Positions 1 to 55,848 of a stretch of 55,848 nt of DNA are shown piece by piece. The stretch lies in the IMG/VR virus record IMGVR_UViG_3300049020_000013, positions 1 through 55,848 of that record; one strand, given 5' to 3'. This stretch comes from a virus. Taxonomy: Duplodnaviria > Caudoviricetes. Within the stretch, counting starts at the first letter, position 1, and every line of letters starts with the position of its first letter. Both the position numbers and the translations under genes were made by a program. Under the pieces are notes generated by a model that worked only from the letters and a program-made list of their open reading frames with translations, searched no databases and was not told the origin of the DNA.

Positions 1-127
1 AGCACTGAGCGTTCCAGGGCGTTTCGTGAGCGGCAACGCCATGCAACGCCATGCAACGCCAATGACGGCACGGAAACGCCTAGAGAAGAGAAGAGAAGAG
101 AAGAGAAGAAGAAAGACATACCGCGCG
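1..127. repeat. Terminal direct repeat, copy 1 (assembly overlap)
   Basis: Identical to 55722-55848. Confidence 0.97.
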
Positions 128-408
128 TGACCGCGCTCGACGATGTCGGGTTCGTCGCCTTCTGGGCTGCATACCCGAACAAAGCCGGTCGCAAAGACGC
201 AACCAGGGCGTGGCAGAAGCTATCCCCGGATGAGGCGTTGCAGGCATCCATCCTCAAGGCTCTTGCATGGCAGAGCCAGGGTGAGGATTGGCGCAAGGAG
301 GGCGGCCGTTTCGTCCCTCGTGCTGCAACCTACCTCAACGGCGAACGCTGGCTCGATGAGCCGCCGAAGGCTGCCGCAGTGGTTGACATCTTCGCTGGAG
401 CGCGGTGA
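1..408 (+). CDS. Replication initiator, C-terminal part
   Basis: FVAFWAAYPNKAGRKDA...AATYLNGERWLDE is a typical phage initiator C-terminal domain. Confidence 0.8.
   Translation, partial: STERSRAFRERQRHATPCNANDGTETPREEKRREEKKKDIPRVTALDDVGFVAFWAAYPNKAGRKDATRAWQKLSPDEALQASILKALAWQSQGEDWRKEGGRFVPRAATYLNGERWLDEPPKAAAVVDIFAGAR
33..116 (+). repeat. Putative replication origin inside the initiator gene: three 10-bp iterons plus a polypurine tract
   Basis: GCAACGCCAT at 33-42 and 43-52, GCAACGCCAA at 53-62, then (AGAAG)n at about 82-116; lambdoid origins lie within the initiator gene. Confidence 0.55.
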
Positions 409-788
409 TGCGTGGCCTGCAGCATCTCGTTGCCATGCGTCGCTCGGGCTACAGGCCCAACGTCGCATTCATCGACTGCGATGCAGGCCCGAAGGCATTG
501 CCCGCCTGGGCGCAGTGGCAGCACCTCAACCCCGACATGGCGGACATCGAGATTGAGCCGGCGGACGCCCTGCTGCGCATCGACTGGAGGCCATTCGTCG
601 GGATGCTGGTGCACGTCAGCGGCACCAGTGAGGCGAGGGTGCGCGGCGTGAAAGACCGGCTCATCGAGGCTGGCGCAAAGCGAGTGATCTACACCCTGCA
701 CCAGCAGATCGGCCAGGACGAGTGGATCGCATTCAAGACCGTGTGGGTGTACGACACGGAAGGCCAATTCGCACCGAGGGAGGCCTGA
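405..788 (+). CDS. Hypothetical protein
   Basis: 127-aa ORF overlapping both the initiator and the helicase. Confidence 0.7.
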   Translation: MMRGLQHLVAMRRSGYRPNVAFIDCDAGPKALPAWAQWQHLNPDMADIEIEPADALLRIDWRPFVGMLVHVSGTSEARVRGVKDRLIEAGAKRVIYTLHQQIGQDEWIAFKTVWVYDTEGQFAPREA

Positions 789-1723
789 TGGCCAGGGTAC
801 TCACCGACGACATCGACTACGCGTCCTATGAGCGGCAGACCGAATGCCGCGCCAAGGTTCGGCGTGCTGCCGTGTTCACCGACGAGCTGCACGCGAGGTT
901 CCTGCCGCCCGAGAAGCAGCCGCGGCACCCGGAGATGTTCTCCACGAAGCTGCGTGGTGGGCTGCGCTTCCGGCCGGGCGAGGTCACCTGCTGGACTGGC
1001 TACAGCAAGCACCGCAAGAGCATGTTCACCGGCCAGGTGGCCCTGGACCTGTGCGTGCAGCGCGAGCGCGTGCTGATGGCGTCGTTCGAGATGTACCCAG
1101 CCGACACCCTGACGCGCATGGCCAAACAGGCATCCGGCATCCAGCCCCCGACCACCGGCTGGCTGGATCGGTTCGCCCAATGGACGGATAACCGCCTATG
1201 GCTGTTCGACCACGTTGGGCGCATCAACCCGCAGCAGTGCATGGCCGTGGCCCGCTACTTTGCCGAGGAGTGCAAGGGTACCCAGTTCTTCGTGGACTCG
1301 ATGATGATGGTCGTCGGCAGCGAGGAGAGCGCGGACGAACAGAAGCAGTTCGCCACCGACATCATCCGGGTGGCCCAAGAAACGGGCCTCCACATCCATC
1401 TCATCACGCACTGCCGCAAGCCGCAGGGCGGGGACGAGTCGAAGCCGCCGACGAAGTACGACGTGCGCGGATCGGCCGCCATCACCGACCAAGCGCACAA
1501 CATCGTCACCGTGTGGGCGAACAAGGCCAAGCGGGCGAAGCTGGAGCGCAACGCATTCGATGCCGAGGCAGCGCAGGAGCCGGATGCGCTGGTGAGCGTC
1601 GAGGGGCAGCGCAACGGCGCATTCGAGGGACGCGTAAAGCTCTGGTTCCACGACGAGAGCATGCGGTTCCTGGATGAGCAGTTCGGCAATTGCGAGCCCT
1701 ACACCCTATCGGAGCCAGCATGA
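788..1723 (+). CDS. DnaB/T7 gp4-like replicative helicase
   Basis: RPGEVTCWTGYSKHRKS (variant Walker A), SFEM, FFVDS (Walker B), LITHCRK, DVRGSAAITDQAHN, QRNG. Confidence 0.85.
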   Translation: MARVLTDDIDYASYERQTECRAKVRRAAVFTDELHARFLPPEKQPRHPEMFSTKLRGGLRFRPGEVTCWTGYSKHRKSMFTGQVALDLCVQRERVLMASFEMYPADTLTRMAKQASGIQPPTTGWLDRFAQWTDNRLWLFDHVGRINPQQCMAVARYFAEECKGTQFFVDSMMMVVGSEESADEQKQFATDIIRVAQETGLHIHLITHCRKPQGGDESKPPTKYDVRGSAAITDQAHNIVTVWANKAKRAKLERNAFDAEAAQEPDALVSVEGQRNGAFEGRVKLWFHDESMRFLDEQFGNCEPYTLSEPA

Positions 1724-1845
1724 ACAGCCAGACAGCCAACCAGGGACGCTACGTCAACTGGGACGCAGCACTAGGCATCTGCCTGGTGTTTGCGCCGTGG
1801 ATCGTGATTGCCGGTGTCGTGCATCTCGTGGCGAGGTGGCTATGA
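1720..1845 (+). CDS. Small membrane protein (41 aa)
   Basis: ATGA overlaps at both ends; hydrophobic LGICLVFAPWIVIAGVVHLV. Confidence 0.5.
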   Translation: MNSQTANQGRYVNWDAALGICLVFAPWIVIAGVVHLVARWL

Positions 1846-2171
1846 CCCGCAAGTACGGGAACAAGCCGTGCGAGGTCGGCGGGCAGAAGTACCGCAGCCA
1901 GCGCGAGCGCGACAGGCACATGGAGCTGCAACTGTTGGAGCGCGCGGGGCAGATCGCTGGACTCACGCGTGAGGTGCCGTTTGTGCTGGCCGACGCGGTG
2001 ACGATCCAGGGCCGCAAGCGTCCGGCGTTGCGCTACTACGCGGACTTCGTTTACTGCACAGCTGATGGCCTGCACGTGGTCGAGGACTGCAAGGGCGTGA
2101 GGACAGAGGCCTACCGAGTCAAGCGCCATCTGATGCGGTCGGTGCATGGCATCGAGATCAAGGAGACATGA
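1842..2171 (+). CDS. DUF1064-family PD-(D/E)XK nuclease-like protein
   Basis: KYGNK...SQRE...YYADFVY...VVEDCKG...YRVKRHLM. Confidence 0.85.
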   Translation: MTRKYGNKPCEVGGQKYRSQRERDRHMELQLLERAGQIAGLTREVPFVLADAVTIQGRKRPALRYYADFVYCTADGLHVVEDCKGVRTEAYRVKRHLMRSVHGIEIKET

Positions 2172-2393
2172 ATGACGTGGCATCGCAACGCCGTGGTGAG
2201 TAGCGAGCTGACGCCGCGAGAACGGGAAGTACTGACGCTGGTTGGAAAGGGTTGCACGGACGGCGAGGTGGCGAACCTGCTTGGGATAACGGCTGGCACG
2301 GTCCGGAGTTACATGCAGGTCATCTTCGAGAAGCTGGACGTGTCGGGCCGTGTAGAAGCGGCGGTATGGGCGTGCAAGCAAGGATGGCTGTAG
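2172..2393 (+). CDS. Stand-alone LuxR/NarL-type HTH regulator
   Basis: LTPREREVLTLVGKG...VANLLGITAGTVRSY...IFEKLDVSGRVEA. Confidence 0.9.
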   Translation: MTWHRNAVVSSELTPREREVLTLVGKGCTDGEVANLLGITAGTVRSYMQVIFEKLDVSGRVEAAVWACKQGWL

Positions 2394-2430
2394 TGACGGC
2401 ACACGACACACAACAGGAGGTAGAGCCGCT

Positions 2431-2658
2431 ATGAGTGCAGAGGGTTACGGCATCAATATTACGGGCGCGACATTTGTGGGCCTGCAATTAGTCCTAGCCG
2501 CAAAGCAATTCGCGCATTGGCGCTACGAGTGCATGGCATGCGGAGTTCCGTACACCGAGATCAGCATCAACTGCGACGACAGGGTGATCACTCTGTCGTA
2601 TGACGAGTTCGTTCGCCGCGTGTTCATGGGCGACGCAGCACAGGAGGTAGAGGCATGA
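2431..2658 (+). CDS. Hypothetical protein
   Basis: Strong AGGAGG Shine-Dalgarno; 75 aa. Confidence 0.6.
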   Translation: MSAEGYGINITGATFVGLQLVLAAKQFAHWRYECMACGVPYTEISINCDDRVITLSYDEFVRRVFMGDAAQEVEA

Positions 2659-2843
2659 AGAACCTATGGATCGTGATAGCCGTGGTGGCCTGTGTTGTCG
2701 CGCTGGGCGCAATGGATGTCATCAAGGCGAGGGATCAGGAAGTCACTGCGGCGGCGCTGAAGCTGGCCCTGGAGTCCGAGAAGACGCGCCAATTGGAGGC
2801 GCTTGCCAGGAGTGCGAAGTGCATTCGCCAGGACGGCCTGTGA
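2655..2843 (+). CDS. Hypothetical membrane-anchored protein
   Basis: N-terminal hydrophobic helix; AGGAGG Shine-Dalgarno. Confidence 0.6.
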   Translation: MKNLWIVIAVVACVVALGAMDVIKARDQEVTAAALKLALESEKTRQLEALARSAKCIRQDGL

Positions 2844-3073
2844 CCGGCTGCAAAGCATGCGAAGAGGCGGAAACGAATCCGCGCACAGGCCTGTACACCC
2901 ACGGGTGCATGCAGTGCCAAGCCAGGATGCTTGCGCATAGCCCAGCAGCACATGTGAGAGAGCGAGACCCATCGCAGATCCAGGCCGCTATGAGGCGCAC
3001 CTGGCCAGACGAAGAGAAATACCGGCGAGGCAGGTCGATGGTGTGGGCGTGGATTAAGAGGCTGGAGGCCTGA
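2840..3073 (+). CDS. Hypothetical Zn-finger protein
   Basis: GTGA overlap; CKAC...CMQC. Confidence 0.6.
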   Translation: MTGCKACEEAETNPRTGLYTHGCMQCQARMLAHSPAAHVRERDPSQIQAAMRRTWPDEEKYRRGRSMVWAWIKRLEA

Positions 3074-3089
3074 TTTGAGAAGAGACGTT

Positions 3090-3950
3090 ATGCAATGCCC
3101 TAAAGGTATGTCCGTGCTTGTCACGGGTGGGACGGGATTCTTCGGACAGGCCTTCGTCAGAGAGGCGCTGGAGCGCGGGGCGCGGCGCGTTTGCGTTCTG
3201 TCGCGCGATGAGCACAAGCATGCAGCGATGCAGGAGGCGTTCGCTGACGACCCACGGCTACGCTGGTTCGTTGGCGATGTGAGGTTCCAGGATCGGCTCG
3301 AGGAGGCGATGGAGGATGTTGACCTCGTTGTACACGCGGCCGCATTGAAGCGCATCCAGACGGGGTTTTACAACCCGGAGGAGATGAAGCGTACGAACGT
3401 AGAGGGAGCCTGGAATGTCATCAAGGCGGCGAAGCGTATGCGGGTGTCCCGCGTGGTCGCGCTGTCATCTGACAAGGCGTTCGAGCCGGTGAGTGAGTAC
3501 GGCCGATCCAAGGCCTCGGCCGAGGGGGCGTTTCTATCGGCCAACAACACCAGGGGTGCTAACGGGCCTATCTATGCCTGTGTTCGCTATGGCAACGTCT
3601 GGAACAGCACTGGGTCCATCGTCCCGAAATGGCGCGCGCTCATTGCCGCCGGGGCGACGGAGGTTCCCGTCACCGACCCAGATTGCACGCGATTCTTCAT
3701 GCGCATTAGTGAGGCGGTGGACCTCGTGATGCACACGGCGGAGACGATGAAGGGCGGGGAATTGAACATCCCAGACTTGCCGGCGTTTCGGGTCGGCGAC
3801 TTGGCTGAAGCGATGGGGGTTGGCATGCGGGTTATGGGGCTGCCGGCCTTTGAGAAAAAGCACGAAGCGATGGGCCCCGGCAACAGCAGTGATCTGGCGC
3901 GCCGCATGTCGGTGGATGAGTTGCGCAAGGAGTTGGAATGCGTCCGATGA
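3090..3950 (+). CDS. pseB: UDP-GlcNAc 4,6-dehydratase (PseB/FlaA1-like SDR); alternative start at 3108
   Basis: VTGGTGFFG, SRDEHK, GDVR, VHAAALK, ALSSDKA, YGRSK (YxxxK), VRYGNV, TRFFM. Confidence 0.9.
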   Translation: MQCPKGMSVLVTGGTGFFGQAFVREALERGARRVCVLSRDEHKHAAMQEAFADDPRLRWFVGDVRFQDRLEEAMEDVDLVVHAAALKRIQTGFYNPEEMKRTNVEGAWNVIKAAKRMRVSRVVALSSDKAFEPVSEYGRSKASAEGAFLSANNTRGANGPIYACVRYGNVWNSTGSIVPKWRALIAAGATEVPVTDPDCTRFFMRISEAVDLVMHTAETMKGGELNIPDLPAFRVGDLAEAMGVGMRVMGLPAFEKKHEAMGPGNSSDLARRMSVDELRKELECVR

Positions 3951-4549
3951 GCCCACACGACGTAACCCGCCAGTTCGAGGCGGCCCTGTGCGAGTACACC
4001 GGTGCCAAGTACGCGGTGACGACGACCAGCTGCACGATGGCGATTCAGATCGCTCTGGCGTGGCATTGCTGGTCGGGCAAGGGGTCGAAAGTGAGCATGC
4101 CGCGCCTGTCCTATGTAGGAGTGCCGGCGGCGATCCTGAATGCAGGCATGTGGCCGGAGTTTCGCCGCGAGGACTGGCAGGGCGAATACCAGTTCGAGCC
4201 GCTGCCGGTGTGGGACTCGGCCCGCCGATTCACCAGCGGCATGTTCCGGCCCGGTGCCATGCAATGCGTGTCGTTCCACTGGTCCAAGATCCTAGGGCTG
4301 AGCCAGGGAGGAGCCATCCTCCACGACAACGACGAGGCCGACGCATGGCTGAGGCGTGCCAGATTCGATGGGCGCACAGAGGGCGTGGACCCAAAGCATG
4401 ACAAGGTGCAGTACCCATCGTGGCACGCCTACCTGTCCCCCGAAGTCGCTGCGCACGGGCTGATGAAGCTGTCGCTGCTGCCCAGGCACAACCCGGACCT
4501 GCCGCGGTCCGACTACCCCGACCTATCAACCATGGAGGCCTTCAAGTGA
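3938..4549 (+). CDS. pseC: DegT/DnrJ/EryC1/StrS PLP aminotransferase (PseC-like, shortened)
   Basis: FEAALCEYTGAKYAVTTTSCT, DSA, SFHWSKILGLSQGGAIL (PLP-lysine motif). Confidence 0.8.
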   Translation: MRPMSPHDVTRQFEAALCEYTGAKYAVTTTSCTMAIQIALAWHCWSGKGSKVSMPRLSYVGVPAAILNAGMWPEFRREDWQGEYQFEPLPVWDSARRFTSGMFRPGAMQCVSFHWSKILGLSQGGAILHDNDEADAWLRRARFDGRTEGVDPKHDKVQYPSWHAYLSPEVAAHGLMKLSLLPRHNPDLPRSDYPDLSTMEAFK

Positions 4550-4857
4550 GCGCCGAACTAACGACAGACACGCTCGCAGTGGGCGACAGGGATGGGATGG
4601 TGTGCCTTCAGTTCCCGAAGCCAGTGCAGTGGTGCACGCTGGACCCGGATACGGCCCGCAACGTTGGCGAGGCCATGGCGCGGCAGGCATACGTCACGCA
4701 GTACGGCGCGGCCCCCAGCCGATCGGCAATCACGGTAGCGATCCAGCAAAAGCTCATCAACCGTGTGTCGCTGCTGCTGCGCAACAGGCCAAACGAGCGG
4801 CCCGAGCTGACGGCGCACCGCCTAGTTGACATCGTTCTATCCGAGGTGGATCGATGA
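4546..4857 (+). CDS. Hypothetical protein within the sugar operon
   Basis: GTGA and ATGA overlaps with its neighbours; 103 aa. Confidence 0.65.
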   Translation: MSAELTTDTLAVGDRDGMVCLQFPKPVQWCTLDPDTARNVGEAMARQAYVTQYGAAPSRSAITVAIQQKLINRVSLLLRNRPNERPELTAHRLVDIVLSEVDR

Positions 4858-5426
4858 GCTGCGTAGCCATCATCCCTGCCCGAGGCGGAAGCGTCCGTAT
4901 CCCGCGCAAGAACATCAAGGCCTTCCGCGGCAAGCCAATCATCGCCTACAGCATCCAGACAGCCATGGATAGTGGGCTGTTTGCCGCCGTCATCGTGAGC
5001 ACGGATGACGATGAGATTGCCCTGACAGCGCTGAAGCTCGGCGCGCTGGTGAGTTGGCGGGATCCAGACGACGGCACAAAAGGAACCCAAGAGGTGGCCG
5101 GCGAGGTGCTGCGCAAGATGCCCGGCATTGACGAGGCGTGCGTGATCTACGCAACCGCACCGCTGTTGTGTATGGACGACCTCAAGGCAGCCAGAGACGC
5201 CGTGGTGCGCGGTGCTCAGTACGCAATGACCGTCGCGAATCCACTGGCGGATGCTGGTGCGGCGTACTGGGGCAAGGCAGATGCCTTCCGGCAGGGGGCG
5301 CCGCTGCTTGGGCCGAACACAGCAATGGTCGCGCTGCCGCCAGAGCGGGTGTGTGACATCAACACCCTGGACGACTGGTCTAGGGCAGAGCAACTCTTTG
5401 ATGCGTTGAGGAGCGCAGCAGCATGA
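4854..5426 (+). CDS. pseF: CMP-nonulosonate synthetase (PseF/NeuA cytidylyltransferase)
   Basis: AIIPARGGSVRIPRKNIKAFRGKPIIAYSI, VSTDDDEIA, YATAPLL, DINTLDDW. Confidence 0.92.
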   Translation: MSCVAIIPARGGSVRIPRKNIKAFRGKPIIAYSIQTAMDSGLFAAVIVSTDDDEIALTALKLGALVSWRDPDDGTKGTQEVAGEVLRKMPGIDEACVIYATAPLLCMDDLKAARDAVVRGAQYAMTVANPLADAGAAYWGKADAFRQGAPLLGPNTAMVALPPERVCDINTLDDWSRAEQLFDALRSAAA

Positions 5427-6001
5427 ACACTGTGGAGTTCTGGTCCGGCGAGTTCGGCGATGAGTACGTTGACAGGAATCGGGTGGATTGGCAAAAGCGC
5501 GAGCACTTCTGGCGCGGAGTCATGCCCAAGGATGCGCGCACTGTGCTGGAGGTCGGTTGCAACATCGGCAGCAACCTCAAGGCCATTCGCTCGGCCTGCG
5601 ACCTGCACCCAGTCGGCGTGGATGTGAACGAGAAGGCGCTACTGGAGGCGGCCGGCGCCGGGTTCGAGGTTCACCGCATGCCAGCGGCCGACATTGCCGA
5701 GCGCCTCGGTGTGGGGTCGTTCGATGTGGTGTTCACGGCCGGCGTGCTCATCCACATCGCCCCGGAGGATCTGGACCGCGTGATGGCGGCCATTGTGGCG
5801 GCGAGCAAACGCTACGTGATTGCCGTGGAGTACGCCCACCCGGAAGAGACGCATGTCACGTACCGTGGGCACGAGGGCAAGCTTTGGAAGCGCCCTTACG
5901 GCCAGCTCTATCAGGCGCTGGGGCTCACGCTCGATGGTTTCGGGTTCGTCGGACACGGCGAGGGCTTCGACAACTGCGCATGGTGGAGGCTCACCAAGTG
6001 A
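5423..6001 (+). CDS. Pseudaminic-acid-biosynthesis-associated SAM methyltransferase
   Basis: FWSGEFGDEYVDRN, VLEVGCNIGSNL, FDVVFTAGVLIHI, YRGHEGKLWKR. Confidence 0.88.
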   Translation: MNTVEFWSGEFGDEYVDRNRVDWQKREHFWRGVMPKDARTVLEVGCNIGSNLKAIRSACDLHPVGVDVNEKALLEAAGAGFEVHRMPAADIAERLGVGSFDVVFTAGVLIHIAPEDLDRVMAAIVAASKRYVIAVEYAHPEETHVTYRGHEGKLWKRPYGQLYQALGLTLDGFGFVGHGEGFDNCAWWRLTK

Positions 6002-7056
6002 GCGCCATTCGCTGCAAAACCTGCGTGATGCCGTCGACCCGCCCTGACACGCCGTTCATCGACGGCGAGTGCTCGGCCTGCGTCAGCTACCGCAAGCGCC
6101 GAACCATCGATTGGGCCGCACGCGAAAAGGAGCTGCTGCAGATCCTGGACCGCCACGACGGCCGGTGCATCGTGCCCAGCTCTGGCGGCAAGGACAGCAC
6201 ATGGCAAGTGCTGAAGCTGCTCGAACTCGGCGCTGACGTGACGGTGGTCACTGCCCGCACATGCCACCTCACACCCATTGGTCGCGCCAACATCGACAAC
6301 CTCGCGCGCTATGCCAGGACCATTGAGGTGGTGCCGAACATGACGGTGCGGGCGAAGTTGAACCGGCTCGGACTTGAGTTGGTCGGTGACATCTCCTGGC
6401 CAGAGCACTGTGCGATCTTTACCACGCCGTTCAACATGGCAAAGCAGCTTGGGATCTCGCTGCTGTTCTATGGCGAATGCCCGCAGGAGGCCTACGGCGG
6501 CCCGCTTGGCAGCGACGAGAACAAGCAGATGACGCTGCGCTGGCGCTCAGAGTTCGGCGGATTCCTTGGCTTGAGGCCCGCCGATTTCGTCGGCATGGAG
6601 GGCATCACCGAGCGGGACATGGTGGATTACACGATCCACGACCCTGCGTATCCGGTGGAGGCGTACTTTCTGGGGCAGTTCTACGAGTGGGACAGCCGGC
6701 GCAATGCGGCGGTGGCGATTGAGAGCGGAATGCAGCTGCTGGCAGACCGCCCATGCAACGGCAATGCGTGGGAATTCGAGAACCTGGACAACGCACAAAC
6801 AGGGCTGCACGACTATTTCATGCTGCTGAAGTACGGCTTCTCGCGCGGCACGCAGCAAGTGAGCGTGGATGTGCGCAGCGGCTTCATGTCGCGGGAGCCG
6901 GCGCTGCGCTTCGCCAGCAGCTCCGAGGGGTGCGGTCTGCCGTTGCAGTATGCCGGCGTCAGCCTCACCGAGGTGCTTGACCGCATCGGAATGACGCGCG
7001 CTCAACTGGATGCCTGCGTCGATAGGTTCACGAACAGGGCCATCCATGCTGGCTAA
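5998..7056 (+). CDS. N-acetyl-sugar amidotransferase (PseA/WbuX/PtmG family, acetamidino-forming)
   Basis: CKTCVMPSTRPD...CSAC, PP-loop SGGKDS, YGECPQEAYGG, NLDN...HDY...KYGF. Confidence 0.9.
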   Translation: MSAIRCKTCVMPSTRPDTPFIDGECSACVSYRKRRTIDWAAREKELLQILDRHDGRCIVPSSGGKDSTWQVLKLLELGADVTVVTARTCHLTPIGRANIDNLARYARTIEVVPNMTVRAKLNRLGLELVGDISWPEHCAIFTTPFNMAKQLGISLLFYGECPQEAYGGPLGSDENKQMTLRWRSEFGGFLGLRPADFVGMEGITERDMVDYTIHDPAYPVEAYFLGQFYEWDSRRNAAVAIESGMQLLADRPCNGNAWEFENLDNAQTGLHDYFMLLKYGFSRGTQQVSVDVRSGFMSREPALRFASSSEGCGLPLQYAGVSLTEVLDRIGMTRAQLDACVDRFTNRAIHAG

Positions 7057-7750
7057 GCGCATCATTCCAACGATGCTGTGCCGCGGCCGCACCCTGGTGA
7101 AGGGCAAGCAGTTCGCCGGTGACCGCAGCATCGGCCATGTCCAGCAGGCGGCAAGAGTCCATGCACGCCGGGGTGTGGATGAGCTGCTCATCCTGGACAT
7201 AGGCGCCAGCAAGGAAGAGCGCGGCCCAGACCTGGAAATGGTGCGCGAGTTGGCCGCCGAGTGCTACATCCCGGTCACAGTGGGTGGCGGCATTTGCCTG
7301 CTGGACGACATCGACGCGCTGCTGCGGGCCGGCGCGGACAAGGTGTCCATCTGCACCCATGCCACGGAGCCATTCATCCGTGCGGCGGCGGAGCACTTTG
7401 GCCGCCAGGCCATCACCGTAGTCGTAGAGCACGGCGACGAGTCGCTTGCGCAGACGGTTTACAGTGCATTGCAGGCCCAAGATGCAGGCGCCGGAGAAGT
7501 CATCGTCCAGTCAAAGCCCCGGGACGGGGTGCTGTGCGGGTATGACCTGCCAGTCGTGAGTGCCGTGTCAATGGCGCTGGATGTTCCTGTCATTGCCTCT
7601 GGTGGCTGTGGCACGCCAGAGCACATGCACGAGGCCCTGCAGGCTGGTGCTGATGCCGTGGCGGCCGGCGCCATGTTTGCGTTCACTGACCACACGCCTA
7701 GAAGTTGCGCGCAGTACCTGAGGACCAAGGGATGGGAGGTACGCCTATGA
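7046..7750 (+). CDS. HisF-like cyclase-fold subunit (WbuZ-type partner of the amidotransferase)
   Basis: KRIIPTML...VKG, GVDELLILDIGAS, PVTVGGGI, GADKV, DGVLCGYDL, PVIASGGCG. Confidence 0.9.
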   Translation: MLAKRIIPTMLCRGRTLVKGKQFAGDRSIGHVQQAARVHARRGVDELLILDIGASKEERGPDLEMVRELAAECYIPVTVGGGICLLDDIDALLRAGADKVSICTHATEPFIRAAAEHFGRQAITVVVEHGDESLAQTVYSALQAQDAGAGEVIVQSKPRDGVLCGYDLPVVSAVSMALDVPVIASGGCGTPEHMHEALQAGADAVAAGAMFAFTDHTPRSCAQYLRTKGWEVRL

Positions 7751-8178
7751 GGCTAATCAGCGCCTACAGCCACCCTGATGCGCTTCGGCGTCTGTACGAC
7801 CTTCTGGCCGAGCGCAAGCCGGAGCAGTCGATCAGTCACAAGCGGATGCCCTCATGGGAGGAGCATGTGGCATTCGTGGAATCGAGGCCATATGAGGCGT
7901 GGTATCTCATCGACGTTGTGACGGAGAACGTCGATGACGTTGCGCTCATCACGGAGATAGCTGGGGCCGTGTACCTCTCAAGGCAGCGCGAGATCGGCAT
8001 CGGGATTTTCGAGAGGTTCCGTGGCAACGGCTACGCGAGCCACGCAGTCAGATCGTTGATGACGCGCCACCCTGGCCGCTTCCTGGCAAACATCAACCCC
8101 GCCAACGAGCCGAGCATTCGGCTGTTCCGCGGCCTAGGGTTCGGCGGCCCCATCCAAATCACGCTGGAGAAGACATGA
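7747..8178 (+). CDS. GNAT N-acetyltransferase (PseH-like by position)
   Basis: SWEEHVAF, EIGIGIFERFRGNGYAS, NEPSIRLFRGLGF. Confidence 0.8.
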   Translation: MRLISAYSHPDALRRLYDLLAERKPEQSISHKRMPSWEEHVAFVESRPYEAWYLIDVVTENVDDVALITEIAGAVYLSRQREIGIGIFERFRGNGYASHAVRSLMTRHPGRFLANINPANEPSIRLFRGLGFGGPIQITLEKT

Positions 8179-9155
8179 CGCCGCTGATCGTGGCCGAGAT
8201 GTCGGCGAACCATCTGGGCAGCCTGGACCGCGCCATGGCCATCGTGGATGCCGCAGCCGAGGCCGGGGCGAACGCGATCAAGCTGCAGACATGGGCCCCT
8301 GACACCATGTGCCTAGACCGCAGCTACACGCTACAGAGCGGGCCATGGGCGGGGCGCAAGCTATTCGACCTGTACCGCGAGGCCCACACGCCTTGGGAAT
8401 GGCACAGGCCGATCTTCGAGCGCGCCAGGAGCAAGGGGCTGATCCCATTCAGTGCCGCATTCGATCGAGAGAGCGTGGACTTTCTCGAAGCGCTGGGGGT
8501 GGACCGGCACAAGGTGGCGAGCTTTGAACTGACGGATCTGCCACTGATCCGCTATGCCGCCAGGACAGGAAAGCCGCTGATCATGAGCACGGGCATGGCA
8601 TCCGTGGCGGAGATCACCGCGGCCTATGCTGCCGCCAACAGCCGGCACATCACGCTCCTGAAATGCACCAGCGCCTACCCGGCGACCGTGGAGGATGCCA
8701 ATTTGGCCACGATCCCTGACATGCAGCAGTGGCTGGGTTGCGATGCTGGGCTATCCGACCACACGCCAGGCCACGCGGTGGCGGCCGCAGCGGCGGCACT
8801 GGGCGCGGCCCTCATCGAGAAGCACCTCACGCTGAGCAGAGCAGACGGGGGCCCAGATGCTGGCTTCAGCATGGAGCCCGACGAGTTCGCGGCCATGGTC
8901 AAGGCGTGCCGCACCGCCGCAGCAGCCAGGGGAACGCCGCACTACGGGTGCACGCCCAGCGAATCAACCGCGCTGCGTCGCAGCCTGTACATCGCCAGGG
9001 ACATGAAGGCCGGAGAAATTCTGACGGTGGACGCCGTGCGCACGGCTAGACCGGCATGCGGCCTGCCGCCGGCAAAGTACCAAACCGTGCTCGGCCAGAC
9101 CATCAAGCAAGACACGATGGCTGGAACCCCGTTGACCATGGAGATGTTGGCATGA
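8175..9155 (+). CDS. pseI: Nonulosonic (pseudaminic) acid synthase, NeuB family with C-terminal SAF domain
   Basis: IVAEMSANHLG, AIKLQT, HTPWEWH, KVASFELTDLPLI, LLKCTSAYP, GLSDHT, IEKHLTL, RRSLY. Confidence 0.93.
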   Translation: MTPLIVAEMSANHLGSLDRAMAIVDAAAEAGANAIKLQTWAPDTMCLDRSYTLQSGPWAGRKLFDLYREAHTPWEWHRPIFERARSKGLIPFSAAFDRESVDFLEALGVDRHKVASFELTDLPLIRYAARTGKPLIMSTGMASVAEITAAYAAANSRHITLLKCTSAYPATVEDANLATIPDMQQWLGCDAGLSDHTPGHAVAAAAAALGAALIEKHLTLSRADGGPDAGFSMEPDEFAAMVKACRTAAAARGTPHYGCTPSESTALRRSLYIARDMKAGEILTVDAVRTARPACGLPPAKYQTVLGQTIKQDTMAGTPLTMEMLA

Positions 9156-9412
9156 GCCAGATGATTCCGGCCAACATCGACACCGTACACATCCTGCGCG
9201 ACCTGAACGAGTGGGGGTGGCGAGACTACAAGATTGAGATGGCGTGCGGCTTCTCGAAGGGCTACATCGCCCAGGTCAGGTGCCGCAACGTCAAGGAGAT
9301 GACGTACGCCCGAGCAGCTCGGCTCTACAACTTCTGGCTCGCGGAATCAGAGACGCAGCTGGCCTCGTGCGTAACCTTGGGGATTCAACCTCTCGAAGAG
9401 ACAACGAGCTGA
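9152..9412 (+). CDS. Small HTH-like protein
   Basis: ATGA overlap; DYKIEMACGFSKGYIAQVR resembles an HTH. Confidence 0.55.
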   Translation: MSQMIPANIDTVHILRDLNEWGWRDYKIEMACGFSKGYIAQVRCRNVKEMTYARAARLYNFWLAESETQLASCVTLGIQPLEETTS

Positions 9413-9467
9413 CAAGTTGGAACACTGGCGCCCCATGTAGTCATTACCTCGCTGCAGGGGCAGCCAC

Positions 9468-9941
9468 ATGGCTCGTCCGTCAAAGTTCAAGCTCGAATTC
9501 GTAGCGCAGGCTGAGAAGCTCTGCGCTCTTGGCGCTACTGATGTCGAGATTGCTGACTTCTTCGGGGTCAATGTAGCGACGCTGTACAGATGGAAAGCCG
9601 ATCACTCCGAGTTCGGCGACGCCCTCAAGGTCGGCAAAGAGTCAGCTGACGAGCGCGTGGAGCGCAGCCTGTACTGGCGCGCAATGGGCTATGAGCACGA
9701 CGAGGTGGACATCCGGGTTGTGAACGGCGAAGTGGTGCAGACGCCCATTCGCAAATACTACCCACCGGACACTACGGCGTGCATTTTCTGGCTGAAGAAC
9801 CGTCGTAAAGAGCAGTGGCGCGACAAGGTGGAAACAGGGGTCACGGACAAGGAGGGCAACGATGTTGCCGCCGTTGATCCGACCGAGGCCGTGAGGCGCC
9901 TTGCGTTCCTGCTGGCAAAGGGGGCGCAGTCAAATGGCTGA
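9468..9941 (+). CDS. terS: Terminase small subunit
   Basis: MARPSKF...GATDVEIADFFGVNVATLYRWK...PPDTTACIFWLKNR. Confidence 0.9.
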   Translation: MARPSKFKLEFVAQAEKLCALGATDVEIADFFGVNVATLYRWKADHSEFGDALKVGKESADERVERSLYWRAMGYEHDEVDIRVVNGEVVQTPIRKYYPPDTTACIFWLKNRRKEQWRDKVETGVTDKEGNDVAAVDPTEAVRRLAFLLAKGAQSNG

Positions 9942-10443
9942 CGACCTCGCATCGCGGCGCGCGAAGCTGTTTGGCACACAGCCGCAGGGCCCGTCGCCCG
10001 AAGTTCTCGCGCTGCTGAACACAGTCAACGAGGCGCAGTCGGCGAATGCCGAACTGGCCCAGGCGCTGCGGGCCACGGTCAAGGATCTGACGGCCACCAT
10101 CAAAGCCGAAGAGGCCGAAGAGAGCGCAGAGATTGCGGCACTCAAGGCCGAGTGCGCCTCGTGGATGGAGCGCTGCATGGCCGCCGAGGTGGAGAGGGCT
10201 CGGTATCAGGAGCGCGCGGCAGCCGCCGAGGAGGCCCTGGCCAGCGAGCGGTCAAGGCCGATGCCGCAGATGCCAGAGATGCCGGCCATGCCGGCGCCCG
10301 TGATCGATGCGGCCGCCATCGCTGCGGCGGTCATTGCGGCGATGCCTCAACCAGCAGTGCCCATGCCGCCTAAGGCATGGAGCTTGGATACCAAGGACTC
10401 GATGGGCAATCCGCGCCGAGTCCGAATCACACCGGAGTATTGA
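9934..10443 (+). CDS. Hypothetical coiled-coil/Pro-rich protein
   Basis: Overlaps the end of terS; Ala/Glu coiled coil followed by a PMPQMPEMPAMP tract. Confidence 0.65.
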   Translation: MADDLASRRAKLFGTQPQGPSPEVLALLNTVNEAQSANAELAQALRATVKDLTATIKAEEAEESAEIAALKAECASWMERCMAAEVERARYQERAAAAEEALASERSRPMPQMPEMPAMPAPVIDAAAIAAAVIAAMPQPAVPMPPKAWSLDTKDSMGNPRRVRITPEY

Positions 10444-10444
10444 G

Positions 10445-10885
10445 ATGCCGCTTGGCTCAACCATGGAGGCGGATGTCCTCAACCTGCTGTTGTGCGCGAA
10501 GGCCATTGCCAACATTGCAGACAACGCAGGGGCCAGCCCAAGCACCGCGGTGTGGGTGTCGCTGCACAGCGCAGACCCATCAAGCGGCACGCAGGGGACG
10601 AACGAGATCAGCGTGACCGGCTACGCCCGTGTGTCGGTGACTCGCAGCACCACCGGATGGGCGGTGAGTGGGTCGGGCCCAGCGACGGCCAATCCCGTGG
10701 CGGCGATCACATACGCAATCCTGACGAGCACAAGCACCGGGACCATCACGCATGCATCGGTGGGTCTGACCAGCGCGAGCACGGGCGGAAAGATAGTCGG
10801 CTGCGGCACGGTATCGCCAAACATCAACTACGGCCAGAACGTCACGCCGCAGCTGACCACGGCCAGCAGCTTCACGCTGAGCTAG
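10445..10885 (+). CDS. Putative virion fibre/decoration protein, Ser/Thr-rich
   Basis: IANIADNA...VSLHSADP...GYARVSV phage structural motif; about 29% S+T by hand count. Confidence 0.7.
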   Translation: MPLGSTMEADVLNLLLCAKAIANIADNAGASPSTAVWVSLHSADPSSGTQGTNEISVTGYARVSVTRSTTGWAVSGSGPATANPVAAITYAILTSTSTGTITHASVGLTSASTGGKIVGCGTVSPNINYGQNVTPQLTTASSFTLS

Positions 10886-10894
10886 GAGCACACC

Positions 10895-11344
10895 ATGCCG
10901 CTGTACACCTTCGGCCGCAGCGCATTCAGCCTGAGCACTTCGGCTGACTCGCTCACCATCGCCAGCTCGAACAACCCACTGCGCATCATCATTGCGGACA
11001 TCAAGGGCCTGGGCACCTCAAGCTCGGCCAACGAGGTGCTGATGTTCCGCGGCACCTCTGTGGGCAGCAGTGCGGCCGGCGGCAGCATCACCCCGAGCAA
11101 GGTCAACACCGGCAGCGCGGCGGCCACGTTCGCGGTCTACACCTCGTTCGCAAGCTCCACGCAGAGCACGGGCGGCGATGTGATGTGGCGCTTTGGAGTC
11201 AACGGCAACGGCGGGCAAGACAAGTTCGTCGCCGTCCCGGGGGCTGAGATTCCGATGCCGCGCAATGCATTCTTGTGCCTGCGTGCGGCGTCTGGCGCCG
11301 GCTCGGCGACCGTCAACTTCATGGTTGAAGAGGTAGATGGCTGA
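10895..11344 (+). CDS. Putative virion protein, Ser/Thr-rich
   Basis: AGGAG Shine-Dalgarno; about 23% S+T by hand count; beta-rich appearance. Confidence 0.6.
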   Translation: MPLYTFGRSAFSLSTSADSLTIASSNNPLRIIIADIKGLGTSSSANEVLMFRGTSVGSSAAGGSITPSKVNTGSAAATFAVYTSFASSTQSTGGDVMWRFGVNGNGGQDKFVAVPGAEIPMPRNAFLCLRAASGAGSATVNFMVEEVDG

Positions 11345-12234
11345 TGTACGGCCGAGCCCTGCGTGCAGCACCTACGAAGGGGCGCCGGCAGGCTGCTCGC
11401 TTCGGTAAGGGCATCTCGCAGGAGGCGCCGCGGTACGCATTGCGGTTCCCGTCCAATGTGACGGGTAGCGACACCAGTGCGCCATACGTCGCCATTGAGT
11501 TTGCGGACCCACAGAACAACGGCCTGCCGATATGGGGCGCGTCGGGCGCGGGCATTACGGTCGTTAGGAAGATCAGCGTCATTCAGCAGACCGGCTACTA
11601 CGCCCAGATATGGTGGTGCCAGGGCGATGGAGCGACGTTTGACCCGAGTGCCGGCTATTGGGGTGCTCACCCGTACCCGACGACCACGGACAACACGGGC
11701 ACATCGCACGTCTGGGAACTCGCCACAGCAGGCGGTGGTGACTTCTTCAACAGCGCCGGCTCCTCGGATGTGAACCAGGGAACGGCCGTGACGAAGGGCG
11801 TGACGTACCAGCAAGGTATCCGCATCACGCGCGCCAACGCGAACAGCAAAACGGCTGTCTTCTACTTCAACCTGCCCAGCGTCAATGCTGCGGACAGGAT
11901 CAACGTCGATATCACCATCGCAGGCTACGGCGAGACAAATCCGCCATCGCCGAAGCTCATCATCGGCGACTCCCCTTGGTACACGCACTATCAGCATGAG
12001 CGCGCCAGCATGGACTTGGACGCCATCAAGGTGTTCAACGCCGTGCTATCAGAGGCTGACATGCTGTCAGAGGCGAACGACTTCTCTAGGGTGGTCACAA
12101 GCGCCGGGCAATCCGCGATTTGGTGGGGCAAGCACGGCTTCCTCAGCGTTGACGACCTCACGTGCGACTTCGGCACGGGCCGTGCCTTCGCCTGGGCGAA
12201 CAGCAACAAGGGCACCTTGGTGTCGAGGCTGTAG
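11344..12234 (+). CDS. Putative virion beta-sandwich (lectin-like) protein
   Basis: Beta-rich; LIIGDSP...LDAIKVFNAVLSEADM resembles a LamG/ConA-type ending. Confidence 0.5.
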   Translation: MYGRALRAAPTKGRRQAARFGKGISQEAPRYALRFPSNVTGSDTSAPYVAIEFADPQNNGLPIWGASGAGITVVRKISVIQQTGYYAQIWWCQGDGATFDPSAGYWGAHPYPTTTDNTGTSHVWELATAGGGDFFNSAGSSDVNQGTAVTKGVTYQQGIRITRANANSKTAVFYFNLPSVNAADRINVDITIAGYGETNPPSPKLIIGDSPWYTHYQHERASMDLDAIKVFNAVLSEADMLSEANDFSRVVTSAGQSAIWWGKHGFLSVDDLTCDFGTGRAFAWANSNKGTLVSRL

Positions 12235-13569
12235 ATGGCCGCCACCGTCTTCGTTTCCTCTGCCAAGGGCGCGGCCGACAACACGACCACGCTCGCGACA
12301 GATGCGTTCACCGTAGGCGGATCGAATCGCGTCCTCTATGTGCTGGCTGGCTCCGGTGCCGGCACGCCTGTTGATCCATCGGCCGTCAAGTGGGGCGGCA
12401 GCGGCGGCACCTCGCTGACGCAGCTCGGCAGCACGCTGAACATGGGCAGCAATGCCAAGGCGTCGCTGTGGAGGTTGATTGCTCCTGCCACCGGCTCCAA
12501 CACGGTCCACGTCACCTGGGGCAGTGCTCAGGACGAGCGATGGATCATTGCCGTCCAGGTCCAGGATACGGACCAGACGACGCCGAACAACACGGTCGCG
12601 ACAGCCACCGGCACAAATGCGTCCCCGACTGTCAACGCCACGAGCGTGTCAGGCAACCTGGTGCTCGACTTCGTGTCGTTCCTTGACATCGGCGGCGCCG
12701 GCTACGGGCTTACTGATGACGTGCCCGACGTGCTCCAGTCGCTGACTGGTGCTGGTGGCATCAGTGCGTTTGAGGGCGCGGGCGCCTCTCGCGAGACGGC
12801 GGCAGGTACATCCACCACGTGCTCGTGGACGGTTGGCGGCACGCTGGCCGGCGGGGGGTGGAGCCTCTTCGCCCTGGCCGTCAATGATGCTGCGGCGGCG
12901 CCGCCAGACGACCCGAGGAACAACTACGACAACGGGGTTCCGGCGGGCTACCTCGTAGACATCGGCTTTGCGGCGCTCTACGGGCACGAGCAGCAGGGCA
13001 TTCCGCTCGCGAACCGCGATTCGATCGCGTCGGCGGCCATGAGCGTGGCTGGCGCATCGACCACCACGATGACGGGTGCCGCGACCGGCGCCGGAGCCCT
13101 CAGCGCCGATGGCGTCTCGACAGTCGCCTTTACGTCGTCAACCGGCACCCTTGTGTCCGCAGCGGCGTCGATCACGTCCACGGCTACGGTGTCGATGTCC
13201 GGCGCGTCTGTCAGTGCAGGGGCACTGGACGCGCATGCCGTCGCAGATGCCGCTTGGGCATCTGGTGGCGGGACCATTGTGTCCGCCGCCGCATCAATCA
13301 CATCGTCCGCATCGGCATCGATGGCCGGCGCATCGACAAGTGCAGGGGCAGTTTCCATTGCCGCGGTGTCGGCGCCGTCAATGGTCGGTGCAGCAAGTGT
13401 GGCCGCCTCCCTGGGCATCGAGTCCGAGATCGTCGTGGACTGGTCATCGGAAGCCAGCGCACAGCAGAGTCGCGCCGAAGGGCCGCGACCACGCAGGGAC
13501 ATCGATACGGACCTGCTGCTCGACCTTGCGCAATCCATCCTCCCGCTACTGAGCCAACTTGGAGCCTGA
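12235..13569 (+). CDS. Putative virion fibre protein with Ser/Thr/Ala-rich C-terminal repeats
   Basis: Beta-rich N-terminal domain, then three ~42-aa repeats (e.g. TLVSAAASITS / TIVSAAASITS). Confidence 0.6.
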   Translation: MAATVFVSSAKGAADNTTTLATDAFTVGGSNRVLYVLAGSGAGTPVDPSAVKWGGSGGTSLTQLGSTLNMGSNAKASLWRLIAPATGSNTVHVTWGSAQDERWIIAVQVQDTDQTTPNNTVATATGTNASPTVNATSVSGNLVLDFVSFLDIGGAGYGLTDDVPDVLQSLTGAGGISAFEGAGASRETAAGTSTTCSWTVGGTLAGGGWSLFALAVNDAAAAPPDDPRNNYDNGVPAGYLVDIGFAALYGHEQQGIPLANRDSIASAAMSVAGASTTTMTGAATGAGALSADGVSTVAFTSSTGTLVSAAASITSTATVSMSGASVSAGALDAHAVADAAWASGGGTIVSAAASITSSASASMAGASTSAGAVSIAAVSAPSMVGAASVAASLGIESEIVVDWSSEASAQQSRAEGPRPRRDIDTDLLLDLAQSILPLLSQLGA

Positions 13570-13570
13570 C

Positions 13571-13885
13571 ATGGCATTCATCCCGCAGGGCAACACAAGT
13601 CTGATCAAGGCCACGACGACCGCGAGCGCGGCCCAGCAGCCGTCAACGGGGAGCGTTCAAGGCTTCCGCCTCTATGCGGCCAGCACTGCGCTGTGCCTGT
13701 ACGCCATTGGCGTGAGCACGGCGACGGCGGCGCTTCCGACGACCGGGGCTGCGGCCGCAGGCATTCCGCTCCCTGGAAACACACCCATCGACGTGAAGGC
13801 CCCGCCCAACGGCTGGATCAGCGTCATCACCTCCACGGCGGGCGGCACGGCAGACGTGTACGTGACGCCGGGAACCGCCGCCTGA
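13571..13885 (+). CDS. Putative virion protein, Thr/Ala-rich
   Basis: GGAG Shine-Dalgarno; ATTTAS, VSTAT, ITST. Confidence 0.6.
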   Translation: MAFIPQGNTSLIKATTTASAAQQPSTGSVQGFRLYAASTALCLYAIGVSTATAALPTTGAAAAGIPLPGNTPIDVKAPPNGWISVITSTAGGTADVYVTPGTAA

Positions 13886-13934
13886 CGGCATCAGGCAACT
13901 CCGCCAGCAATCAGCATCAGCAAGGAGATTCATC

Positions 13935-14414
13935 GTGGCGTACGCCAACAAGATCTTTACCAGCCTGTTCGGCCGCCGCCTCGGCCTGCAGAACATGAGC
14001 ACCACAGAGAGTGGCGGCTCGCGTGGCTTCCAGGAGTACCTGGTGGGCCCGGAGGAGTTTCGCGTCGGCGTGACGACTGCGGAGACGACCAGTACCAACC
14101 TGAACCCGCACGGCATCAGCCGACTACCGGGCACCAGTGCTGCATCCAGCGCGGTCTACACCATCGATCCACCCGTCCCTGGCGTGCGCAAGCTGGTCAT
14201 GGGTACGACCGACAACGGCCCGGTGTACCTGAAGACGGTGAACAACGAAACCATCGTCACCACGGCGGGATCGTCGTTCACGACCGTCAAGGTGTCCAGC
14301 GTGGGCGGCGTGTTCGAGCTGGTCGGCTTGACCACAGCAATCTGGCTGGGCCTGAACCTGACCACGGGCACTTCATCTCAGGCCAGCGGTTTCGGCCTGA
14401 CCACATCCACCTGA
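13935..14414 (+). CDS. Putative head decoration protein, Ser/Thr-rich
   Basis: AAGGAG Shine-Dalgarno; about 27% S+T by hand count. Confidence 0.6.
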   Translation: MAYANKIFTSLFGRRLGLQNMSTTESGGSRGFQEYLVGPEEFRVGVTTAETTSTNLNPHGISRLPGTSAASSAVYTIDPPVPGVRKLVMGTTDNGPVYLKTVNNETIVTTAGSSFTTVKVSSVGGVFELVGLTTAIWLGLNLTTGTSSQASGFGLTTST

Positions 14415-14436
14415 CCGGAACTGAGGAGGAGACTCA

Positions 14437-15186
14437 ATGTCCGAGAAGAAGGTTGCGCTCATCGGCTCCGCCCCGGCGAGCATTCGTCTTGCCCCCTACC
14501 ACGATCCAGAGTGGGAGATATGGGCCTGCTCGCCAGGCACTTACGGCGTGATGCCGCGAGTGAATGCGTTCTTCGAGCTGCATCTGTGGGAGCCTGGGCA
14601 GCCGTGGTTCAGCCCTGAGTATGTGCAGTGGCTGACCGCGCTTCCTGGCCGAGGAGTGAAGCTGTGGGTGGGCAATGCGCAGGTTCCGGTCCCTGGCGCC
14701 AGCGTTCTGCCACACGAAGACATCATTTCCGAGTTCGACCCGAATCGCTGGTTCTGCACGTCCAGCCTGTTCTGGATGATGGCTATGGCGATCAAGGAGG
14801 GCGCAACAAAGATCGGCTTCTGGGGCGTGGACATGGCCGCCACGGAAGAGTACGAGATGCAGCGCGCCGGCATCCATTACATGGCCTACCTTGCCCGCGC
14901 TCGCGGCATCGAGGTGGGTGCACCACACGAGTCCGATCTCTTCACGCCGCGCTTCCGCTACGGGATCGATGAGTGGACGCACTCATACCGCAAGCTGCGT
15001 GCTCGCAGGATCGAGTTGGAGAACCGTCGCGTCATGGTGGCCAACGAATCGCACGCCAAGCAGCTTGAAGAGGCATTCCTGCGTGGCGCCCTGGATGACC
15101 TGAAGTACGTGAACGACACCTGGGCGGACAAGGGTGAATACCTTGGTCCGGCACAAGGTGCACCCGCGTTGACAGGGGCCGCGTGA
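14437..15186 (+). CDS. Candidate CMP-nonulosonate glycosyltransferase (CstII/GT42-, GT29- or Maf-like fold)
   Basis: KKVALIGSAPAS...WEIWACS and TSSLFWMMAMAIKEGATKIGFWGVDM parallel the CstII motifs KKVIIAGNGPS...VFRCN and TSGVYMCAVAIALGYKEIYLSGIDF. Confidence 0.65.
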   Translation: MSEKKVALIGSAPASIRLAPYHDPEWEIWACSPGTYGVMPRVNAFFELHLWEPGQPWFSPEYVQWLTALPGRGVKLWVGNAQVPVPGASVLPHEDIISEFDPNRWFCTSSLFWMMAMAIKEGATKIGFWGVDMAATEEYEMQRAGIHYMAYLARARGIEVGAPHESDLFTPRFRYGIDEWTHSYRKLRARRIELENRRVMVANESHAKQLEEAFLRGALDDLKYVNDTWADKGEYLGPAQGAPALTGAA

Positions 15187-16823
15187 GCACACTGGACGAC
15201 CTCCTTGCGCGCGTAGCCGGGCTGCCTGCGGCCCAGCAGGAGCAGGTGCGCGCAGAGGTTGTGGCGCTCACAAAGAGCATGAAGTGGGTGCCCAATCCTG
15301 GCCCCCAGACAGACGCCTACTTCTCGAAGGCCGATGTGCTGCTGTACGGCGGGGAGCCCGGCGGCGGGAAGTCGCAACTCATCCTCGGCTTGGCGTTCAA
15401 TGAGCATCAGAAGACGCTCATCATGCGCCGCGAGTATGCGGACCTGGACGGCATCATCAACGATGCGCTGAAGATCCACGGCAGCCGCGACGGGTTCAAC
15501 GGCTCGCCGCCGCCCAAGCTGCGCATCAGCGACAAGCAGTTGATCAGCTTCGCGGCAGCCCACCGGGTGGGCGACGAGCAGGGGCAGATGGGCAAGGGGC
15601 GCGATCTCATCGGCATCGATGAGGCCACTCACTTCGCCAAGAGCCAGATCCGGTTTGTGATGGGATGGAACCGCACCGACGACCCGAACCAGCGGTGTCG
15701 CGTGGTGCTGGCCACAAACCCGCCACTGAGCCCCGAGGGGCTGTGGGTCATTGAGATGTTCGCCCCCTGGCTGGACCCGCAGTTTCCGGACCCGGCCAAG
15801 CCCGGCGAGCTGCGCTGGGTCATCTCCGACGATGACGGCAACGACCGCTGGGTGGAAGGCCCGGGCGAGTACGAAGTGATGGTGGCCGGCAAGCAGAAGC
15901 AGGTGAGGGCCATGAGCCGCACCTACATCCCTGCGTCGGTCAAGGACAACCCTTACTACGTCGCCAGCGGGTACGAGGCTCAGCTGGACGCCATGCCGGA
16001 GCCGTATCGCTCATTGCTGATGGGCGGCTTCCGTACGGCATTCAAGGACCAGCCGAACCAGATCATCCCGACATCGTGGGTGACGCAAGCCCAGCAACGG
16101 TGGACAGCGGAGCCGCCGAAGTTCATGAACCGGCACGGGCAGCCGGTCCCGGTCCCGATGTGCGCTCTTGCTGTGGATGCCTCCGGGGGTGGCGATGACC
16201 CAATGATCGTGGCGGTCCGTCATGACGGTTGGTTTGGCGAGTTGCACGAGACGCCAGGCAAGGACATCCCGCAGAACCGCGCAGGATCGTTCTGCGGCGG
16301 CATCGTGCTTGGGCTGCGGCGTGACAGGGCGTCAGTCACCATCGACATGGGCGGCGGCTACGGGGCGCCCGTGCTGGAGCACCTGGAAGACAACGGTGTG
16401 TCGTGCCATGCGTACAAGGGCGCGGAGGCGGCCACGTGGCGCGGCGGTGAAGGCAAACTGCGCTTTGTGAATACCCGGACGGCTGCCCTGTGGTGCCTGC
16501 GTGAGGCGCTAGACCCTGGGCAGCCCGGGGGCTCAACGATTGCACTGCCGCCGGATCCGAGATTGGTTGCCGACCTCACGGCGCCCACCTTTGAGACGAC
16601 GCCCAACGGCATCAAGGCCGAGCCCAAAGAGAAGGTATGCGAGCGACTGGGCCGCTCCACCGACAGGGGCGATGCTGTCGTGATGGCGTGGTGGGAAGGG
16701 CCGCGGCACTCAACACACATTGCCGACTGGCTCGACATGCACAAGTCGGGGCATCACATCGTGAAGAAGCCACAGGTGTTGACTGGTGGCCGCGTGCCGC
16801 TGTCTGCTCGGGGACGCTCATGA
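15183..16823 (+). CDS. terL: Terminase large subunit
   Basis: GPQ, YGGEPGGGKS (Walker A), IGIDEA (Walker B), ATNP, AVDASGGGDD, STDRGDAVVMA nuclease motifs. Confidence 0.93.
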   Translation: MSTLDDLLARVAGLPAAQQEQVRAEVVALTKSMKWVPNPGPQTDAYFSKADVLLYGGEPGGGKSQLILGLAFNEHQKTLIMRREYADLDGIINDALKIHGSRDGFNGSPPPKLRISDKQLISFAAAHRVGDEQGQMGKGRDLIGIDEATHFAKSQIRFVMGWNRTDDPNQRCRVVLATNPPLSPEGLWVIEMFAPWLDPQFPDPAKPGELRWVISDDDGNDRWVEGPGEYEVMVAGKQKQVRAMSRTYIPASVKDNPYYVASGYEAQLDAMPEPYRSLLMGGFRTAFKDQPNQIIPTSWVTQAQQRWTAEPPKFMNRHGQPVPVPMCALAVDASGGGDDPMIVAVRHDGWFGELHETPGKDIPQNRAGSFCGGIVLGLRRDRASVTIDMGGGYGAPVLEHLEDNGVSCHAYKGAEAATWRGGEGKLRFVNTRTAALWCLREALDPGQPGGSTIALPPDPRLVADLTAPTFETTPNGIKAEPKEKVCERLGRSTDRGDAVVMAWWEGPRHSTHIADWLDMHKSGHHIVKKPQVLTGGRVPLSARGRS

Positions 16824-17263
16824 ACTACCAGCGCGAATTGGTGGCCAACGTCTTGGGTGAGCTGAAGCCATTGCTTGAGCGGCACTACCGTGAGATCGCT
16901 CATTACCAGGACATCCCGCTAGATCCCGATTACGGGTTCTACGCGGATGCTCCACACATTCGCATGTTCACGGTACGGGACGAGGGCAAGCTGATCGGCT
17001 ACGGCTTGTTCCACGTGTCTCGGAACAAGCACTACATGGGCAGCCTGCAGGCGGTGCAGGACATCCTGTTCATCCTCCCCGAATACCGGGGCACCGTCAC
17101 GGGCCCGCGCCTCATCCGGTATTGCGACGAGCAGTTGCGCGCCGAGGGGTGCCAAGTGGTCTACCAGCACGTAAAGACGGCGCACAACTTCGGCCCCCTC
17201 TTGGAGCGCCAGGGGTACGAGCTGGTGGACCTCATCTATGCAAAGCGATTGGACAAGGAGTAA
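16820..17263 (+). CDS. GNAT acetyltransferase
   Basis: VRDEGKLIGY...DILFILPEYRG...G.RLI...LLERQGY. Confidence 0.75.
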   Translation: MNYQRELVANVLGELKPLLERHYREIAHYQDIPLDPDYGFYADAPHIRMFTVRDEGKLIGYGLFHVSRNKHYMGSLQAVQDILFILPEYRGTVTGPRLIRYCDEQLRAEGCQVVYQHVKTAHNFGPLLERQGYELVDLIYAKRLDKE

Positions 17264-17266
17264 GCC

Positions 17267-17638
17267 ATGGGTGCAGTAGCGGCGGCAGCGGCAGCATTTT
17301 TTGAGGGCGGCGCGGCGGCGGCGGGCACGGCCGCAGCGGGTACGGCTGCAGCAGGCACGGCCGCGGCTGGCACTGCGGCAGCGGCAGGTACGGCGGCAGC
17401 GGCAGGGACAAGCATCGGCTCCATGGCGCTGCAGAGCGCGGCGATCGGACTCGGCCTTGGGGCGGTGAACAAGATGCTCGCACCGGACCTGCCTGAGCTG
17501 AAGGGGCCGTCAGCCATGCCGGACCCATTGGAGATGCAGAAGGCGCAAGAGCGTTCGATCATCGAGCAGATGGCACGACGCGGGCGGCAGTCCACCATCA
17601 TGACCAATCCCGGCGGCGCCCAGACCCTTGGGGGGTGA
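17267..17638 (+). CDS. Virion-associated protein with (GTAAA)n repeats
   Basis: About six AAAGT units; C-terminal RRGRQSTIMT is typical of the small gene preceding podovirus portals. Confidence 0.65.
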   Translation: MGAVAAAAAAFFEGGAAAAGTAAAGTAAAGTAAAGTAAAAGTAAAAGTSIGSMALQSAAIGLGLGAVNKMLAPDLPELKGPSAMPDPLEMQKAQERSIIEQMARRGRQSTIMTNPGGAQTLGG

Positions 17639-17639
17639 C

Positions 17640-19277
17640 ATGGACGCCAAACAGTTGTGCCAGCTGGCCGACGAGCTGTTCGAGAAGAAGCTCCCGCTGA
17701 ACACCCTGCATCAGGAGATCGCGGACAACTTCTACCCGGAGCGGGCCGAGTTCACGTTCAAGCGCGACCTGGGGGCCGACTTCGCGGCCAATCTCATGTC
17801 GTCCTATCCGGTCGTGTGCCGGCGCGAGTTGGGCAATCAGCTCGGCACCATGCTCAGGCCGACTGCCCGCCCGTGGTTCCATCCCAAGCGGCGCCACGAG
17901 CCGCGCGAGAAGGAAGACAACGAGACGCTCCAATGGCTGGAGTGGTTCGAGGAAACGCAGCGCCGGGCAATGTATGACCCGCTGTCCATGCTGACCCGGG
18001 CCACCAAAGAGGCGGATCACGACTTCGCGGCGTTCGGCCAGCCCGTGCTCAGCGTGGAGATGAACTACCGTGACAACGCGCTCCTGTACCGCTGCTGGCA
18101 CCTGAGGGATGTCTGTTGGGAAGAGGACGAGCGCGGCGCCGTGGGGGCGGTGTTTCGCAAGTGGAAGCCAACAGCCCACGTAGCCGACCGGACGTTTCAC
18201 GACAAGGTCCACCAGAAGGTGAAGGATCTTCTGATCAAGACGCCCTTCGAGCAGGTGGACTTCATGCACATGGTCGTGCCGGCCGAGATGTATGACGACG
18301 AAGCTCGCGGGCGTCCGCGCTGGTCCATCTGGTACGACTGCACAAACAAGCACCTGATCGAGGCCGTCCCCATCTGGGGGCGTCATTACGTCATCCCGCG
18401 CTGGCAGACCGTCTCGGGCTCGCAGTACGCCTATTCGCCCGCCACGGTATGTGGCCTGCCGGACGCGCGTCTGCTGCAGGCGATGACGTACACCTTATTG
18501 GAGGCCGGCGAGAAGGCGGCGAGCCCACCGATGGTGGCGACCATGGAGGCCGTCAAGAGTGACCTCGCGCTCTTCGCCGGAGGCGTGACGTGGGTTGACC
18601 GGGACTACGACGAGAAGACGGGCGAGGCGTTGCGCCCGATCACGCAAGACTTCCGCGGCCTGCAGTACGGCCTGCAGATGAACGCCGACACCCGGGCCAT
18701 GTTGCACAAGGCGTTCTTTCTGGACGCACTCACGCTGCCACAGCGCGCCCCGGAAATGACGGCCTACGAGGTAGGCCAGCGGGTGCAGGAGTACATCCGC
18801 AACGCGCTGCCCATCTTCGAGCCGATGGAGATGGAATACAACGCGGCGTTGTGCGACGAGAGCTTCGAGTTGCTGTGGCGCAATGGCGCGTTCGGCGACC
18901 CGAAAACATGGCCGCGGTCCCTGCGCGGAGCCGAGATCGACTTCGGGTTCGAGAGCCCGCTGCATGACGCCATCGAGCAGATGAAGGGCCAGAAGTTCCA
19001 GGAGGCCGGGCAACTCATCGCCGGGGCGATCGCGCTCGATCCGACCGTGGCCTATCTTCCGAAGGCCGAGGTGGCATTGCGCGATGCGCTCACCGGGATC
19101 GGTGTGCCGGCCACGTGGCTTCGCAGCGAGTCCGAGGTTCAGCAGAAGAAGGACCAGACAGAGGCACAGGCCCGCGCCGCCCAAGCGCTGCAGGCCATGG
19201 AGCAAGGTTCGGTGGTGGCGAAGAACCTGGGGCAGTCCGGCATGGTGCCGACCGCCCAAACGGCGGGAGCGGTCTGA
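17640..19277 (+). CDS. Portal (head-tail connector, T7 gp8/BPP-1-like)
   Basis: About 545 aa; QEIADNFYPER, RPWF, PRWQTVSGSQYAYSP, EMTAYEV, FESPL. Confidence 0.88.
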   Translation: MDAKQLCQLADELFEKKLPLNTLHQEIADNFYPERAEFTFKRDLGADFAANLMSSYPVVCRRELGNQLGTMLRPTARPWFHPKRRHEPREKEDNETLQWLEWFEETQRRAMYDPLSMLTRATKEADHDFAAFGQPVLSVEMNYRDNALLYRCWHLRDVCWEEDERGAVGAVFRKWKPTAHVADRTFHDKVHQKVKDLLIKTPFEQVDFMHMVVPAEMYDDEARGRPRWSIWYDCTNKHLIEAVPIWGRHYVIPRWQTVSGSQYAYSPATVCGLPDARLLQAMTYTLLEAGEKAASPPMVATMEAVKSDLALFAGGVTWVDRDYDEKTGEALRPITQDFRGLQYGLQMNADTRAMLHKAFFLDALTLPQRAPEMTAYEVGQRVQEYIRNALPIFEPMEMEYNAALCDESFELLWRNGAFGDPKTWPRSLRGAEIDFGFESPLHDAIEQMKGQKFQEAGQLIAGAIALDPTVAYLPKAEVALRDALTGIGVPATWLRSESEVQQKKDQTEAQARAAQALQAMEQGSVVAKNLGQSGMVPTAQTAGAV

Positions 19278-19577
19278 TTGTCACAGTCAACGCCGAAGCC
19301 GTTGCCAGTCAGGCCGCTCACGCGAGACGCGAGCCAGCCGGCGCCCATCAGCCTGTTCATCGCGACGGCATGCCGCGCGTTGGCATCTGGTACAGCCAAC
19401 GAGCACCAGCAGAAGGAGCTGTTCAAGTGGCTGGTTTTCCAGGCGTGCGGCAAAGCACTTCCGGCCTACCAGCAGAACGACCGGGACACCGCGTTCATGC
19501 TGGGCCGCCATTTCGTTGCAGACCAGCTGAATGGGCTGCTCACTGTTGACCTTGAAGCCTTGAGGAGGGCTGAATGA
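19278..19577 (+). CDS. Conserved small protein after the portal
   Basis: RDTAFMLGRHFV motif; lies between portal and scaffold. Confidence 0.65.
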   Translation: MSQSTPKPLPVRPLTRDASQPAPISLFIATACRALASGTANEHQQKELFKWLVFQACGKALPAYQQNDRDTAFMLGRHFVADQLNGLLTVDLEALRRAE

Positions 19578-20596
19578 AGATGCGACATAGTTTGATGGCC
19601 GAGAACAACGAGCCATCCGCAGGCGGCGGTACGCCGGCACCACAGCCGGCGGATACCACCACAGCCCCTGCGGCGCCGGCCGTCCAGGCTCCGGCTCCGG
19701 CGGCGGCTACGCCACCAGCCGCGCAAACACCAGCAGCATCCGCCCCGGCGACTCAGGCGGCCCAGCCAACAGAGCCGAAAGGCTACTGGCCGGACGACTG
19801 GCGCACGCGCGCATCCAAGGGGGATGACAAGCTGCTGGCCCGCTTCAGCCGGTACGGCTCGCCCGAGGATGCGCTGGAGGCGCTGATTCACGCGCAGAAC
19901 CGCATCAATGCGGGTGAGCTGAAGCCGACCCTAGGCAAGGATGCAACGGCCGAACAACTGGCCGAGTGGCGTCAGGCGCACGGCATCCCGGACGCGCCGG
20001 ACAAGTACGACGTGGCCGACCTGGGCAACGGGCTCAAGGTACCGGAGGCGGACAAGCCGCTGATCGACAAGATCCTTGCCGCGGCGCATGCCAGCAACCA
20101 GACGCCGGACCAGATCAAGGCCTCGTTGCGCGCGTTCTACGAAGTGCGCGACATGGTGGACGCGCATACGTCCGAAAAGGACCGTCAGGCCGAGGCAAGC
20201 GGAACTGAGGCGCTGCGCCAGGAGTGGGGCGCCGAGTACCGCGTCCATTCCAACCTCATCGAGAACCTGCTCGCCGGCACGGCAGGGGAGATGAAGGACC
20301 AGCTGCAGAACGCCAGACTGCCGGATGGCACGCTGCTCAAGCACTCGCCGGCCGCTCAGAAGTTCTTGCTGAGCCTCGCGCTGATCCAGAACCCGCTCGG
20401 CACGCTTGTCCCGAGCGGCGGCAATCCGGCGCAAGGCATCCGCGAGGAGCTGGACCGTATCGCCAAGGTCCGACGCGAGAACCGTGTCACGTACAACAAG
20501 GACGTGAAGATGCAGGAGCGCGAGCGCGAGTTGCTCGGTGCGGCCATGAAGGCCGGGATCATGGACGAGCGAGGCAACTGGAAACAGGCGACGTAA
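19574..20596 (+). CDS. Capsid scaffolding protein
   Basis: Pro/Ala-rich N-terminus, GIPDAPDKYD, ALRQEWGAEY; precedes the capsid gene. Confidence 0.75.
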   Translation: MKMRHSLMAENNEPSAGGGTPAPQPADTTTAPAAPAVQAPAPAAATPPAAQTPAASAPATQAAQPTEPKGYWPDDWRTRASKGDDKLLARFSRYGSPEDALEALIHAQNRINAGELKPTLGKDATAEQLAEWRQAHGIPDAPDKYDVADLGNGLKVPEADKPLIDKILAAAHASNQTPDQIKASLRAFYEVRDMVDAHTSEKDRQAEASGTEALRQEWGAEYRVHSNLIENLLAGTAGEMKDQLQNARLPDGTLLKHSPAAQKFLLSLALIQNPLGTLVPSGGNPAQGIREELDRIAKVRRENRVTYNKDVKMQERERELLGAAMKAGIMDERGNWKQAT

Positions 20597-20886
20597 TCCG
20601 TCGGGTCGGCATGGGAGGCTTCACGTCAACCCGCCACCTCGCGCCAGGTGGCCGCCTCACGTATCCGGGTTCCATGCCGACTGCGGACGCTTGGATTTTA
20701 GTGAGTCTGAATGGAATCGCCTAATTAGCTGGACCCGCACAAGCGGGCAATGAGAGAGTTGCCCCGCACCAGTAGCAAGGCGCCAGAGGGCGCAGGCGGC
20801 CGGCCCCGCAAGGTCACCCCGGCCCTGCCTCGATGGACACCCCGAGCGACGGTTGAACCCAATCGTTTCTCCTCAAGGAGTCCAGC

Positions 20887-21738
20887 ATGGCGGATACCGC
20901 CTTCCAAGTTCAATACCGCCAGGAGTTCATCCAGGCGTTCGAGCAGCACCAATCGCTGCTTCGCGATACGGTCACCACCGATTACGAGATGCGCGGCAAT
21001 CAGGTCGTGTTCCTCGTGGCCGGCTCTGGATCTGCATCGGCCGTCACCCGCGGCGTGAATGGCACGATCCCGGCCCGCACCGATGACCTGAACCAGAACA
21101 CTTGCACGCTGCAAGAGTGGCACGACCTCGTGCGCAAGACGGGCTTCAACGTCTTCGCCTCGCAGGGCAACCAGCGCGCCATCATGCAGATGACCACGAT
21201 GGCGGTCCTCAATCGCAAGATCGATGACCTCATCATCAACGTGCTGAATACCGGCACGGTGGCCATCGGGTCGTCCAGCACGATCCCCAGCGTGTCGCTG
21301 TTCCAGAACGGCCGGGTGAAGCTGTCGAATGCGTCCGTTCCGTGGGATAGCAATGTCACGTTGCTGTGCCAGCCATCGTTCATCGCCTACCTGGAGCAGG
21401 CCCCCGAGTTCGCGAACGCTCAGTATGTGGACGTGCGGCCCTATGCCGGCCAGGAGAACGCCTCCTGGAAGGACAAGCCGATGGCCTACCGGTGGCGCAA
21501 TTGCCTGCTCATCGAGCACCCGAACTTGCCGGGCAAGGGCACATCCAGCGAGAAGAACTTCCTGTATCACAAGTCCGCCGCGGGCCACGCGATGGACACC
21601 GCCGGCGTGCAGACCCCGGTCGGCTATGACGATCAGCAGGACTATTCCTGGGCGCGCGCAACAGCCTACATGGGCTCGGTGCTGCTCCAAAACTCGGGCG
21701 TGGTCGTGATCACGGCCGACGGCTCGGCCTACGCGTAA
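20887..21738 (+). CDS. Major capsid protein
   Basis: AAGGAG Shine-Dalgarno; TAFQVQYRQEF...FEQ..SLLRDTV, NRKIDDLII; followed by a small gene and a terminator. Confidence 0.88.
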   Translation: MADTAFQVQYRQEFIQAFEQHQSLLRDTVTTDYEMRGNQVVFLVAGSGSASAVTRGVNGTIPARTDDLNQNTCTLQEWHDLVRKTGFNVFASQGNQRAIMQMTTMAVLNRKIDDLIINVLNTGTVAIGSSSTIPSVSLFQNGRVKLSNASVPWDSNVTLLCQPSFIAYLEQAPEFANAQYVDVRPYAGQENASWKDKPMAYRWRNCLLIEHPNLPGKGTSSEKNFLYHKSAAGHAMDTAGVQTPVGYDDQQDYSWARATAYMGSVLLQNSGVVVITADGSAYA

Positions 21739-21749
21739 GGAGCACAGAC

Positions 21750-22109
21750 ATGGCCTACTCCGGCTCTACCGCCGCAACCACGGTTGCGAACCCGCCTCGC
21801 CGCATCGTTGGCGGCATTGCAACGCCCCCGCAGAGCACCAGTCTCACGACCGCACCGACCCGCAGCCCGGGCGGCCAGGGTGGGAGCATCTGGTACTACT
21901 GCTCCACCAACGCAACCACGGACCTGACGGCGTCCAACTTCTTTACCGACGGCTGGTACCTGGGCATGCGTCCGGGTGACATGGTGATGGGCTGCCAGTT
22001 CACTTCGGCGGCGTCGTCTGTCGTCACGTTCTGGGGGGCCATTGCATCGGCGAGCACGTCAGGCGCCAGCCTGTCCACGGGTTCGCTGGTGACCTCGACC
22101 TTCAGCTGA
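21750..22109 (+). CDS. Putative capsid decoration protein, Ser/Thr-rich
   Basis: Directly after the capsid gene and before the terminator; about 32% S+T by hand count. Confidence 0.7.
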   Translation: MAYSGSTAATTVANPPRRIVGGIATPPQSTSLTTAPTRSPGGQGGSIWYYCSTNATTDLTASNFFTDGWYLGMRPGDMVMGCQFTSAASSVVTFWGAIASASTSGASLSTGSLVTSTFS

Positions 22110-22132
22110 TACCGCGCGAGCGGTTGCCTTCG

Positions 22133-22161
22133 GGGTCGGGGCGCATGCCTCGGCCCTTTTT
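22133..22161 (+). terminator. Rho-independent terminator after the capsid and decoration genes
   Basis: GGGTCGGGGC-GCAT-GCCTCGGCCC stem (two G-U pairs) followed by TTTTT. Confidence 0.75.
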
Positions 22162-22178
22162 CATATCCGAGGAGTGAC

Positions 22179-22619
22179 ATGGCGGAGCAAAAGCGGGCGG
22201 TGGTCGTGATCGATCAGCGCATGAAATCTGCAGAGTACGAACGCAACGTCTGGGTGGTCAACGCCGAGCACGGGACGATCGTCAATGACGTGCTGGAGCC
22301 GGCGTATTGGGCGCACGTAGCCCAGAAGCTGCGGCCGTATGACCGCATCGAAGTGCGCGTGGATTCTGGCGAGTGGCTACTGGAGCTGATGGTTCTGGGC
22401 TGTGACCGCAACTGGGCTCGCGTGCACGTCCTGCATCGCTACGAGCTTGGGCCGGTGGAGGCCGAACTTCCCGCGGCACAGAAGCACAAGGTTGAATGGA
22501 AGGGTCCGCAGCTGAAGTGGTGCGTGATCCGCGTGTCTGATAGCGAGATCATCGTTCGCGGCCTGGACAAGGGCCAGGCGTTCGCCGAGATGGGGCGCCA
22601 TGAGCGCGCCACGGTGTGA
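22179..22619 (+). CDS. Hypothetical protein in the head/tail region
   Basis: 146-aa ORF with GAGGAG Shine-Dalgarno. Confidence 0.7.
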   Translation: MAEQKRAVVVIDQRMKSAEYERNVWVVNAEHGTIVNDVLEPAYWAHVAQKLRPYDRIEVRVDSGEWLLELMVLGCDRNWARVHVLHRYELGPVEAELPAAQKHKVEWKGPQLKWCVIRVSDSEIIVRGLDKGQAFAEMGRHERATV

Positions 22620-23257
22620 CCACCAAGCTCACGATCTACAACGGCGCGCTCCTGATTTGCAAGGAGCGCTTCCTCGCGTCCACCAGCGAGGAGCGTGAGC
22701 CGCGCCGTCTGTTGGATCACGTCTGGGACAACGGCGGCATCAGGTCGTGCCTGGAAGAGGGCCAGTGGCACTTCGCCATGCGGACGGTCCAGATCGACTA
22801 CGACCCCTCCATTGAGCCAGACTTCGGCTACCGGCGCGCGTTCGAGAAGCCGACGGACTGGGTTCGGACGTCGGCGTTGTGTTCTGACGAATACCTCAAC
22901 GTGCCGCTGACGCAGTACACGGATGAGGCCGGGTATTGGTACGCCGACCTCGACGCGTTGTTCATCCGTTACGTCAGCGACGACACGGACTACGGGCTCG
23001 ACCTGAACAAGTGGCCTGAGAGCTTCTCCAGGTTCGTGGAAGCGCACTTCGCCGGCCAGATCATCGGCAAGCTGTCCGGGGGTCAAGAGCGGGAGGCAGA
23101 GGTATTTGCGAAGCGTCGGGAGGCGCTGTTGCAGGCGAAGTCCAAGGCAGCGCAGACGCAGCCGACGAGGTTCGCGGCGCAGGGCGCGTGGACATCGTCA
23201 CGCCGTCGGTTCGCTGGCGGGAATGACCGCGGCGGGCGCGGATCGCTGATCGGCTGA
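22616..23257 (+). CDS. Tail tubular protein A / adaptor (gp11-like)
   Basis: KLTIYNGALL...WHFA...FEKPTDW...IRYVS...WPESF. Confidence 0.8.
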   Translation: MTTKLTIYNGALLICKERFLASTSEEREPRRLLDHVWDNGGIRSCLEEGQWHFAMRTVQIDYDPSIEPDFGYRRAFEKPTDWVRTSALCSDEYLNVPLTQYTDEAGYWYADLDALFIRYVSDDTDYGLDLNKWPESFSRFVEAHFAGQIIGKLSGGQEREAEVFAKRREALLQAKSKAAQTQPTRFAAQGAWTSSRRRFAGGNDRGGRGSLIG

Positions 23258-23258
23258 G

Positions 23259-25901
23259 ATGGCGACGATGCTTGCCTTCAACCATGGCTTGGTCTCCAGG
23301 CTTGGGCTGGCGCGCGTCGATCTGAAGCGTCTGGCACTGTCCGCCGAGACCATGACGAACTGGATGCCGAAGGTACTCGGGCCAATGTTCGTCCGGGTAG
23401 GCACAGCCTACATCGGGACGATGGCCGGCAACGCGGCAGCGAAGCTCATCCCCTTTGTGTTCAGCACGACCGATACCGCCCTGCTGGAGCTGACGGCATC
23501 GACGTTGCGCATTTGGAGCAGTGATGCGCTGTTGACTCGCCCATCAGTCTCTACGTCGGTCACAAACGGCACGTTCAACACGGACGTTGCGAGCTGGACA
23601 GACAACGACGAGGTGGGGGCCACATCGTCCTGGGTGTCGCCTGGGTACATGCAACTCACCGGTAACGGGACGGCCCGCGCCATCCGCGACCAGCAGGTAA
23701 CGGTAGGCGCCAGCGACAGGGGCGCGGAGCACGCGCTTCGCGTCGTGATCGCGCGCGGCCCGGTCTACATCAGGGTTGGTTCCACGTCTGGCGGGGACGA
23801 GTACATCTCCGAGACGAAGCTGGACACCGGGACGCACTCGCTGGCGTTCACCCCGACCGGGGACTTCTACATCCGATTCTTCAGCAGCCGCATCCCTGTG
23901 GTGTGGGTGGACAGCGTGACCGTGGAATCGGCCGGTACGGTCACCTTGCCGACCCCATGGGGCGCATCGGACCTGGACAACATCCGGACCGACCAATCGG
24001 GGGACGTGGTGTACGTCGCGTGCGCAGGCCACCAGCAGCGCAAGATCGAGCGGCGCGGCACCAGCCCGAATGCTCGCTCATGGTCGGTCGTGACCTACAC
24101 CTCGCCCGACGGCCCGTTCTTTGTGCAGAACACGTCCGCTGTGACGCTGGCGCCGAGCGCGCTGACCGGGAACATCACGGTTACGGCATCGCAGGCGGTA
24201 TTCAAGTCCACGCATGTGGGCGCGTTGTTCAGCCTCACATCGCAGGGGCAGGTCGTCACGACCACATCGACAGTAAGCGGGACCGCCACCGGGTCCATTC
24301 GCGTCGCTGGGGTAAGCACCTCCCGCGTGTTCTCGATTGTCATCACTGGCAACGCCTCTGGTTCTACGGTGGATCTCCAGCGGTCCTATGACAACGCCAC
24401 GTGGTCTAACGTCGGGGCGCCGCACAGTTACACCGCAGATGTCACGGACACGGCAGATGATGAACTCGCCAACCAGATCGTCTACTACCGACTGATCCTC
24501 ACCACGCGTGTCGCACCCGATACGGTGACGATGGAGTTGCGTATCGGTAGCGGCAGCGTGCGCGGCATCGTCCGAGTGACTGGCTACACCAGCCCCACGC
24601 AGGTAAGTGCAGAGGCCCTCACGGCACTTGGCGGCACATCGGCCAACTCGGTGTGGCAGGAGGGTCAGTGGTCTGACCGCGCCGGCTGGCCGACATCTGT
24701 GCTGCTGCACGAGGGGCGTTTGTGGTGGGCCGGCAAGAGCGGCGTCTGGGGCTCCGTGTCGGACGCCTATGACTCGTTCGATGAGACGGTGGTCGGCGAC
24801 TCCGGCCCGATCAATCGCACCATAGGCTCGGGCCCGGTGGACACCATTAATTGGATGCTGTCCATGAAGCGCCTGATCCTCGGCGCTCAGGGTTCCGAGA
24901 TCGCGCTCAAGTCCTCCTCTTTGGAAGAGCCGCTTACGCCCACCAACTTCGGGATGAACGAGACATCCACGCAGGGGTCGGGCGCGGTGAGCCCCGCGAA
25001 GATCGACAAATCGGGCTACTTCGTCAACCGGACCGGCTCCAAGGTGTTCGAGCTGGCGTTCGACCTCAAGTCATACGACTACGAGGCCATCGACATTCTG
25101 GAGATCGTTCCCGAGTTGGGGCGTCCCTCCGTCGTGCGACTCGCTGTTCAGCGGCAGCCGGACACGCGCCTGCACTGCGTGCGCTCCGACGGCGTGGTGA
25201 TCATCGCCGTGGTTAACCGCAAGGAGGATGTGCTCGCCTGGGTGCAGTGGGAGACAGACGGCGTTGTCGAGGACGTGGCCGTGCTGCCCGCGGAAACGGG
25301 CAATCAGGATGACCAGGTGTACTACGTGGTCCGCCGCACCATCAACGGATCGACGGTGCGCTACCTGGAGAAGTGGGCGCAGGAGATTGACTGCCGCGGC
25401 GGATCCCTGTCCTACCTCGCGGATTCGCACATCACCTATTCAGGCACATCAACAACCACCATCACCGGGCTTTCCCATCTGGAGGGCGAGACGGTCGCGG
25501 TATGGGCTGGCGGCGCAGACCTCGGCACGTACACCGTGAGTGGCGGGCAGATCACTGGGCTGTCATCGAGCGTGACCAGTGCCGTGGTCGGCTTGCCGTA
25601 CACCGCCACGTTCAAGAGCACAAAGCTCGGCCCCCTCTTCAAGAGGCGGGCACCAAATCGAATCGGACTCATGCTGGCCGATCTGCACCCGCAGTCGTTG
25701 CAGTACGGTCCGGATCTGGACAACCTGGATACCCTGCCGCTGATCGAGAACGGCACCACGGTGGGCTCCGCGACGCTGACGGTGCGCGACCACGAGTCCA
25801 TCGAGTTCCCCGGCACGTGGTCCGCTGACTCGCGTGTTTGCTTGCAAGTCACTGCTCCACGGCCGTGCACGGTGATGGCACTTGTGATGGATACGGAGTA
25901 G
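23259..25901 (+). CDS. Tail tubular protein B / nozzle (gp12-like)
   Basis: AFNHGLVS...R.D, QSGDVVY, GWP...HEGRLWW, VVRRTING..VRYLE, GLSHLEGETV, VGLPY. Confidence 0.85.
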   Translation: MATMLAFNHGLVSRLGLARVDLKRLALSAETMTNWMPKVLGPMFVRVGTAYIGTMAGNAAAKLIPFVFSTTDTALLELTASTLRIWSSDALLTRPSVSTSVTNGTFNTDVASWTDNDEVGATSSWVSPGYMQLTGNGTARAIRDQQVTVGASDRGAEHALRVVIARGPVYIRVGSTSGGDEYISETKLDTGTHSLAFTPTGDFYIRFFSSRIPVVWVDSVTVESAGTVTLPTPWGASDLDNIRTDQSGDVVYVACAGHQQRKIERRGTSPNARSWSVVTYTSPDGPFFVQNTSAVTLAPSALTGNITVTASQAVFKSTHVGALFSLTSQGQVVTTTSTVSGTATGSIRVAGVSTSRVFSIVITGNASGSTVDLQRSYDNATWSNVGAPHSYTADVTDTADDELANQIVYYRLILTTRVAPDTVTMELRIGSGSVRGIVRVTGYTSPTQVSAEALTALGGTSANSVWQEGQWSDRAGWPTSVLLHEGRLWWAGKSGVWGSVSDAYDSFDETVVGDSGPINRTIGSGPVDTINWMLSMKRLILGAQGSEIALKSSSLEEPLTPTNFGMNETSTQGSGAVSPAKIDKSGYFVNRTGSKVFELAFDLKSYDYEAIDILEIVPELGRPSVVRLAVQRQPDTRLHCVRSDGVVIIAVVNRKEDVLAWVQWETDGVVEDVAVLPAETGNQDDQVYYVVRRTINGSTVRYLEKWAQEIDCRGGSLSYLADSHITYSGTSTTTITGLSHLEGETVAVWAGGADLGTYTVSGGQITGLSSSVTSAVVGLPYTATFKSTKLGPLFKRRAPNRIGLMLADLHPQSLQYGPDLDNLDTLPLIENGTTVGSATLTVRDHESIEFPGTWSADSRVCLQVTAPRPCTVMALVMDTE

Positions 25902-25905
25902 CTGG

Positions 25906-26505
25906 ATGCTTGACTACCTGGATAGCATCATTGGCGCATCTCCGACATCCGTACATGGTGCCGGCACGGCCATGGATGTGTTCGGCCGGGTTCTCGGCGC
26001 ATTCGGTGCGGCGCAAGACGGCGGGGCAAGGCGCATGGCCGCTGAGTACCGGGCCGCGCAACTGCGTGTCGGTGCCGGCCAAGAGATGGCCGCCTCTCAG
26101 CGCGAGGCAATCAGCGCACTGGAGCAGTCCAAGCGCGTGGCGTCGCGGGTGCTGGCGGTAGCCGCCGCGAGCGGTGGCGGCGCATCGGACCCCACGGTGG
26201 TGAGGCTCGTCGCCGACATCTCTTCGGAGGGCGCATATCGGCAAGCGCTCGCCCTGTATGAAGGGCAAGATCGCGCACGCATGCTGCGCACGCAGGCCGA
26301 CGCCGCGTCGTATGAAGGAAAGCTCGCCGAAGGGGCGGGGAACCGGAACGCCATTGGTGGGGCCATCGGCGCGGGTGCGTCCATGTTTAGGGGGATCGCG
26401 CAAGGGAAGTCCATGCGCGAGAAGTACGGCGGCGTCGGCCCTCGCGGTAGCGCTGATGTCGGCCCCGGCTCCGCGTCATGGGGCATGGACCTGGGGCGCG
26501 ACTGA
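25906..26505 (+). CDS. Internal virion (ejection) protein, small
   Basis: Gly/Ala-rich helical protein with AASGGG; follows the nozzle gene. Confidence 0.7.
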   Translation: MLDYLDSIIGASPTSVHGAGTAMDVFGRVLGAFGAAQDGGARRMAAEYRAAQLRVGAGQEMAASQREAISALEQSKRVASRVLAVAAASGGGASDPTVVRLVADISSEGAYRQALALYEGQDRARMLRTQADAASYEGKLAEGAGNRNAIGGAIGAGASMFRGIAQGKSMREKYGGVGPRGSADVGPGSASWGMDLGRD

Positions 26506-28535
26506 TGGCACGACTCCCTAGCGCCCAAGACCTCGGCGAGCGCCCGACGCCTCGCCCGGCCGGTGGCATTGCCAGCTACACGCCATCGCGCGACAACCTT
26601 GGGGCGCAGGTGTCGGAGGCCGGGCAGGAAGTCATTCAGGCCTCCCGGATCCTGGAGGAGTCCAACGCGCGCCAGGACACCATCGCCGCGGAGGCTGCGC
26701 TCAACAAGCTTCAAGAGCAGCGCCTGACGTTGGAGCACGACGAGCAGACGGGATTCCGTCGCGTGAAAGAGGGTGGGGCGGTCGGCCAGAAGTTCATGGA
26801 CGACTACCTTGGTCGCTTCAACCAGGCGGCCTCGCTCATAGAGGAAGGCCTTTCCAACGAGAACCAGAAGGCACTCTTCAAGCAGCGGATTCCCGTGGTC
26901 GGCCTGCAGTACCGGGCCTCCCTCATGGAGCACCAGTCGCGACAGACGGATGCCTTCAACGACTCCACCGAGCGGGGCGCCATCGAGCTGCAGTTGCAGT
27001 CGGCCGCTATGCGCCCGGATGATGAGGTGGGCCTACAAACCTCGCTCGTCCGGATCAATGCCACCGTGGATCGGATGGCGGAGCGCAAGGGGCTATCGAC
27101 TGAAGAGGCCTCAGTTCTGAAGGGGGAGTACGGCAGCGCCGCCTATGCCGCCCGGGTGCAGTCGCACCTGATCGGCATCCCTGGTGTAGTGGATGCGAAC
27201 CCGTACACCGCCCTCGCCATGATCGAGCGCGACCGGGAAAAGATGCTCCCGGACACAGTGCTGGACCTGACCCACAAGGCCATGTCATCGATCCGCATGC
27301 TGGAGAACCAGCGGCGCATTGAGCAAGACCGCGCACTGAAAGACGCGGAGCAGGAAGTCAAAGGGCTGGCCGAGTTCGCGATGACAGGCGCCAACCCGGA
27401 CGACGCTTACGAATCTCAGGTGCTGATGAAGACGGCCGGGACGCCGTTCGAGCCACAGGCCCGGCAACTCCTGCAGCAGGCGAAGGCCGGTGCCATGCAT
27501 GGCTCTCAATCGATCCCGCAGCAGCAGGCCTCAATCCGCACCGCTGAAGCGGCCCTGGCCAATGGCACCAGCCCAGAGGCTGAGAAGCTGATCGCCAGAG
27601 CGCGGCAGATCACCGCGACGCAAGAGGCGGCCTACAAGGAGAACCCGTGGGCGGCGAGCGCCAGATTCCAGCGCCTGCCGGCGGTGCCGGATGTGCCGCT
27701 ACCAAGCGCAGAGGATGTGCCGTCCTACGTGGCGAAGGTGCTGCCCATGATGAGTGTCGTGGAAACCGCGGGCGGGGCGCCCGTTTCTCCGCTACAGCCG
27801 GCACAGGCGAAGGCCTTCGTGGACCAATTGCAGGCGCTGCCTGTGGGGCCACGGTCTGAGGTGCTCGCAAAGACGGGGCAGTTGCTGGACGCGCCGCGCG
27901 TTGACGTACTCGCAGAGCAACTGGACCATGCGAATCGGCCGCTGGCGCTGTCACTGAAGCTTGGTTCTGCCGGCACAACGGCGGGACGGATGGTGTCCGA
28001 GCTGGTCTTGCGTGGCGCCGACGCCATCCGCGACAAGGCCGTCAAGCGCGACGACGCCACGCTGACCGGGTGGCGCGCAGAGCTATCCCGGATGGTCGGC
28101 GGCGCACTTGGCAACTCCAAGGATGAAAAGGATGTCATCGACGCGGCCTATTACGTGCGCGTTGCCATGGAGCACGAGGGGTCCGCAGTCCCCGGCTTTG
28201 AACTGACGGCTAGCAACGAGAACGCCGTCAAGATGGTGATCGGTCAGCCGGTAGAGCGTGCCGGCGTGAAGACCATCCTTCCGCGAGGGATGGACGAACA
28301 CCAGTTCGACTTCAGGCTGCGCCAGTACACGCCAGACAAGCTTGCGTTGTACGCCCCCGCTCATGCGGTGTGGGTGCGTGGGCAGCAACGGTCACTGGCG
28401 TCCCTGTCGTCGGCCCTGCCCAGCATGGGGCTGCGACGCGATGCAGACGGGCGCTACATCCCCGTATCGGCCGGCGCTCCGGTCACGATCGATGAGGCGG
28501 GCACGCAGCTGCTCAGGCTGGAGGTGGCCCCATGA
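26505..28535 (+). CDS. Internal virion (ejection) protein
   Basis: About 676 aa, helical; starts MARLP; position in the ejection module. Confidence 0.7.
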   Translation: MARLPSAQDLGERPTPRPAGGIASYTPSRDNLGAQVSEAGQEVIQASRILEESNARQDTIAAEAALNKLQEQRLTLEHDEQTGFRRVKEGGAVGQKFMDDYLGRFNQAASLIEEGLSNENQKALFKQRIPVVGLQYRASLMEHQSRQTDAFNDSTERGAIELQLQSAAMRPDDEVGLQTSLVRINATVDRMAERKGLSTEEASVLKGEYGSAAYAARVQSHLIGIPGVVDANPYTALAMIERDREKMLPDTVLDLTHKAMSSIRMLENQRRIEQDRALKDAEQEVKGLAEFAMTGANPDDAYESQVLMKTAGTPFEPQARQLLQQAKAGAMHGSQSIPQQQASIRTAEAALANGTSPEAEKLIARARQITATQEAAYKENPWAASARFQRLPAVPDVPLPSAEDVPSYVAKVLPMMSVVETAGGAPVSPLQPAQAKAFVDQLQALPVGPRSEVLAKTGQLLDAPRVDVLAEQLDHANRPLALSLKLGSAGTTAGRMVSELVLRGADAIRDKAVKRDDATLTGWRAELSRMVGGALGNSKDEKDVIDAAYYVRVAMEHEGSAVPGFELTASNENAVKMVIGQPVERAGVKTILPRGMDEHQFDFRLRQYTPDKLALYAPAHAVWVRGQQRSLASLSSALPSMGLRRDADGRYIPVSAGAPVTIDEAGTQLLRLEVAP

Positions 28536-30811
28536 CGCGGCGCGCCTTCGGGAGCTTGTACGCGGATGACACCGAGGCAGCGCTGTCCATGTGGGCGCGC
28601 AACCCTGGCCCGGTCCCGGAGGCCAGTTCGTTCAGCGCATGGAGCGCGCTTTCCGCCGGTGCCAAAGGCCTTCCATCTGCGGCACTGGAGCGCGCCGGCT
28701 CGATTGCTGATGTGCTGTCTGGCTTTGCCACGGCGGCGGCGGCCTCTGGCGGCACCGGGCAAGGTATGTTCTCCGTGCCCACGGCGGACGAGTCCAAGCA
28801 GGAGGCCGAGGCGCGCGATCGCATGCTCAAGGGCGATGCCTTCGACACCGCAGCCGGGAATGCGCTGCGCCGCAAGGCCGATGAGTTTGCGCCCAACCCC
28901 GAGACGGCGCACACGGCTGACCGGGTGATGCATGGGCTGGTCAAGAACGTGGCCAAGGCGGTGGCAGACATCTCCACCATGGGGCCTGCGGGCGCGGTCG
29001 TGTTCGGCGCCGAAGCCGGGAATACGGATGCCCAGCGCCTCATCGAGCAAGGCGTTGACCCGGTGACGGCGGCCAAGGTCGGCGTGACCACAGCGGCCGT
29101 GCAGGGTGCCAGTGTTGCTCTGCCGGCTGTCGGCCCGACCATCGGGAAGACCATCGGACGTGCCCTGGCGGGCGGTCCGGTGTCCTACGTGGCGCAGGAG
29201 GGCATCGCACGGAAGATCCTCCAGGAGGCGTCGTACAGCGACCTGGCCGCACAGCATGACCCATTCGACCCGCTGGGGCTCACGCTGTCTACCGTCATCC
29301 CTGGTGTGATTGGCGGCGTCCACATCCGCGGCCTGAAGAAGACGGCCGTGGAAGACGTGGTGAAGCACATCGAGAGCGGTGGCCGGCGATACGGCAAGGA
29401 CGGCGAGCTGCTGACCAGCGCGAAGGGCGCGCAGGGCGAAATGCAGGTGATGCCGAACACCGCAAAGGATCCTGGCTTTGGTGTCACGCCAGCGCGCGAC
29501 AACAGCCCCGAGGAGCTGGCCCGTGTGGGGCGCGACTACCTCGCAGCCATGCAGCAGCGGTATGGCGGCGACACGGACAAGGCCCTGGCGGCATACAACG
29601 CCGGCCCCGGAGCAGTGGATGCCGCAGTCAAGAAGGGCGGCGCCGATTGGCTGAAGTCCATGCCGGAGGAGACGAAGGCATACGTTGCGAAGGCCAACAA
29701 GCTTCTGGGTGAGGCGACGGCAGCGAAGGGTGCGGAAGATCCGGCGGTGGTGGACGCGGCCCGGGTGAAGGTGGCCGACGAAGCGCTGGCCCGCAGCCTG
29801 CCGGACACGCCGACTGCACATGCCGACGTGCTCAAGGCGACGGATGAGATCGCGGCAGGCCGCATGCCGGATGTGCCGCCGGTGCGGGACATTGATCTGC
29901 CGACGTTCAGAGACTGGTTCGGCGGGTCGAAGGTGGTCGACGAAAGGGGTGAGCCGCTGGTCATGTACCACGGCACAGGTAGCAACGTGGAGGCATTCGA
30001 CCCTGGCCGCCCTGGTCCGCATGCCGACATTGGTGCCGTGTTTCTCACGGCTGACCCGTCAGTGGCTGGCCACTATGCGCAGGCCGGGGCGATGTTCGGG
30101 GACCGCTCGCCCAATGTGATCCCGGCCTATGTGCGAGCGGAGCGCCCGTTCGATTACGAAAACGCCGCCCAGCGGGCCGCGATTGTCGATCGCGTGTTTG
30201 AGACCACGCCGACACATGTGCAGGGCGACGGACAAAAAGCACTCATCCTGGACGGCAAGCAGACGCTCTATACAAAGGGCGTGCTTGATGCCGGGCTTGC
30301 CGATGGTCGTAACTGGGCACTCATTGAACAGAAGCCGATTCAAGACGCGATCAAGGGTCTCGGGCATGACGGGTTCTATGTCAACGAGGACACCAAGAAC
30401 CTCGCCGTGTATGACCCATCGCAAGTCAAGTCGGCCATCGGAAACAGCGGCAAGTTCGACCCCAACAGTCCAAGCCTGACAGACCCACTGCGCCCTGGCG
30501 AAGTGAACCCGCGTGACGTGGCCCGCGACGCGGCTGGCAACGCGCTGCCTCGCCCTGACAGCGTGAGCCTGGAGCCAGAGACGGCGAGGGCGTCCGGCGA
30601 TACCAAGGCCGACGATGGCGGGGCAGACCAAGCCCGCCTCAAGCAGCTGCTGGACGAGCGGCCCGACCTGAAGGTGAGGCTTCCTGGTTCGGAAGAAACC
30701 GTGCCAGTGGAAGAGGCGCTGCTACGCGCCCATGAAGCCTACGACGAAGAAGTGAGCTTCGCGCAGCTGGTCAAGGTGGCCGCTGAGTGTGCACTCATGA
30801 ACGGGGCCTAG
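28532..30811 (+). CDS. Ejection protein with lytic transglycosylase (SLT) and ADP-ribosyltransferase-like (ART-PolyVal) domains
   Basis: IESGG...SAKGAQGEMQVMPNTA...ALAAYNAGPG (SLT); FRDWFGGSKVVDERGEPLVMYHGT...GHDG...VYDPSQVKSAIGNSGKFD (ART-PolyVal-like). Confidence 0.8.
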   Translation: MTRRAFGSLYADDTEAALSMWARNPGPVPEASSFSAWSALSAGAKGLPSAALERAGSIADVLSGFATAAAASGGTGQGMFSVPTADESKQEAEARDRMLKGDAFDTAAGNALRRKADEFAPNPETAHTADRVMHGLVKNVAKAVADISTMGPAGAVVFGAEAGNTDAQRLIEQGVDPVTAAKVGVTTAAVQGASVALPAVGPTIGKTIGRALAGGPVSYVAQEGIARKILQEASYSDLAAQHDPFDPLGLTLSTVIPGVIGGVHIRGLKKTAVEDVVKHIESGGRRYGKDGELLTSAKGAQGEMQVMPNTAKDPGFGVTPARDNSPEELARVGRDYLAAMQQRYGGDTDKALAAYNAGPGAVDAAVKKGGADWLKSMPEETKAYVAKANKLLGEATAAKGAEDPAVVDAARVKVADEALARSLPDTPTAHADVLKATDEIAAGRMPDVPPVRDIDLPTFRDWFGGSKVVDERGEPLVMYHGTGSNVEAFDPGRPGPHADIGAVFLTADPSVAGHYAQAGAMFGDRSPNVIPAYVRAERPFDYENAAQRAAIVDRVFETTPTHVQGDGQKALILDGKQTLYTKGVLDAGLADGRNWALIEQKPIQDAIKGLGHDGFYVNEDTKNLAVYDPSQVKSAIGNSGKFDPNSPSLTDPLRPGEVNPRDVARDAAGNALPRPDSVSLEPETARASGDTKADDGGADQARLKQLLDERPDLKVRLPGSEETVPVEEALLRAHEAYDEEVSFAQLVKVAAECALMNGA

Positions 30812-30993
30812 CGACCAAAGATGAGCAGCCACAGCCCAACCAGGATGCCCGGCGACGCAATGGCCAGCAGGATTGCTGTGCTCTGCCACCACGCTTTCCA
30901 GGCCGTGCGCCAGTTGCTCTGTGCGCCAACGATGAGCGGCACCACGAGCGTGAAGCAAAAGATGACCAGCGCGAGCTGCGGTACGCGTTCCAC
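30808..30993 (-). CDS. Counter-oriented small two-TM membrane protein (moron; possible superinfection exclusion)
   Basis: GTG start; ERVPQLALVIFCFTLVVPLIVG...WWQSTAILLAIASPGILVGLWLLIFGR fills the gap between two ejection genes. Confidence 0.55.
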   Translation of the reverse strand: MERVPQLALVIFCFTLVVPLIVGAQSNWRTAWKAWWQSTAILLAIASPGILVGLWLLIFGR

Positions 30994-31011
30994 GCCGGGG
31001 AGGATACACCC

Positions 31012-33528
31012 ATGATCCCGAAGTGCAGGCAGCTGATTGATGAGGCCGCCGTCGCCATGGGGCGAGCAGCGCCCACGGATGCCCAGGCCAAGGCCATCGA
31101 GGACCAAATCTCGTCCCATATGCGCCGACTGGCGCGCGAACAAGGGGCGAACTGGCGAGCCATGGCGCGCGACCAGCAGGTGAGCGAGGCCGCCAAGGCG
31201 GCAATCGCCGACATCCGAGCGCAGGCGCAGCGCAAGCTGGACAACGCCGAGCGGCAGGTCATCAAGATCGCCGAGACCGAGAACCGAGTTGCTGCGCTGC
31301 AAGAGTCGTTGGCGGGAACGGGCGGGCACACCGGAACCATATCCGAGGCATTCAAGGCCGACATGGTGAACGTGAGCCACCAGATGGCCGCAGAGCGAAA
31401 GATTGCGTTCGGCAATCTCATGAGCCTCATTGAGGCGGCGGGCGACAAGGCCGGCGTCGGCATGGGGCGCAAGTTCCTGATGTTGGCGTTCGGCGCCGAG
31501 AACCGCGCCATGACCGCCGACATCGTTCGCGAGGTGTTCAGGCAGGCGGACGGCTCGACGGGGAACAAGGTCGCATCCGCGGCGGCCAGGGCATGGCTGG
31601 ACACCGTTGAAGGTTTGCGCACGCGCTTCAATGCGGCCGGCGGCGATGTCGGCAAGCTGGACTATGGTTGGCTTCCGCAGCCATGGGACACGGCCAAGGT
31701 GCGCAATGGACGTGATGCGTTCGCACAGTTCCTGCTGGACAAGGTAGACCGCACACGCTACCTGCGTGAAGACGGTTCGCTGATGAACGATCAGGAGGTG
31801 TTCGACCTCCTGAATGCGTCGGTGGAAACACTGGCCACGGGCGGGCTGAACAAGACCGAACCCGGGCAGTTCAAGGGCACGGGCGCCAGGGCGAACCGTG
31901 GCGGCGAGTCGCGCCAGATCCACTTCAAGGACGGCGATGCGTGGCTAGCCGTCATGGAGCGGTACGGGAGCGGCAGCCTGTATGACGCCATGATGGGCCA
32001 TATCGGCGGGGTCACCCGTGACATCACGCTCGTGGAGCGCTACGGGCCAGATGCCAACGCCACCGCGAGGCTGCAAATGGATGCGGCCGTGCGTGCCGAT
32101 GAAGCAACCCCGAGTAAGCCGGTCGGCACATTCGAGATCAACCCCCAGACCTATTGGGACATGATCACCGGCAAGACCGGGGCGCCCGCAGATGGAACGC
32201 TGGCGCGAACCATGAGCACGGTTCGCAACCTTCAGACGGCCGCCAAGCTCGGGGCCGCGGTCGTGTCCAGCGTCACAGACCTCGGGACACTGGCCATCAC
32301 CGCCGGCTACAACCGTCTGCCGTACTGGCAACTCATCAAGGACATTGGCTCCCAGGCATCGAAAGAGACACGGGACTTCATGTCCGCGCACGGCATGATC
32401 GCCGAGAGCGTGGCCGATAGTCTGAACCGCTGGAGTGGCGACCACCTCGGGTCGAACTGGAGCGGAAAGCTGGCGAACGCCGTCATGCGCTTGTCGCTGC
32501 TCAACGCCTGGACCGATGGGCTCCGCCAGGGCTTCACGCTCACGATGAACGCCGGGTTGGCCCGCATAGCCAAGACGGAGTGGGCCGCGCTCACCGAGTT
32601 TGACCGATCACGCCTTACGCGCAACGGCATCACCGAAGCCGACTGGCAAGTGCTCAATGGCATCGCGCCCACCAGCTTCAAGGGCCGCGAGTTGTTGGCC
32701 CCGCAGTCCATCGCACAAAGTGGCCATGAGCGAGCCAACGAGCTGGCGGCCAAGGTGTTCGGCTTCATCCACGACGAATCCGAATTCGCGGTGGTGAACC
32801 CCGACATTAGGTCCCGGGCCATTGTCACCGGAGGCGGCATGCAGGCCGGCACGCCGATGGGGGAAATCATGCGCACGGTGATGCAGTTCAAGAGCTTCCC
32901 CATTGCCATGATCACCCGGCACTGGGCGCGCATGCTGGAGGGCGACCATGGCGCTGATGGCGCCCCATTGCTGGCCAATCGAGCGTTATATGGATTCGCC
33001 ATCATGGCAACCACCATGGGTCTTGGTGCCATCGCTACCCAGGAGAAGCAGATCCTGGCCGGCAAAGACCCCATCGACATGACGAACGGTCGATTCTGGG
33101 CAAAGGCGGTGGCGCAGGGTGGCGGCTTCGGCATCGCGGGCGACCTGTTCCTGATCGACCCGTCCGGAAGCGCCACCGATACGTCAACCACAGCCATCAA
33201 GAACCTTGTCGGCCCGACCGTGGGCACGGCGGCTGAGCTGGTGCTGAAGAACATCACCGAGAACATCTGGCAGGCCGCGGAAGGCAAGGACACCCACTGG
33301 CAGGCGGAGCTTGCGAACTGGGCCAAGTCAAACACGCCGGGCGCATCGCTGTGGTGGCTCAAGCCAATGATCGATCACGGCTTCATGAACGCTGTGATGG
33401 AGAGCTTGAGCCCGGGCTATCTGTCCCGCATGGAGCAGCGAGCCCAGAAGGATTGGGGGCAGCGGTACTGGTGGAAGCCACGGGAAGCAACACCACAACG
33501 CGCGCCTGACCTGGAGGCGGCACTGTGA
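31012..33528 (+). CDS. Large internal virion (ejection) protein
   Basis: About 838 aa; RFNAAGGDVGKL..GWLPQ, MQFKSFP; GAGG Shine-Dalgarno before ATG 31012. Confidence 0.75.
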   Translation: MIPKCRQLIDEAAVAMGRAAPTDAQAKAIEDQISSHMRRLAREQGANWRAMARDQQVSEAAKAAIADIRAQAQRKLDNAERQVIKIAETENRVAALQESLAGTGGHTGTISEAFKADMVNVSHQMAAERKIAFGNLMSLIEAAGDKAGVGMGRKFLMLAFGAENRAMTADIVREVFRQADGSTGNKVASAAARAWLDTVEGLRTRFNAAGGDVGKLDYGWLPQPWDTAKVRNGRDAFAQFLLDKVDRTRYLREDGSLMNDQEVFDLLNASVETLATGGLNKTEPGQFKGTGARANRGGESRQIHFKDGDAWLAVMERYGSGSLYDAMMGHIGGVTRDITLVERYGPDANATARLQMDAAVRADEATPSKPVGTFEINPQTYWDMITGKTGAPADGTLARTMSTVRNLQTAAKLGAAVVSSVTDLGTLAITAGYNRLPYWQLIKDIGSQASKETRDFMSAHGMIAESVADSLNRWSGDHLGSNWSGKLANAVMRLSLLNAWTDGLRQGFTLTMNAGLARIAKTEWAALTEFDRSRLTRNGITEADWQVLNGIAPTSFKGRELLAPQSIAQSGHERANELAAKVFGFIHDESEFAVVNPDIRSRAIVTGGGMQAGTPMGEIMRTVMQFKSFPIAMITRHWARMLEGDHGADGAPLLANRALYGFAIMATTMGLGAIATQEKQILAGKDPIDMTNGRFWAKAVAQGGGFGIAGDLFLIDPSGSATDTSTTAIKNLVGPTVGTAAELVLKNITENIWQAAEGKDTHWQAELANWAKSNTPGASLWWLKPMIDHGFMNAVMESLSPGYLSRMEQRAQKDWGQRYWWKPREATPQRAPDLEAAL

Positions 33529-33616
33529 ACACGATCAATCGACGCCCCGGCCCCGCTTGCGGAGTCTCCTCCTCGCCGCTGGCGGGGTCGGTGCGCGTCG
33601 GCCATGGAGTTGCGAC

Positions 33617-35461
33617 ATGACATCGGTAACGACTGACCGCCGCTTTGGTGTGAGCGGCAACCTTGCGTTCAAGGCGCCAGTTCGCGTCGCGACCACAACG
33701 AACATCACGCTCTCTGGTCTACAGACCATCGATGGCGTGACGGTCATCGATGATGACCGTGTACTGATCAAAAACCAGACGGACGCCAGCGAGAACGGTA
33801 TCTACGTTGCCTCCACAGGCGCATGGCAGCGTGCCGTGGATGCAAACGGCAATCGCGACTTCGTCAAGGGCACCGCCGTCCTTGTTACCGACGGGAGCAC
33901 GCAGGCGGGACAGTTCTGGCAGATCACGGCTGACAACCCCATCACGATTGGCACGACGGCGATTACGTGGGGCCTTTCGCTCACGGCCAGCGCCTCGACG
34001 CTTTCATTTATTGCTGCCGGGGCTGGCGCCGTTAGCCGCACCCTCCAAGACAAAGAGAGGGACTGGGTTCACATCCGCGATTTTGGTGGGTCCACGGCGG
34101 CAACCGCTGCGACGAATACGACAGCACTTCTGAATGCCATGGCGGCGGTTGGAAGTGGCGGGGGTGTTCTTATAGGTCCAGGCGGGGTATGGGAGTTTAC
34201 TGCTGGGACAAACTTCGCGGCCACAAGGGTTGCGTTGTATGGAATCGGGCTTCCCACGCTGGATTTCTCGGCAGGGTCTGGGGCGGGTTTCAAGCTGGAT
34301 GGCATCTCCTCCTATGTGCAGGAGATGGTTATGAAGGACTTCATCATCAAAGGCGGCCCAGCGATCACCGATGCCCTCCACATCCGTCGCATCGTCAGAT
34401 CTAAATTCGAGAACATTCGCGTAAAAGAGGCTACGGACAACGGTTTCGCGCTGCGCCACAGCGTCCTAAACACGTTCGTGTCCTGCGCGATCAGCGACGA
34501 TGTTGAAGCCCAAACGACTCGCCCCACGAACTACTGGCTCCTAGAGGACGACGGGACGGTTGGCAACCATACGCAGGCGAATGTATTCGTTAACTGCGAA
34601 GCCAGCGGGCAAGGCGCCGGCTCAACGAAAACCGGCTGGTCCCTGGAGAACGCGATTCTCAATGTGTGGGATGGCGGGACTGCCGAGTCGTGCAACATCG
34701 GCGTGGACATCCGTGATGACGTGTGCCGGATGAATTCATGGTACGGGTTTGACATGGAGGACAACCAGACATATGACGCGCGACTAAAAGGGTTCTCAAA
34801 CAACTTCTACAGCTCATTCGCCCAATCAGCTGGTGGCTCCGTGGTGGATAACATCAGCATCTCGACAGGGTTCAACTGCGCGTTCACGGGTGGCTATTAC
34901 CGAAAGGTCAATTGCGGAGCGAGTTCCGGCGATACGACATTCATCGGCGTCACGTTTGACGACAACGCATCGAACGGAATTCAGGGAACCGGTTCGTTCA
35001 AGCGCTACAACTGCATTACCAATACTGGTGGCGTTGGGGGCGCGAAGACAGGGACGCTTCGCGACATCCTTGGTCCCAGGGCGGCTGTCACACTGACATC
35101 TGCACAGGGCATTACGCCGACCTCAACGATCACGAAGAACGAGGCCACGGTTTACGGGGTCATGGTAAATGTCCACGGACAGTTGAATTACACGTCCAGC
35201 GGGACAGCCGCGAACTCCATCGTGGTTGACATTGAGTCCACGTACGCGGCCAAGGCGACCGTCTCCGGGTTGCCAGTGGGCAACTTCCTGTACACGGTCG
35301 CCGCCACCAGCGTGCGCTACTCTGGGTCAGCGTTCCTGAACGGCGCCAGCGAACTGCTGTTCGCGGCCAGCAGCAGCACTGGCAACTTCGGCATTTCCCC
35401 GGCAGTGACGATTGCCAACGGCGATGTCCTGCAGTTCTCCGTCACCTACCCAATGGAGTGA
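33617..35461 (+). CDS. Tailspike / receptor-binding protein (conserved N-terminal anchor plus beta-helix)
   Basis: KAPVRVATTTNITLSGLQTIDGV...RVLIKNQT..SENGIY; GAVSRTLQDK...IRDFG neck; Asn/Gly-rich pectin-lyase-like body. Confidence 0.85.
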   Translation: MTSVTTDRRFGVSGNLAFKAPVRVATTTNITLSGLQTIDGVTVIDDDRVLIKNQTDASENGIYVASTGAWQRAVDANGNRDFVKGTAVLVTDGSTQAGQFWQITADNPITIGTTAITWGLSLTASASTLSFIAAGAGAVSRTLQDKERDWVHIRDFGGSTAATAATNTTALLNAMAAVGSGGGVLIGPGGVWEFTAGTNFAATRVALYGIGLPTLDFSAGSGAGFKLDGISSYVQEMVMKDFIIKGGPAITDALHIRRIVRSKFENIRVKEATDNGFALRHSVLNTFVSCAISDDVEAQTTRPTNYWLLEDDGTVGNHTQANVFVNCEASGQGAGSTKTGWSLENAILNVWDGGTAESCNIGVDIRDDVCRMNSWYGFDMEDNQTYDARLKGFSNNFYSSFAQSAGGSVVDNISISTGFNCAFTGGYYRKVNCGASSGDTTFIGVTFDDNASNGIQGTGSFKRYNCITNTGGVGGAKTGTLRDILGPRAAVTLTSAQGITPTSTITKNEATVYGVMVNVHGQLNYTSSGTAANSIVVDIESTYAAKATVSGLPVGNFLYTVAATSVRYSGSAFLNGASELLFAASSSTGNFGISPAVTIANGDVLQFSVTYPME

Positions 35462-35467
35462 CGGGTG

Positions 35468-36160
35468 TCAGCTACAAAGCAGCTCGGCCACTACCGGCTC
35501 AAGCGCTGGCCCGGTCACATCGCGTCCGATCCGTTGATACAACTCATCGCTTGGATGCGCGTTGTCAGGAATGAGCGTCCGCCAGTCAGGAAGAGCAGAC
35601 GTGTAGGCGTAGACGTCGGCGAGCGGGGCGCCAACCTCGGCGGCCACCTCGCGCATGGTCTGAGCGTAGTCCGCGATGTCGAAGGACTTGACCACGTTCG
35701 GGGTCTGGAAAACTACGCGAGCCGGCGCAATGGCAAGACGCTTCAGGTTCGCCCTGTATTCGGCGATGTCGTTGATCTGGTTGCGGTCGTTGATTCCGAA
35801 GTTCACCACAACGATATCCGCGTTCACGGGTTGCGGCCACGGCGAATTCACACCATCAGTGCCAGTGAGAAGATGGCGCGCGGTTGTCCCGGAGGCGGCG
35901 CGCGAGGTGACAAGTACGCGACCGGGGTAGCGCGCATCGAAAAACGCTTGCACGTTCACGAGCGGGGTGTGGACGGCGTAGGTGTCGACTTGCGCACCGT
36001 CGTAGCCGGCCATTGTGGAGTCGCCGAAAAGCTGCACGGTCACGGTGGAGCGGCAGCCCGCCTGAGTCGGCGCCGAAGCATCGTCTTCGGCGTCGCCGCC
36101 GCCTCCACACGCGGAGAGCATGACGACAAGGGCCAGTATGGCCAGAATGCGGGTAGCCAT
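35468..36160 (-). CDS. SGNH/GDSL esterase lipoprotein (counter-oriented moron)
   Basis: Lipobox LSAC; blocks FGDS, ASG, NFGIND, DNAHP. Confidence 0.88.
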   Translation of the reverse strand: MATRILAILALVVMLSACGGGGDAEDDASAPTQAGCRSTVTVQLFGDSTMAGYDGAQVDTYAVHTPLVNVQAFFDARYPGRVLVTSRAASGTTARHLLTGTDGVNSPWPQPVNADIVVVNFGINDRNQINDIAEYRANLKRLAIAPARVVFQTPNVVKSFDIADYAQTMREVAAEVGAPLADVYAYTSALPDWRTLIPDNAHPSDELYQRIGRDVTGPALEPVVAELLCS

Positions 36161-36303
36161 GTGAAGCCTCCAGTACAGGTTTCCTTGGTCAGAGGCCCGG
36201 CCGGTGTTACCAGCACCGCGACCGGGCCTCGCCTTTATCGGCTGCCTGCGCAACGTTTGCAATCCCCCATAAGGGCCAGCCAACCGATGGCGGCGCGCCG
36301 GAA

Positions 36304-36501
36304 ATGAGCATGGACGACCGCATTACAGACGACAAACCGCTCACCGAATCGGACATCGAGAGGATCGCCGAGAAGGCTGCCGAGCGAGCACTGGAGAAGG
36401 TCTACAGCGAGGTTGGGCGGTCAGTAGTGAAGAAGGGCCTGTGGATCGTTGGCGCGCTGGCGATTGGGTTTGCGGCCGCGAAGGGGTGGCTCAAACCATG
36501 A
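36304..36501 (+). CDS. Small membrane protein (holin/antiholin-like)
   Basis: One C-terminal TM segment; first gene of the lysis region; tandem M-S-M start. Confidence 0.55.
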   Translation: MSMDDRITDDKPLTESDIERIAEKAAERALEKVYSEVGRSVVKKGLWIVGALAIGFAAAKGWLKP

Positions 36502-37622
36502 TGCGCCATGCTGTCGCCGCACTGCTGGCGGCTCTCTCTGCTGCCGCGTCGGCCGGTGTGATCGGTGGCCCGGCCGATGGTATGGGGCCAGCCATCACAG
36601 AGCACGGCCCCCTCGTCAATCGCTCGCTTGACCCTCCGCTGCACCAAGGGTGGGCCGAGATGCGCCAGCAGGACACGACGGAGAAGCCAGTGAGCGGCAG
36701 CATTGGGTCATTCCGCGCCGTCTGCTATCCGGCTTGGCTATCGCACAACGACCCGCTGAAGTTCCCGGGCCGCAAGGACGCGACGCACCTTCACATCGGC
36801 TTCGGCGCTGCGCTGGTTGACCAGAACACCACTGACCCGTCGATGCTGGCGGCCATGCCGAGCACGTGCCTTGGCGGGACGACGAACAGAAGCTCGTATT
36901 GGGCGCCCGCACTCATCGACACGCGAACCGGTGCGCCGGTGCGGCCAGCGCTGCTGATGATCTACTACAAGACCGGATACAACGGCATCAAGGCGAGCCA
37001 GGTGCGCACGATGCCGAACGGCCTGCGCATGATTGCCGGCAGTGCGACGAACGCCGAGAGGAAGGGCCCGGTACAGCATCGCTGCGATGGCGACGACCCA
37101 GCAACCGGGCTTCCGGTACCTGTGCCAGTCGGCGGTTGGTCGCAGGACATCCCGAACTGTCCAGTTGGTACGCGGCTGATCACCGAGATCTGGTTCGGCC
37201 AGTGCCTGCAAGTCGATGCCGATGGCAACCCGGTGCTGTCCAGCCCGGACCACAAGAGCCACGTATCTAGCACCGTCAGGCCGCCCAACGCCGCGCCGGT
37301 CGATCCGGTGACCGGCAAGCTCGTCACGCAGTACAGCGACGGCAAGTGGTGTCCGACGACCCACCCGTACCCCATCCCCGAGGTGCGCGCGGTCTTCTTC
37401 TACGACCCGGTGACCGAGCCAGACCAGACGGCCGGCTACCGCTACTCGTCGGACATGTACTACCGGGACGCGAACGGCAACGTCATCCCGGGCGGCAGAA
37501 GCGGGCACGTGGACTACATGAAGTGGTGGGACGAGGCGGCATGGTCCTCTGTGCTGCAGATGCTGCAGGCGAGCAAGGACGGGCATGCCCATCTCTTGGG
37601 CAATGGACGCAAGGTTTACTGA
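36498..37622 (+). CDS. Secreted DUF1996-domain protein
   Basis: Signal peptide; DPLKFPG...HLH..FG, STC...NRSSYWAPAL, YY, GLRMIAG, CPTTHPYPIP, HVDYM..WD. Confidence 0.8.
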   Translation: MMRHAVAALLAALSAAASAGVIGGPADGMGPAITEHGPLVNRSLDPPLHQGWAEMRQQDTTEKPVSGSIGSFRAVCYPAWLSHNDPLKFPGRKDATHLHIGFGAALVDQNTTDPSMLAAMPSTCLGGTTNRSSYWAPALIDTRTGAPVRPALLMIYYKTGYNGIKASQVRTMPNGLRMIAGSATNAERKGPVQHRCDGDDPATGLPVPVPVGGWSQDIPNCPVGTRLITEIWFGQCLQVDADGNPVLSSPDHKSHVSSTVRPPNAAPVDPVTGKLVTQYSDGKWCPTTHPYPIPEVRAVFFYDPVTEPDQTAGYRYSSDMYYRDANGNVIPGGRSGHVDYMKWWDEAAWSSVLQMLQASKDGHAHLLGNGRKVY

Positions 37623-37631
37623 GGTGATGCC

Positions 37632-38135
37632 ATGGACTTCGACGCAGCATTCGAGCGCCTCCTCGGGAACGAGGGCGGATTCACTCAGGACAGCCGAGAC
37701 CGAGGAAACTGGACCGGGGGCGAAGTCGGGAATGGCGTCTGCAAGGGCACCAAGTACGGCATCAGTGCGGCGGCATACCCGGGCGAGGACATTGAAGGGC
37801 TGACGCTGGAGCGCGCCCGCGAGCTGTACCGGCGCGACTACTGGGGCCAGGCCGGCTGCGATGCCGTGCCGCCCGCGCTCAAGTACGCCGTGTTCGACAT
37901 GGCGGTGAACAGTGGCGTGCGCGCCGCAGTTAAGGCGCTGCAGACGTCGGTTGGTGAGACGGTGGACGGGATCCTCGGCCCGCGCACGCTCCAGGCCATA
38001 CAGAGCATGCCGGCCGACCGCCTGCGGCTGCGGTTCGCCGCGAACCGGCTGCTGCTCCTGACCGAGGCGCACTCCTGGCCAGCGTATGGGCGGGGGTGGG
38101 TGCGTAGGGTTGCCAACGACGCGCTGGAGGCGTGA
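37632..38135 (+). CDS. Endolysin, glycoside hydrolase family 108 with PG-binding domain
   Basis: NEGG, DRGNWTGG, TKYGIS, FDMAVNSG, DGILGPRT, YGRGWVRR. Confidence 0.92.
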   Translation: MDFDAAFERLLGNEGGFTQDSRDRGNWTGGEVGNGVCKGTKYGISAAAYPGEDIEGLTLERARELYRRDYWGQAGCDAVPPALKYAVFDMAVNSGVRAAVKALQTSVGETVDGILGPRTLQAIQSMPADRLRLRFAANRLLLLTEAHSWPAYGRGWVRRVANDALEA

Positions 38136-38656
38136 TGGACTGGAAAGCAATCGTCGGCGCCGTCGCGCCGGCCCTCGGCACAGCGCTCGGCGGCCCGCTG
38201 GCCGGGCTCGCAGTGTCGACCATTTCCGATGCGCTGCTCGGCAAGCCGAACGGTACCGATGCGGAAATCGCCGTCGCGCTGAAGGCTGGCGGCCCGGACG
38301 CGCTACTGAAGCTCAAGGAGGCCGATCAGCACTTCGCCGTACGCATGCGCGAGCTTGACATCGACCTGGAGCGGATCAACCAGGCGGACCGGGGCAATGC
38401 CCGCGAGCGCGAGGCGAAAACCGGCGACAGGGCGACGCCTCGCGCGCTGGCCGGCATCATCGTCGGAGCGTTCCTTGGGATGGTCTGGTATGTGCTCAGC
38501 GGGCGCGTGGAGGGACTGAAAGACCCAGTGGCGGCCGGCATGATCGGGACGCTCATCGGCTACGTGTCCGCAAAGGCCGACCAGGTGGTGAGTTACTACT
38601 TCGGCAGCTCGTCCGGGTCGTCCGAAAAGACTGCGCTGCTGGCTCGTCGGCCGTGA
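38132..38656 (+). CDS. Holin-like membrane protein
   Basis: APALGTALGGP, DRGNARERE, two TM segments, YYFGSS. Confidence 0.7.
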   Translation: MMDWKAIVGAVAPALGTALGGPLAGLAVSTISDALLGKPNGTDAEIAVALKAGGPDALLKLKEADQHFAVRMRELDIDLERINQADRGNAREREAKTGDRATPRALAGIIVGAFLGMVWYVLSGRVEGLKDPVAAGMIGTLIGYVSAKADQVVSYYFGSSSGSSEKTALLARRP

Positions 38657-38666
38657 CCGAAGACGA

Positions 38667-38894
38667 CTACGCCGCCTTGAACTTCTCGCGGATGGTCTGT
38701 GCGAAATCCTCCCGCTCGATGTCGCGGGCATACGGCGGCGGCAACTGTTCGCACGCCTTCGCGCACTCCTCGGCGATCAGGGAGGCGAAGCGCGTAATTC
38801 CTGCCGCGTACAAGTCAAGCCCATGTTTCGGCGCCAAGCTCAGATCGCCAAGCCCAGCATCGTACGCCAGCCGCTCAACCAGTTCATTGTCCAT
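38667..38894 (-). CDS. Hypothetical protein
   Basis: RFASLIAEECAKAC is a common phage motif. Confidence 0.6.
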   Translation of the reverse strand: MDNELVERLAYDAGLGDLSLAPKHGLDLYAAGITRFASLIAEECAKACEQLPPPYARDIEREDFAQTIREKFKAA

Positions 38895-39072
38895 TCAGGC
38901 CCCCAATGACAGAAGAAGAGTATGCCGCCATCGAGCGCCGAGTGATCGACACCGACCCCCGGCCTGTCACCGCTGTCCCGACGCTGGATGTTGAGCGCAG
39001 GCAGGGGAAGACGGTGGAGGCCATCGCGCGGGCCATTCGTGGACAGGAACGTGCGGCGCCACCCGGGCATTT

Positions 39073-39281
39073 CCTGTCTAAAACTACCCGGCAGGTGATT
39101 CCGCCACGAGGCCAGTGATTCACGATCAGGTCCAATTCGTATTGGACAGTAGAGCCAGAAAACACCATATATATCAATAACTTAGGCAACGATACAGGCA
39201 TACTGCTGCATTACTGGAGTATGTTGCAACTCCTTGATATCGCTAACCTTTTTGTCCAACGTCTAACGCCTGTCTAAAACT
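39073..39281. other. attP: arm-type repeats flanking an AT-rich segment and a mutS-like core
   Basis: CCTGTCTAAAACT at 39073-39085 and 39269-39281, related TGTCCAA/CGTCTAA sites; minus strand 39223-39200 encodes HTPVMQQY; adjacent to the integrase 3' end. Confidence 0.8.
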
Positions 39282-40232
39282 TGGGCCGGTCACTTCCGGT
39301 GTTTCGCGCAGGCGAATGTAGCGCTCGGTCATGGCTGGGCTGGTATGGCCAAGCAACGCTTGCGCGTCATTTCCCTGGTGCTTGGTGTCGGTGCCCGACT
39401 TCGCGCGCAGGTCGTGTGGGGTGGCGTCTGCAATCCCGGCAGCCTCGCGCGCCTTGTGCCACTGCATCAGGACCGTTCGATAGTCCGGGGCCTTGCCGGT
39501 GCGCCCATGCAGCAGCGTCAGCGCCGTGACGTTCCCATAGAGTGTCTTGGCCCGGTCAACTGCCGCGCGCATCTCAGGTGTCCAGAGCACGCACAGCTTG
39601 GCGCCTGTCTTTTGCTGCTTGAACATGATGCCGCGCTCGGTGATGTCGCCCTTGCGGATGCGCAGCACATCGGTGATGCGCTGCCCGGTCAGGTAGAGCA
39701 GGTCCAGGATCACCTGCAATCGTGGTCCTGCGGCGTCACGGATGGCGAAAAACTCCTCGTCAGTGAGGTAGCGCTCCCGCTTGGCCTCCTCGTGCCGCTT
39801 GATGCCGATGCACGGGTTCGTGTCCACAAGCTGCCACTCGACGGCATAACCGAAGACCAGCCGCAGGAACGAGAGTTTCCGGTTGGTCATGTTCGGCGTG
39901 TCGGCGCCGGCCAGCTTGAGGGCAGCGACGTGCTTGGCCTTCACCTGCTCCGGTGCGAACTCGGCGAACGCCCGTTTGAGCGATTCCGCGGCAATGCGAT
40001 ACTGAGCGCGCGTGGCCGGCGCGACCTTCGGCGCGTGGTGCGAGTAGACCTTTTCGATCAACTCGGCCATGCCGCCTTTTGGGACGGCGATCCGGTTGGC
40101 ATAGTCCGCCAAAGCCTGGGCCATATCGGTTCCCAGGTCGTTCCACTTGCCGCCCTTGACGTACCAAAAGCGGCCGTGCTTGAAGTAGACGCACGGCGGT
40201 AGATGGCGATCCTTTTTTCTCGGGCGCGTCAT
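39243..40232 (-). CDS. int: Tyrosine integrase
   Basis: TGQRITD (R), QQKTG (K), HDLR, LLGH, Y. Confidence 0.95.
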   Translation of the reverse strand: MTRPRKKDRHLPPCVYFKHGRFWYVKGGKWNDLGTDMAQALADYANRIAVPKGGMAELIEKVYSHHAPKVAPATRAQYRIAAESLKRAFAEFAPEQVKAKHVAALKLAGADTPNMTNRKLSFLRLVFGYAVEWQLVDTNPCIGIKRHEEAKRERYLTDEEFFAIRDAAGPRLQVILDLLYLTGQRITDVLRIRKGDITERGIMFKQQKTGAKLCVLWTPEMRAAVDRAKTLYGNVTALTLLHGRTGKAPDYRTVLMQWHKAREAAGIADATPHDLRAKSGTDTKHQGNDAQALLGHTSPAMTERYIRLRETPEVTGPSFRQALDVGQKG

Positions 40233-40420
40233 AGTCGCAGCTTCGGTTCCCTGGCCTGGACTGTAGCGCCGCGCTCCACGTCGGAGCGCAGGACGACGAC
40301 GCTTCCATCCGGGCGGACCCGGAAGAAGATCCCGAGGCCCTTCAGCACGCGCTGCTGGGCGTCTGTTCGGCGCTTGCCAGTTAGCTCCGACACTTCAGCG
40401 CGCGTCAGTATCAAGCTCAT
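40229..40420 (-). CDS. DUF4224-like excisionase candidate
   Basis: LTRAEVSELTG...Q...L...GI.F..RPDG; overlaps the integrase start. Confidence 0.8.
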   Translation of the reverse strand: MSLILTRAEVSELTGKRRTDAQQRVLKGLGIFFRVRPDGSVVVLRSDVERGATVQAREPKLRL

Positions 40421-40460
40421 CTTCCCGACTCCTGGGGCTACTCTATTGGGGGTGGTGGGG

Positions 40461-40916
40461 TCACGTCATTCCATTGGCACGCAGCCCCAGCGCGTCCAAA
40501 TCCCAGATGCCGGCTTTCTGGATGCGTTCATAGACTGGTTTCTGCGGCAGCATGTTGTTGCGCTTGCAGGCCCACACGGCCGTGCCCCATACCGGATCCT
40601 TCCGATAGTGGTCGTACACGTCCTTCAGCTCGTTGAGGTTGATGGTCTCGGCGTCAGCGCAACCCCACGCGAAAACGTCGTTGGTATTGACGTTTAGGCT
40701 TGGGCGCTTTCGTGCCTCCTCAGGCCAATCCTTCTCCCACCAGTGGCTGTTCAGAAAGATGACGTTATTGATCAGCAGTAGCGCGAGGGCCGCCTCAGCT
40801 GTGAACTTCAGCTCGGTGGGCGGCATGTCTGGGAACGTTTTCTGGTCCCACTTCATTTCCCAGTAAACGTCGGAATCCTCGATGGTCCGCTCGATCTCTT
40901 GTGTGCTGCTGCTCAC
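40461..40916 (-). CDS. Hypothetical protein
   Basis: 151-aa ORF in the early-left operon. Confidence 0.65.
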   Translation of the reverse strand: MSSSTQEIERTIEDSDVYWEMKWDQKTFPDMPPTELKFTAEAALALLLINNVIFLNSHWWEKDWPEEARKRPSLNVNTNDVFAWGCADAETINLNELKDVYDHYRKDPVWGTAVWACKRNNMLPQKPVYERIQKAGIWDLDALGLRANGMT

Positions 40917-41428
40917 GCTTCATCTCCTGTAGGGGTGGGCGGGTTGAATTCAGTTTTGGAAGATCCGCTCATCTCGCTTGGCTGCCCACCTGGCGCGACG
41001 GTGGGGCCACTGTCCGGCAACAGCGCAAGCAGCGCTTCCGCAGCTCGGAGCCGGTAGTCCTTGTCCTTCGAGAGCCGCATGGCGACCTCGCCGATGCCTG
41101 TGTGCAGCCTCTCCACCTCTTGCTGCAGGGCGGCGATCCGATCTCGATCCGTGCCAATCACTGCGCCGACTGCATCGGGCAGCGGTAGGTGCATGTAGTC
41201 TCGGCCGCACCACGCCTTGTATGTCGCGTCCACCTCTTGCTGTAGGGAGCGGATACGGGAGAGGGCGGCGGCATGGTCGGTGAGTGGCACCGGCTCAACG
41301 CCATACCGCCTGGCTTGGTCGAAGGCGGGCAAGTCGCTCGCGTGCGCCTGTACCCATTCCTCGCCACCAGACTTCCAGACAACAAGCTGCGCAAGCACCG
41401 GCAGGTCTACGCCTTCGGTTGTGCTCAT
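40913..41428 (-). CDS. Hypothetical protein
   Basis: MSTTEG start with coupled overlaps. Confidence 0.55.
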   Translation of the reverse strand: MSTTEGVDLPVLAQLVVWKSGGEEWVQAHASDLPAFDQARRYGVEPVPLTDHAAALSRIRSLQQEVDATYKAWCGRDYMHLPLPDAVGAVIGTDRDRIAALQQEVERLHTGIGEVAMRLSKDKDYRLRAAEALLALLPDSGPTVAPGGQPSEMSGSSKTEFNPPTPTGDEA

Positions 41429-41591
41429 AGAACCTCGTCCTCTACCTGAATCGACTTGCCGCTGCGGAGCGCGGTCCACACGAGCCTGAGCAGGCGCCAG
41501 AAGCCCATGAACTCGACACGCCCGCTGGGCCAATGAACCATCCATTCGGTGCTGGACTTGTTCAGCGTCACCCGGAATGCGACCCTCGTGC

Positions 41592-42065
41592 TCACTGCTG
41601 ACCTCCACCGGAGGCAGGTTCGGAGATACCGTCACCGGCCGCGGCAGGGCGTTTGCCATCTGCGCTGAGCGGATCTCCTGAATGTGTTTTGGGCTCGGGC
41701 GGTGATGCTGCTGGGGGCTGTGGAGCGGCGTAGAGCGGAATGGTGTAGTACCTGTCTTGCAGGTACATCGCATCAACGATCTGGCCTTCGGTGTTGGCTA
41801 TACCGAACGCAATGGGCTCCTGCTCTGTGCTGGTGGCTGGCTCCTGTGCAAGCGCACGCTCGGCGGCGGCAAGCATTGGTTGGACCGCCTCAATGAGTTC
41901 GCGCAGACCATCCCACCATTCCTCGGTGGTGCGGTACACATACGAAACCTCTCCGTCGGTTCGAATGCGCTGTCTGTCGCCAAAGAAAGGCGCGGCGGCG
42001 TACCGGGACAGTTCGGCCGCCTTTGCCAGCGCCTCCCTGCACGGGTCGGCTGTGGTGTCGGTCAT
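41592..42065 (-). CDS. Hypothetical protein
   Basis: QEP...IPLYAAP motif typical of early-left genes. Confidence 0.6.
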   Translation of the reverse strand: MTDTTADPCREALAKAAELSRYAAAPFFGDRQRIRTDGEVSYVYRTTEEWWDGLRELIEAVQPMLAAAERALAQEPATSTEQEPIAFGIANTEGQIVDAMYLQDRYYTIPLYAAPQPPAASPPEPKTHSGDPLSADGKRPAAAGDGISEPASGGGQQ

Positions 42066-42339
42066 GGTTGCTTGTCTCCGAACGGATTGCGCGGCGCAAC
42101 GGGCTCATCGGTCTCTGCCCACTGCGGGTCGAACTGTGCAAGCTGGTATCCGTGGGTGTGGCCAGCCATGAAACCCTGCTCCCATGCCCACGCTTGCTTG
42201 CGACGGATCACCTCAGCCAATGCGTCGTCCGCGGACTCAGACATTGCCGCCCTCCTTGGTGGTTGTCGGCATCCGTAGCTCTGCAACGAGTGGCTTGCCG
42301 CGCTTGTCGAACGCACCGGGGTACAGCTTTGCAAGCGTC

Positions 42340-42756
42340 TCAAACATGAGGCGGGAGCGGAGAGCCCGACGGCGAAGCCGGAGCGCCCAAGGAAGAGGGC
42401 TGTGCCGCCTGCTCGGCGCCCATGCAATGGAGCGCGCGCACTTGCGTGTCCGCGAGCCCACGCTCTCGTGCAGATGTGAGTGCATTGATCACAGTCTGAA
42501 TGCCATGCTGATAAATTGACATGTCACGGTCGTCAAACCGATAGCCTCCTCCGTAGTCGGTGCATCCGCTGGCAATCCGCAGGGCATCATCAAACGACAG
42601 TGCCGCCTGCTCGGGAGGGAGAGATGCGAGGCGATCCCGCAGGTACTCGGCGGCTTGGCAAGCCCTGTTCCGATCAGGTACAGATAGCGCCATGCCGTTG
42701 CCGATTGCCTGGATGAAGGCGATGACGAGCTCGTCGCGCTCTTCGGTGTTGCTCAT
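42340..42756 (-). CDS. Hypothetical protein
   Basis: 138-aa coupled ORF. Confidence 0.6.
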   Translation of the reverse strand: MSNTEERDELVIAFIQAIGNGMALSVPDRNRACQAAEYLRDRLASLPPEQAALSFDDALRIASGCTDYGGGYRFDDRDMSIYQHGIQTVINALTSARERGLADTQVRALHCMGAEQAAQPSSLGAPASPSGSPLPPHV

Positions 42757-43424
42757 GCCTTGTCCTTTCGAGCGGCGCGGATGGCGGCGCGGAGTCCGCC
42801 AGGGTGGCGCTTGCCGTCTTGCGTAACCCAGTTGTTGACCAACTCGAACAGCTCATCTGCATCCCAGTGCCGCTGCTCTAGCCAATCCAGTAGCGCCGCA
42901 TCCTCGTTCTCTGCTGCAGTGGAGGGCCGCGCAGGTACTGGCCCAGTCGTTTCACCGGCAGGAGACCCAGCCGGACCTGCGCGGCCCTTAACTTGTTCGC
43001 GATAGGTCAACTCTGCGGCCTGCATGGCCTGCTGTTTCGTCGCAAAGTCCAGCGCGAGCCGGGTCTTGCCGACCACCGCGTACCACGCGCCATTGCCGCC
43101 AAGCTCGACATTGCCAACCTCCGCAACGAGATGGCCCGCCCCGTCCACCAGCCAGTGAACGTAGAGCCGGCTCGGGTGGTCTTGCCACGCAGCGGCCGGT
43201 GCGGCAGATGGGGGAGTTGCGCGGCGGTTCCACTCGGCGCGGATTTCGGCCCAGGTGATTGGGCACAGGTCGCCAAAGCTGCCTCGGGTTCTCACGCCGC
43301 AGGATGAGCAGGCGACATAGCCCCACAGCACCATATCGGCGTCGTGCTCGGTGCATTGACCCGCCTTGCCGCCGCAGAACGGACATGGCGCCAGCGCGCG
43401 CTCCTGCGCTTGGGTGGTGCTCAT
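42753..43424 (-). CDS. Lar-like restriction-alleviation domain protein
   Basis: LAPCPFCGG...YVACSSCG...EWNRRA. Confidence 0.7.
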   Translation of the reverse strand: MSTTQAQERALAPCPFCGGKAGQCTEHDADMVLWGYVACSSCGVRTRGSFGDLCPITWAEIRAEWNRRATPPSAAPAAAWQDHPSRLYVHWLVDGAGHLVAEVGNVELGGNGAWYAVVGKTRLALDFATKQQAMQAAELTYREQVKGRAGPAGSPAGETTGPVPARPSTAAENEDAALLDWLEQRHWDADELFELVNNWVTQDGKRHPGGLRAAIRAARKDKA

Positions 43425-43526
43425 GCTGTCAGCCTCCCAGTACGTAGTAGATGAACGCGATGGCTATTGCCGCGCCGCATATCGGCATGACCACAAACTG
43501 GCCGATTGCCTGGATCAGTTCAACGC

Positions 43527-44546
43527 TCATGTCGGCTCCCCTGGTGCTTGGTTGGCGACAGATTCGTGTTCCAGGTACATGCGAATCCGATCAAGCTCCA
43601 GCGCGTCTTCCACGCTAGAAAAAGAGCGGTAATGGAGCTTCGTGTAGGCCCAGCGGAGAAGCTCGTGGACATACTGGAGGTCATCGCTCGACGGATCGGT
43701 CGTGGGCGCATCCCGCTCTACTGCTGGGGATGCTGCGCGCGCTTGCCATGCCCACCACGCAGCGTGGGTGCGCGTGTCGGCGTAAACCTCATGGCCATCG
43801 ATACACGTCGCGTTCGGTATCTTCTGGGTGCTATAGCCCTCACGCAAGCACCATGCTTCAAACGCATCGCGCTCGTTGGCCATGGGCGGCGCTTGGATGG
43901 ATGCTGATAGTGCGGCGCACTGGCGGCCGTACTCGATGCAGTCGGACAGCGTCACTAGCGGCACGCTGCGCTCGTCGGGGTTGACAACGGCAATGGAGTA
44001 GGCGTCCGCGAACGTCTCGCTGCGCTTGAATCGCTCCAGATCGCTCGGGTATATGTGCGCCGCAGCTTCGGGCAGCGCAGGCTCTGCGGCTTTGGTGTCG
44101 TGTGTCATGCCTTCCTCGCCTTCCGTTGTGCGCGTCGAGCCTTGCTGGCGGCCTTGGCCTTGGCGCGGTTCTTTGCGGTCTTCGATGCCTTCGTTGGGCT
44201 GCGCCATGGGGTCATCTTGGTTTCGGCCCACGGCCTGACATTGATCGGTGCCTCGTCTGTCGCCATGCCAAGCGCCATCGCAGCAGACGCTAGGTGCATC
44301 AGGGTCATGCATGTCCTTCGGTCTTGGGGCGAGGGCTGCACGCAGTTTTGGAATAAGGTCTTCCTCCCCGCGCTCGATAGCGCCAGTCAGCCCGCCATCT
44401 GTCGGGCCCCACTCGCCATCAATCTGCGCCCAGTCGTTTTCGATCCGCACAAGCGCCTCGCTCAACAGCGCGAGTAGCGCTCCACGCTCTCGGGCTAGCT
44501 CGTCTCGCTCTCGTGTTAGCTCTGCGATGAGTGCTTCGTTGTCCAT
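43527..44546 (-). CDS. Hypothetical mosaic protein (may be two genes; internal start at 44108)
   Basis: Open frame containing ERDAFEAW...AWQARAA. Confidence 0.5.
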   Translation of the reverse strand: MDNEALIAELTRERDELARERGALLALLSEALVRIENDWAQIDGEWGPTDGGLTGAIERGEEDLIPKLRAALAPRPKDMHDPDAPSVCCDGAWHGDRRGTDQCQAVGRNQDDPMAQPNEGIEDRKEPRQGQGRQQGSTRTTEGEEGMTHDTKAAEPALPEAAAHIYPSDLERFKRSETFADAYSIAVVNPDERSVPLVTLSDCIEYGRQCAALSASIQAPPMANERDAFEAWCLREGYSTQKIPNATCIDGHEVYADTRTHAAWWAWQARAASPAVERDAPTTDPSSDDLQYVHELLRWAYTKLHYRSFSSVEDALELDRIRMYLEHESVANQAPGEPT

Positions 44547-44621
44547 CGAAATCCCCTTTTGTTCATTTGCTCGCGGGTGTGGCTGACTCTCTGACGCGAC
44601 GGTCACCGTTCTGGAATCGCG

Positions 44622-44846
44622 CTACTTCTCGGCGAACGCGATCACATCCGCAGGCACGCTGCGTTTGGACTGAGAGGTGACCTGTAACTGCACCTTCACG
44701 GTTCGAAGGATTTCGCGCGCCTGAGCGGCGATGGCGTCCCCTTGCCCTGGCTGAACAACCCCGCTCTTCAGGCCGTTCAGCGTCTCCCACAGCGCAGACT
44801 TGAGGTTCGTGGCATTCAGGTCTGGGGTCTTGGTATCGGTGGTCAT
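44622..44846 (-). CDS. Hypothetical protein
   Basis: MTTDTKTP start overlapping the upstream stop. Confidence 0.55.
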   Translation of the reverse strand: MTTDTKTPDLNATNLKSALWETLNGLKSGVVQPGQGDAIAAQAREILRTVKVQLQVTSQSKRSVPADVIAFAEK

Positions 44847-45361
44847 AGTGCTCTCCGGCGCTGCTGCGCTTTGTTGATGGTCCCGTTGGCGAGTCTGATT
44901 TCGTAGTTGGTCGCGCGCTCGCCGATCTCGCGATCCAGGTCCTGCAAAACAAGGAATGCCTCGGCGAACTCGCCGAACTGCTTGCATGCGCGGTGGCGCC
45001 TGTCGTATTCGGCCTTCCATGCCTTGTATTCCGGGCGCCGGCAGTATTCGACGTGCAGGTGCATGCGCTCCTTGCGGATGGCAGCCTCCTTGATCGGGTC
45101 GCGCGTTCGCTGGTAGTACGCTCGCTTTTCAGCCTTGATGCGCTCGGCTAGTAACTCACGGCGGCGTGCGTCATAGGCCGCCTTGGCTGCCTTGCGCTCG
45201 GCTTCTGTCGGAGGGTTGGCGAGGCGCCTAGCGAGGCCGGCGCATATGCGATTGCAGAACATTGGCCGTCCCTCACGAAGGGCGCGGTTGATGTAGTTCT
45301 GGGCTTGCTGCACTTCGGCGCCGCAATACTTGCAGAGTGGTCTCATGTAGCGTTCTGGCAT
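44843..45361 (-). CDS. Hypothetical Zn-binding basic protein
   Basis: CKYC...FCNRIC. Confidence 0.6.
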   Translation of the reverse strand: MPERYMRPLCKYCGAEVQQAQNYINRALREGRPMFCNRICAGLARRLANPPTEAERKAAKAAYDARRRELLAERIKAEKRAYYQRTRDPIKEAAIRKERMHLHVEYCRRPEYKAWKAEYDRRHRACKQFGEFAEAFLVLQDLDREIGERATNYEIRLANGTINKAQQRRRAL

Positions 45362-45765
45362 CAGGTGGGTTGCGCGTCCGTCTCGGCAACAACGCCACGC
45401 GCCGCCGCAGTCGCAGTCAAGAAGTCCAGCCACTCGCTGAACCGGCGCTTGCCCATCTGGCTGGTGCGCATGCCAAGCAGCACAACGCCGCCGTTCAGTC
45501 CCATGGCCAAGCGAGCCGTCTCGTTCTGGAAAGCCGCGCTCAGCACGTCCTTCCACTCCTCTTTGCTCATGTGGACCATCTGCCCATTGACAGGCCACAT
45601 CAGCTGTTCGGCGAATGCCTGCAGAATCGGCCACTGAGCGCTGTTCTGCTCGACCGAGCGGGTTGGTTCGGCGATGGTCACACCGTAGCCTTCAGGGGCC
45701 TCGGCAACGGCTGCTAGAGCACGGCGGCGGGCCAGGGCATGCGATAGGACGAAGGAGCGCTTCAT
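45361..45765 (-). CDS. ninB: NinB/Orf family recombination mediator
   Basis: TRSVEQN...W...EEWKD...GL.GGVV.LG.RTSQM. Confidence 0.85.
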   Translation of the reverse strand: MKRSFVLSHALARRRALAAVAEAPEGYGVTIAEPTRSVEQNSAQWPILQAFAEQLMWPVNGQMVHMSKEEWKDVLSAAFQNETARLAMGLNGGVVLLGMRTSQMGKRRFSEWLDFLTATAAARGVVAETDAQPT

Positions 45766-45769
45766 CGAA

Positions 45770-46105
45770 TCAGCCCCCAGCCATCCGCAGAAGCGCCTTT
45801 GCGGCTTCGATATCCGCAACGCTGACACCATCAGGCATGCGATACGTGCTGGATACGGCTGTCTTGAATGCCCGCCATGCCTCCTCAGTGGCAACTTTCT
45901 TGCTCCATGCCTCCTCGCTTGCGTGCAAGCTGGCGTGCGACGAGTAACCACCAAAGTCAACATCCAGCGTGTCTTTCTTTGCCCGACGCCCATTACTGAG
46001 CATCAGCCATTTGCGGCCAACGCCTTCAACCGTCACGTACTCGCTGCGCTCGTACCGCGCGGTGGTCGCGTACCAGAGCCGGTCCCCCACCTTGATCTCG
46101 GTCAT
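45770..46105 (-). CDS. Hypothetical protein
   Basis: IKVGD...VGRKW. Confidence 0.6.
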   Translation of the reverse strand: MTEIKVGDRLWYATTARYERSEYVTVEGVGRKWLMLSNGRRAKKDTLDVDFGGYSSHASLHASEEAWSKKVATEEAWRAFKTAVSSTYRMPDGVSVADIEAAKALLRMAGG

Positions 46106-46551
46106 GGCCGGTACTCCGCAGAATCGAACACGCCAATCTCCTGCTTTAGCCTCGCCAGCAACTCGAACTCGGTCCCGTACTTCGCCTCAAACCGGGCTTT
46201 GTAGGGATGGCGGCTAATCAGCCCTAACGCCGCGCCGTTCTGGTGATGGCCTGGGTCACACAAAGGCACAGTGAACAGATGCCCCAGCCTGCGCCCGGCC
46301 TCCACGATGTGATGCACAGCGGTTGGTCGTGGTTGGTGCCCGTCGAGCCGGCAGGCAATGCAGCCGTACTCCACGATGGATGCCATCCACTTGGCCTCAA
46401 TCGCCGTTGGCTTGCGCTTGCCGGGCTTGGCCTCGATGCCCTTCGGCACCACGACAGACTCATTCGCTGCCGGTGCATATACGCCTCTACAGCCGACGAT
46501 GGGCCGCACAGGTTGGCGAGGAGGGCGCACATAGGCACGCTTGAAGCTCAC
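46102..46551 (-). CDS. Ref-like HNH recombination-enhancement nuclease
   Basis: GCIAC...HHI...PLC..HH...FEAKYGTE. Confidence 0.75.
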   Translation of the reverse strand: MSFKRAYVRPPRQPVRPIVGCRGVYAPAANESVVVPKGIEAKPGKRKPTAIEAKWMASIVEYGCIACRLDGHQPRPTAVHHIVEAGRRLGHLFTVPLCDPGHHQNGAALGLISRHPYKARFEAKYGTEFELLARLKQEIGVFDSAEYRP

Positions 46552-47045
46552 TTGATTTCCAGCCGCACGCCGCGTGTGAGGTGTGCGCCCGGGACCTCGC
46601 GTCCGGCCCTTAGCGCTTCGCTGATTGCCTTCTTGTCCGGGGCGGCTGGCGGCAGCTCCGGCTGGCGCATGAACTCGGCCGGAATAAGTCCAGGTTCGTT
46701 GATCACGACGGCGGGCGGGTTCTGCTTTACCGATAGGGCGAAGTGCAGCCCCTCAATCTTCTGGATGCCAGCGTGCTGCATGCAGTCCAAGAGGTACTTC
46801 GTCACCCGCTCAGCGCGGGCCTCGTATGCCTTGCGGCGTGCGGCCATTGCGGCTTCGGCCTCCTTGATCGATGCGGCTAGCGCCTGCATGTTGCGGACGA
46901 CCATCGCAGTGTTCTTCGCCTTCACCTCCAGGTCGCCGGACATGCCTTCAAGGGTGTCGGCGATTACCTCATCCGGCAGATCAAGGTCTGCCAGCCGTTC
47001 GGCGGCGGCGCGGTACTCGTGGGAAAGCAGGTACAGGGCGGTCAT
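46548..47045 (-). CDS. Siphovirus Gp157-family protein
   Basis: LY...DTLE...K..N...NPPAV...PDKKAI...VPGAHL...L.IK. Confidence 0.85.
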   Translation of the reverse strand: MTALYLLSHEYRAAAERLADLDLPDEVIADTLEGMSGDLEVKAKNTAMVVRNMQALAASIKEAEAAMAARRKAYEARAERVTKYLLDCMQHAGIQKIEGLHFALSVKQNPPAVVINEPGLIPAEFMRQPELPPAAPDKKAISEALRAGREVPGAHLTRGVRLEIK

Positions 47046-47049
47046 GCGC

Positions 47050-47475
47050 TTACTCCGATGCGGCATGCGCCGCGCGGTGATGTGGGACACAAAGCCAGAC
47101 CACGGATAGCGGATTCGAATAGTCTGGGTGGTGGGCTTCTGGCGGTTTGCCGCACTCGGGCACGGCGCAAATTGGCCATGGCTTCAGTGCGCCTCGGCGT
47201 ACCGCATTCCCGAGTGCCACATGGGCCGCGCGACGCTCCGGGTTGGCTGCGCGCCATTCGGCCTGCACTCGCTTTGACAGCGCAATACGGTGTGGCATTG
47301 CGGCGCGCATCCTGTCGTACTGACGGACACGTTCCAGGTTCAGCTGCCGGTGCGCCGCCGCGTCGTCCTTTGTGCACTCCTTGCACTTGTTGAGATGGCC
47401 ATCGGCCATCCGCGCGTGCTTGTAGAACGAGCCAATCGGCTTAACACAGAGGCACTTGAAGCATCGCTTTTCCAT
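47050..47475 (-). CDS. HNH-like Zn-finger protein
   Basis: CFKC...CKEC...C..PEC...HHPDY..PL.V.WLC..HH. Confidence 0.7.
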   Translation of the reverse strand: MEKRCFKCLCVKPIGSFYKHARMADGHLNKCKECTKDDAAAHRQLNLERVRQYDRMRAAMPHRIALSKRVQAEWRAANPERRAAHVALGNAVRRGALKPWPICAVPECGKPPEAHHPDYSNPLSVVWLCVPHHRAAHAASE

Positions 47476-47490
47476 GGGCGCCTCCCTGGG

Positions 47491-48201
47491 TCAATAGTGG
47501 TATCGGCGCATCCGACGCTCGGTCGGCATCGCCATGTCATGGGCCATGGCGGACGAGATGAAAGGGATGTCGTCGTCCATGTCATCGAAGCCGCCGCCAG
47601 ATGCGGCGGGACGTGATGCGCCGCCAGCTGCGGCTCCGGTCTTACTCGGACGAAGTGGCCGGTCGCGCAGCGTGGCAACGATCTTTGCCAGCTGCTCCGG
47701 CTTTGCTTTACGGTCCAGGATCTCGGATGCCGTCAATTCGGTTGATGCCTGGAACACTCCGGCTAGCACCATGCGTTTGCCGATGGAGCCGTCGCCCTTC
47801 TCGTATTGCTCGGACTCCAGCAGCAGGCCGATGTCCTTGTTCATCAGGTCCACGAAGCACGGCGCTTCGCTGTCAACCTCGGCATTCGCCGCCTGGTCCC
47901 ACTTCTTGACCTTGCATGTCATCGGCTTGATGTCACGCAGGCCAAGGCAAGTCATCAGAGCCATGACAAAGCCGTGGCCGATGTTGATCCTGGACCCATC
48001 CTTCTTCGCTGTGTAGAGAGCAAAGCGTGTCTTCTGGCCGTCACGAGTGACGAACGAGAAGTCGATCCCTTTCGTCCCCTTGTCGGTCTCGATGTCTTCG
48101 GCCCGCAAGAGCTTGCCAACGTACTTGCCGGTTTCGTTGATGACCCCGCCTCGCTGGTCTGCCTTGCGCGCTTGGTTTGTGTCGAGTGAATAGCTGGACA
48201 T
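47491..48201 (-). CDS. Phage single-stranded DNA-binding protein
   Basis: Follows Sak4; Gly/Ala linker then FDDMDDDIPF. Confidence 0.7.
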   Translation of the reverse strand: MSSYSLDTNQARKADQRGGVINETGKYVGKLLRAEDIETDKGTKGIDFSFVTRDGQKTRFALYTAKKDGSRINIGHGFVMALMTCLGLRDIKPMTCKVKKWDQAANAEVDSEAPCFVDLMNKDIGLLLESEQYEKGDGSIGKRMVLAGVFQASTELTASEILDRKAKPEQLAKIVATLRDRPLRPSKTGAAAGGASRPAASGGGFDDMDDDIPFISSAMAHDMAMPTERRMRRYHY

Positions 48202-48222
48202 GTGTGTTCTCTGTTGGTGTGG

Positions 48223-48882
48223 TTAAGCGGCGGCCTGCATTGGCCGGATTTCGTAGAAATCGCAGATGGCCTCGTCCACTGCGCTCAAGTCGTTGGGGAT
48301 GAGTCGCTCAGCGAACATGCCAAGCGGTGACTTGGTCGTGTCATTGCCGTTGTTCTGCGTCGCAAAGAAGTAATCGCCGTCGCGCACTGAGGTGCGCAGA
48401 ACGATGGTCACCATGCCCTCGATGGTGATCTTGTCGTCGAGCATCTTCCCGATGGTCTTGATGCTGGTGTGCCCCTGCTCATTGGATTGCGTGTGAGCAA
48501 GGATGTAGACACGACGATGAGCAGCAAGATCGCCTGCGGCCATGAGAATGTTCCAGGCATTGCGGCCGATGTCGCTGAACTTGTCATAGCCCTTCTCTTG
48601 GCTACGGCGCATGAACTCATTCGCCATCACGTACTGGAAGTCATCGATAACGACGATGTCTTGCGGAGATTGGCGCAGGAGCTTCTCGATCAGATGAGCG
48701 TCATCTGTCTGGATGACGTTGCCTTCAGATTTCAGTGATGCCCGCGTCTTCCACCCCGCTGCCTTGAATGGCAGCGGCTTCTTGATGGCCTGAATGAGAA
48801 GGGTCTTGCTGGGGTCGAGAGTGCGAAGGCTGGTTGATTTGCCGGTCCCGCTTTCCCCAAGGATCAGTGTTACGACGTTCAT
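48223..48882 (-). CDS. Sak4-like AAA ATPase (recombinase)
   Basis: ILGESGTGKS, VVIDDFQY, GYDKF, KTIGKMLD, KSP.GMF...NDL. Confidence 0.85.
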   Translation of the reverse strand: MNVVTLILGESGTGKSTSLRTLDPSKTLLIQAIKKPLPFKAAGWKTRASLKSEGNVIQTDDAHLIEKLLRQSPQDIVVIDDFQYVMANEFMRRSQEKGYDKFSDIGRNAWNILMAAGDLAAHRRVYILAHTQSNEQGHTSIKTIGKMLDDKITIEGMVTIVLRTSVRDGDYFFATQNNGNDTTKSPLGMFAERLIPNDLSAVDEAICDFYEIRPMQAAA

Positions 48883-49201
48883 GCTGTTGGTCCTGTTCGT
48901 AAATTGCTTGCTGTTCGATTTCGTAGAAGAGCCGCTTCGCACCACTCATGCAAAGAGCCTCCAGGCGAGCGTGCGCACCTGATTCGCCACGCCACGGATA
49001 AGCGGGCGAGTCGGCCGATACGGTCCAACGATGTGGCCATAAGCGACCATGCGTACCAGCACCCGGTCAGTGAGCACGGCCTCGGCTTGTTGAGCAAGGC
49101 AGCCGTTCATACTGGCGCCCCACACACGACAGTCACCACAGCACCAGCGATGCCGACCAGTGCGATGAGGACTGTGTCCAGGCTGTTCCAGCGATAGGCA
49201 T

Positions 49202-49639
49202 TCATGCGCCGGCCCCCGGTAGTTGCAGCCCGAATGCTTTAGCGCACTCCATGGTGTAGCCCTCGATCTCGGCGCTGTATCTATCCCAGTTCTCGTCCCG
49301 TTCGATGCTGCAAAAATCCGCGATACGGTCGGAGAGCAGGCGAGCCACCTTCGCAAGCTGGGCGGGTGTCACCACCCCCCGTTGGTGTGTCACCGTCTCG
49401 TAGGGCGCACCGATCGAGCGGAGGATCGCTCCTGTCTTTGCCGGTGCAGCACGCCATGCCTGCCAGTCTGCATAGCCATCCGGGGCGCGACCGATGAACA
49501 CGCAGTTCCAAGACTCGTTTGCGCCGCTGTGGCTCGACGGCTCTTCTGGTTCATGAACGAAGCGCACCGGCGACGGGTTAAGGCAGCGGCGAGCGGGTAC
49601 GCATGCACTGCACAGCCTCGGGCATGGGTAGCAGCTCAT
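49202..49639 (-). CDS. Hypothetical protein
   Basis: ORF in the early-left operon. Confidence 0.45.
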   Translation of the reverse strand: MSCYPCPRLCSACVPARRCLNPSPVRFVHEPEEPSSHSGANESWNCVFIGRAPDGYADWQAWRAAPAKTGAILRSIGAPYETVTHQRGVVTPAQLAKVARLLSDRIADFCSIERDENWDRYSAEIEGYTMECAKAFGLQLPGAGA

Positions 49640-49751
49640 GACTGCACCTCTGTGTCTGCGAAATCACCGATGCGACGCGCCGACCATTCGCTCGCGCCGA
49701 TACCGATGAGCACCATGCACACGACCTGCGCGGCTGTGATGAGATGGGCAC

Positions 49752-50081
49752 TCATGCGGCACCTCCAGTAGCCTTGGCGTAGGCGGCACGAGCCCTGGCT
49801 TCTGCGGGCGTGTCGCCGGCTGGTGTGCCACGAAGCACACCGCACGCATCCATCAGCCCAGCCAGCGCCTGCAGCAGCTCAGGAGCGGCAGCGATCAGGC
49901 GGGCGTTGGCGACGACGGGGTAACCCACACATCCTTCGTCGTGCCAGCCCTTGTGTGCCGTGGCGAGTGGCTTGTCGCCGGCAACGCCGCCACCGTCCCG
50001 GTAGAGGTCGATCGGATTGCGTCGCCAGATATCCCCGCGACTGTCGGCATACCATGGCCCCGGTGTGTGCTGCGCGCTCAT
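49752..50081 (-). CDS. Hypothetical phage protein
   Basis: HTPGPW...ANARLIAAAPELL family motif. Confidence 0.75.
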   Translation of the reverse strand: MSAQHTPGPWYADSRGDIWRRNPIDLYRDGGGVAGDKPLATAHKGWHDEGCVGYPVVANARLIAAAPELLQALAGLMDACGVLRGTPAGDTPAEARARAAYAKATGGAA

Positions 50082-50394
50082 TGCAGAACCTCATCCGGCA
50101 GCGCGCGATAGCGCACGATGTCCGACACACCACCAAAGGCCATCCACAGCAGCGTGCAGGCCAGGGCCGTGCCGATCGCGCCATCGCGCTGCATGAACTC
50201 AACGACAGCAGCCGGTGGCACGGGGCAGCCACCTCCGTGCCATTCGGTCCAGCCGGGCGCGTCCAGGCGCTTGCGAAGCGCTTGCTCGGCAGCAGGCAGG
50301 CGAGGGCGGGGCAGGGTGACGCGGCCCAGGCGTGGCTCGTCGTCGGGAAGCTGGCCGTACAGCACGGCCGGGAAGCCAAGGAGGTGATCGCGCA

Positions 50395-50580
50395 TCATGT
50401 CGTTTGCTCCATGCGTTGAGGGGCGGGCGCCATCGCCTTTGCGACGACGCGCTGCATTGCCTCGATCAGCCGAGGCGGCAAGTACGAATTCGGGTCGCTG
50501 GGCGGCTCTGCTGACGTGCACTCGTGCAGTACGGTGTCGATGACGGAGAGCATCTCGGCCTCCAGCAGGGTCAGTTGCAT
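50395..50580 (-). CDS. Hypothetical protein
   Basis: Coupled small ORF. Confidence 0.5.
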   Translation of the reverse strand: MQLTLLEAEMLSVIDTVLHECTSAEPPSDPNSYLPPRLIEAMQRVVAKAMAPAPQRMEQTT

Positions 50581-50795
50581 GCCTGCTCCTTGGCGAAGTA
50601 GACGCAGTGGTCCGATAGCTCATCGCGCCGATTGATGTGCCCGCCATCCGGGGTCGGCCTGCGGAGCCAGTACATGGATGCGGGGAGTGGTGGCAGCTTC
50701 CACGGGTAGCCGCACGTCCCAACGCCGGAAGGGTGCAGGTTCCCCGCAGCGTTTCGCTTCCACTCGGCATGCTTGCAGCCGGTGCAGTTCTTCAT
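50571..50795 (-). CDS. Hypothetical Cys-rich protein
   Basis: CTGCKHA...GTC...C.YF. Confidence 0.6.
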   Translation of the reverse strand: MKNCTGCKHAEWKRNAAGNLHPSGVGTCGYPWKLPPLPASMYWLRRPTPDGGHINRRDELSDHCVYFAKEQACN

Positions 50796-50992
50796 GCCGC
50801 CTCCTTGGCGATCGGCTGCACGTTGTCCAGTGCGTGCTCCATGTCGGCGAGCGCCTCAAACACAGGCTCAAGGTCGAACTCGCGGTTGAAGGTGCCGATG
50901 CGGCCGTGCGCTGCGTTCAGCAACGCATTCAGATCGTCCAGCGTGCGCAGAGGAGCGCTGCGGATGGCTGACAGTGCTGCTTCGAGAGTCAT
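50792..50992 (-). CDS. Hypothetical protein
   Basis: Coupled small ORF. Confidence 0.55.
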   Translation of the reverse strand: MTLEAALSAIRSAPLRTLDDLNALLNAAHGRIGTFNREFDLEPVFEALADMEHALDNVQPIAKEAA

Positions 50993-51207
50993 GCCGGCAC
51001 CCGGTCGTAAAGAGAGGCCGCCTCAGTCGCCAGGAAGTCCTGGTGATAGCGCACGCCGTCATCGACATTGCGCGGCCGGGTGTAGTCGCAGCCTGGATAT
51101 GTCGCGCGGATGAGCTGGACAGCCACATCGGCGTTCTCAGCCGGCACTTCGATGCGCTTCGTGAGACTAGATGCGGGGGTGATCCACGCCTTGTAGATGG
51201 CGCTCAT
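50989..51207 (-). CDS. Hypothetical protein
   Basis: Coupled small ORF near PL. Confidence 0.55.
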   Translation of the reverse strand: MSAIYKAWITPASSLTKRIEVPAENADVAVQLIRATYPGCDYTRPRNVDDGVRYHQDFLATEAASLYDRVPA

Positions 51208-51376
51208 ACCAGCGCCTCCAACACGTCATCCATCGCTTCGCACTGCTCTGCCGTCACCTCGTCATCAAGGCGTACAGGCTCAAGAGGCTCAAGCGGGGCA
51301 GGTGCTAGGTAGTGCGCTAGAAGCTCGTCCATTCCCATCTCCTGTGCCCCAGCTGCGGGGCTTGTCGATGGGATGG

Positions 51377-51418
51377 AGTATAGGCATTGCCGATTGATAA
51401 CGCAATGGCATTGCCTAT
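51377..51418 (-). promoter_or_regulatory. PL promoter with two operators
   Basis: Minus strand TTGCGT-17-TATACT (51405-51377); operators ATAGGCATTGCCGAT (51380-51394) and AATGGCATTGCCTAT (51404-51418). Confidence 0.8.
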
Positions 51419-51527
51419 CTATCGATGCGTAGAGGAAACCCTAGATCTAGCACCTGTGCGATATGCCGCACACGGCGCTATCCCGGCTCACGTGTGAGGG
51501 TGCCCTGTGCATTTGTGCACTGCACGA

Positions 51528-51555
51528 TTGCCGTTGTGGTCGGAATCCGTAGAAT
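51528..51555 (+). promoter_or_regulatory. Sigma70-like promoter upstream of the structured RNA
   Basis: TTGCCG-16-TAGAAT. Confidence 0.5.
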
Positions 51556-51573
51556 CCCCAATGCCACAGGCTA

Positions 51574-51942
51574 GCCCCTAAGGCACATTGCACGTCAAGA
51601 GCCCTCAAGCTCTGTCGTTCATGCCCGTCACCGGGCGCCGTGGGCTAGCACGGGAGCGACAGGCCTTGAGGGCTTTCCCGTTCCTGGTGGCCGCACTCCT
51701 GGCGTCACCAAGCGGGCTAGCTGTCCCGGCGAGGAAGGAAAGCAGTACGCGGTAGCTCTCCCGAGCAAGAGGCAACTACCTCTACAACCCGCGCGGCTGG
51801 CCGTAACCACACGCCGAGGGGAGACGGACGATCCGTCCCATGTGGTTTCCCGCAAGGGGGTGACACACGTCATCGAAGGCACCCACCACAACCCCATTAC
51901 GGGGAAGTGGGGGCCTTTCCGGTGACTTATGGCTTTAGGGGC
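51574..51942 (+). ncRNA. Putative ~370-nt structured non-coding RNA
   Basis: Ends pair (GCCCCTAAGGC / GCTTTAGGGGC); nested stems AGCCCTCAAG/CTTGAGGGCT and CTGTCGTTC/GAGCGACAG; several further hairpins; no credible ORF. Confidence 0.6.
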
Positions 51943-52245
51943 CTACTGCACCTGCATTGAGGACGGGCACGAGCCCGGGAACGCTCGCCAGAAGGTCTGC
52001 CCAGCGTAGTTGTACTCACAGCGCCAGACCGACATGCCGGTGACCGACTGGCCCATCTCTTGACGGCCGGTCCAATAGGCACTGGCGCCCTGCTGAATCT
52101 GCATTGCGGGCGGTGGTGGTGCTCCGCCGCTGACGGGGTATGGCATCGGCAGCGGTTGAAACGGCCGCCAACCCGGTGGAGGCTGCCAGCCGCTACAGCC
52201 TGCCAGCGCCAAACCCATAACGGCGGCCGCAATGATTCGCTTCAT
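51943..52245 (-). CDS. Lipoprotein in the immunity region
   Basis: MKRIIAAAVMGLALAGC lipobox; Pro-rich linker and a Cys pair. Confidence 0.75.
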   Translation of the reverse strand: MKRIIAAAVMGLALAGCSGWQPPPGWRPFQPLPMPYPVSGGAPPPPAMQIQQGASAYWTGRQEMGQSVTGMSVWRCEYNYAGQTFWRAFPGSCPSSMQVQ

Positions 52246-52410
52246 GTTGTCATCTCCCTGGTTGTGCGGTACACGAAAACTAGAGTCGCCCACCCATCCG
52301 CTTGAGGGGGTGGTGTGTGAAAAATACACGCAATGCCCGCGCGACTCGGGCGTTAAATGGACACAACACCAACAACAACCGGGCGAAACCTATATGCGAA
52401 GGGGACGGAA

Positions 52411-52863
52411 ATGCACAGTGGACCGGCTATATCCGGAGCGGTTGGTGCCGCGCGCCATGCTGGCGCAGTGATAGTTACCCCCACTGGGGCGCTGACCACA
52501 AAGGTATACGAATCGGCCCTGGAGCTGGTGAGCCTGGAGGCGGATCAGCGGCCGTTTAGCACGCTAGTCATCGATCTCACACGCACGGACCCGGCATGCG
52601 ACTGGGATGGCGGCACGCAGGCTTCGGGGAAGTTCTGCCGAGCGCATCACGTCCGCTGCGCCCTGGTTGTCCCGACGTGGATGCTGCTTCAGGCGCGAAG
52701 CGAATGCTTCCGACAAACGGCGGCATCCGGGCTCATTTGGGTCACGTTCCTTCGCCTTCCTGATGCCCTCGAATGGGCCGCGAGCTGGCGCGTTTCTCCT
52801 GGAGCGAATGCACTACCTCTGCAGTCCCGGTACGAACATCCATCACCGCAGTTTCTGCATTAG
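52411..52863 (+). CDS. SpoIIAA/STAS-like protein
   Basis: LVIDLT...RCALVV...F...DALEWA pattern. Confidence 0.45.
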   Translation: MHSGPAISGAVGAARHAGAVIVTPTGALTTKVYESALELVSLEADQRPFSTLVIDLTRTDPACDWDGGTQASGKFCRAHHVRCALVVPTWMLLQARSECFRQTAASGLIWVTFLRLPDALEWAASWRVSPGANALPLQSRYEHPSPQFLH

Positions 52864-53191
52864 CCACCGCCAACAGGCGTAAGTGGGGTGGCGTGGCCGC
52901 GATCATCTGCATCAGGTGGGCGATGCTGACAGCGAAGTCCTCGTTCGTGCCGGATGCTGGCGGGGCGGGGGTATCCCATGCGCTCGGGAGTCCCCAGTGC
53001 TCGGGGCCGGCGACATCCTTGAAATACGCCACTAGCGCGGGGATGTGCTGCTTTCCGATGCGCCCGAACTTGATCCACTCTGATACGGACGGCTGCGTGA
53101 TGCCGAAGGCCTTCGCGACGTCTTTTTGAGTCACGCCTTTCTTCGCCATTGCCCCTTTGAGGGCGGCGCCTAGTTCCGGCCCGGTATGCAT
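52742..53191 (-). CDS. cI: CI-like repressor (XRE HTH, no S24 peptidase domain)
   Basis: GVTQKDVAKAFGITQPSVSEW; divergent from cro across the operators. Confidence 0.8.
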   Translation of the reverse strand: MHTGPELGAALKGAMAKKGVTQKDVAKAFGITQPSVSEWIKFGRIGKQHIPALVAYFKDVAGPEHWGLPSAWDTPAPPASGTNEDFAVSIAHLMQMIAATPPHLRLLAVANAETAVMDVRTGTAEVVHSLQEKRASSRPIRGHQEGEGT

Positions 53192-53203
53192 ACCTAGATT
53201 GCA

Positions 53204-53261
53204 ACAGGCACTGCCTGTAATAGGCAATGCGCTTGCGGTGCGCATCGGCAATGCCTATACT
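53204..53261 (+). promoter_or_regulatory. OR operators and PR promoter
   Basis: ACAGGCACTGCCTGT (53204), ATAGGCAATGCGCTT (53220), ATCGGCAATGCCTAT (53244); TTGCGG-17-TATACT (53233-53261). Confidence 0.8.
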
Positions 53262-53268
53262 TCGGCAC

Positions 53269-53520
53269 ATGAATGCAATCGAGCGAGCCATCAAATGCTT
53301 CGGCAGCCAGGCGGCTATGGCATCTGCCCTCGGAGTGACGCAACCAACCATCAGCGAGTGGCTTAGAGGCGAGCGCAAGGTGCCCACGAAGCGGTGCCCG
53401 GTCATCGAGCGTGAGACCCGAGCCCGTGGCGTTGTCATCCTCTGCGAGGAGCTGCGCCCGGATGTCGCGTGGAGTGTGTTGCGCGCCCCTGCCGAGCCAG
53501 AAACCAAGGCAGCCGCCTAG
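53269..53520 (+). CDS. cro: Cro/YdaS-like regulator
   Basis: GSQAAMASALGVTQPTISEW...CPVIERET...EELRPDV.W. Confidence 0.85.
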   Translation: MNAIERAIKCFGSQAAMASALGVTQPTISEWLRGERKVPTKRCPVIERETRARGVVILCEELRPDVAWSVLRAPAEPETKAAA

Positions 53521-54309
53521 CAGCCCATGCGTAGCTTCATCCTGTTCGTACTCGGGTGGCAGGTGACGAGATTCCTCTGCTGTCTCTATGAGCTGAGCCG
53601 CGGAGCAAAGGTTGAGCGTGATGGCTTCGACCTCGCATTCGCGTGCTTCATGGCTGCCCTCACATGCGCCTGGGCGCTGCTCGTTCTGAGGTAGCCCATG
53701 CGCACCGCTATGACTGCCGCAAAGACCGTGCCGTGCGCGATCGTCTTCTCCGCGCTGCTCCTCGTGTGGGCGTTGGCCTACATGCTGGAAGGCGGCCTGG
53801 ATCGCGCGTTGGTGTGGCTGGTCAACCGCTGGCCCGAGTGCTGACGCATGGGCCCTCATCGCTTGCACTCCAGCTGCATGAGCAGGTCCGCGTGCAGCGC
53901 ATCGATCGCGCGCCGGAACACCTCCCGCGCAAACGAGTTTCCCGCCACCACCACTCCTGTGCCTACCTCCCCGGTGGCGGGCTTCTTCGCTCCGGCGCCA
54001 GTACGGGCCGGAGCGTTCTTTCGCGGTGCTGGTTTGTTGGTGCTCATTCGCGTCCTCAATTCATCTCAGTGTTGCAGTGCGTCATTGCGGCATAGGGAGC
54101 AATTCATCCGGGGTGGAGTAGTCAATTCCTCCTCCGTCATCAATCGACGCCTGTGTGCAGCGTCCAGCCCTAAGCCCCCGGCCGAGGGGGGCATCCCGAC
54201 AGTCGGGGGTAGATGGGTTCGGGCGCTGCACAGAGGTGTTTGTTTTTTGAGCGTCTCGCATAGCCCTCAGTTTTCGCCCGCGCCAACGGCGGACGCAACG
54301 GAGGATTCA

Positions 54310-54687
54310 ATGAACTCTTCCTATGGATGCCCCCGTATGGAGACCACGTCACTGCCGCTGATCGGCGTGATTGAGCCGCCGCGAGCCGTGCCCACGGCCG
54401 CGGTCCTTGCCTGTAAGACCTATCGCGAAGCTGTGCGCGCGTGCTGGATGCGCCGCCGCGTGCACTACATGACGCAGCGTCAGTTGGCGATCTACGCCGG
54501 CCTGCGCCCGCAGCTCATCAGCGACTACCTGAACCCAGACGACACGCCGCAGCGGCGCGACTTGCCCGCGGAATGCATTGCCGCGTTCGAGACCGTGTGC
54601 GGCAACTCACTCGTAAGCCAGTGGGTCGCCGCGCAATCCAAGCTGACCGTGCTCGAAGAGATGCAAGCAACGAGGGCGGCGGCATGA
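54310..54687 (+). CDS. CII-like / XRE DNA-binding protein
   Basis: MTQRQLAIYAGLRPQLISDYLN...FETVCGN...QW; lies between cro and the initiator. Confidence 0.65.
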   Translation: MNSSYGCPRMETTSLPLIGVIEPPRAVPTAAVLACKTYREAVRACWMRRRVHYMTQRQLAIYAGLRPQLISDYLNPDDTPQRRDLPAECIAAFETVCGNSLVSQWVAAQSKLTVLEEMQATRAAA

Positions 54688-55124
54688 ACCAACTGAGCAT
54701 CTGGAGTCATCGCATGACGTACGTGAACCACAAGGGCGAGCCCATCAACCCGGCCGCACTGGCGCACAAGTACGCCAAGCCCAAGGTCATGCGCGACTCA
54801 CCGCTCAAGCGCACTGATGACCGCGGCGTAGCGAAGGTGTCCGATGGCTTTCTCGTCACTGGATTCAGCCCAGAGCAGCTGGAGCACGCGCGCAAGAGCC
54901 ACGAGACCGACATCGAGCTTGCCAACGCGCACAACGCCCAGAACCCCACCAAGCCGGTAGATGTGCCTCCACCATGGGACGAGGACGCCTACATGCGCAA
55001 AGCCAAGCCCAAGCGCCTGCGCTCGAAGCCGTATGCCATCGCGTCGGCCGCTGACCAGTGCGCAGAGCTGGCGCGCAAGGCCGGCTGGAAGAACGTTCGG
55101 GTTGAGGAGGTCATGAAGGCATGA
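54684..55124 (+). CDS. Hypothetical protein
   Basis: ATGA-coupled ORF. Confidence 0.6.
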   Translation: MNQLSIWSHRMTYVNHKGEPINPAALAHKYAKPKVMRDSPLKRTDDRGVAKVSDGFLVTGFSPEQLEHARKSHETDIELANAHNAQNPTKPVDVPPPWDEDAYMRKAKPKRLRSKPYAIASAADQCAELARKAGWKNVRVEEVMKA

Positions 55125-55378
55125 GCAACTCCGCTTCCGAGTTCGTCTGCCGCGCTGTGCTCGCTCAATCCACGAGCGTCTCAAAGCTCCGCGCCAAGTT
55201 GGCGGCTGCTGAAAAGCGCGTATGGGATGCCCAGCACATCGGCTGGGATCTGCTGGCTCAGAGCTGGCAGCGTGATGTCGAGGCCATCAAGGCGCGACTG
55301 GACGAGCTCGGAGCGGGGCAGTGGCGCAGGCGCCGTCGTGTTGTCGCAGCACCTGTGGCCGAGGAGGCAGTGTGCTGA
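55121..55378 (+). CDS. Hypothetical protein
   Basis: ATGA-coupled ORF. Confidence 0.55.
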   Translation: MSNSASEFVCRAVLAQSTSVSKLRAKLAAAEKRVWDAQHIGWDLLAQSWQRDVEAIKARLDELGAGQWRRRRRVVAAPVAEEAVC

Positions 55379-55397
55379 CAAAAGGGCAGGGGGCCTG

Positions 55398-55848
55398 ATG
55401 GCTGGTGGCATCGACTGGTTCCGCTGGCATCACGGCAGCGTCAACGACCCCAAGTTTCAACTTGTGGCGAAGAAGGCTGGCGCGTCGGTGGCGGAGGTGC
55501 TCGCGGTGTGGGCGTGCCTGCTTGAGGCCGCAAGCTCATCAGACGAGCGCGGAGACCCCGGGGAACCAGACTTCGAGGCCATCGATTGCGCCATGGGCTT
55601 GCAGGACGGCAGGTCATCGGCGATCTACCAGCACATGTGCGAGCGCGGGCTCATTTCCGAGGATGGCCGCATCGCTTCATGGGAGAAGCGCCAGCCCAAG
55701 CGTGAGCGAGAAGACGACAACAGCACTGAGCGTTCCAGGGCGTTTCGTGAGCGGCAACGCCATGCAACGCCATGCAACGCCAATGACGGCACGGAAACGC
55801 CTAGAGAAGAGAAGAGAAGAGAAGAGAAGAAGAAAGACATACCGCGCG
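55398..55848 (+). CDS. Replication initiator (O-like), N-terminal part; continues at 1-408 (about 243 aa in total)
   Basis: ATG at 55398 gives MAGGIDWFRWHHGSVNDPKF..., in frame with ORF 127..408; lies upstream of the helicase. Confidence 0.8.
   Translation, partial: MAGGIDWFRWHHGSVNDPKFQLVAKKAGASVAEVLAVWACLLEAASSSDERGDPGEPDFEAIDCAMGLQDGRSSAIYQHMCERGLISEDGRIASWEKRQPKREREDDNSTERSRAFRERQRHATPCNANDGTETPREEKRREEKKKDIPR
55722..55848. repeat. Terminal direct repeat, copy 2 (assembly overlap)
   Basis: Identical to 1-127; the initiator ORF stays in frame across the junction. Confidence 0.97.

Follow-up and report, generated by a model that had tools for sequence, protein, structure and literature searches.

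A putative mutS-targeting attachment site with a substitute MutS leader in a complete phage genome from soil

Known insertions at the start of mutS and related 5' ends

Insertion at the start of mutS with provision of a replacement start has already been described, and the phage analysed here is probably one more case. In the available part of Chu et al. 2017 (mBio; PMC5296598), mobile elements of 4 kb to over 150 kb, some of them prophages, are reported for hundreds of Beta- and Gammaproteobacteria, inserted in the part of mutS that encodes HTPMMQQ; they bring a new mutS start together with a promoter region, and the native start is cut off from its gene. They were sought by their integrases, through similarity to that of the V. 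splendidus 12B01 element (E <= 1e-6) within 300 bp of mutS. PCR demonstrated excision in V. splendidus 12B01, E. coli 536, P. putida F1 and B. multivorans CF2, and left a 2-bp deletion and a mutator only in 12B01; because hypermutation appeared in 12B01 only after loss of the element, the authors inferred that mutS is functional with the element in place, and they also suspected that more than one type of recombinase acts at the site (PMC5296598, same portion of the text). The accessible part of Tuanyok et al. 2008 (PMC2612704) describes the putative prophage GI8c at mutS of Burkholderia pseudomallei MSHR305 and also Bt-GI4 of B. thailandensis E264, the Burkholderia mutS prophage being flanked by the 15-bp direct repeat ACGCCGATGATGCAG. 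The statement of the initial annotation of this phage that mobile elements have been reported at the motif in Vibrio and Betaproteobacteria agrees with these two papers (PMC5296598, PMC2612704).

Like the elements of Chu et al., the phage studied here has its site in the HTPMMQQ-coding 5' stretch of mutS (the core encodes HTPVMQQY, and the joints are seen in two integrated relatives, G001 and G002), but it is represented by a complete soil phage genome in free form and not by an insertion. The repeat ACGCCGATGATGCAG of GI8c and Bt-GI4 encodes the same T-P-M-M-Q stretch, whereas the accessible part of the paper gives the repeat only and no replacement N-terminus of the kind found here (PMC2612704). 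The cultured, inducible temperate Pseudomonas phage phiAH14a (KU708004; Dziewit and Radlinska 2016, PMC4936722), whose host Pseudomonas sp. ANT_H14 is non-pathogenic, resembles this phage in its integrase (50.5% identical), in a leader ORF behind int and in repeats of the TTAGACAG type; its leader starts with ATG (MTDLSSHTPMMQQY...), 51 nt past the int stop, without the overlap with int seen here. The main text of the phiAH14a paper (PMC4936722) makes no mention of mutS, attP, attB, integration site or mismatch, so that the target of phiAH14a apparently goes unremarked in that text.

The annotated mutS of E. coli 536 has beside it a divergent 249-aa DUF4102 (P4-integrase-like) gene, which exhibits no similarity to the integrase of this phage (E 0.13); thus, at least two recombinase types use the mutS site. 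At that locus (L065, NC_008253 2848976-2852507) mutS starts with MSTPENFDAHTPMMQQY, and the DUF4102 gene, which precedes it, ends where a catalytic domain would be expected; still further before mutS come IS elements and a reverse transcriptase gene. It is a different, apparently decayed type of element at the same mutS motif.

More distant parallels concern other genes. The SpyCI chromosomal islands reside at the 5' end of mutL in Streptococcus pyogenes, where, according to the available part of the source, integration gives a mutator phenotype (PMC4129442). As with the site proposed for this phage, a phage-like element there occupies the 5' end of a gene of mismatch repair, where its integration and excision can influence the mutation rate; as far as that text goes, the islands differ in the target (mutL), in the host phylum and in that a mutator arises on integration rather than the gene being rebuilt. 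SXT/R391 elements at prfC are integrative elements that replace the 5' end of their target. The dusA-targeting islands are likewise 5'-end targeting elements (PMC8409611, in the part available). SXT/R391 and the dusA islands follow the logic proposed here, in which the conserved 5' end of a housekeeping gene serves as the target and is replaced by one that the element brings, but they use other target genes and other integrase families.

Organization of the attachment region

The window, i.e. the whole stretch of DNA analysed, is the 55,848-nt record of a complete virus of soil origin, with direct terminal repeats (exact terminal repeat 127 nt) and a G+C content of about 63%; since the record is complete and terminally repeated, the initial annotation was right to speak of a free phage. 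Pfam and phrog matches identified a tyrosine integrase gene, int (329 aa; 40232..39243, minus strand; PF00589 E 7.5e-16, phrog_1 integrase E 5.3e-44), the catalytic domain covering residues 163-309 with 58.8 bits against a cut-off of 27.1, and the stop codon being TAG at 39245-39243. Upstream of int lies an excisionase-like DUF4224 gene (63 aa; 40420..40229, minus strand; PF13986 E 4.2e-12, phrog_1266 excisionase E 7.5e-11), whose stop shares 4 nt with the int start.

On the same strand, the ORF list and its translation reveal a MutS-leader ORF of 25 codons with a TTG start (39259..39182, minus strand; MDKKVSDIKELQHTPVMQQYACIVA, then a stop), which has equivalents after int in the relatives discussed below. 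As the int stop is reached only at 39245-39243, the TTG at 39259-39257 lies inside the int gene, and the last 17 nt of int are overlapped by the leader ORF. Twelve codons after the TTG comes the His codon that opens the 24-nt mutS-like core (39223..39200, minus strand), CAT ACT CCA GTA ATG CAG CAG TAT, which encodes HTPVMQQY, and five codons past the motif the frame is terminated by TAA. The earlier description of a quickly closed minus-strand frame that starts from TTG 39259 and overlaps the int stop is therefore accurate in all details, from the coordinates to the overlap. So is its identification of HTPMMQQY as a MutS N-terminal motif: the motif is N-terminal in MutS in every mutS inspected, i.e. 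in G001, G002, all 12 loci with the Val variant and E. coli 536. A six-frame translation of the 55,848 nt contains HTP(M/V)MQQY a single time, and none of 100 mononucleotide shuffles contains it. The domain search for MutS_I gave no match in the phage genome, as expected for a MutS-like piece of just 24 nt.

The endolysin gene (37632..38135; Glyco_hydro_108) and the structural genes lie on the far side of the leader ORF from int. In lambdoid phages attP is usually placed in this manner, between int and the lysis and structural side. No repressor was identified by Pfam in the presumed repressor region, where 48223-48945 matches AAA ATPase families instead (AAA_24, E 9.9e-07), and a megablast search of cultured phages with 38600-40700 gave no match.

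The leader ORF lies between two perfect direct copies of a 13-nt sequence (CCTGTCTAAAACT on the plus strand), at 39073-39085 and 39269-39281. The int-proximal copy (39269..39281, minus strand, reading AGTTTTAGACAGG), which is followed by a second GTTAGAC at 39267-39261, is a putative arm-type integrase site, and in the relatives motifs of the TTAGACAG type occupy the same position. The second copy (39073..39085, minus strand) would be the corresponding site of the int-distal arm. This arm also contains CTGTCCAATAC (39139..39149, minus strand), read by eye as a degenerate inverted TTAGACAG motif with a presumably similar function; its distance from the core matches, again by eye, that of CTGTCTAATAC in L018 and L037 and of CTGTCTAA in L019 and L049. 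Thus, putative repeated sites on both sides of the core are combined with an adjoining excisionase-like gene.

In contigs of the soil runs X3-X5, a close relative of the phage swaps 275 bases (38696-38970) for 559 other letters, while its attP-int region next to them is almost unchanged. The swapped segment, over the unannotated ORFs 38667-38894 (minus strand) and 38906-39118 (plus strand), looks like a small cargo region beside attP.

Together with the relatives, their integrated forms and the conservation of the core described in the next section, the anatomy of int, leader and excisionase gene argues that a temperate phage has its attP at 39073-39281, that the core of this attP copies the HTP(M/V)MQQY stretch of the mutS 5' end, and that integration would re-fuse mutS to a phage-supplied leader; we estimate the probability of this reading at about 0.88. 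Int would recombine the core at 39223-39200 with the same sequence in the mutS gene of the host, the crossover presumably falling in the 3' half of the core, and would probably be assisted by the DUF4224 excisionase-like protein and the TTAGACAG-type arm sites on both sides. The prophage would cut mutS off from the promoter and initial codons that belong to it. On the int-proximal side, the phage TTG and 12 leader codons would continue in frame into the remainder of mutS, so that a full-length MutS with a substituted, shorter leader could still be made, behind int and in the same orientation; on the far side, a stub made of the native promoter and leader would remain, ending in ACIVA and a stop. 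For this phage we infer the integration at mutS, the use of TTG as a start and the mode of mutS transcription from this anatomy and from the relatives.

Related integrases, integrated relatives and target range

Relatives of the integrase were sought in three collections, among cultured phages and, for the order to which one relative belongs, in 251 genomes. The census took in 13 other loci in which the integrase shares at least 49% identity and is followed by at least 120 nt of DNA, and H-T-P-M/V-M-Q-Q was found just past int, within about 90 nt of its stop, in 12 of them: L017 (integrase 99% identical, the locus being nearly identical to this phage), L018 and L037 (77-83%, L037 nearly identical to L018), L035 (69%), L041 (63%), L001 and L002 (60%, one single phage), L003 (56%), L019 (53%), L050, i.e. 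the Pseudomonas phage F_TK1718sp/PAK (51%, motif without the final Y), L049, i.e. phiAH14a (50.5%), and L067 (49%). When near-identical pairs are counted once, there are 10 distinct elements, this phage included. The sole exception among the 13, L036 (63% identical), has a degenerate HTHMLQH after int. The leader behind int on this metagenome contig reads ...LDHTHMLQHQNDEASI up to its stop, and its core has either drifted or fits an unusual target. In two of the collections 28 of 32 loci were examined (L039, L045, L047 and L048 were omitted, their integrase match being cut by a contig end); the motif was present in 6 of these 28, 7 of the 22 without it had less than 120 nt past int, and the remaining 15 motif-less loci, with at least 120 nt, have integrases at most 48% identical, L036 excepted.

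The comparison of eight attP forms revealed a mean pairwise identity of 0.87 for the 24-nt core, against 0.42 and 0.38 for the two 24-nt blocks before it and 0.33 and 0.35 for the two after it. Across the 10 elements seven columns of the core are variable; six of them are third codon positions of the MutS frame, and the seventh reflects an ATG to GTA change peculiar to this phage. Such a pattern is that expected of a phage segment kept matching a host coding sequence. The Val variant created by the change is natural in mutS: HTPVMQQY is encoded in 32 of 401 sampled genomes of the class of G001 (back-translated pattern), and all 12 of the loci inspected are MutS N-termini. Their leaders are very different, from a few to about 40 residues, which indicates that the segment replaced by the phage is naturally variable.

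Three relatives, with integrases about 49-61% identical, are found integrated: L002 in a Rubrivivax MAG (G001), L003 in a gammaproteobacterial MAG (G002) and L067 (G495). In all three, a start that belongs to the element comes after int in the same orientation and leads in frame into HTPMMQQY and MutS domain I (LRIK...FYRMGDFYELF); in G001 the fused mutS frame is open for 862 aa, with a MutS_I match of E 1.7e-41. For the Rubrivivax phage a natural attP/attL/attR set is available. Its free attP is on the 4.4-kb contig G003:C107 (L001/L012), its int-proximal junction with mutS on G001:C20, and its int-distal junction, in which the native mutS start MSADMTAPLPTAGTLDADLSRHTPMMQQY is joined to the phage sequence SEESR and a stop, on G001:C111. 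The phage flanks are identical across the attP and both junction contigs, and the block common to the set is ATGATGCAGCAGTAC, which places strand exchange inside ATGATGCAGCAGTAC. In G002 both junctions are on one contig, 18 kb apart, and an orphaned native mutS start is present at the far junction in both relatives (G001:C111 and G002:C4). The claim that attP targets mutS and supplies a replacement N-terminus thus draws its support from three integrated relatives and one attP/attL/attR set rather than from a lysogen of this phage.

The contig of L001 comes from a MAG labelled Candidatus Saccharibacteria, yet carries the free attP form of the phage of the Rubrivivax MAG (G001); probably, a phage contig was misbinned here. 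In L003 (G002:C4, ~380450-380790) the reading frame of mutS behind the 18-kb element breaks near codon 66: MutS_I positions 1-66 match in one frame and 61-112 in another. This may be a real frameshift, and hence a possible mutator, or a MAG assembly error.

For this phage, contigs of four of the 24 listed soil runs (X3-X6) were compared with 38000-40700. Those of X3-X5 pass through the core in the attP form, with no loose end or joint at ~39200, where rare integrated forms could not show in contigs; those of X6 are of low depth with many holes, including 38892-39221. Exact IMG/VR searches with either side of the core retrieved one other contig only, L017, in the attP form. The exact 24-mer of the phage is present in none of the 401 sampled genomes of the class of G001, the nearest one listed differing at 2 positions. 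The junctions that the initial annotation proposed to look for were found for the Rubrivivax relative and in G002, but not for this phage in the soil contigs or IMG/VR.

Relatives integrated elsewhere, for example at a tRNA gene, had been named as the finding that would speak against a mutS target. There are none among the close relatives (at least 49% identical), but integrases 44-48% identical are found at a pilin gene (phage PHB09) and those 33-35% identical elsewhere. A tRNA target was considered and rejected for seven integrated or related loci: the tRNA scan found a sole tRNA gene, about 2 kb from int in L004, which indicates that the family does not target tRNA genes in those loci. In L070 (G423:C15; integrase 34% identical) int is followed by an opposite-strand sequence that by eye resembles a tRNA gene.

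The integrase tree (38 rows, midpoint root, L067 absent) places L068 and L070 (33-35% identical) outside and reveals a clade of 21 rows (support 100/100; Achromobacter, Bordetella and phage PHB09) within a grade of mutS-type integrases; labels were assigned by a regular expression, by which L050, whose motif is without the final Y, appears as "other". By the same kind of label, a different core, GATGTAYTCNGTCA, is carried by 7 of the 21 rows of the clade, and in phage PHB09 it is the 14-bp site in the pilin gene (PMC7010805). In this sister clade (44-48% identical) GATGTAYTCNGTCA is conserved just past int in L004-L008, L027, L028, L030, L033 and L051, and its opposite strand reads as MTEYI, the beginning of a host gene directed towards int, i.e. 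a 5'-end target in the opposite orientation. Judged from the tree, mutS targeting may be the older state in the family, from which one sub-clade would have switched to the initial codons of a pilin-like gene. Other targets at 44-48% identity leave the mutS reading of the closer integrases untouched.

Expression of the rebuilt mutS and alternative readings

The in-frame start and leader appear to be supplied by the element, as a TTG in this phage and as leaders that run into mutS in L002, L003 and L067. With mutS thus placed downstream of int, the mutation rate of the host might change, as the initial annotation suggested. A consensus scan found no sigma-70-like promoter in 38600-41000, where 0.6 would be expected, which is weak evidence of absence, and nothing like a Shine-Dalgarno motif stands ahead of the TTG or of the candidate starts of the other elements among the 10. 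Half of these distinct elements (5 of 10) have a leader start that lies across or right next to the int stop (-20 to +3 nt), e.g. with a 17-nt overlap in this phage and as GTGA in the Rubrivivax phage, so that translation may depend on ribosomes that finish int. Perhaps, then, MutS synthesis in lysogens is coupled to Int through both transcription and translation of int, a proposal that we regard as tentative and rather improbable.

Or could the phage integrate at mutS with a leader that fails to restore normal MutS synthesis and serves mainly as recombination homology? Lysogens would then be poor in MutS and hence mutators, or their MutS level would track int expression. The promoter scan, the want of Shine-Dalgarno-like motifs, the TTG start codon and the contact with the int stop, on which translation may hinge, are all consistent with such a failure, as is the mutS split over two frames behind the element in G002. 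On the other hand, the G002 split may be an assembly error and the consensus scan is weak, an in-frame start and an open frame into mutS are kept in all three integrated relatives (over 862 aa in G001), and a functional mutS with its element in place was inferred for V. splendidus 12B01 in the available part of Chu et al. (PMC5296598). Failure of the leader is therefore unlikely, without being far-fetched.

Much less probable is an origin of the MutS-like ORF as a passive scar, i.e. host DNA picked up by imprecise excision, with the working attP elsewhere in the genome. It would agree with the finding of neither attB nor a lysogen for this phage, but the piece measures only 24 nt, occupies the canonical place beside int and the excisionase-like gene, between putative arm-type repeats, and has persisted in 10 distinct elements with flanks that are now just 33-42% identical; moreover, the recombination joint of a relative falls exactly in it. 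Finally, short ORFs are plentiful in a genome of 63% G+C, but a chance resemblance of the leader to MutS can be dismissed in view of the single six-frame match against none in the shuffles, the recurrence of the motif after int in 12 of 13 related loci and, decisively, the conservation of the core (0.87 against 0.33-0.42 in the flanks) with variation at third codon positions.

The preferred reading, an attP that re-fuses mutS to a phage leader, amounts as annotation to an ordinary temperate-phage attP with a target of a known kind. It adds to the known mutS-start inserters a complete free phage genome and a lambda-type integrase family that includes phiAH14a, one member of which offers a clean natural attP/attL/attR set. 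If the tentative coupling of MutS synthesis to Int were true, the mismatch-repair capacity of the host would be a phage-held dial on its mutation rate, and not the outcome of a neutral repair of the target gene.

Follow-up and report, generated by a model that had tools for sequence, protein, structure and literature searches.

Comparative analysis places a conserved, folded, non-coding element at approximately positions 51690 to 51926, on the + strand of the window, by which we mean the whole 55,848-bp stretch of phage DNA that was analyzed. As judged from alignment of its relatives, the element is kept by compensatory changes, and the family it represents is previously undescribed and absent from Rfam 15. 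We give roughly an even chance to a more specific reading, in which 51562-51945 (+) would be a stand-alone gene for a structured noncoding RNA (ncRNA) of ~385 nt, a member of an undescribed temperate phage/prophage family that likely acts in trans. Structure exceeding that expected by chance is limited to 51690-51926. A first-pass annotation made from the window had proposed a large closed, multi-branched RNA; a structured + strand ncRNA stands, but the closing stem and long arm that gave it its closed form are specific to this phage and lie outside the conserved RNA.

The phage record that makes up the window is complete, has direct terminal repeats, and contains 63.5% G+C; DNA near-identical to it occurs in soil metagenome runs. 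None of the 20 sequencing runs with window DNA is recorded as RNA, and run X19, which is labeled RNA-Seq and marked as probably DNA, is without coverage over 50904-52317. The positions of the RNA, its parts, and the neighboring genes are collected in Table 1. As had been noted, the region extends up to the stop codon of a convergent gene for a lipoprotein, whose lipobox signal scores 18.1 bits (E 0.0036), below the Pfam cut-off of 20; IMG/VR searches with the lipoprotein and the cI-like repressor as queries gave no relatives. Copies of an operator-like motif, GGCA(A/T)TGCC, lie at 51383-51391 and 51407-51415 and again in the cI-cro gap, and the motif is thereby common to the leftward promoter region and that gap (51377-51415; 53220-53261). 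The same two places hold an 18-nt inverted identity (51377-51394 versus 53244-53261), which contains a TATACT −10-like hexamer on each side. The promoter of the RNA is overlapped by no full copy of the motif, only by a 7-nt half, and the RNA may be expressed in lysogens, as the first-pass annotation suggested.

Table 1. Features of the window that bear on the RNA (columns: feature, position, strand, basis or remark)
Candidate RNA region	51528-51945	+	
Sigma-70-like promoter, TTGCCG-16-TAGAAT	51528-51555	+	promoter scan, 9/12 positions matched
Window-specific leader	51563-51685	+	single-sequence fold
Conserved body, 5′ part	51686-51735	+	aligns with L089
Small hairpin CGGG/CCCG	51713-16 with 51725-28	+	
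Three-way junction P1/P1a/P1b	51743-51799	+	family alignment
P1	51748-52 with 51789-93	+	family alignment
P1a	51755-58 with 51763-66	+	all four pairs covary
P1b, loop CAACTA	51768-72 with 51779-83	+	family alignment
Conserved joining strand GCGGCTGGCCG	51793-51804	+	nearly invariant in member alignment
P2 (element 51805-51847)	51805-11 with 51841-47	+	covariation
P2b hairpin, within P2	51820-27 with 51833-39	+	covariation
P3 hairpin CCC-GCAA-GGG	51849-51858	+	alignment
G-run, X1 (GGGGGTGAC), and P4	51856-51874	+	alignment
P4 small hairpin	51859-64 with 51869-74	+	alignment
P5, pyrimidine-rich strand versus G-rich strand, then TTT	51875-51918	+	pairing plausible
X2 CGGTGAC, direct repeat of X1	51920-51926	+	repeat comparison
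Closing stem 3′ strand, window-specific	51932-51942	+	fold; adjoins lipoprotein stop codon
Leftward early operon, first gene start	51338	−	direction leftward
Convergent lipoprotein gene (context, outside RNA)	51946-52245, stop codon 51943-51945	−	lipobox signal
cI-like repressor gene	52745-53251	−	
Cro/YdaS-like gene	53227-53517	+	
cII-like gene	53848-54684		
Integrase gene	39246-40232		
Helicase gene, DnaB-like	722-1720		

Several further observations concern the phage itself. In one metagenome contig, from run X5, position 51375 seems to be joined to 52263, with the sequence between marked as not known; a close relative may therefore lack or replace the block with the RNA and the lipoprotein gene. 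An open reading frame (ORF) of 168 aa (52357-52860, + strand), opposite cI and overlapping its 3′ end, matches nothing in Pfam or PHROG. Two features lie between the early and packaging genes: a 73-aa protein (2172-2390) that resembles the C-terminal part of a sigma factor and, after it, a gene cluster (3075-6001) of sugar-epimerase-like, aminotransferase-like, and methyltransferase-like members.

The promoter-like sequence reported ahead of the RNA was confirmed and is the sole such site in 51200-52400 (shuffle mean, 0.5); transcription is predicted to start near 51562. ORFs that overlap the region are short and arginine/proline-rich. The earlier view that none is credible is borne out by the relatives: no frame stays open throughout 23 distinct homologs, stops occur in all six frames in 7 of the 23, and cores vary in length by amounts not divisible by 3. 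For 51560-51945 (+), the minimum-free-energy fold has −194 kcal/mol and a z score of −5.98, with none of 100 shuffles as good, and the reverse strand folds with a z score of −3.34. Four elements that had been proposed from the single sequence are present in this fold, namely, the closing stem (51574-51584 paired to 51932-51942), the long arm with its two hairpin caps, the GACGGA-CGA-TCCGTC stem-loop, and the stem-loop with the GCAA tetraloop. A GGTAG/CTACC arm proposed along with them was not recovered; both the fold and the family alignment use two small hairpins, P1a and P1b, instead. In a terminator scan of the window, none was called at the leader or at P5, 3′ of which the window has TTT, L089 has TTTT, and other members have CTCT or GTGT.

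Relatives were sought by sequence, by structure, and by gene neighborhood. BLAST against 50,697 public phage records gave no match, and against 26 IMG/VR records related by their portal it gave only chance matches of 17 to 22 nt, in 7 of the 26; a covariance model applied to the 26 portal-related records found the RNA in none. The first lead was a 12.8-kb metagenome contig that matches only 51771-51887, with ~14 substitutions. Exact patterns from this stretch led to three IMG/VR contigs (L089, L090, and L091) and to a contig of a betaproteobacterial metagenome-assembled genome (L092), and a more divergent copy, located in a prophage of genome G523, was confirmed with a score of 42.9 bits by a covariance model of the 149-nt core, 51736-51884 (model R1). 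Because a Toprim_3 primase gene precedes the RNA in all five of these loci, loci with relatives of the primase were collected (75 IMG/VR loci). The RNA was present in 5 of the 72 new loci among them, each time on the same strand and just downstream of the primase gene. A second covariance model (R2) comprises 9 sequences. A pattern from the conserved 3′ region then matched 28 IMG/VR loci, 22 of which match R2 at E up to 0.01; 20 of those are on previously unseen contigs.

In total, the family consists of 31 loci: the window, 28 IMG/VR contigs, and two betaproteobacterial genomes. The G+C content of the core ranges from 49% to 68% across members, and the core of the window is most like that of L089 (84% identity). 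Full-length matches of the window reach 166 bits with R1 and 142 bits with R2, partly by construction since the window is a seed of both; the independent support for the family model comes from the 22 other distinct sequences. Among 151 genomes of one order, R1 found the seed genome only, besides a 23-bit match that was rejected; a run of R2 on 151 genomes found G523 only. BLAST on 401 genomes of one family recovered the seed, the true member G523, and a partial copy in G267; two weak matches were set aside, namely, L104, with only 4.6 bits under the model, and L103, which the model did not match. Likewise, two loci from a pattern scan of JGI metagenomes have no flanking similarity to the RNA and were treated as chance. 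The partial copy in G267 (L101/L106; L106:7370-7460) consists of the P1 three-way junction alone, scores 18 to 25 bits near a contig edge, and could be a fragment or a smaller relative. A literature search found no description of the RNA.

To assess the structure, pair statistics were taken over 23 distinct core sequences (26 aligned) and 41 pairs, or 891 cells. Standard pairs fill 91.0% of the cells versus 66.9% in column shuffles, none of 500 of which was as high, although the alignments were fitted to the model, which favors its structure, and related sequences inflate the shuffle test. Sliding the partners by 1 to 3 columns leaves 37 to 48% paired, and an earlier set of 9 sequences had given 93.8% paired versus 68.3% in shuffles. 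Both sides change in 30 of the 41 pairs, so that the search for homologs and covariation suggested by the first-pass annotation came out in favor of a conserved structure. Its remark that G-U pairs favor the + strand also holds: G-U or U-G occupies 82 of the 891 cells and A-C or C-A occupies 14, an excess that identifies the modeled strand (+ in the window) as the one that folds, and the z scores of the two strands agree. Hairpin loops exchange GNRA and UUCG between members, a pattern that suits RNA.

Support differs among the parts of the structure. All seven P2 pairs and six of the seven P2b pairs change on both sides, with 97% and 96% of cells paired, respectively; P2 encloses a conserved G-rich internal loop, CGCCGAGGGG, in addition to P2b. 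Among the substitutions of the 12.8-kb metagenome contig, G51823>A is coupled with C51837>T, at the two ends of one hairpin. Of the P1 pairs, three are altered on both sides in 5 to 11 of the 23 sequences and a fourth in 2; pairing is weak in the outer four positions of the junction (51743-46 with 51796-99), where up to 9 of 23 sequences lack a pair. Most other members have a GNRA or UUCG loop on P3. The pairing of P5 is plausible but finds no support in covariation: 87% of its cells are paired, no better than in shuffles (86.6%), because the G-rich strand hardly varies. The most conserved sequence is G5-TA-G6, found in 19 of 22 members, which is more constant than pairing by itself would call for. 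Within each member X1 and X2 are close to identical, and they change together between members; over 15 distinct pairs they share 84 identical positions, against a shuffle mean of 73.1, a value reached in 1 of 10,000 shuffles. In the window, L089, L092, L160, and L175, X1 and X2 could pair alternately with the intervening segment; L207, L210, and L165 do not fit such a scheme. Two further candidates were discarded: an RNAalifold pairing of X1 with the 3′ strand of H0, an extra hairpin of some members, failed by eye in L165 and L175, and a conserved ATG after X2, considered as a gene start, was seen only in the window, L089, L092, and L146.

Homology is limited to ~51690-51930, and the 5′ 120 nt of the window are replaced by other sequence elsewhere. 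The leader, which has no sequence homolog and no covariation support, consists of the 5′ strand of the closing stem, the long arm (~51598-51677) with its two hairpin caps, and then CTTTCCCGTT; neither the closing stem nor the long 5′ arm was found in any homolog. A T-run lies 57 to 65 nt 5′ of the core in L160, L207, L197, L210, and L201, preceded in the last four by a long hairpin (by eye), and the window has CTTTCCCGTT at 52 to 61 nt. The leader hairpin and T-run may act as a terminator or attenuator. Closer to the core, GCACTC of the window (43 nt 5′ of the core) has counterparts of the form G(T/C)ACTC at −43 in L207, L197, and L210, at −41 in L201, and at −47 in L199.

In all 30 loci other than the window, the RNA is part of an early operon, with primase, RusA, or methylase genes as neighbors, and is co-directional with the flanking early genes, so the link to an immunity region drawn from the window is incidental. 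Contexts were counted in the 20 loci that the 3′ pattern brought in; these form ~12 sequence clusters, and their context counts are independent of any protein query. A Toprim_3 primase gene lies upstream in 4 of the 20, and a Toprim-DnaB primase-helicase gene starts 459 to 473 nt downstream in 6. RusA lies 361 to 1,501 nt upstream in 9, with a PAPS-reductase-like gene between in four; one of the nine, L194, also has the primase-helicase downstream. In a single locus, an N6/N4 DNA methylase is located 61 nt 3′ of the RNA, and an apparent C5 methylase follows it in L201 (by eye). Primase and junction-resolvase genes flank the RNA in either order. The downstream genes are unrelated to one another (nuclease-like ORFs, DNA methylase, HNH endonuclease, primase-helicase, and others unassigned), and the next gene begins 30 to 120 nt after X2 in several members. 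The window contains no relative of the members' primases, RusA, or methylase (best primase tblastn match, E 0.58). The range of neighborhoods indicates that the RNA moves between genomic contexts.

Members differ in what precedes the core. Hairpin H0 is present before it in eight primase-linked members (L089, L092, L102, L146, L153, L165, L198, and L203). Neither these nor L091 and L175 have an upstream promoter-like site matching at least 10 of 12 positions, and among the H0 members only L165 has one at 9/12; they must therefore be co-transcribed with their operons, an arrangement that fits a cis role as well. Across 22 members, sites matching at least 10 of 12 positions occur upstream on the RNA strand in 6 and on the opposite strand in none (shuffle mean, 0.77). 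In a re-scan with our own script, the first hexamer was located 208 to 248 nt 5′ of the core in the window, L206, L207, and L210 and 367 to 405 nt 5′ in L187 and L184, which carry an insertion. A separate promoter scan independently confirmed the site of L207, where the order is terminator, promoter, RNA, and second terminator. In the promoter-bearing members, a long hairpin and U-run end ~57 to 65 nt before the core. The window combines an L089-like core with this second, autonomous layout.

Some loci show features of their own. L207 (1598-1800), L197 (~4985-5190), L210, L201, and L206 share, upstream of the RNA, a promoter-like site and after it a conserved 150- to 190-nt leader ending in a long hairpin and a U-run; the hairpin stem shows a compensatory change between L207 (GGGG/CCCC) and L197 (GGTG/CACC); this leader may be a separate small RNA or an attenuator. 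In L092 (reverse strand), the primase reading frame seems to shift ~1500 to 1860 upstream of the RNA; one frame enters the RNA with an unlikely composition and another ends cleanly just before it, which could reflect a frameshift or an assembly error. The prophage of G523 encodes an SF2 helicase of 1,010 aa (L105:9692-12721, − strand) with Hint and LAGLIDADG matches, and this helicase probably contains an intein.

How the RNA works can be approached from these contexts. Under the reading that we put at about evens, transcription of the window copy would start at the sigma-70-like promoter and pass the window-specific hairpin leader, which is placed as the hairpin and U-run of other members are and may gate expression, and the transcript would end near the convergent lipoprotein gene. 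The RNA would then act in trans, most likely as a folded protein- or RNA-binding scaffold in the early replication/recombination program, and in this phage it would be an accessory cassette that has moved next to the immunity region. A trans-acting RNA is preferred on account of the varied neighbors, the insulation of several members as units with a promoter of their own, and the lack of any co-directional gene after the RNA in the window. What counts against such a gene is that its start, end, and expression are all predicted from sequence. The constant co-orientation with early genes would also fit a cis-acting transcription element of early operons, that is, a terminator cluster, attenuator, or processive antiterminator that acts on its own polymerase and controls read-through from replication genes into the next block; lambda tR2 and HK022 put are comparable elements. 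The location between primase and junction-resolvase genes in either order, the hairpin and U-run just before the body in several members, the terminators that bracket the L207 unit, and the lack of an own promoter in primase-linked members all agree with control of this kind. We nevertheless consider it unlikely: in the window, transcription through the RNA would run against the convergent gene and on across cI in antisense, with read-through there of no use or even damaging; a conserved multi-helix fold of ~250 nt far exceeds what known terminators or put sites need; and the U-run after P5 is absent in several members (CTCT or GTGT).

Co-orientation would also suit a replication element, such as an origin or primer RNA that loads helicase and primase, e.g., through an RNA-DNA hybrid formed by the invariant G-rich 3′ segment. 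A primase gene lies within ~500 nt in 10 of the 20 loci found without a primase query (4 upstream and 6 downstream), the excess conservation of G5-TA-G6 over its pairing needs points the same way, and an A+T-rich stretch follows X2 in several members (by eye). The window argues otherwise, as it has no such primase and its RNA is ~5 kb from the helicase gene, measured across the genome end; moreover, the 20 loci amount to ~12 sequence clusters, so that the counts are not independent, and no iterons were seen by inspection. We also rate a replication element as unlikely. The portal-related records decide nothing on this point because those without the RNA also lack the window helicase (shared by none of the 15 largest of the 26). 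A more particular version, in which the transcript is part of a portable transcription-primed origin, is one we regard as quite improbable: G5-TA-G6 and the T's after it would form a persistent RNA-DNA hybrid, X1 and X2 would set the hybrid ends, and helicase and primase would start replication there. ColE1 RNA II and the mitochondrial CSB II primer site are the counterparts of such an origin. Adjacency to primase genes could also mean that the conserved element is a structure of single-stranded DNA, serving as a primase recognition or strand-initiation site, and covariation alone cannot separate RNA from single-stranded DNA, as stated in passages of PMC5737381. We find this very unlikely in view of the members with their own promoter-like sites and terminators, the exchange of GNRA and UUCG loops, and the presence of the RNA in a phage without the primase. 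The same very low probability attaches to a riboswitch-like leader that controls the downstream gene; the short distance from X2 to the next gene start in several members (30 to 120 nt) and the possible alternative pairing of X1, X2, and the segment between in some members speak for it, but the downstream genes are unrelated between members and that of the window is convergent.

An RNA of ~250 nt that is kept by compensatory changes over phages of 49 to 68% G+C implies a function under selection, and nothing like it has been catalogued. Few known bacterial RNAs have an anatomy like this one, with a direct repeat whose copies co-vary on either side of a nearly invariant G-rich stretch. The window copy, a self-contained cassette with its own putative promoter, offers a good test case for function; if the RNA does prime replication or bind a host factor, it would be a new kind of RNA tool in phage biology.

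Comparison with known RNAs agrees with the earlier remark that no family could be assigned. Rfam 15 gave no match at the gathering score in the whole window, and at E up to 10 only three chance-level matches in 51300-52100 (at most 16.3 bits versus cut-offs of 35 to 65); on the RNA of other members there was none in 9 loci (E up to 1) or in 13 further loci (gathering score). The c4 antisense RNA of P1 and N15, ~77 nt long, acts by base pairing and has its own promoter near a temperate-phage repressor gene. The window RNA shares with it the putative promoter and the proximity to a repressor gene, but the c4 Rfam model has no match in the window and all 30 other loci are outside an immunity region. 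In the put-type antiterminators of HK022, a pair of stem-loops encoded shortly 3′ of an early promoter acts on RNA polymerase; the architecture of the new RNA is much larger. Some traits recall tRNA, namely, the 7 bp of P2 and, in several members, a P2b loop of TTCAAAT closed by G-C, like a T arm; however, this loop is missing from the window and many other members, and ARAGORN found no tRNA or tmRNA genes in the window and 21 member loci. The large ornate RNAs GOLLD and ROOL are described as often located in prophages (10.1101/2024.12.08.627333; PMC5737381). They resemble the new RNA in being large, multi-helix, phage-associated, and without an adjacent partner gene. The new RNA differs in that it matches neither in Rfam, is smaller, has no association with tRNA genes, and lies in phage early regions, with two members in prophages of Betaproteobacteria.

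The closest parallel in position is the orphan motif Betaproteobacteria-1 (RF02932). It scores 57 to 97 bits (cut-off, 49.4) in L111, L113, L114, and L115, where it occupies the same slot as the new RNA, 10 to 13 nt after the stop codon of a primase that is 63 to 75% identical to the L089 primase, which precedes the new RNA. The matches lie at L111:2341-2460, L113:2348-2465, L114:2348-2466, and L115:2335-2462, in each case directly after the stop of a Toprim_3 primase, and ~100 nt of further conserved noncoding sequence follows there (by eye). Primase-adjacent placement gives Betaproteobacteria-1 a defined genomic context; a literature search found no functional study of the motif, and the available passages of PMC5737381 do not discuss it. 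The two RNAs are alike in their direction and in the kind of phage that carries them, but Betaproteobacteria-1 is 120 nt long versus ~250 nt, and there is no detectable homology: RF02932 has no match in the window region (E up to 10) or in 9 member loci (E up to 1). The position just 3′ of a phage primase is shared by 14 other family members and not by the window copy. Since two RNAs without detectable homology, the new one and an orphan Rfam motif, have this slot in common, phage replication/recombination modules may carry interchangeable structured RNAs as standard parts.
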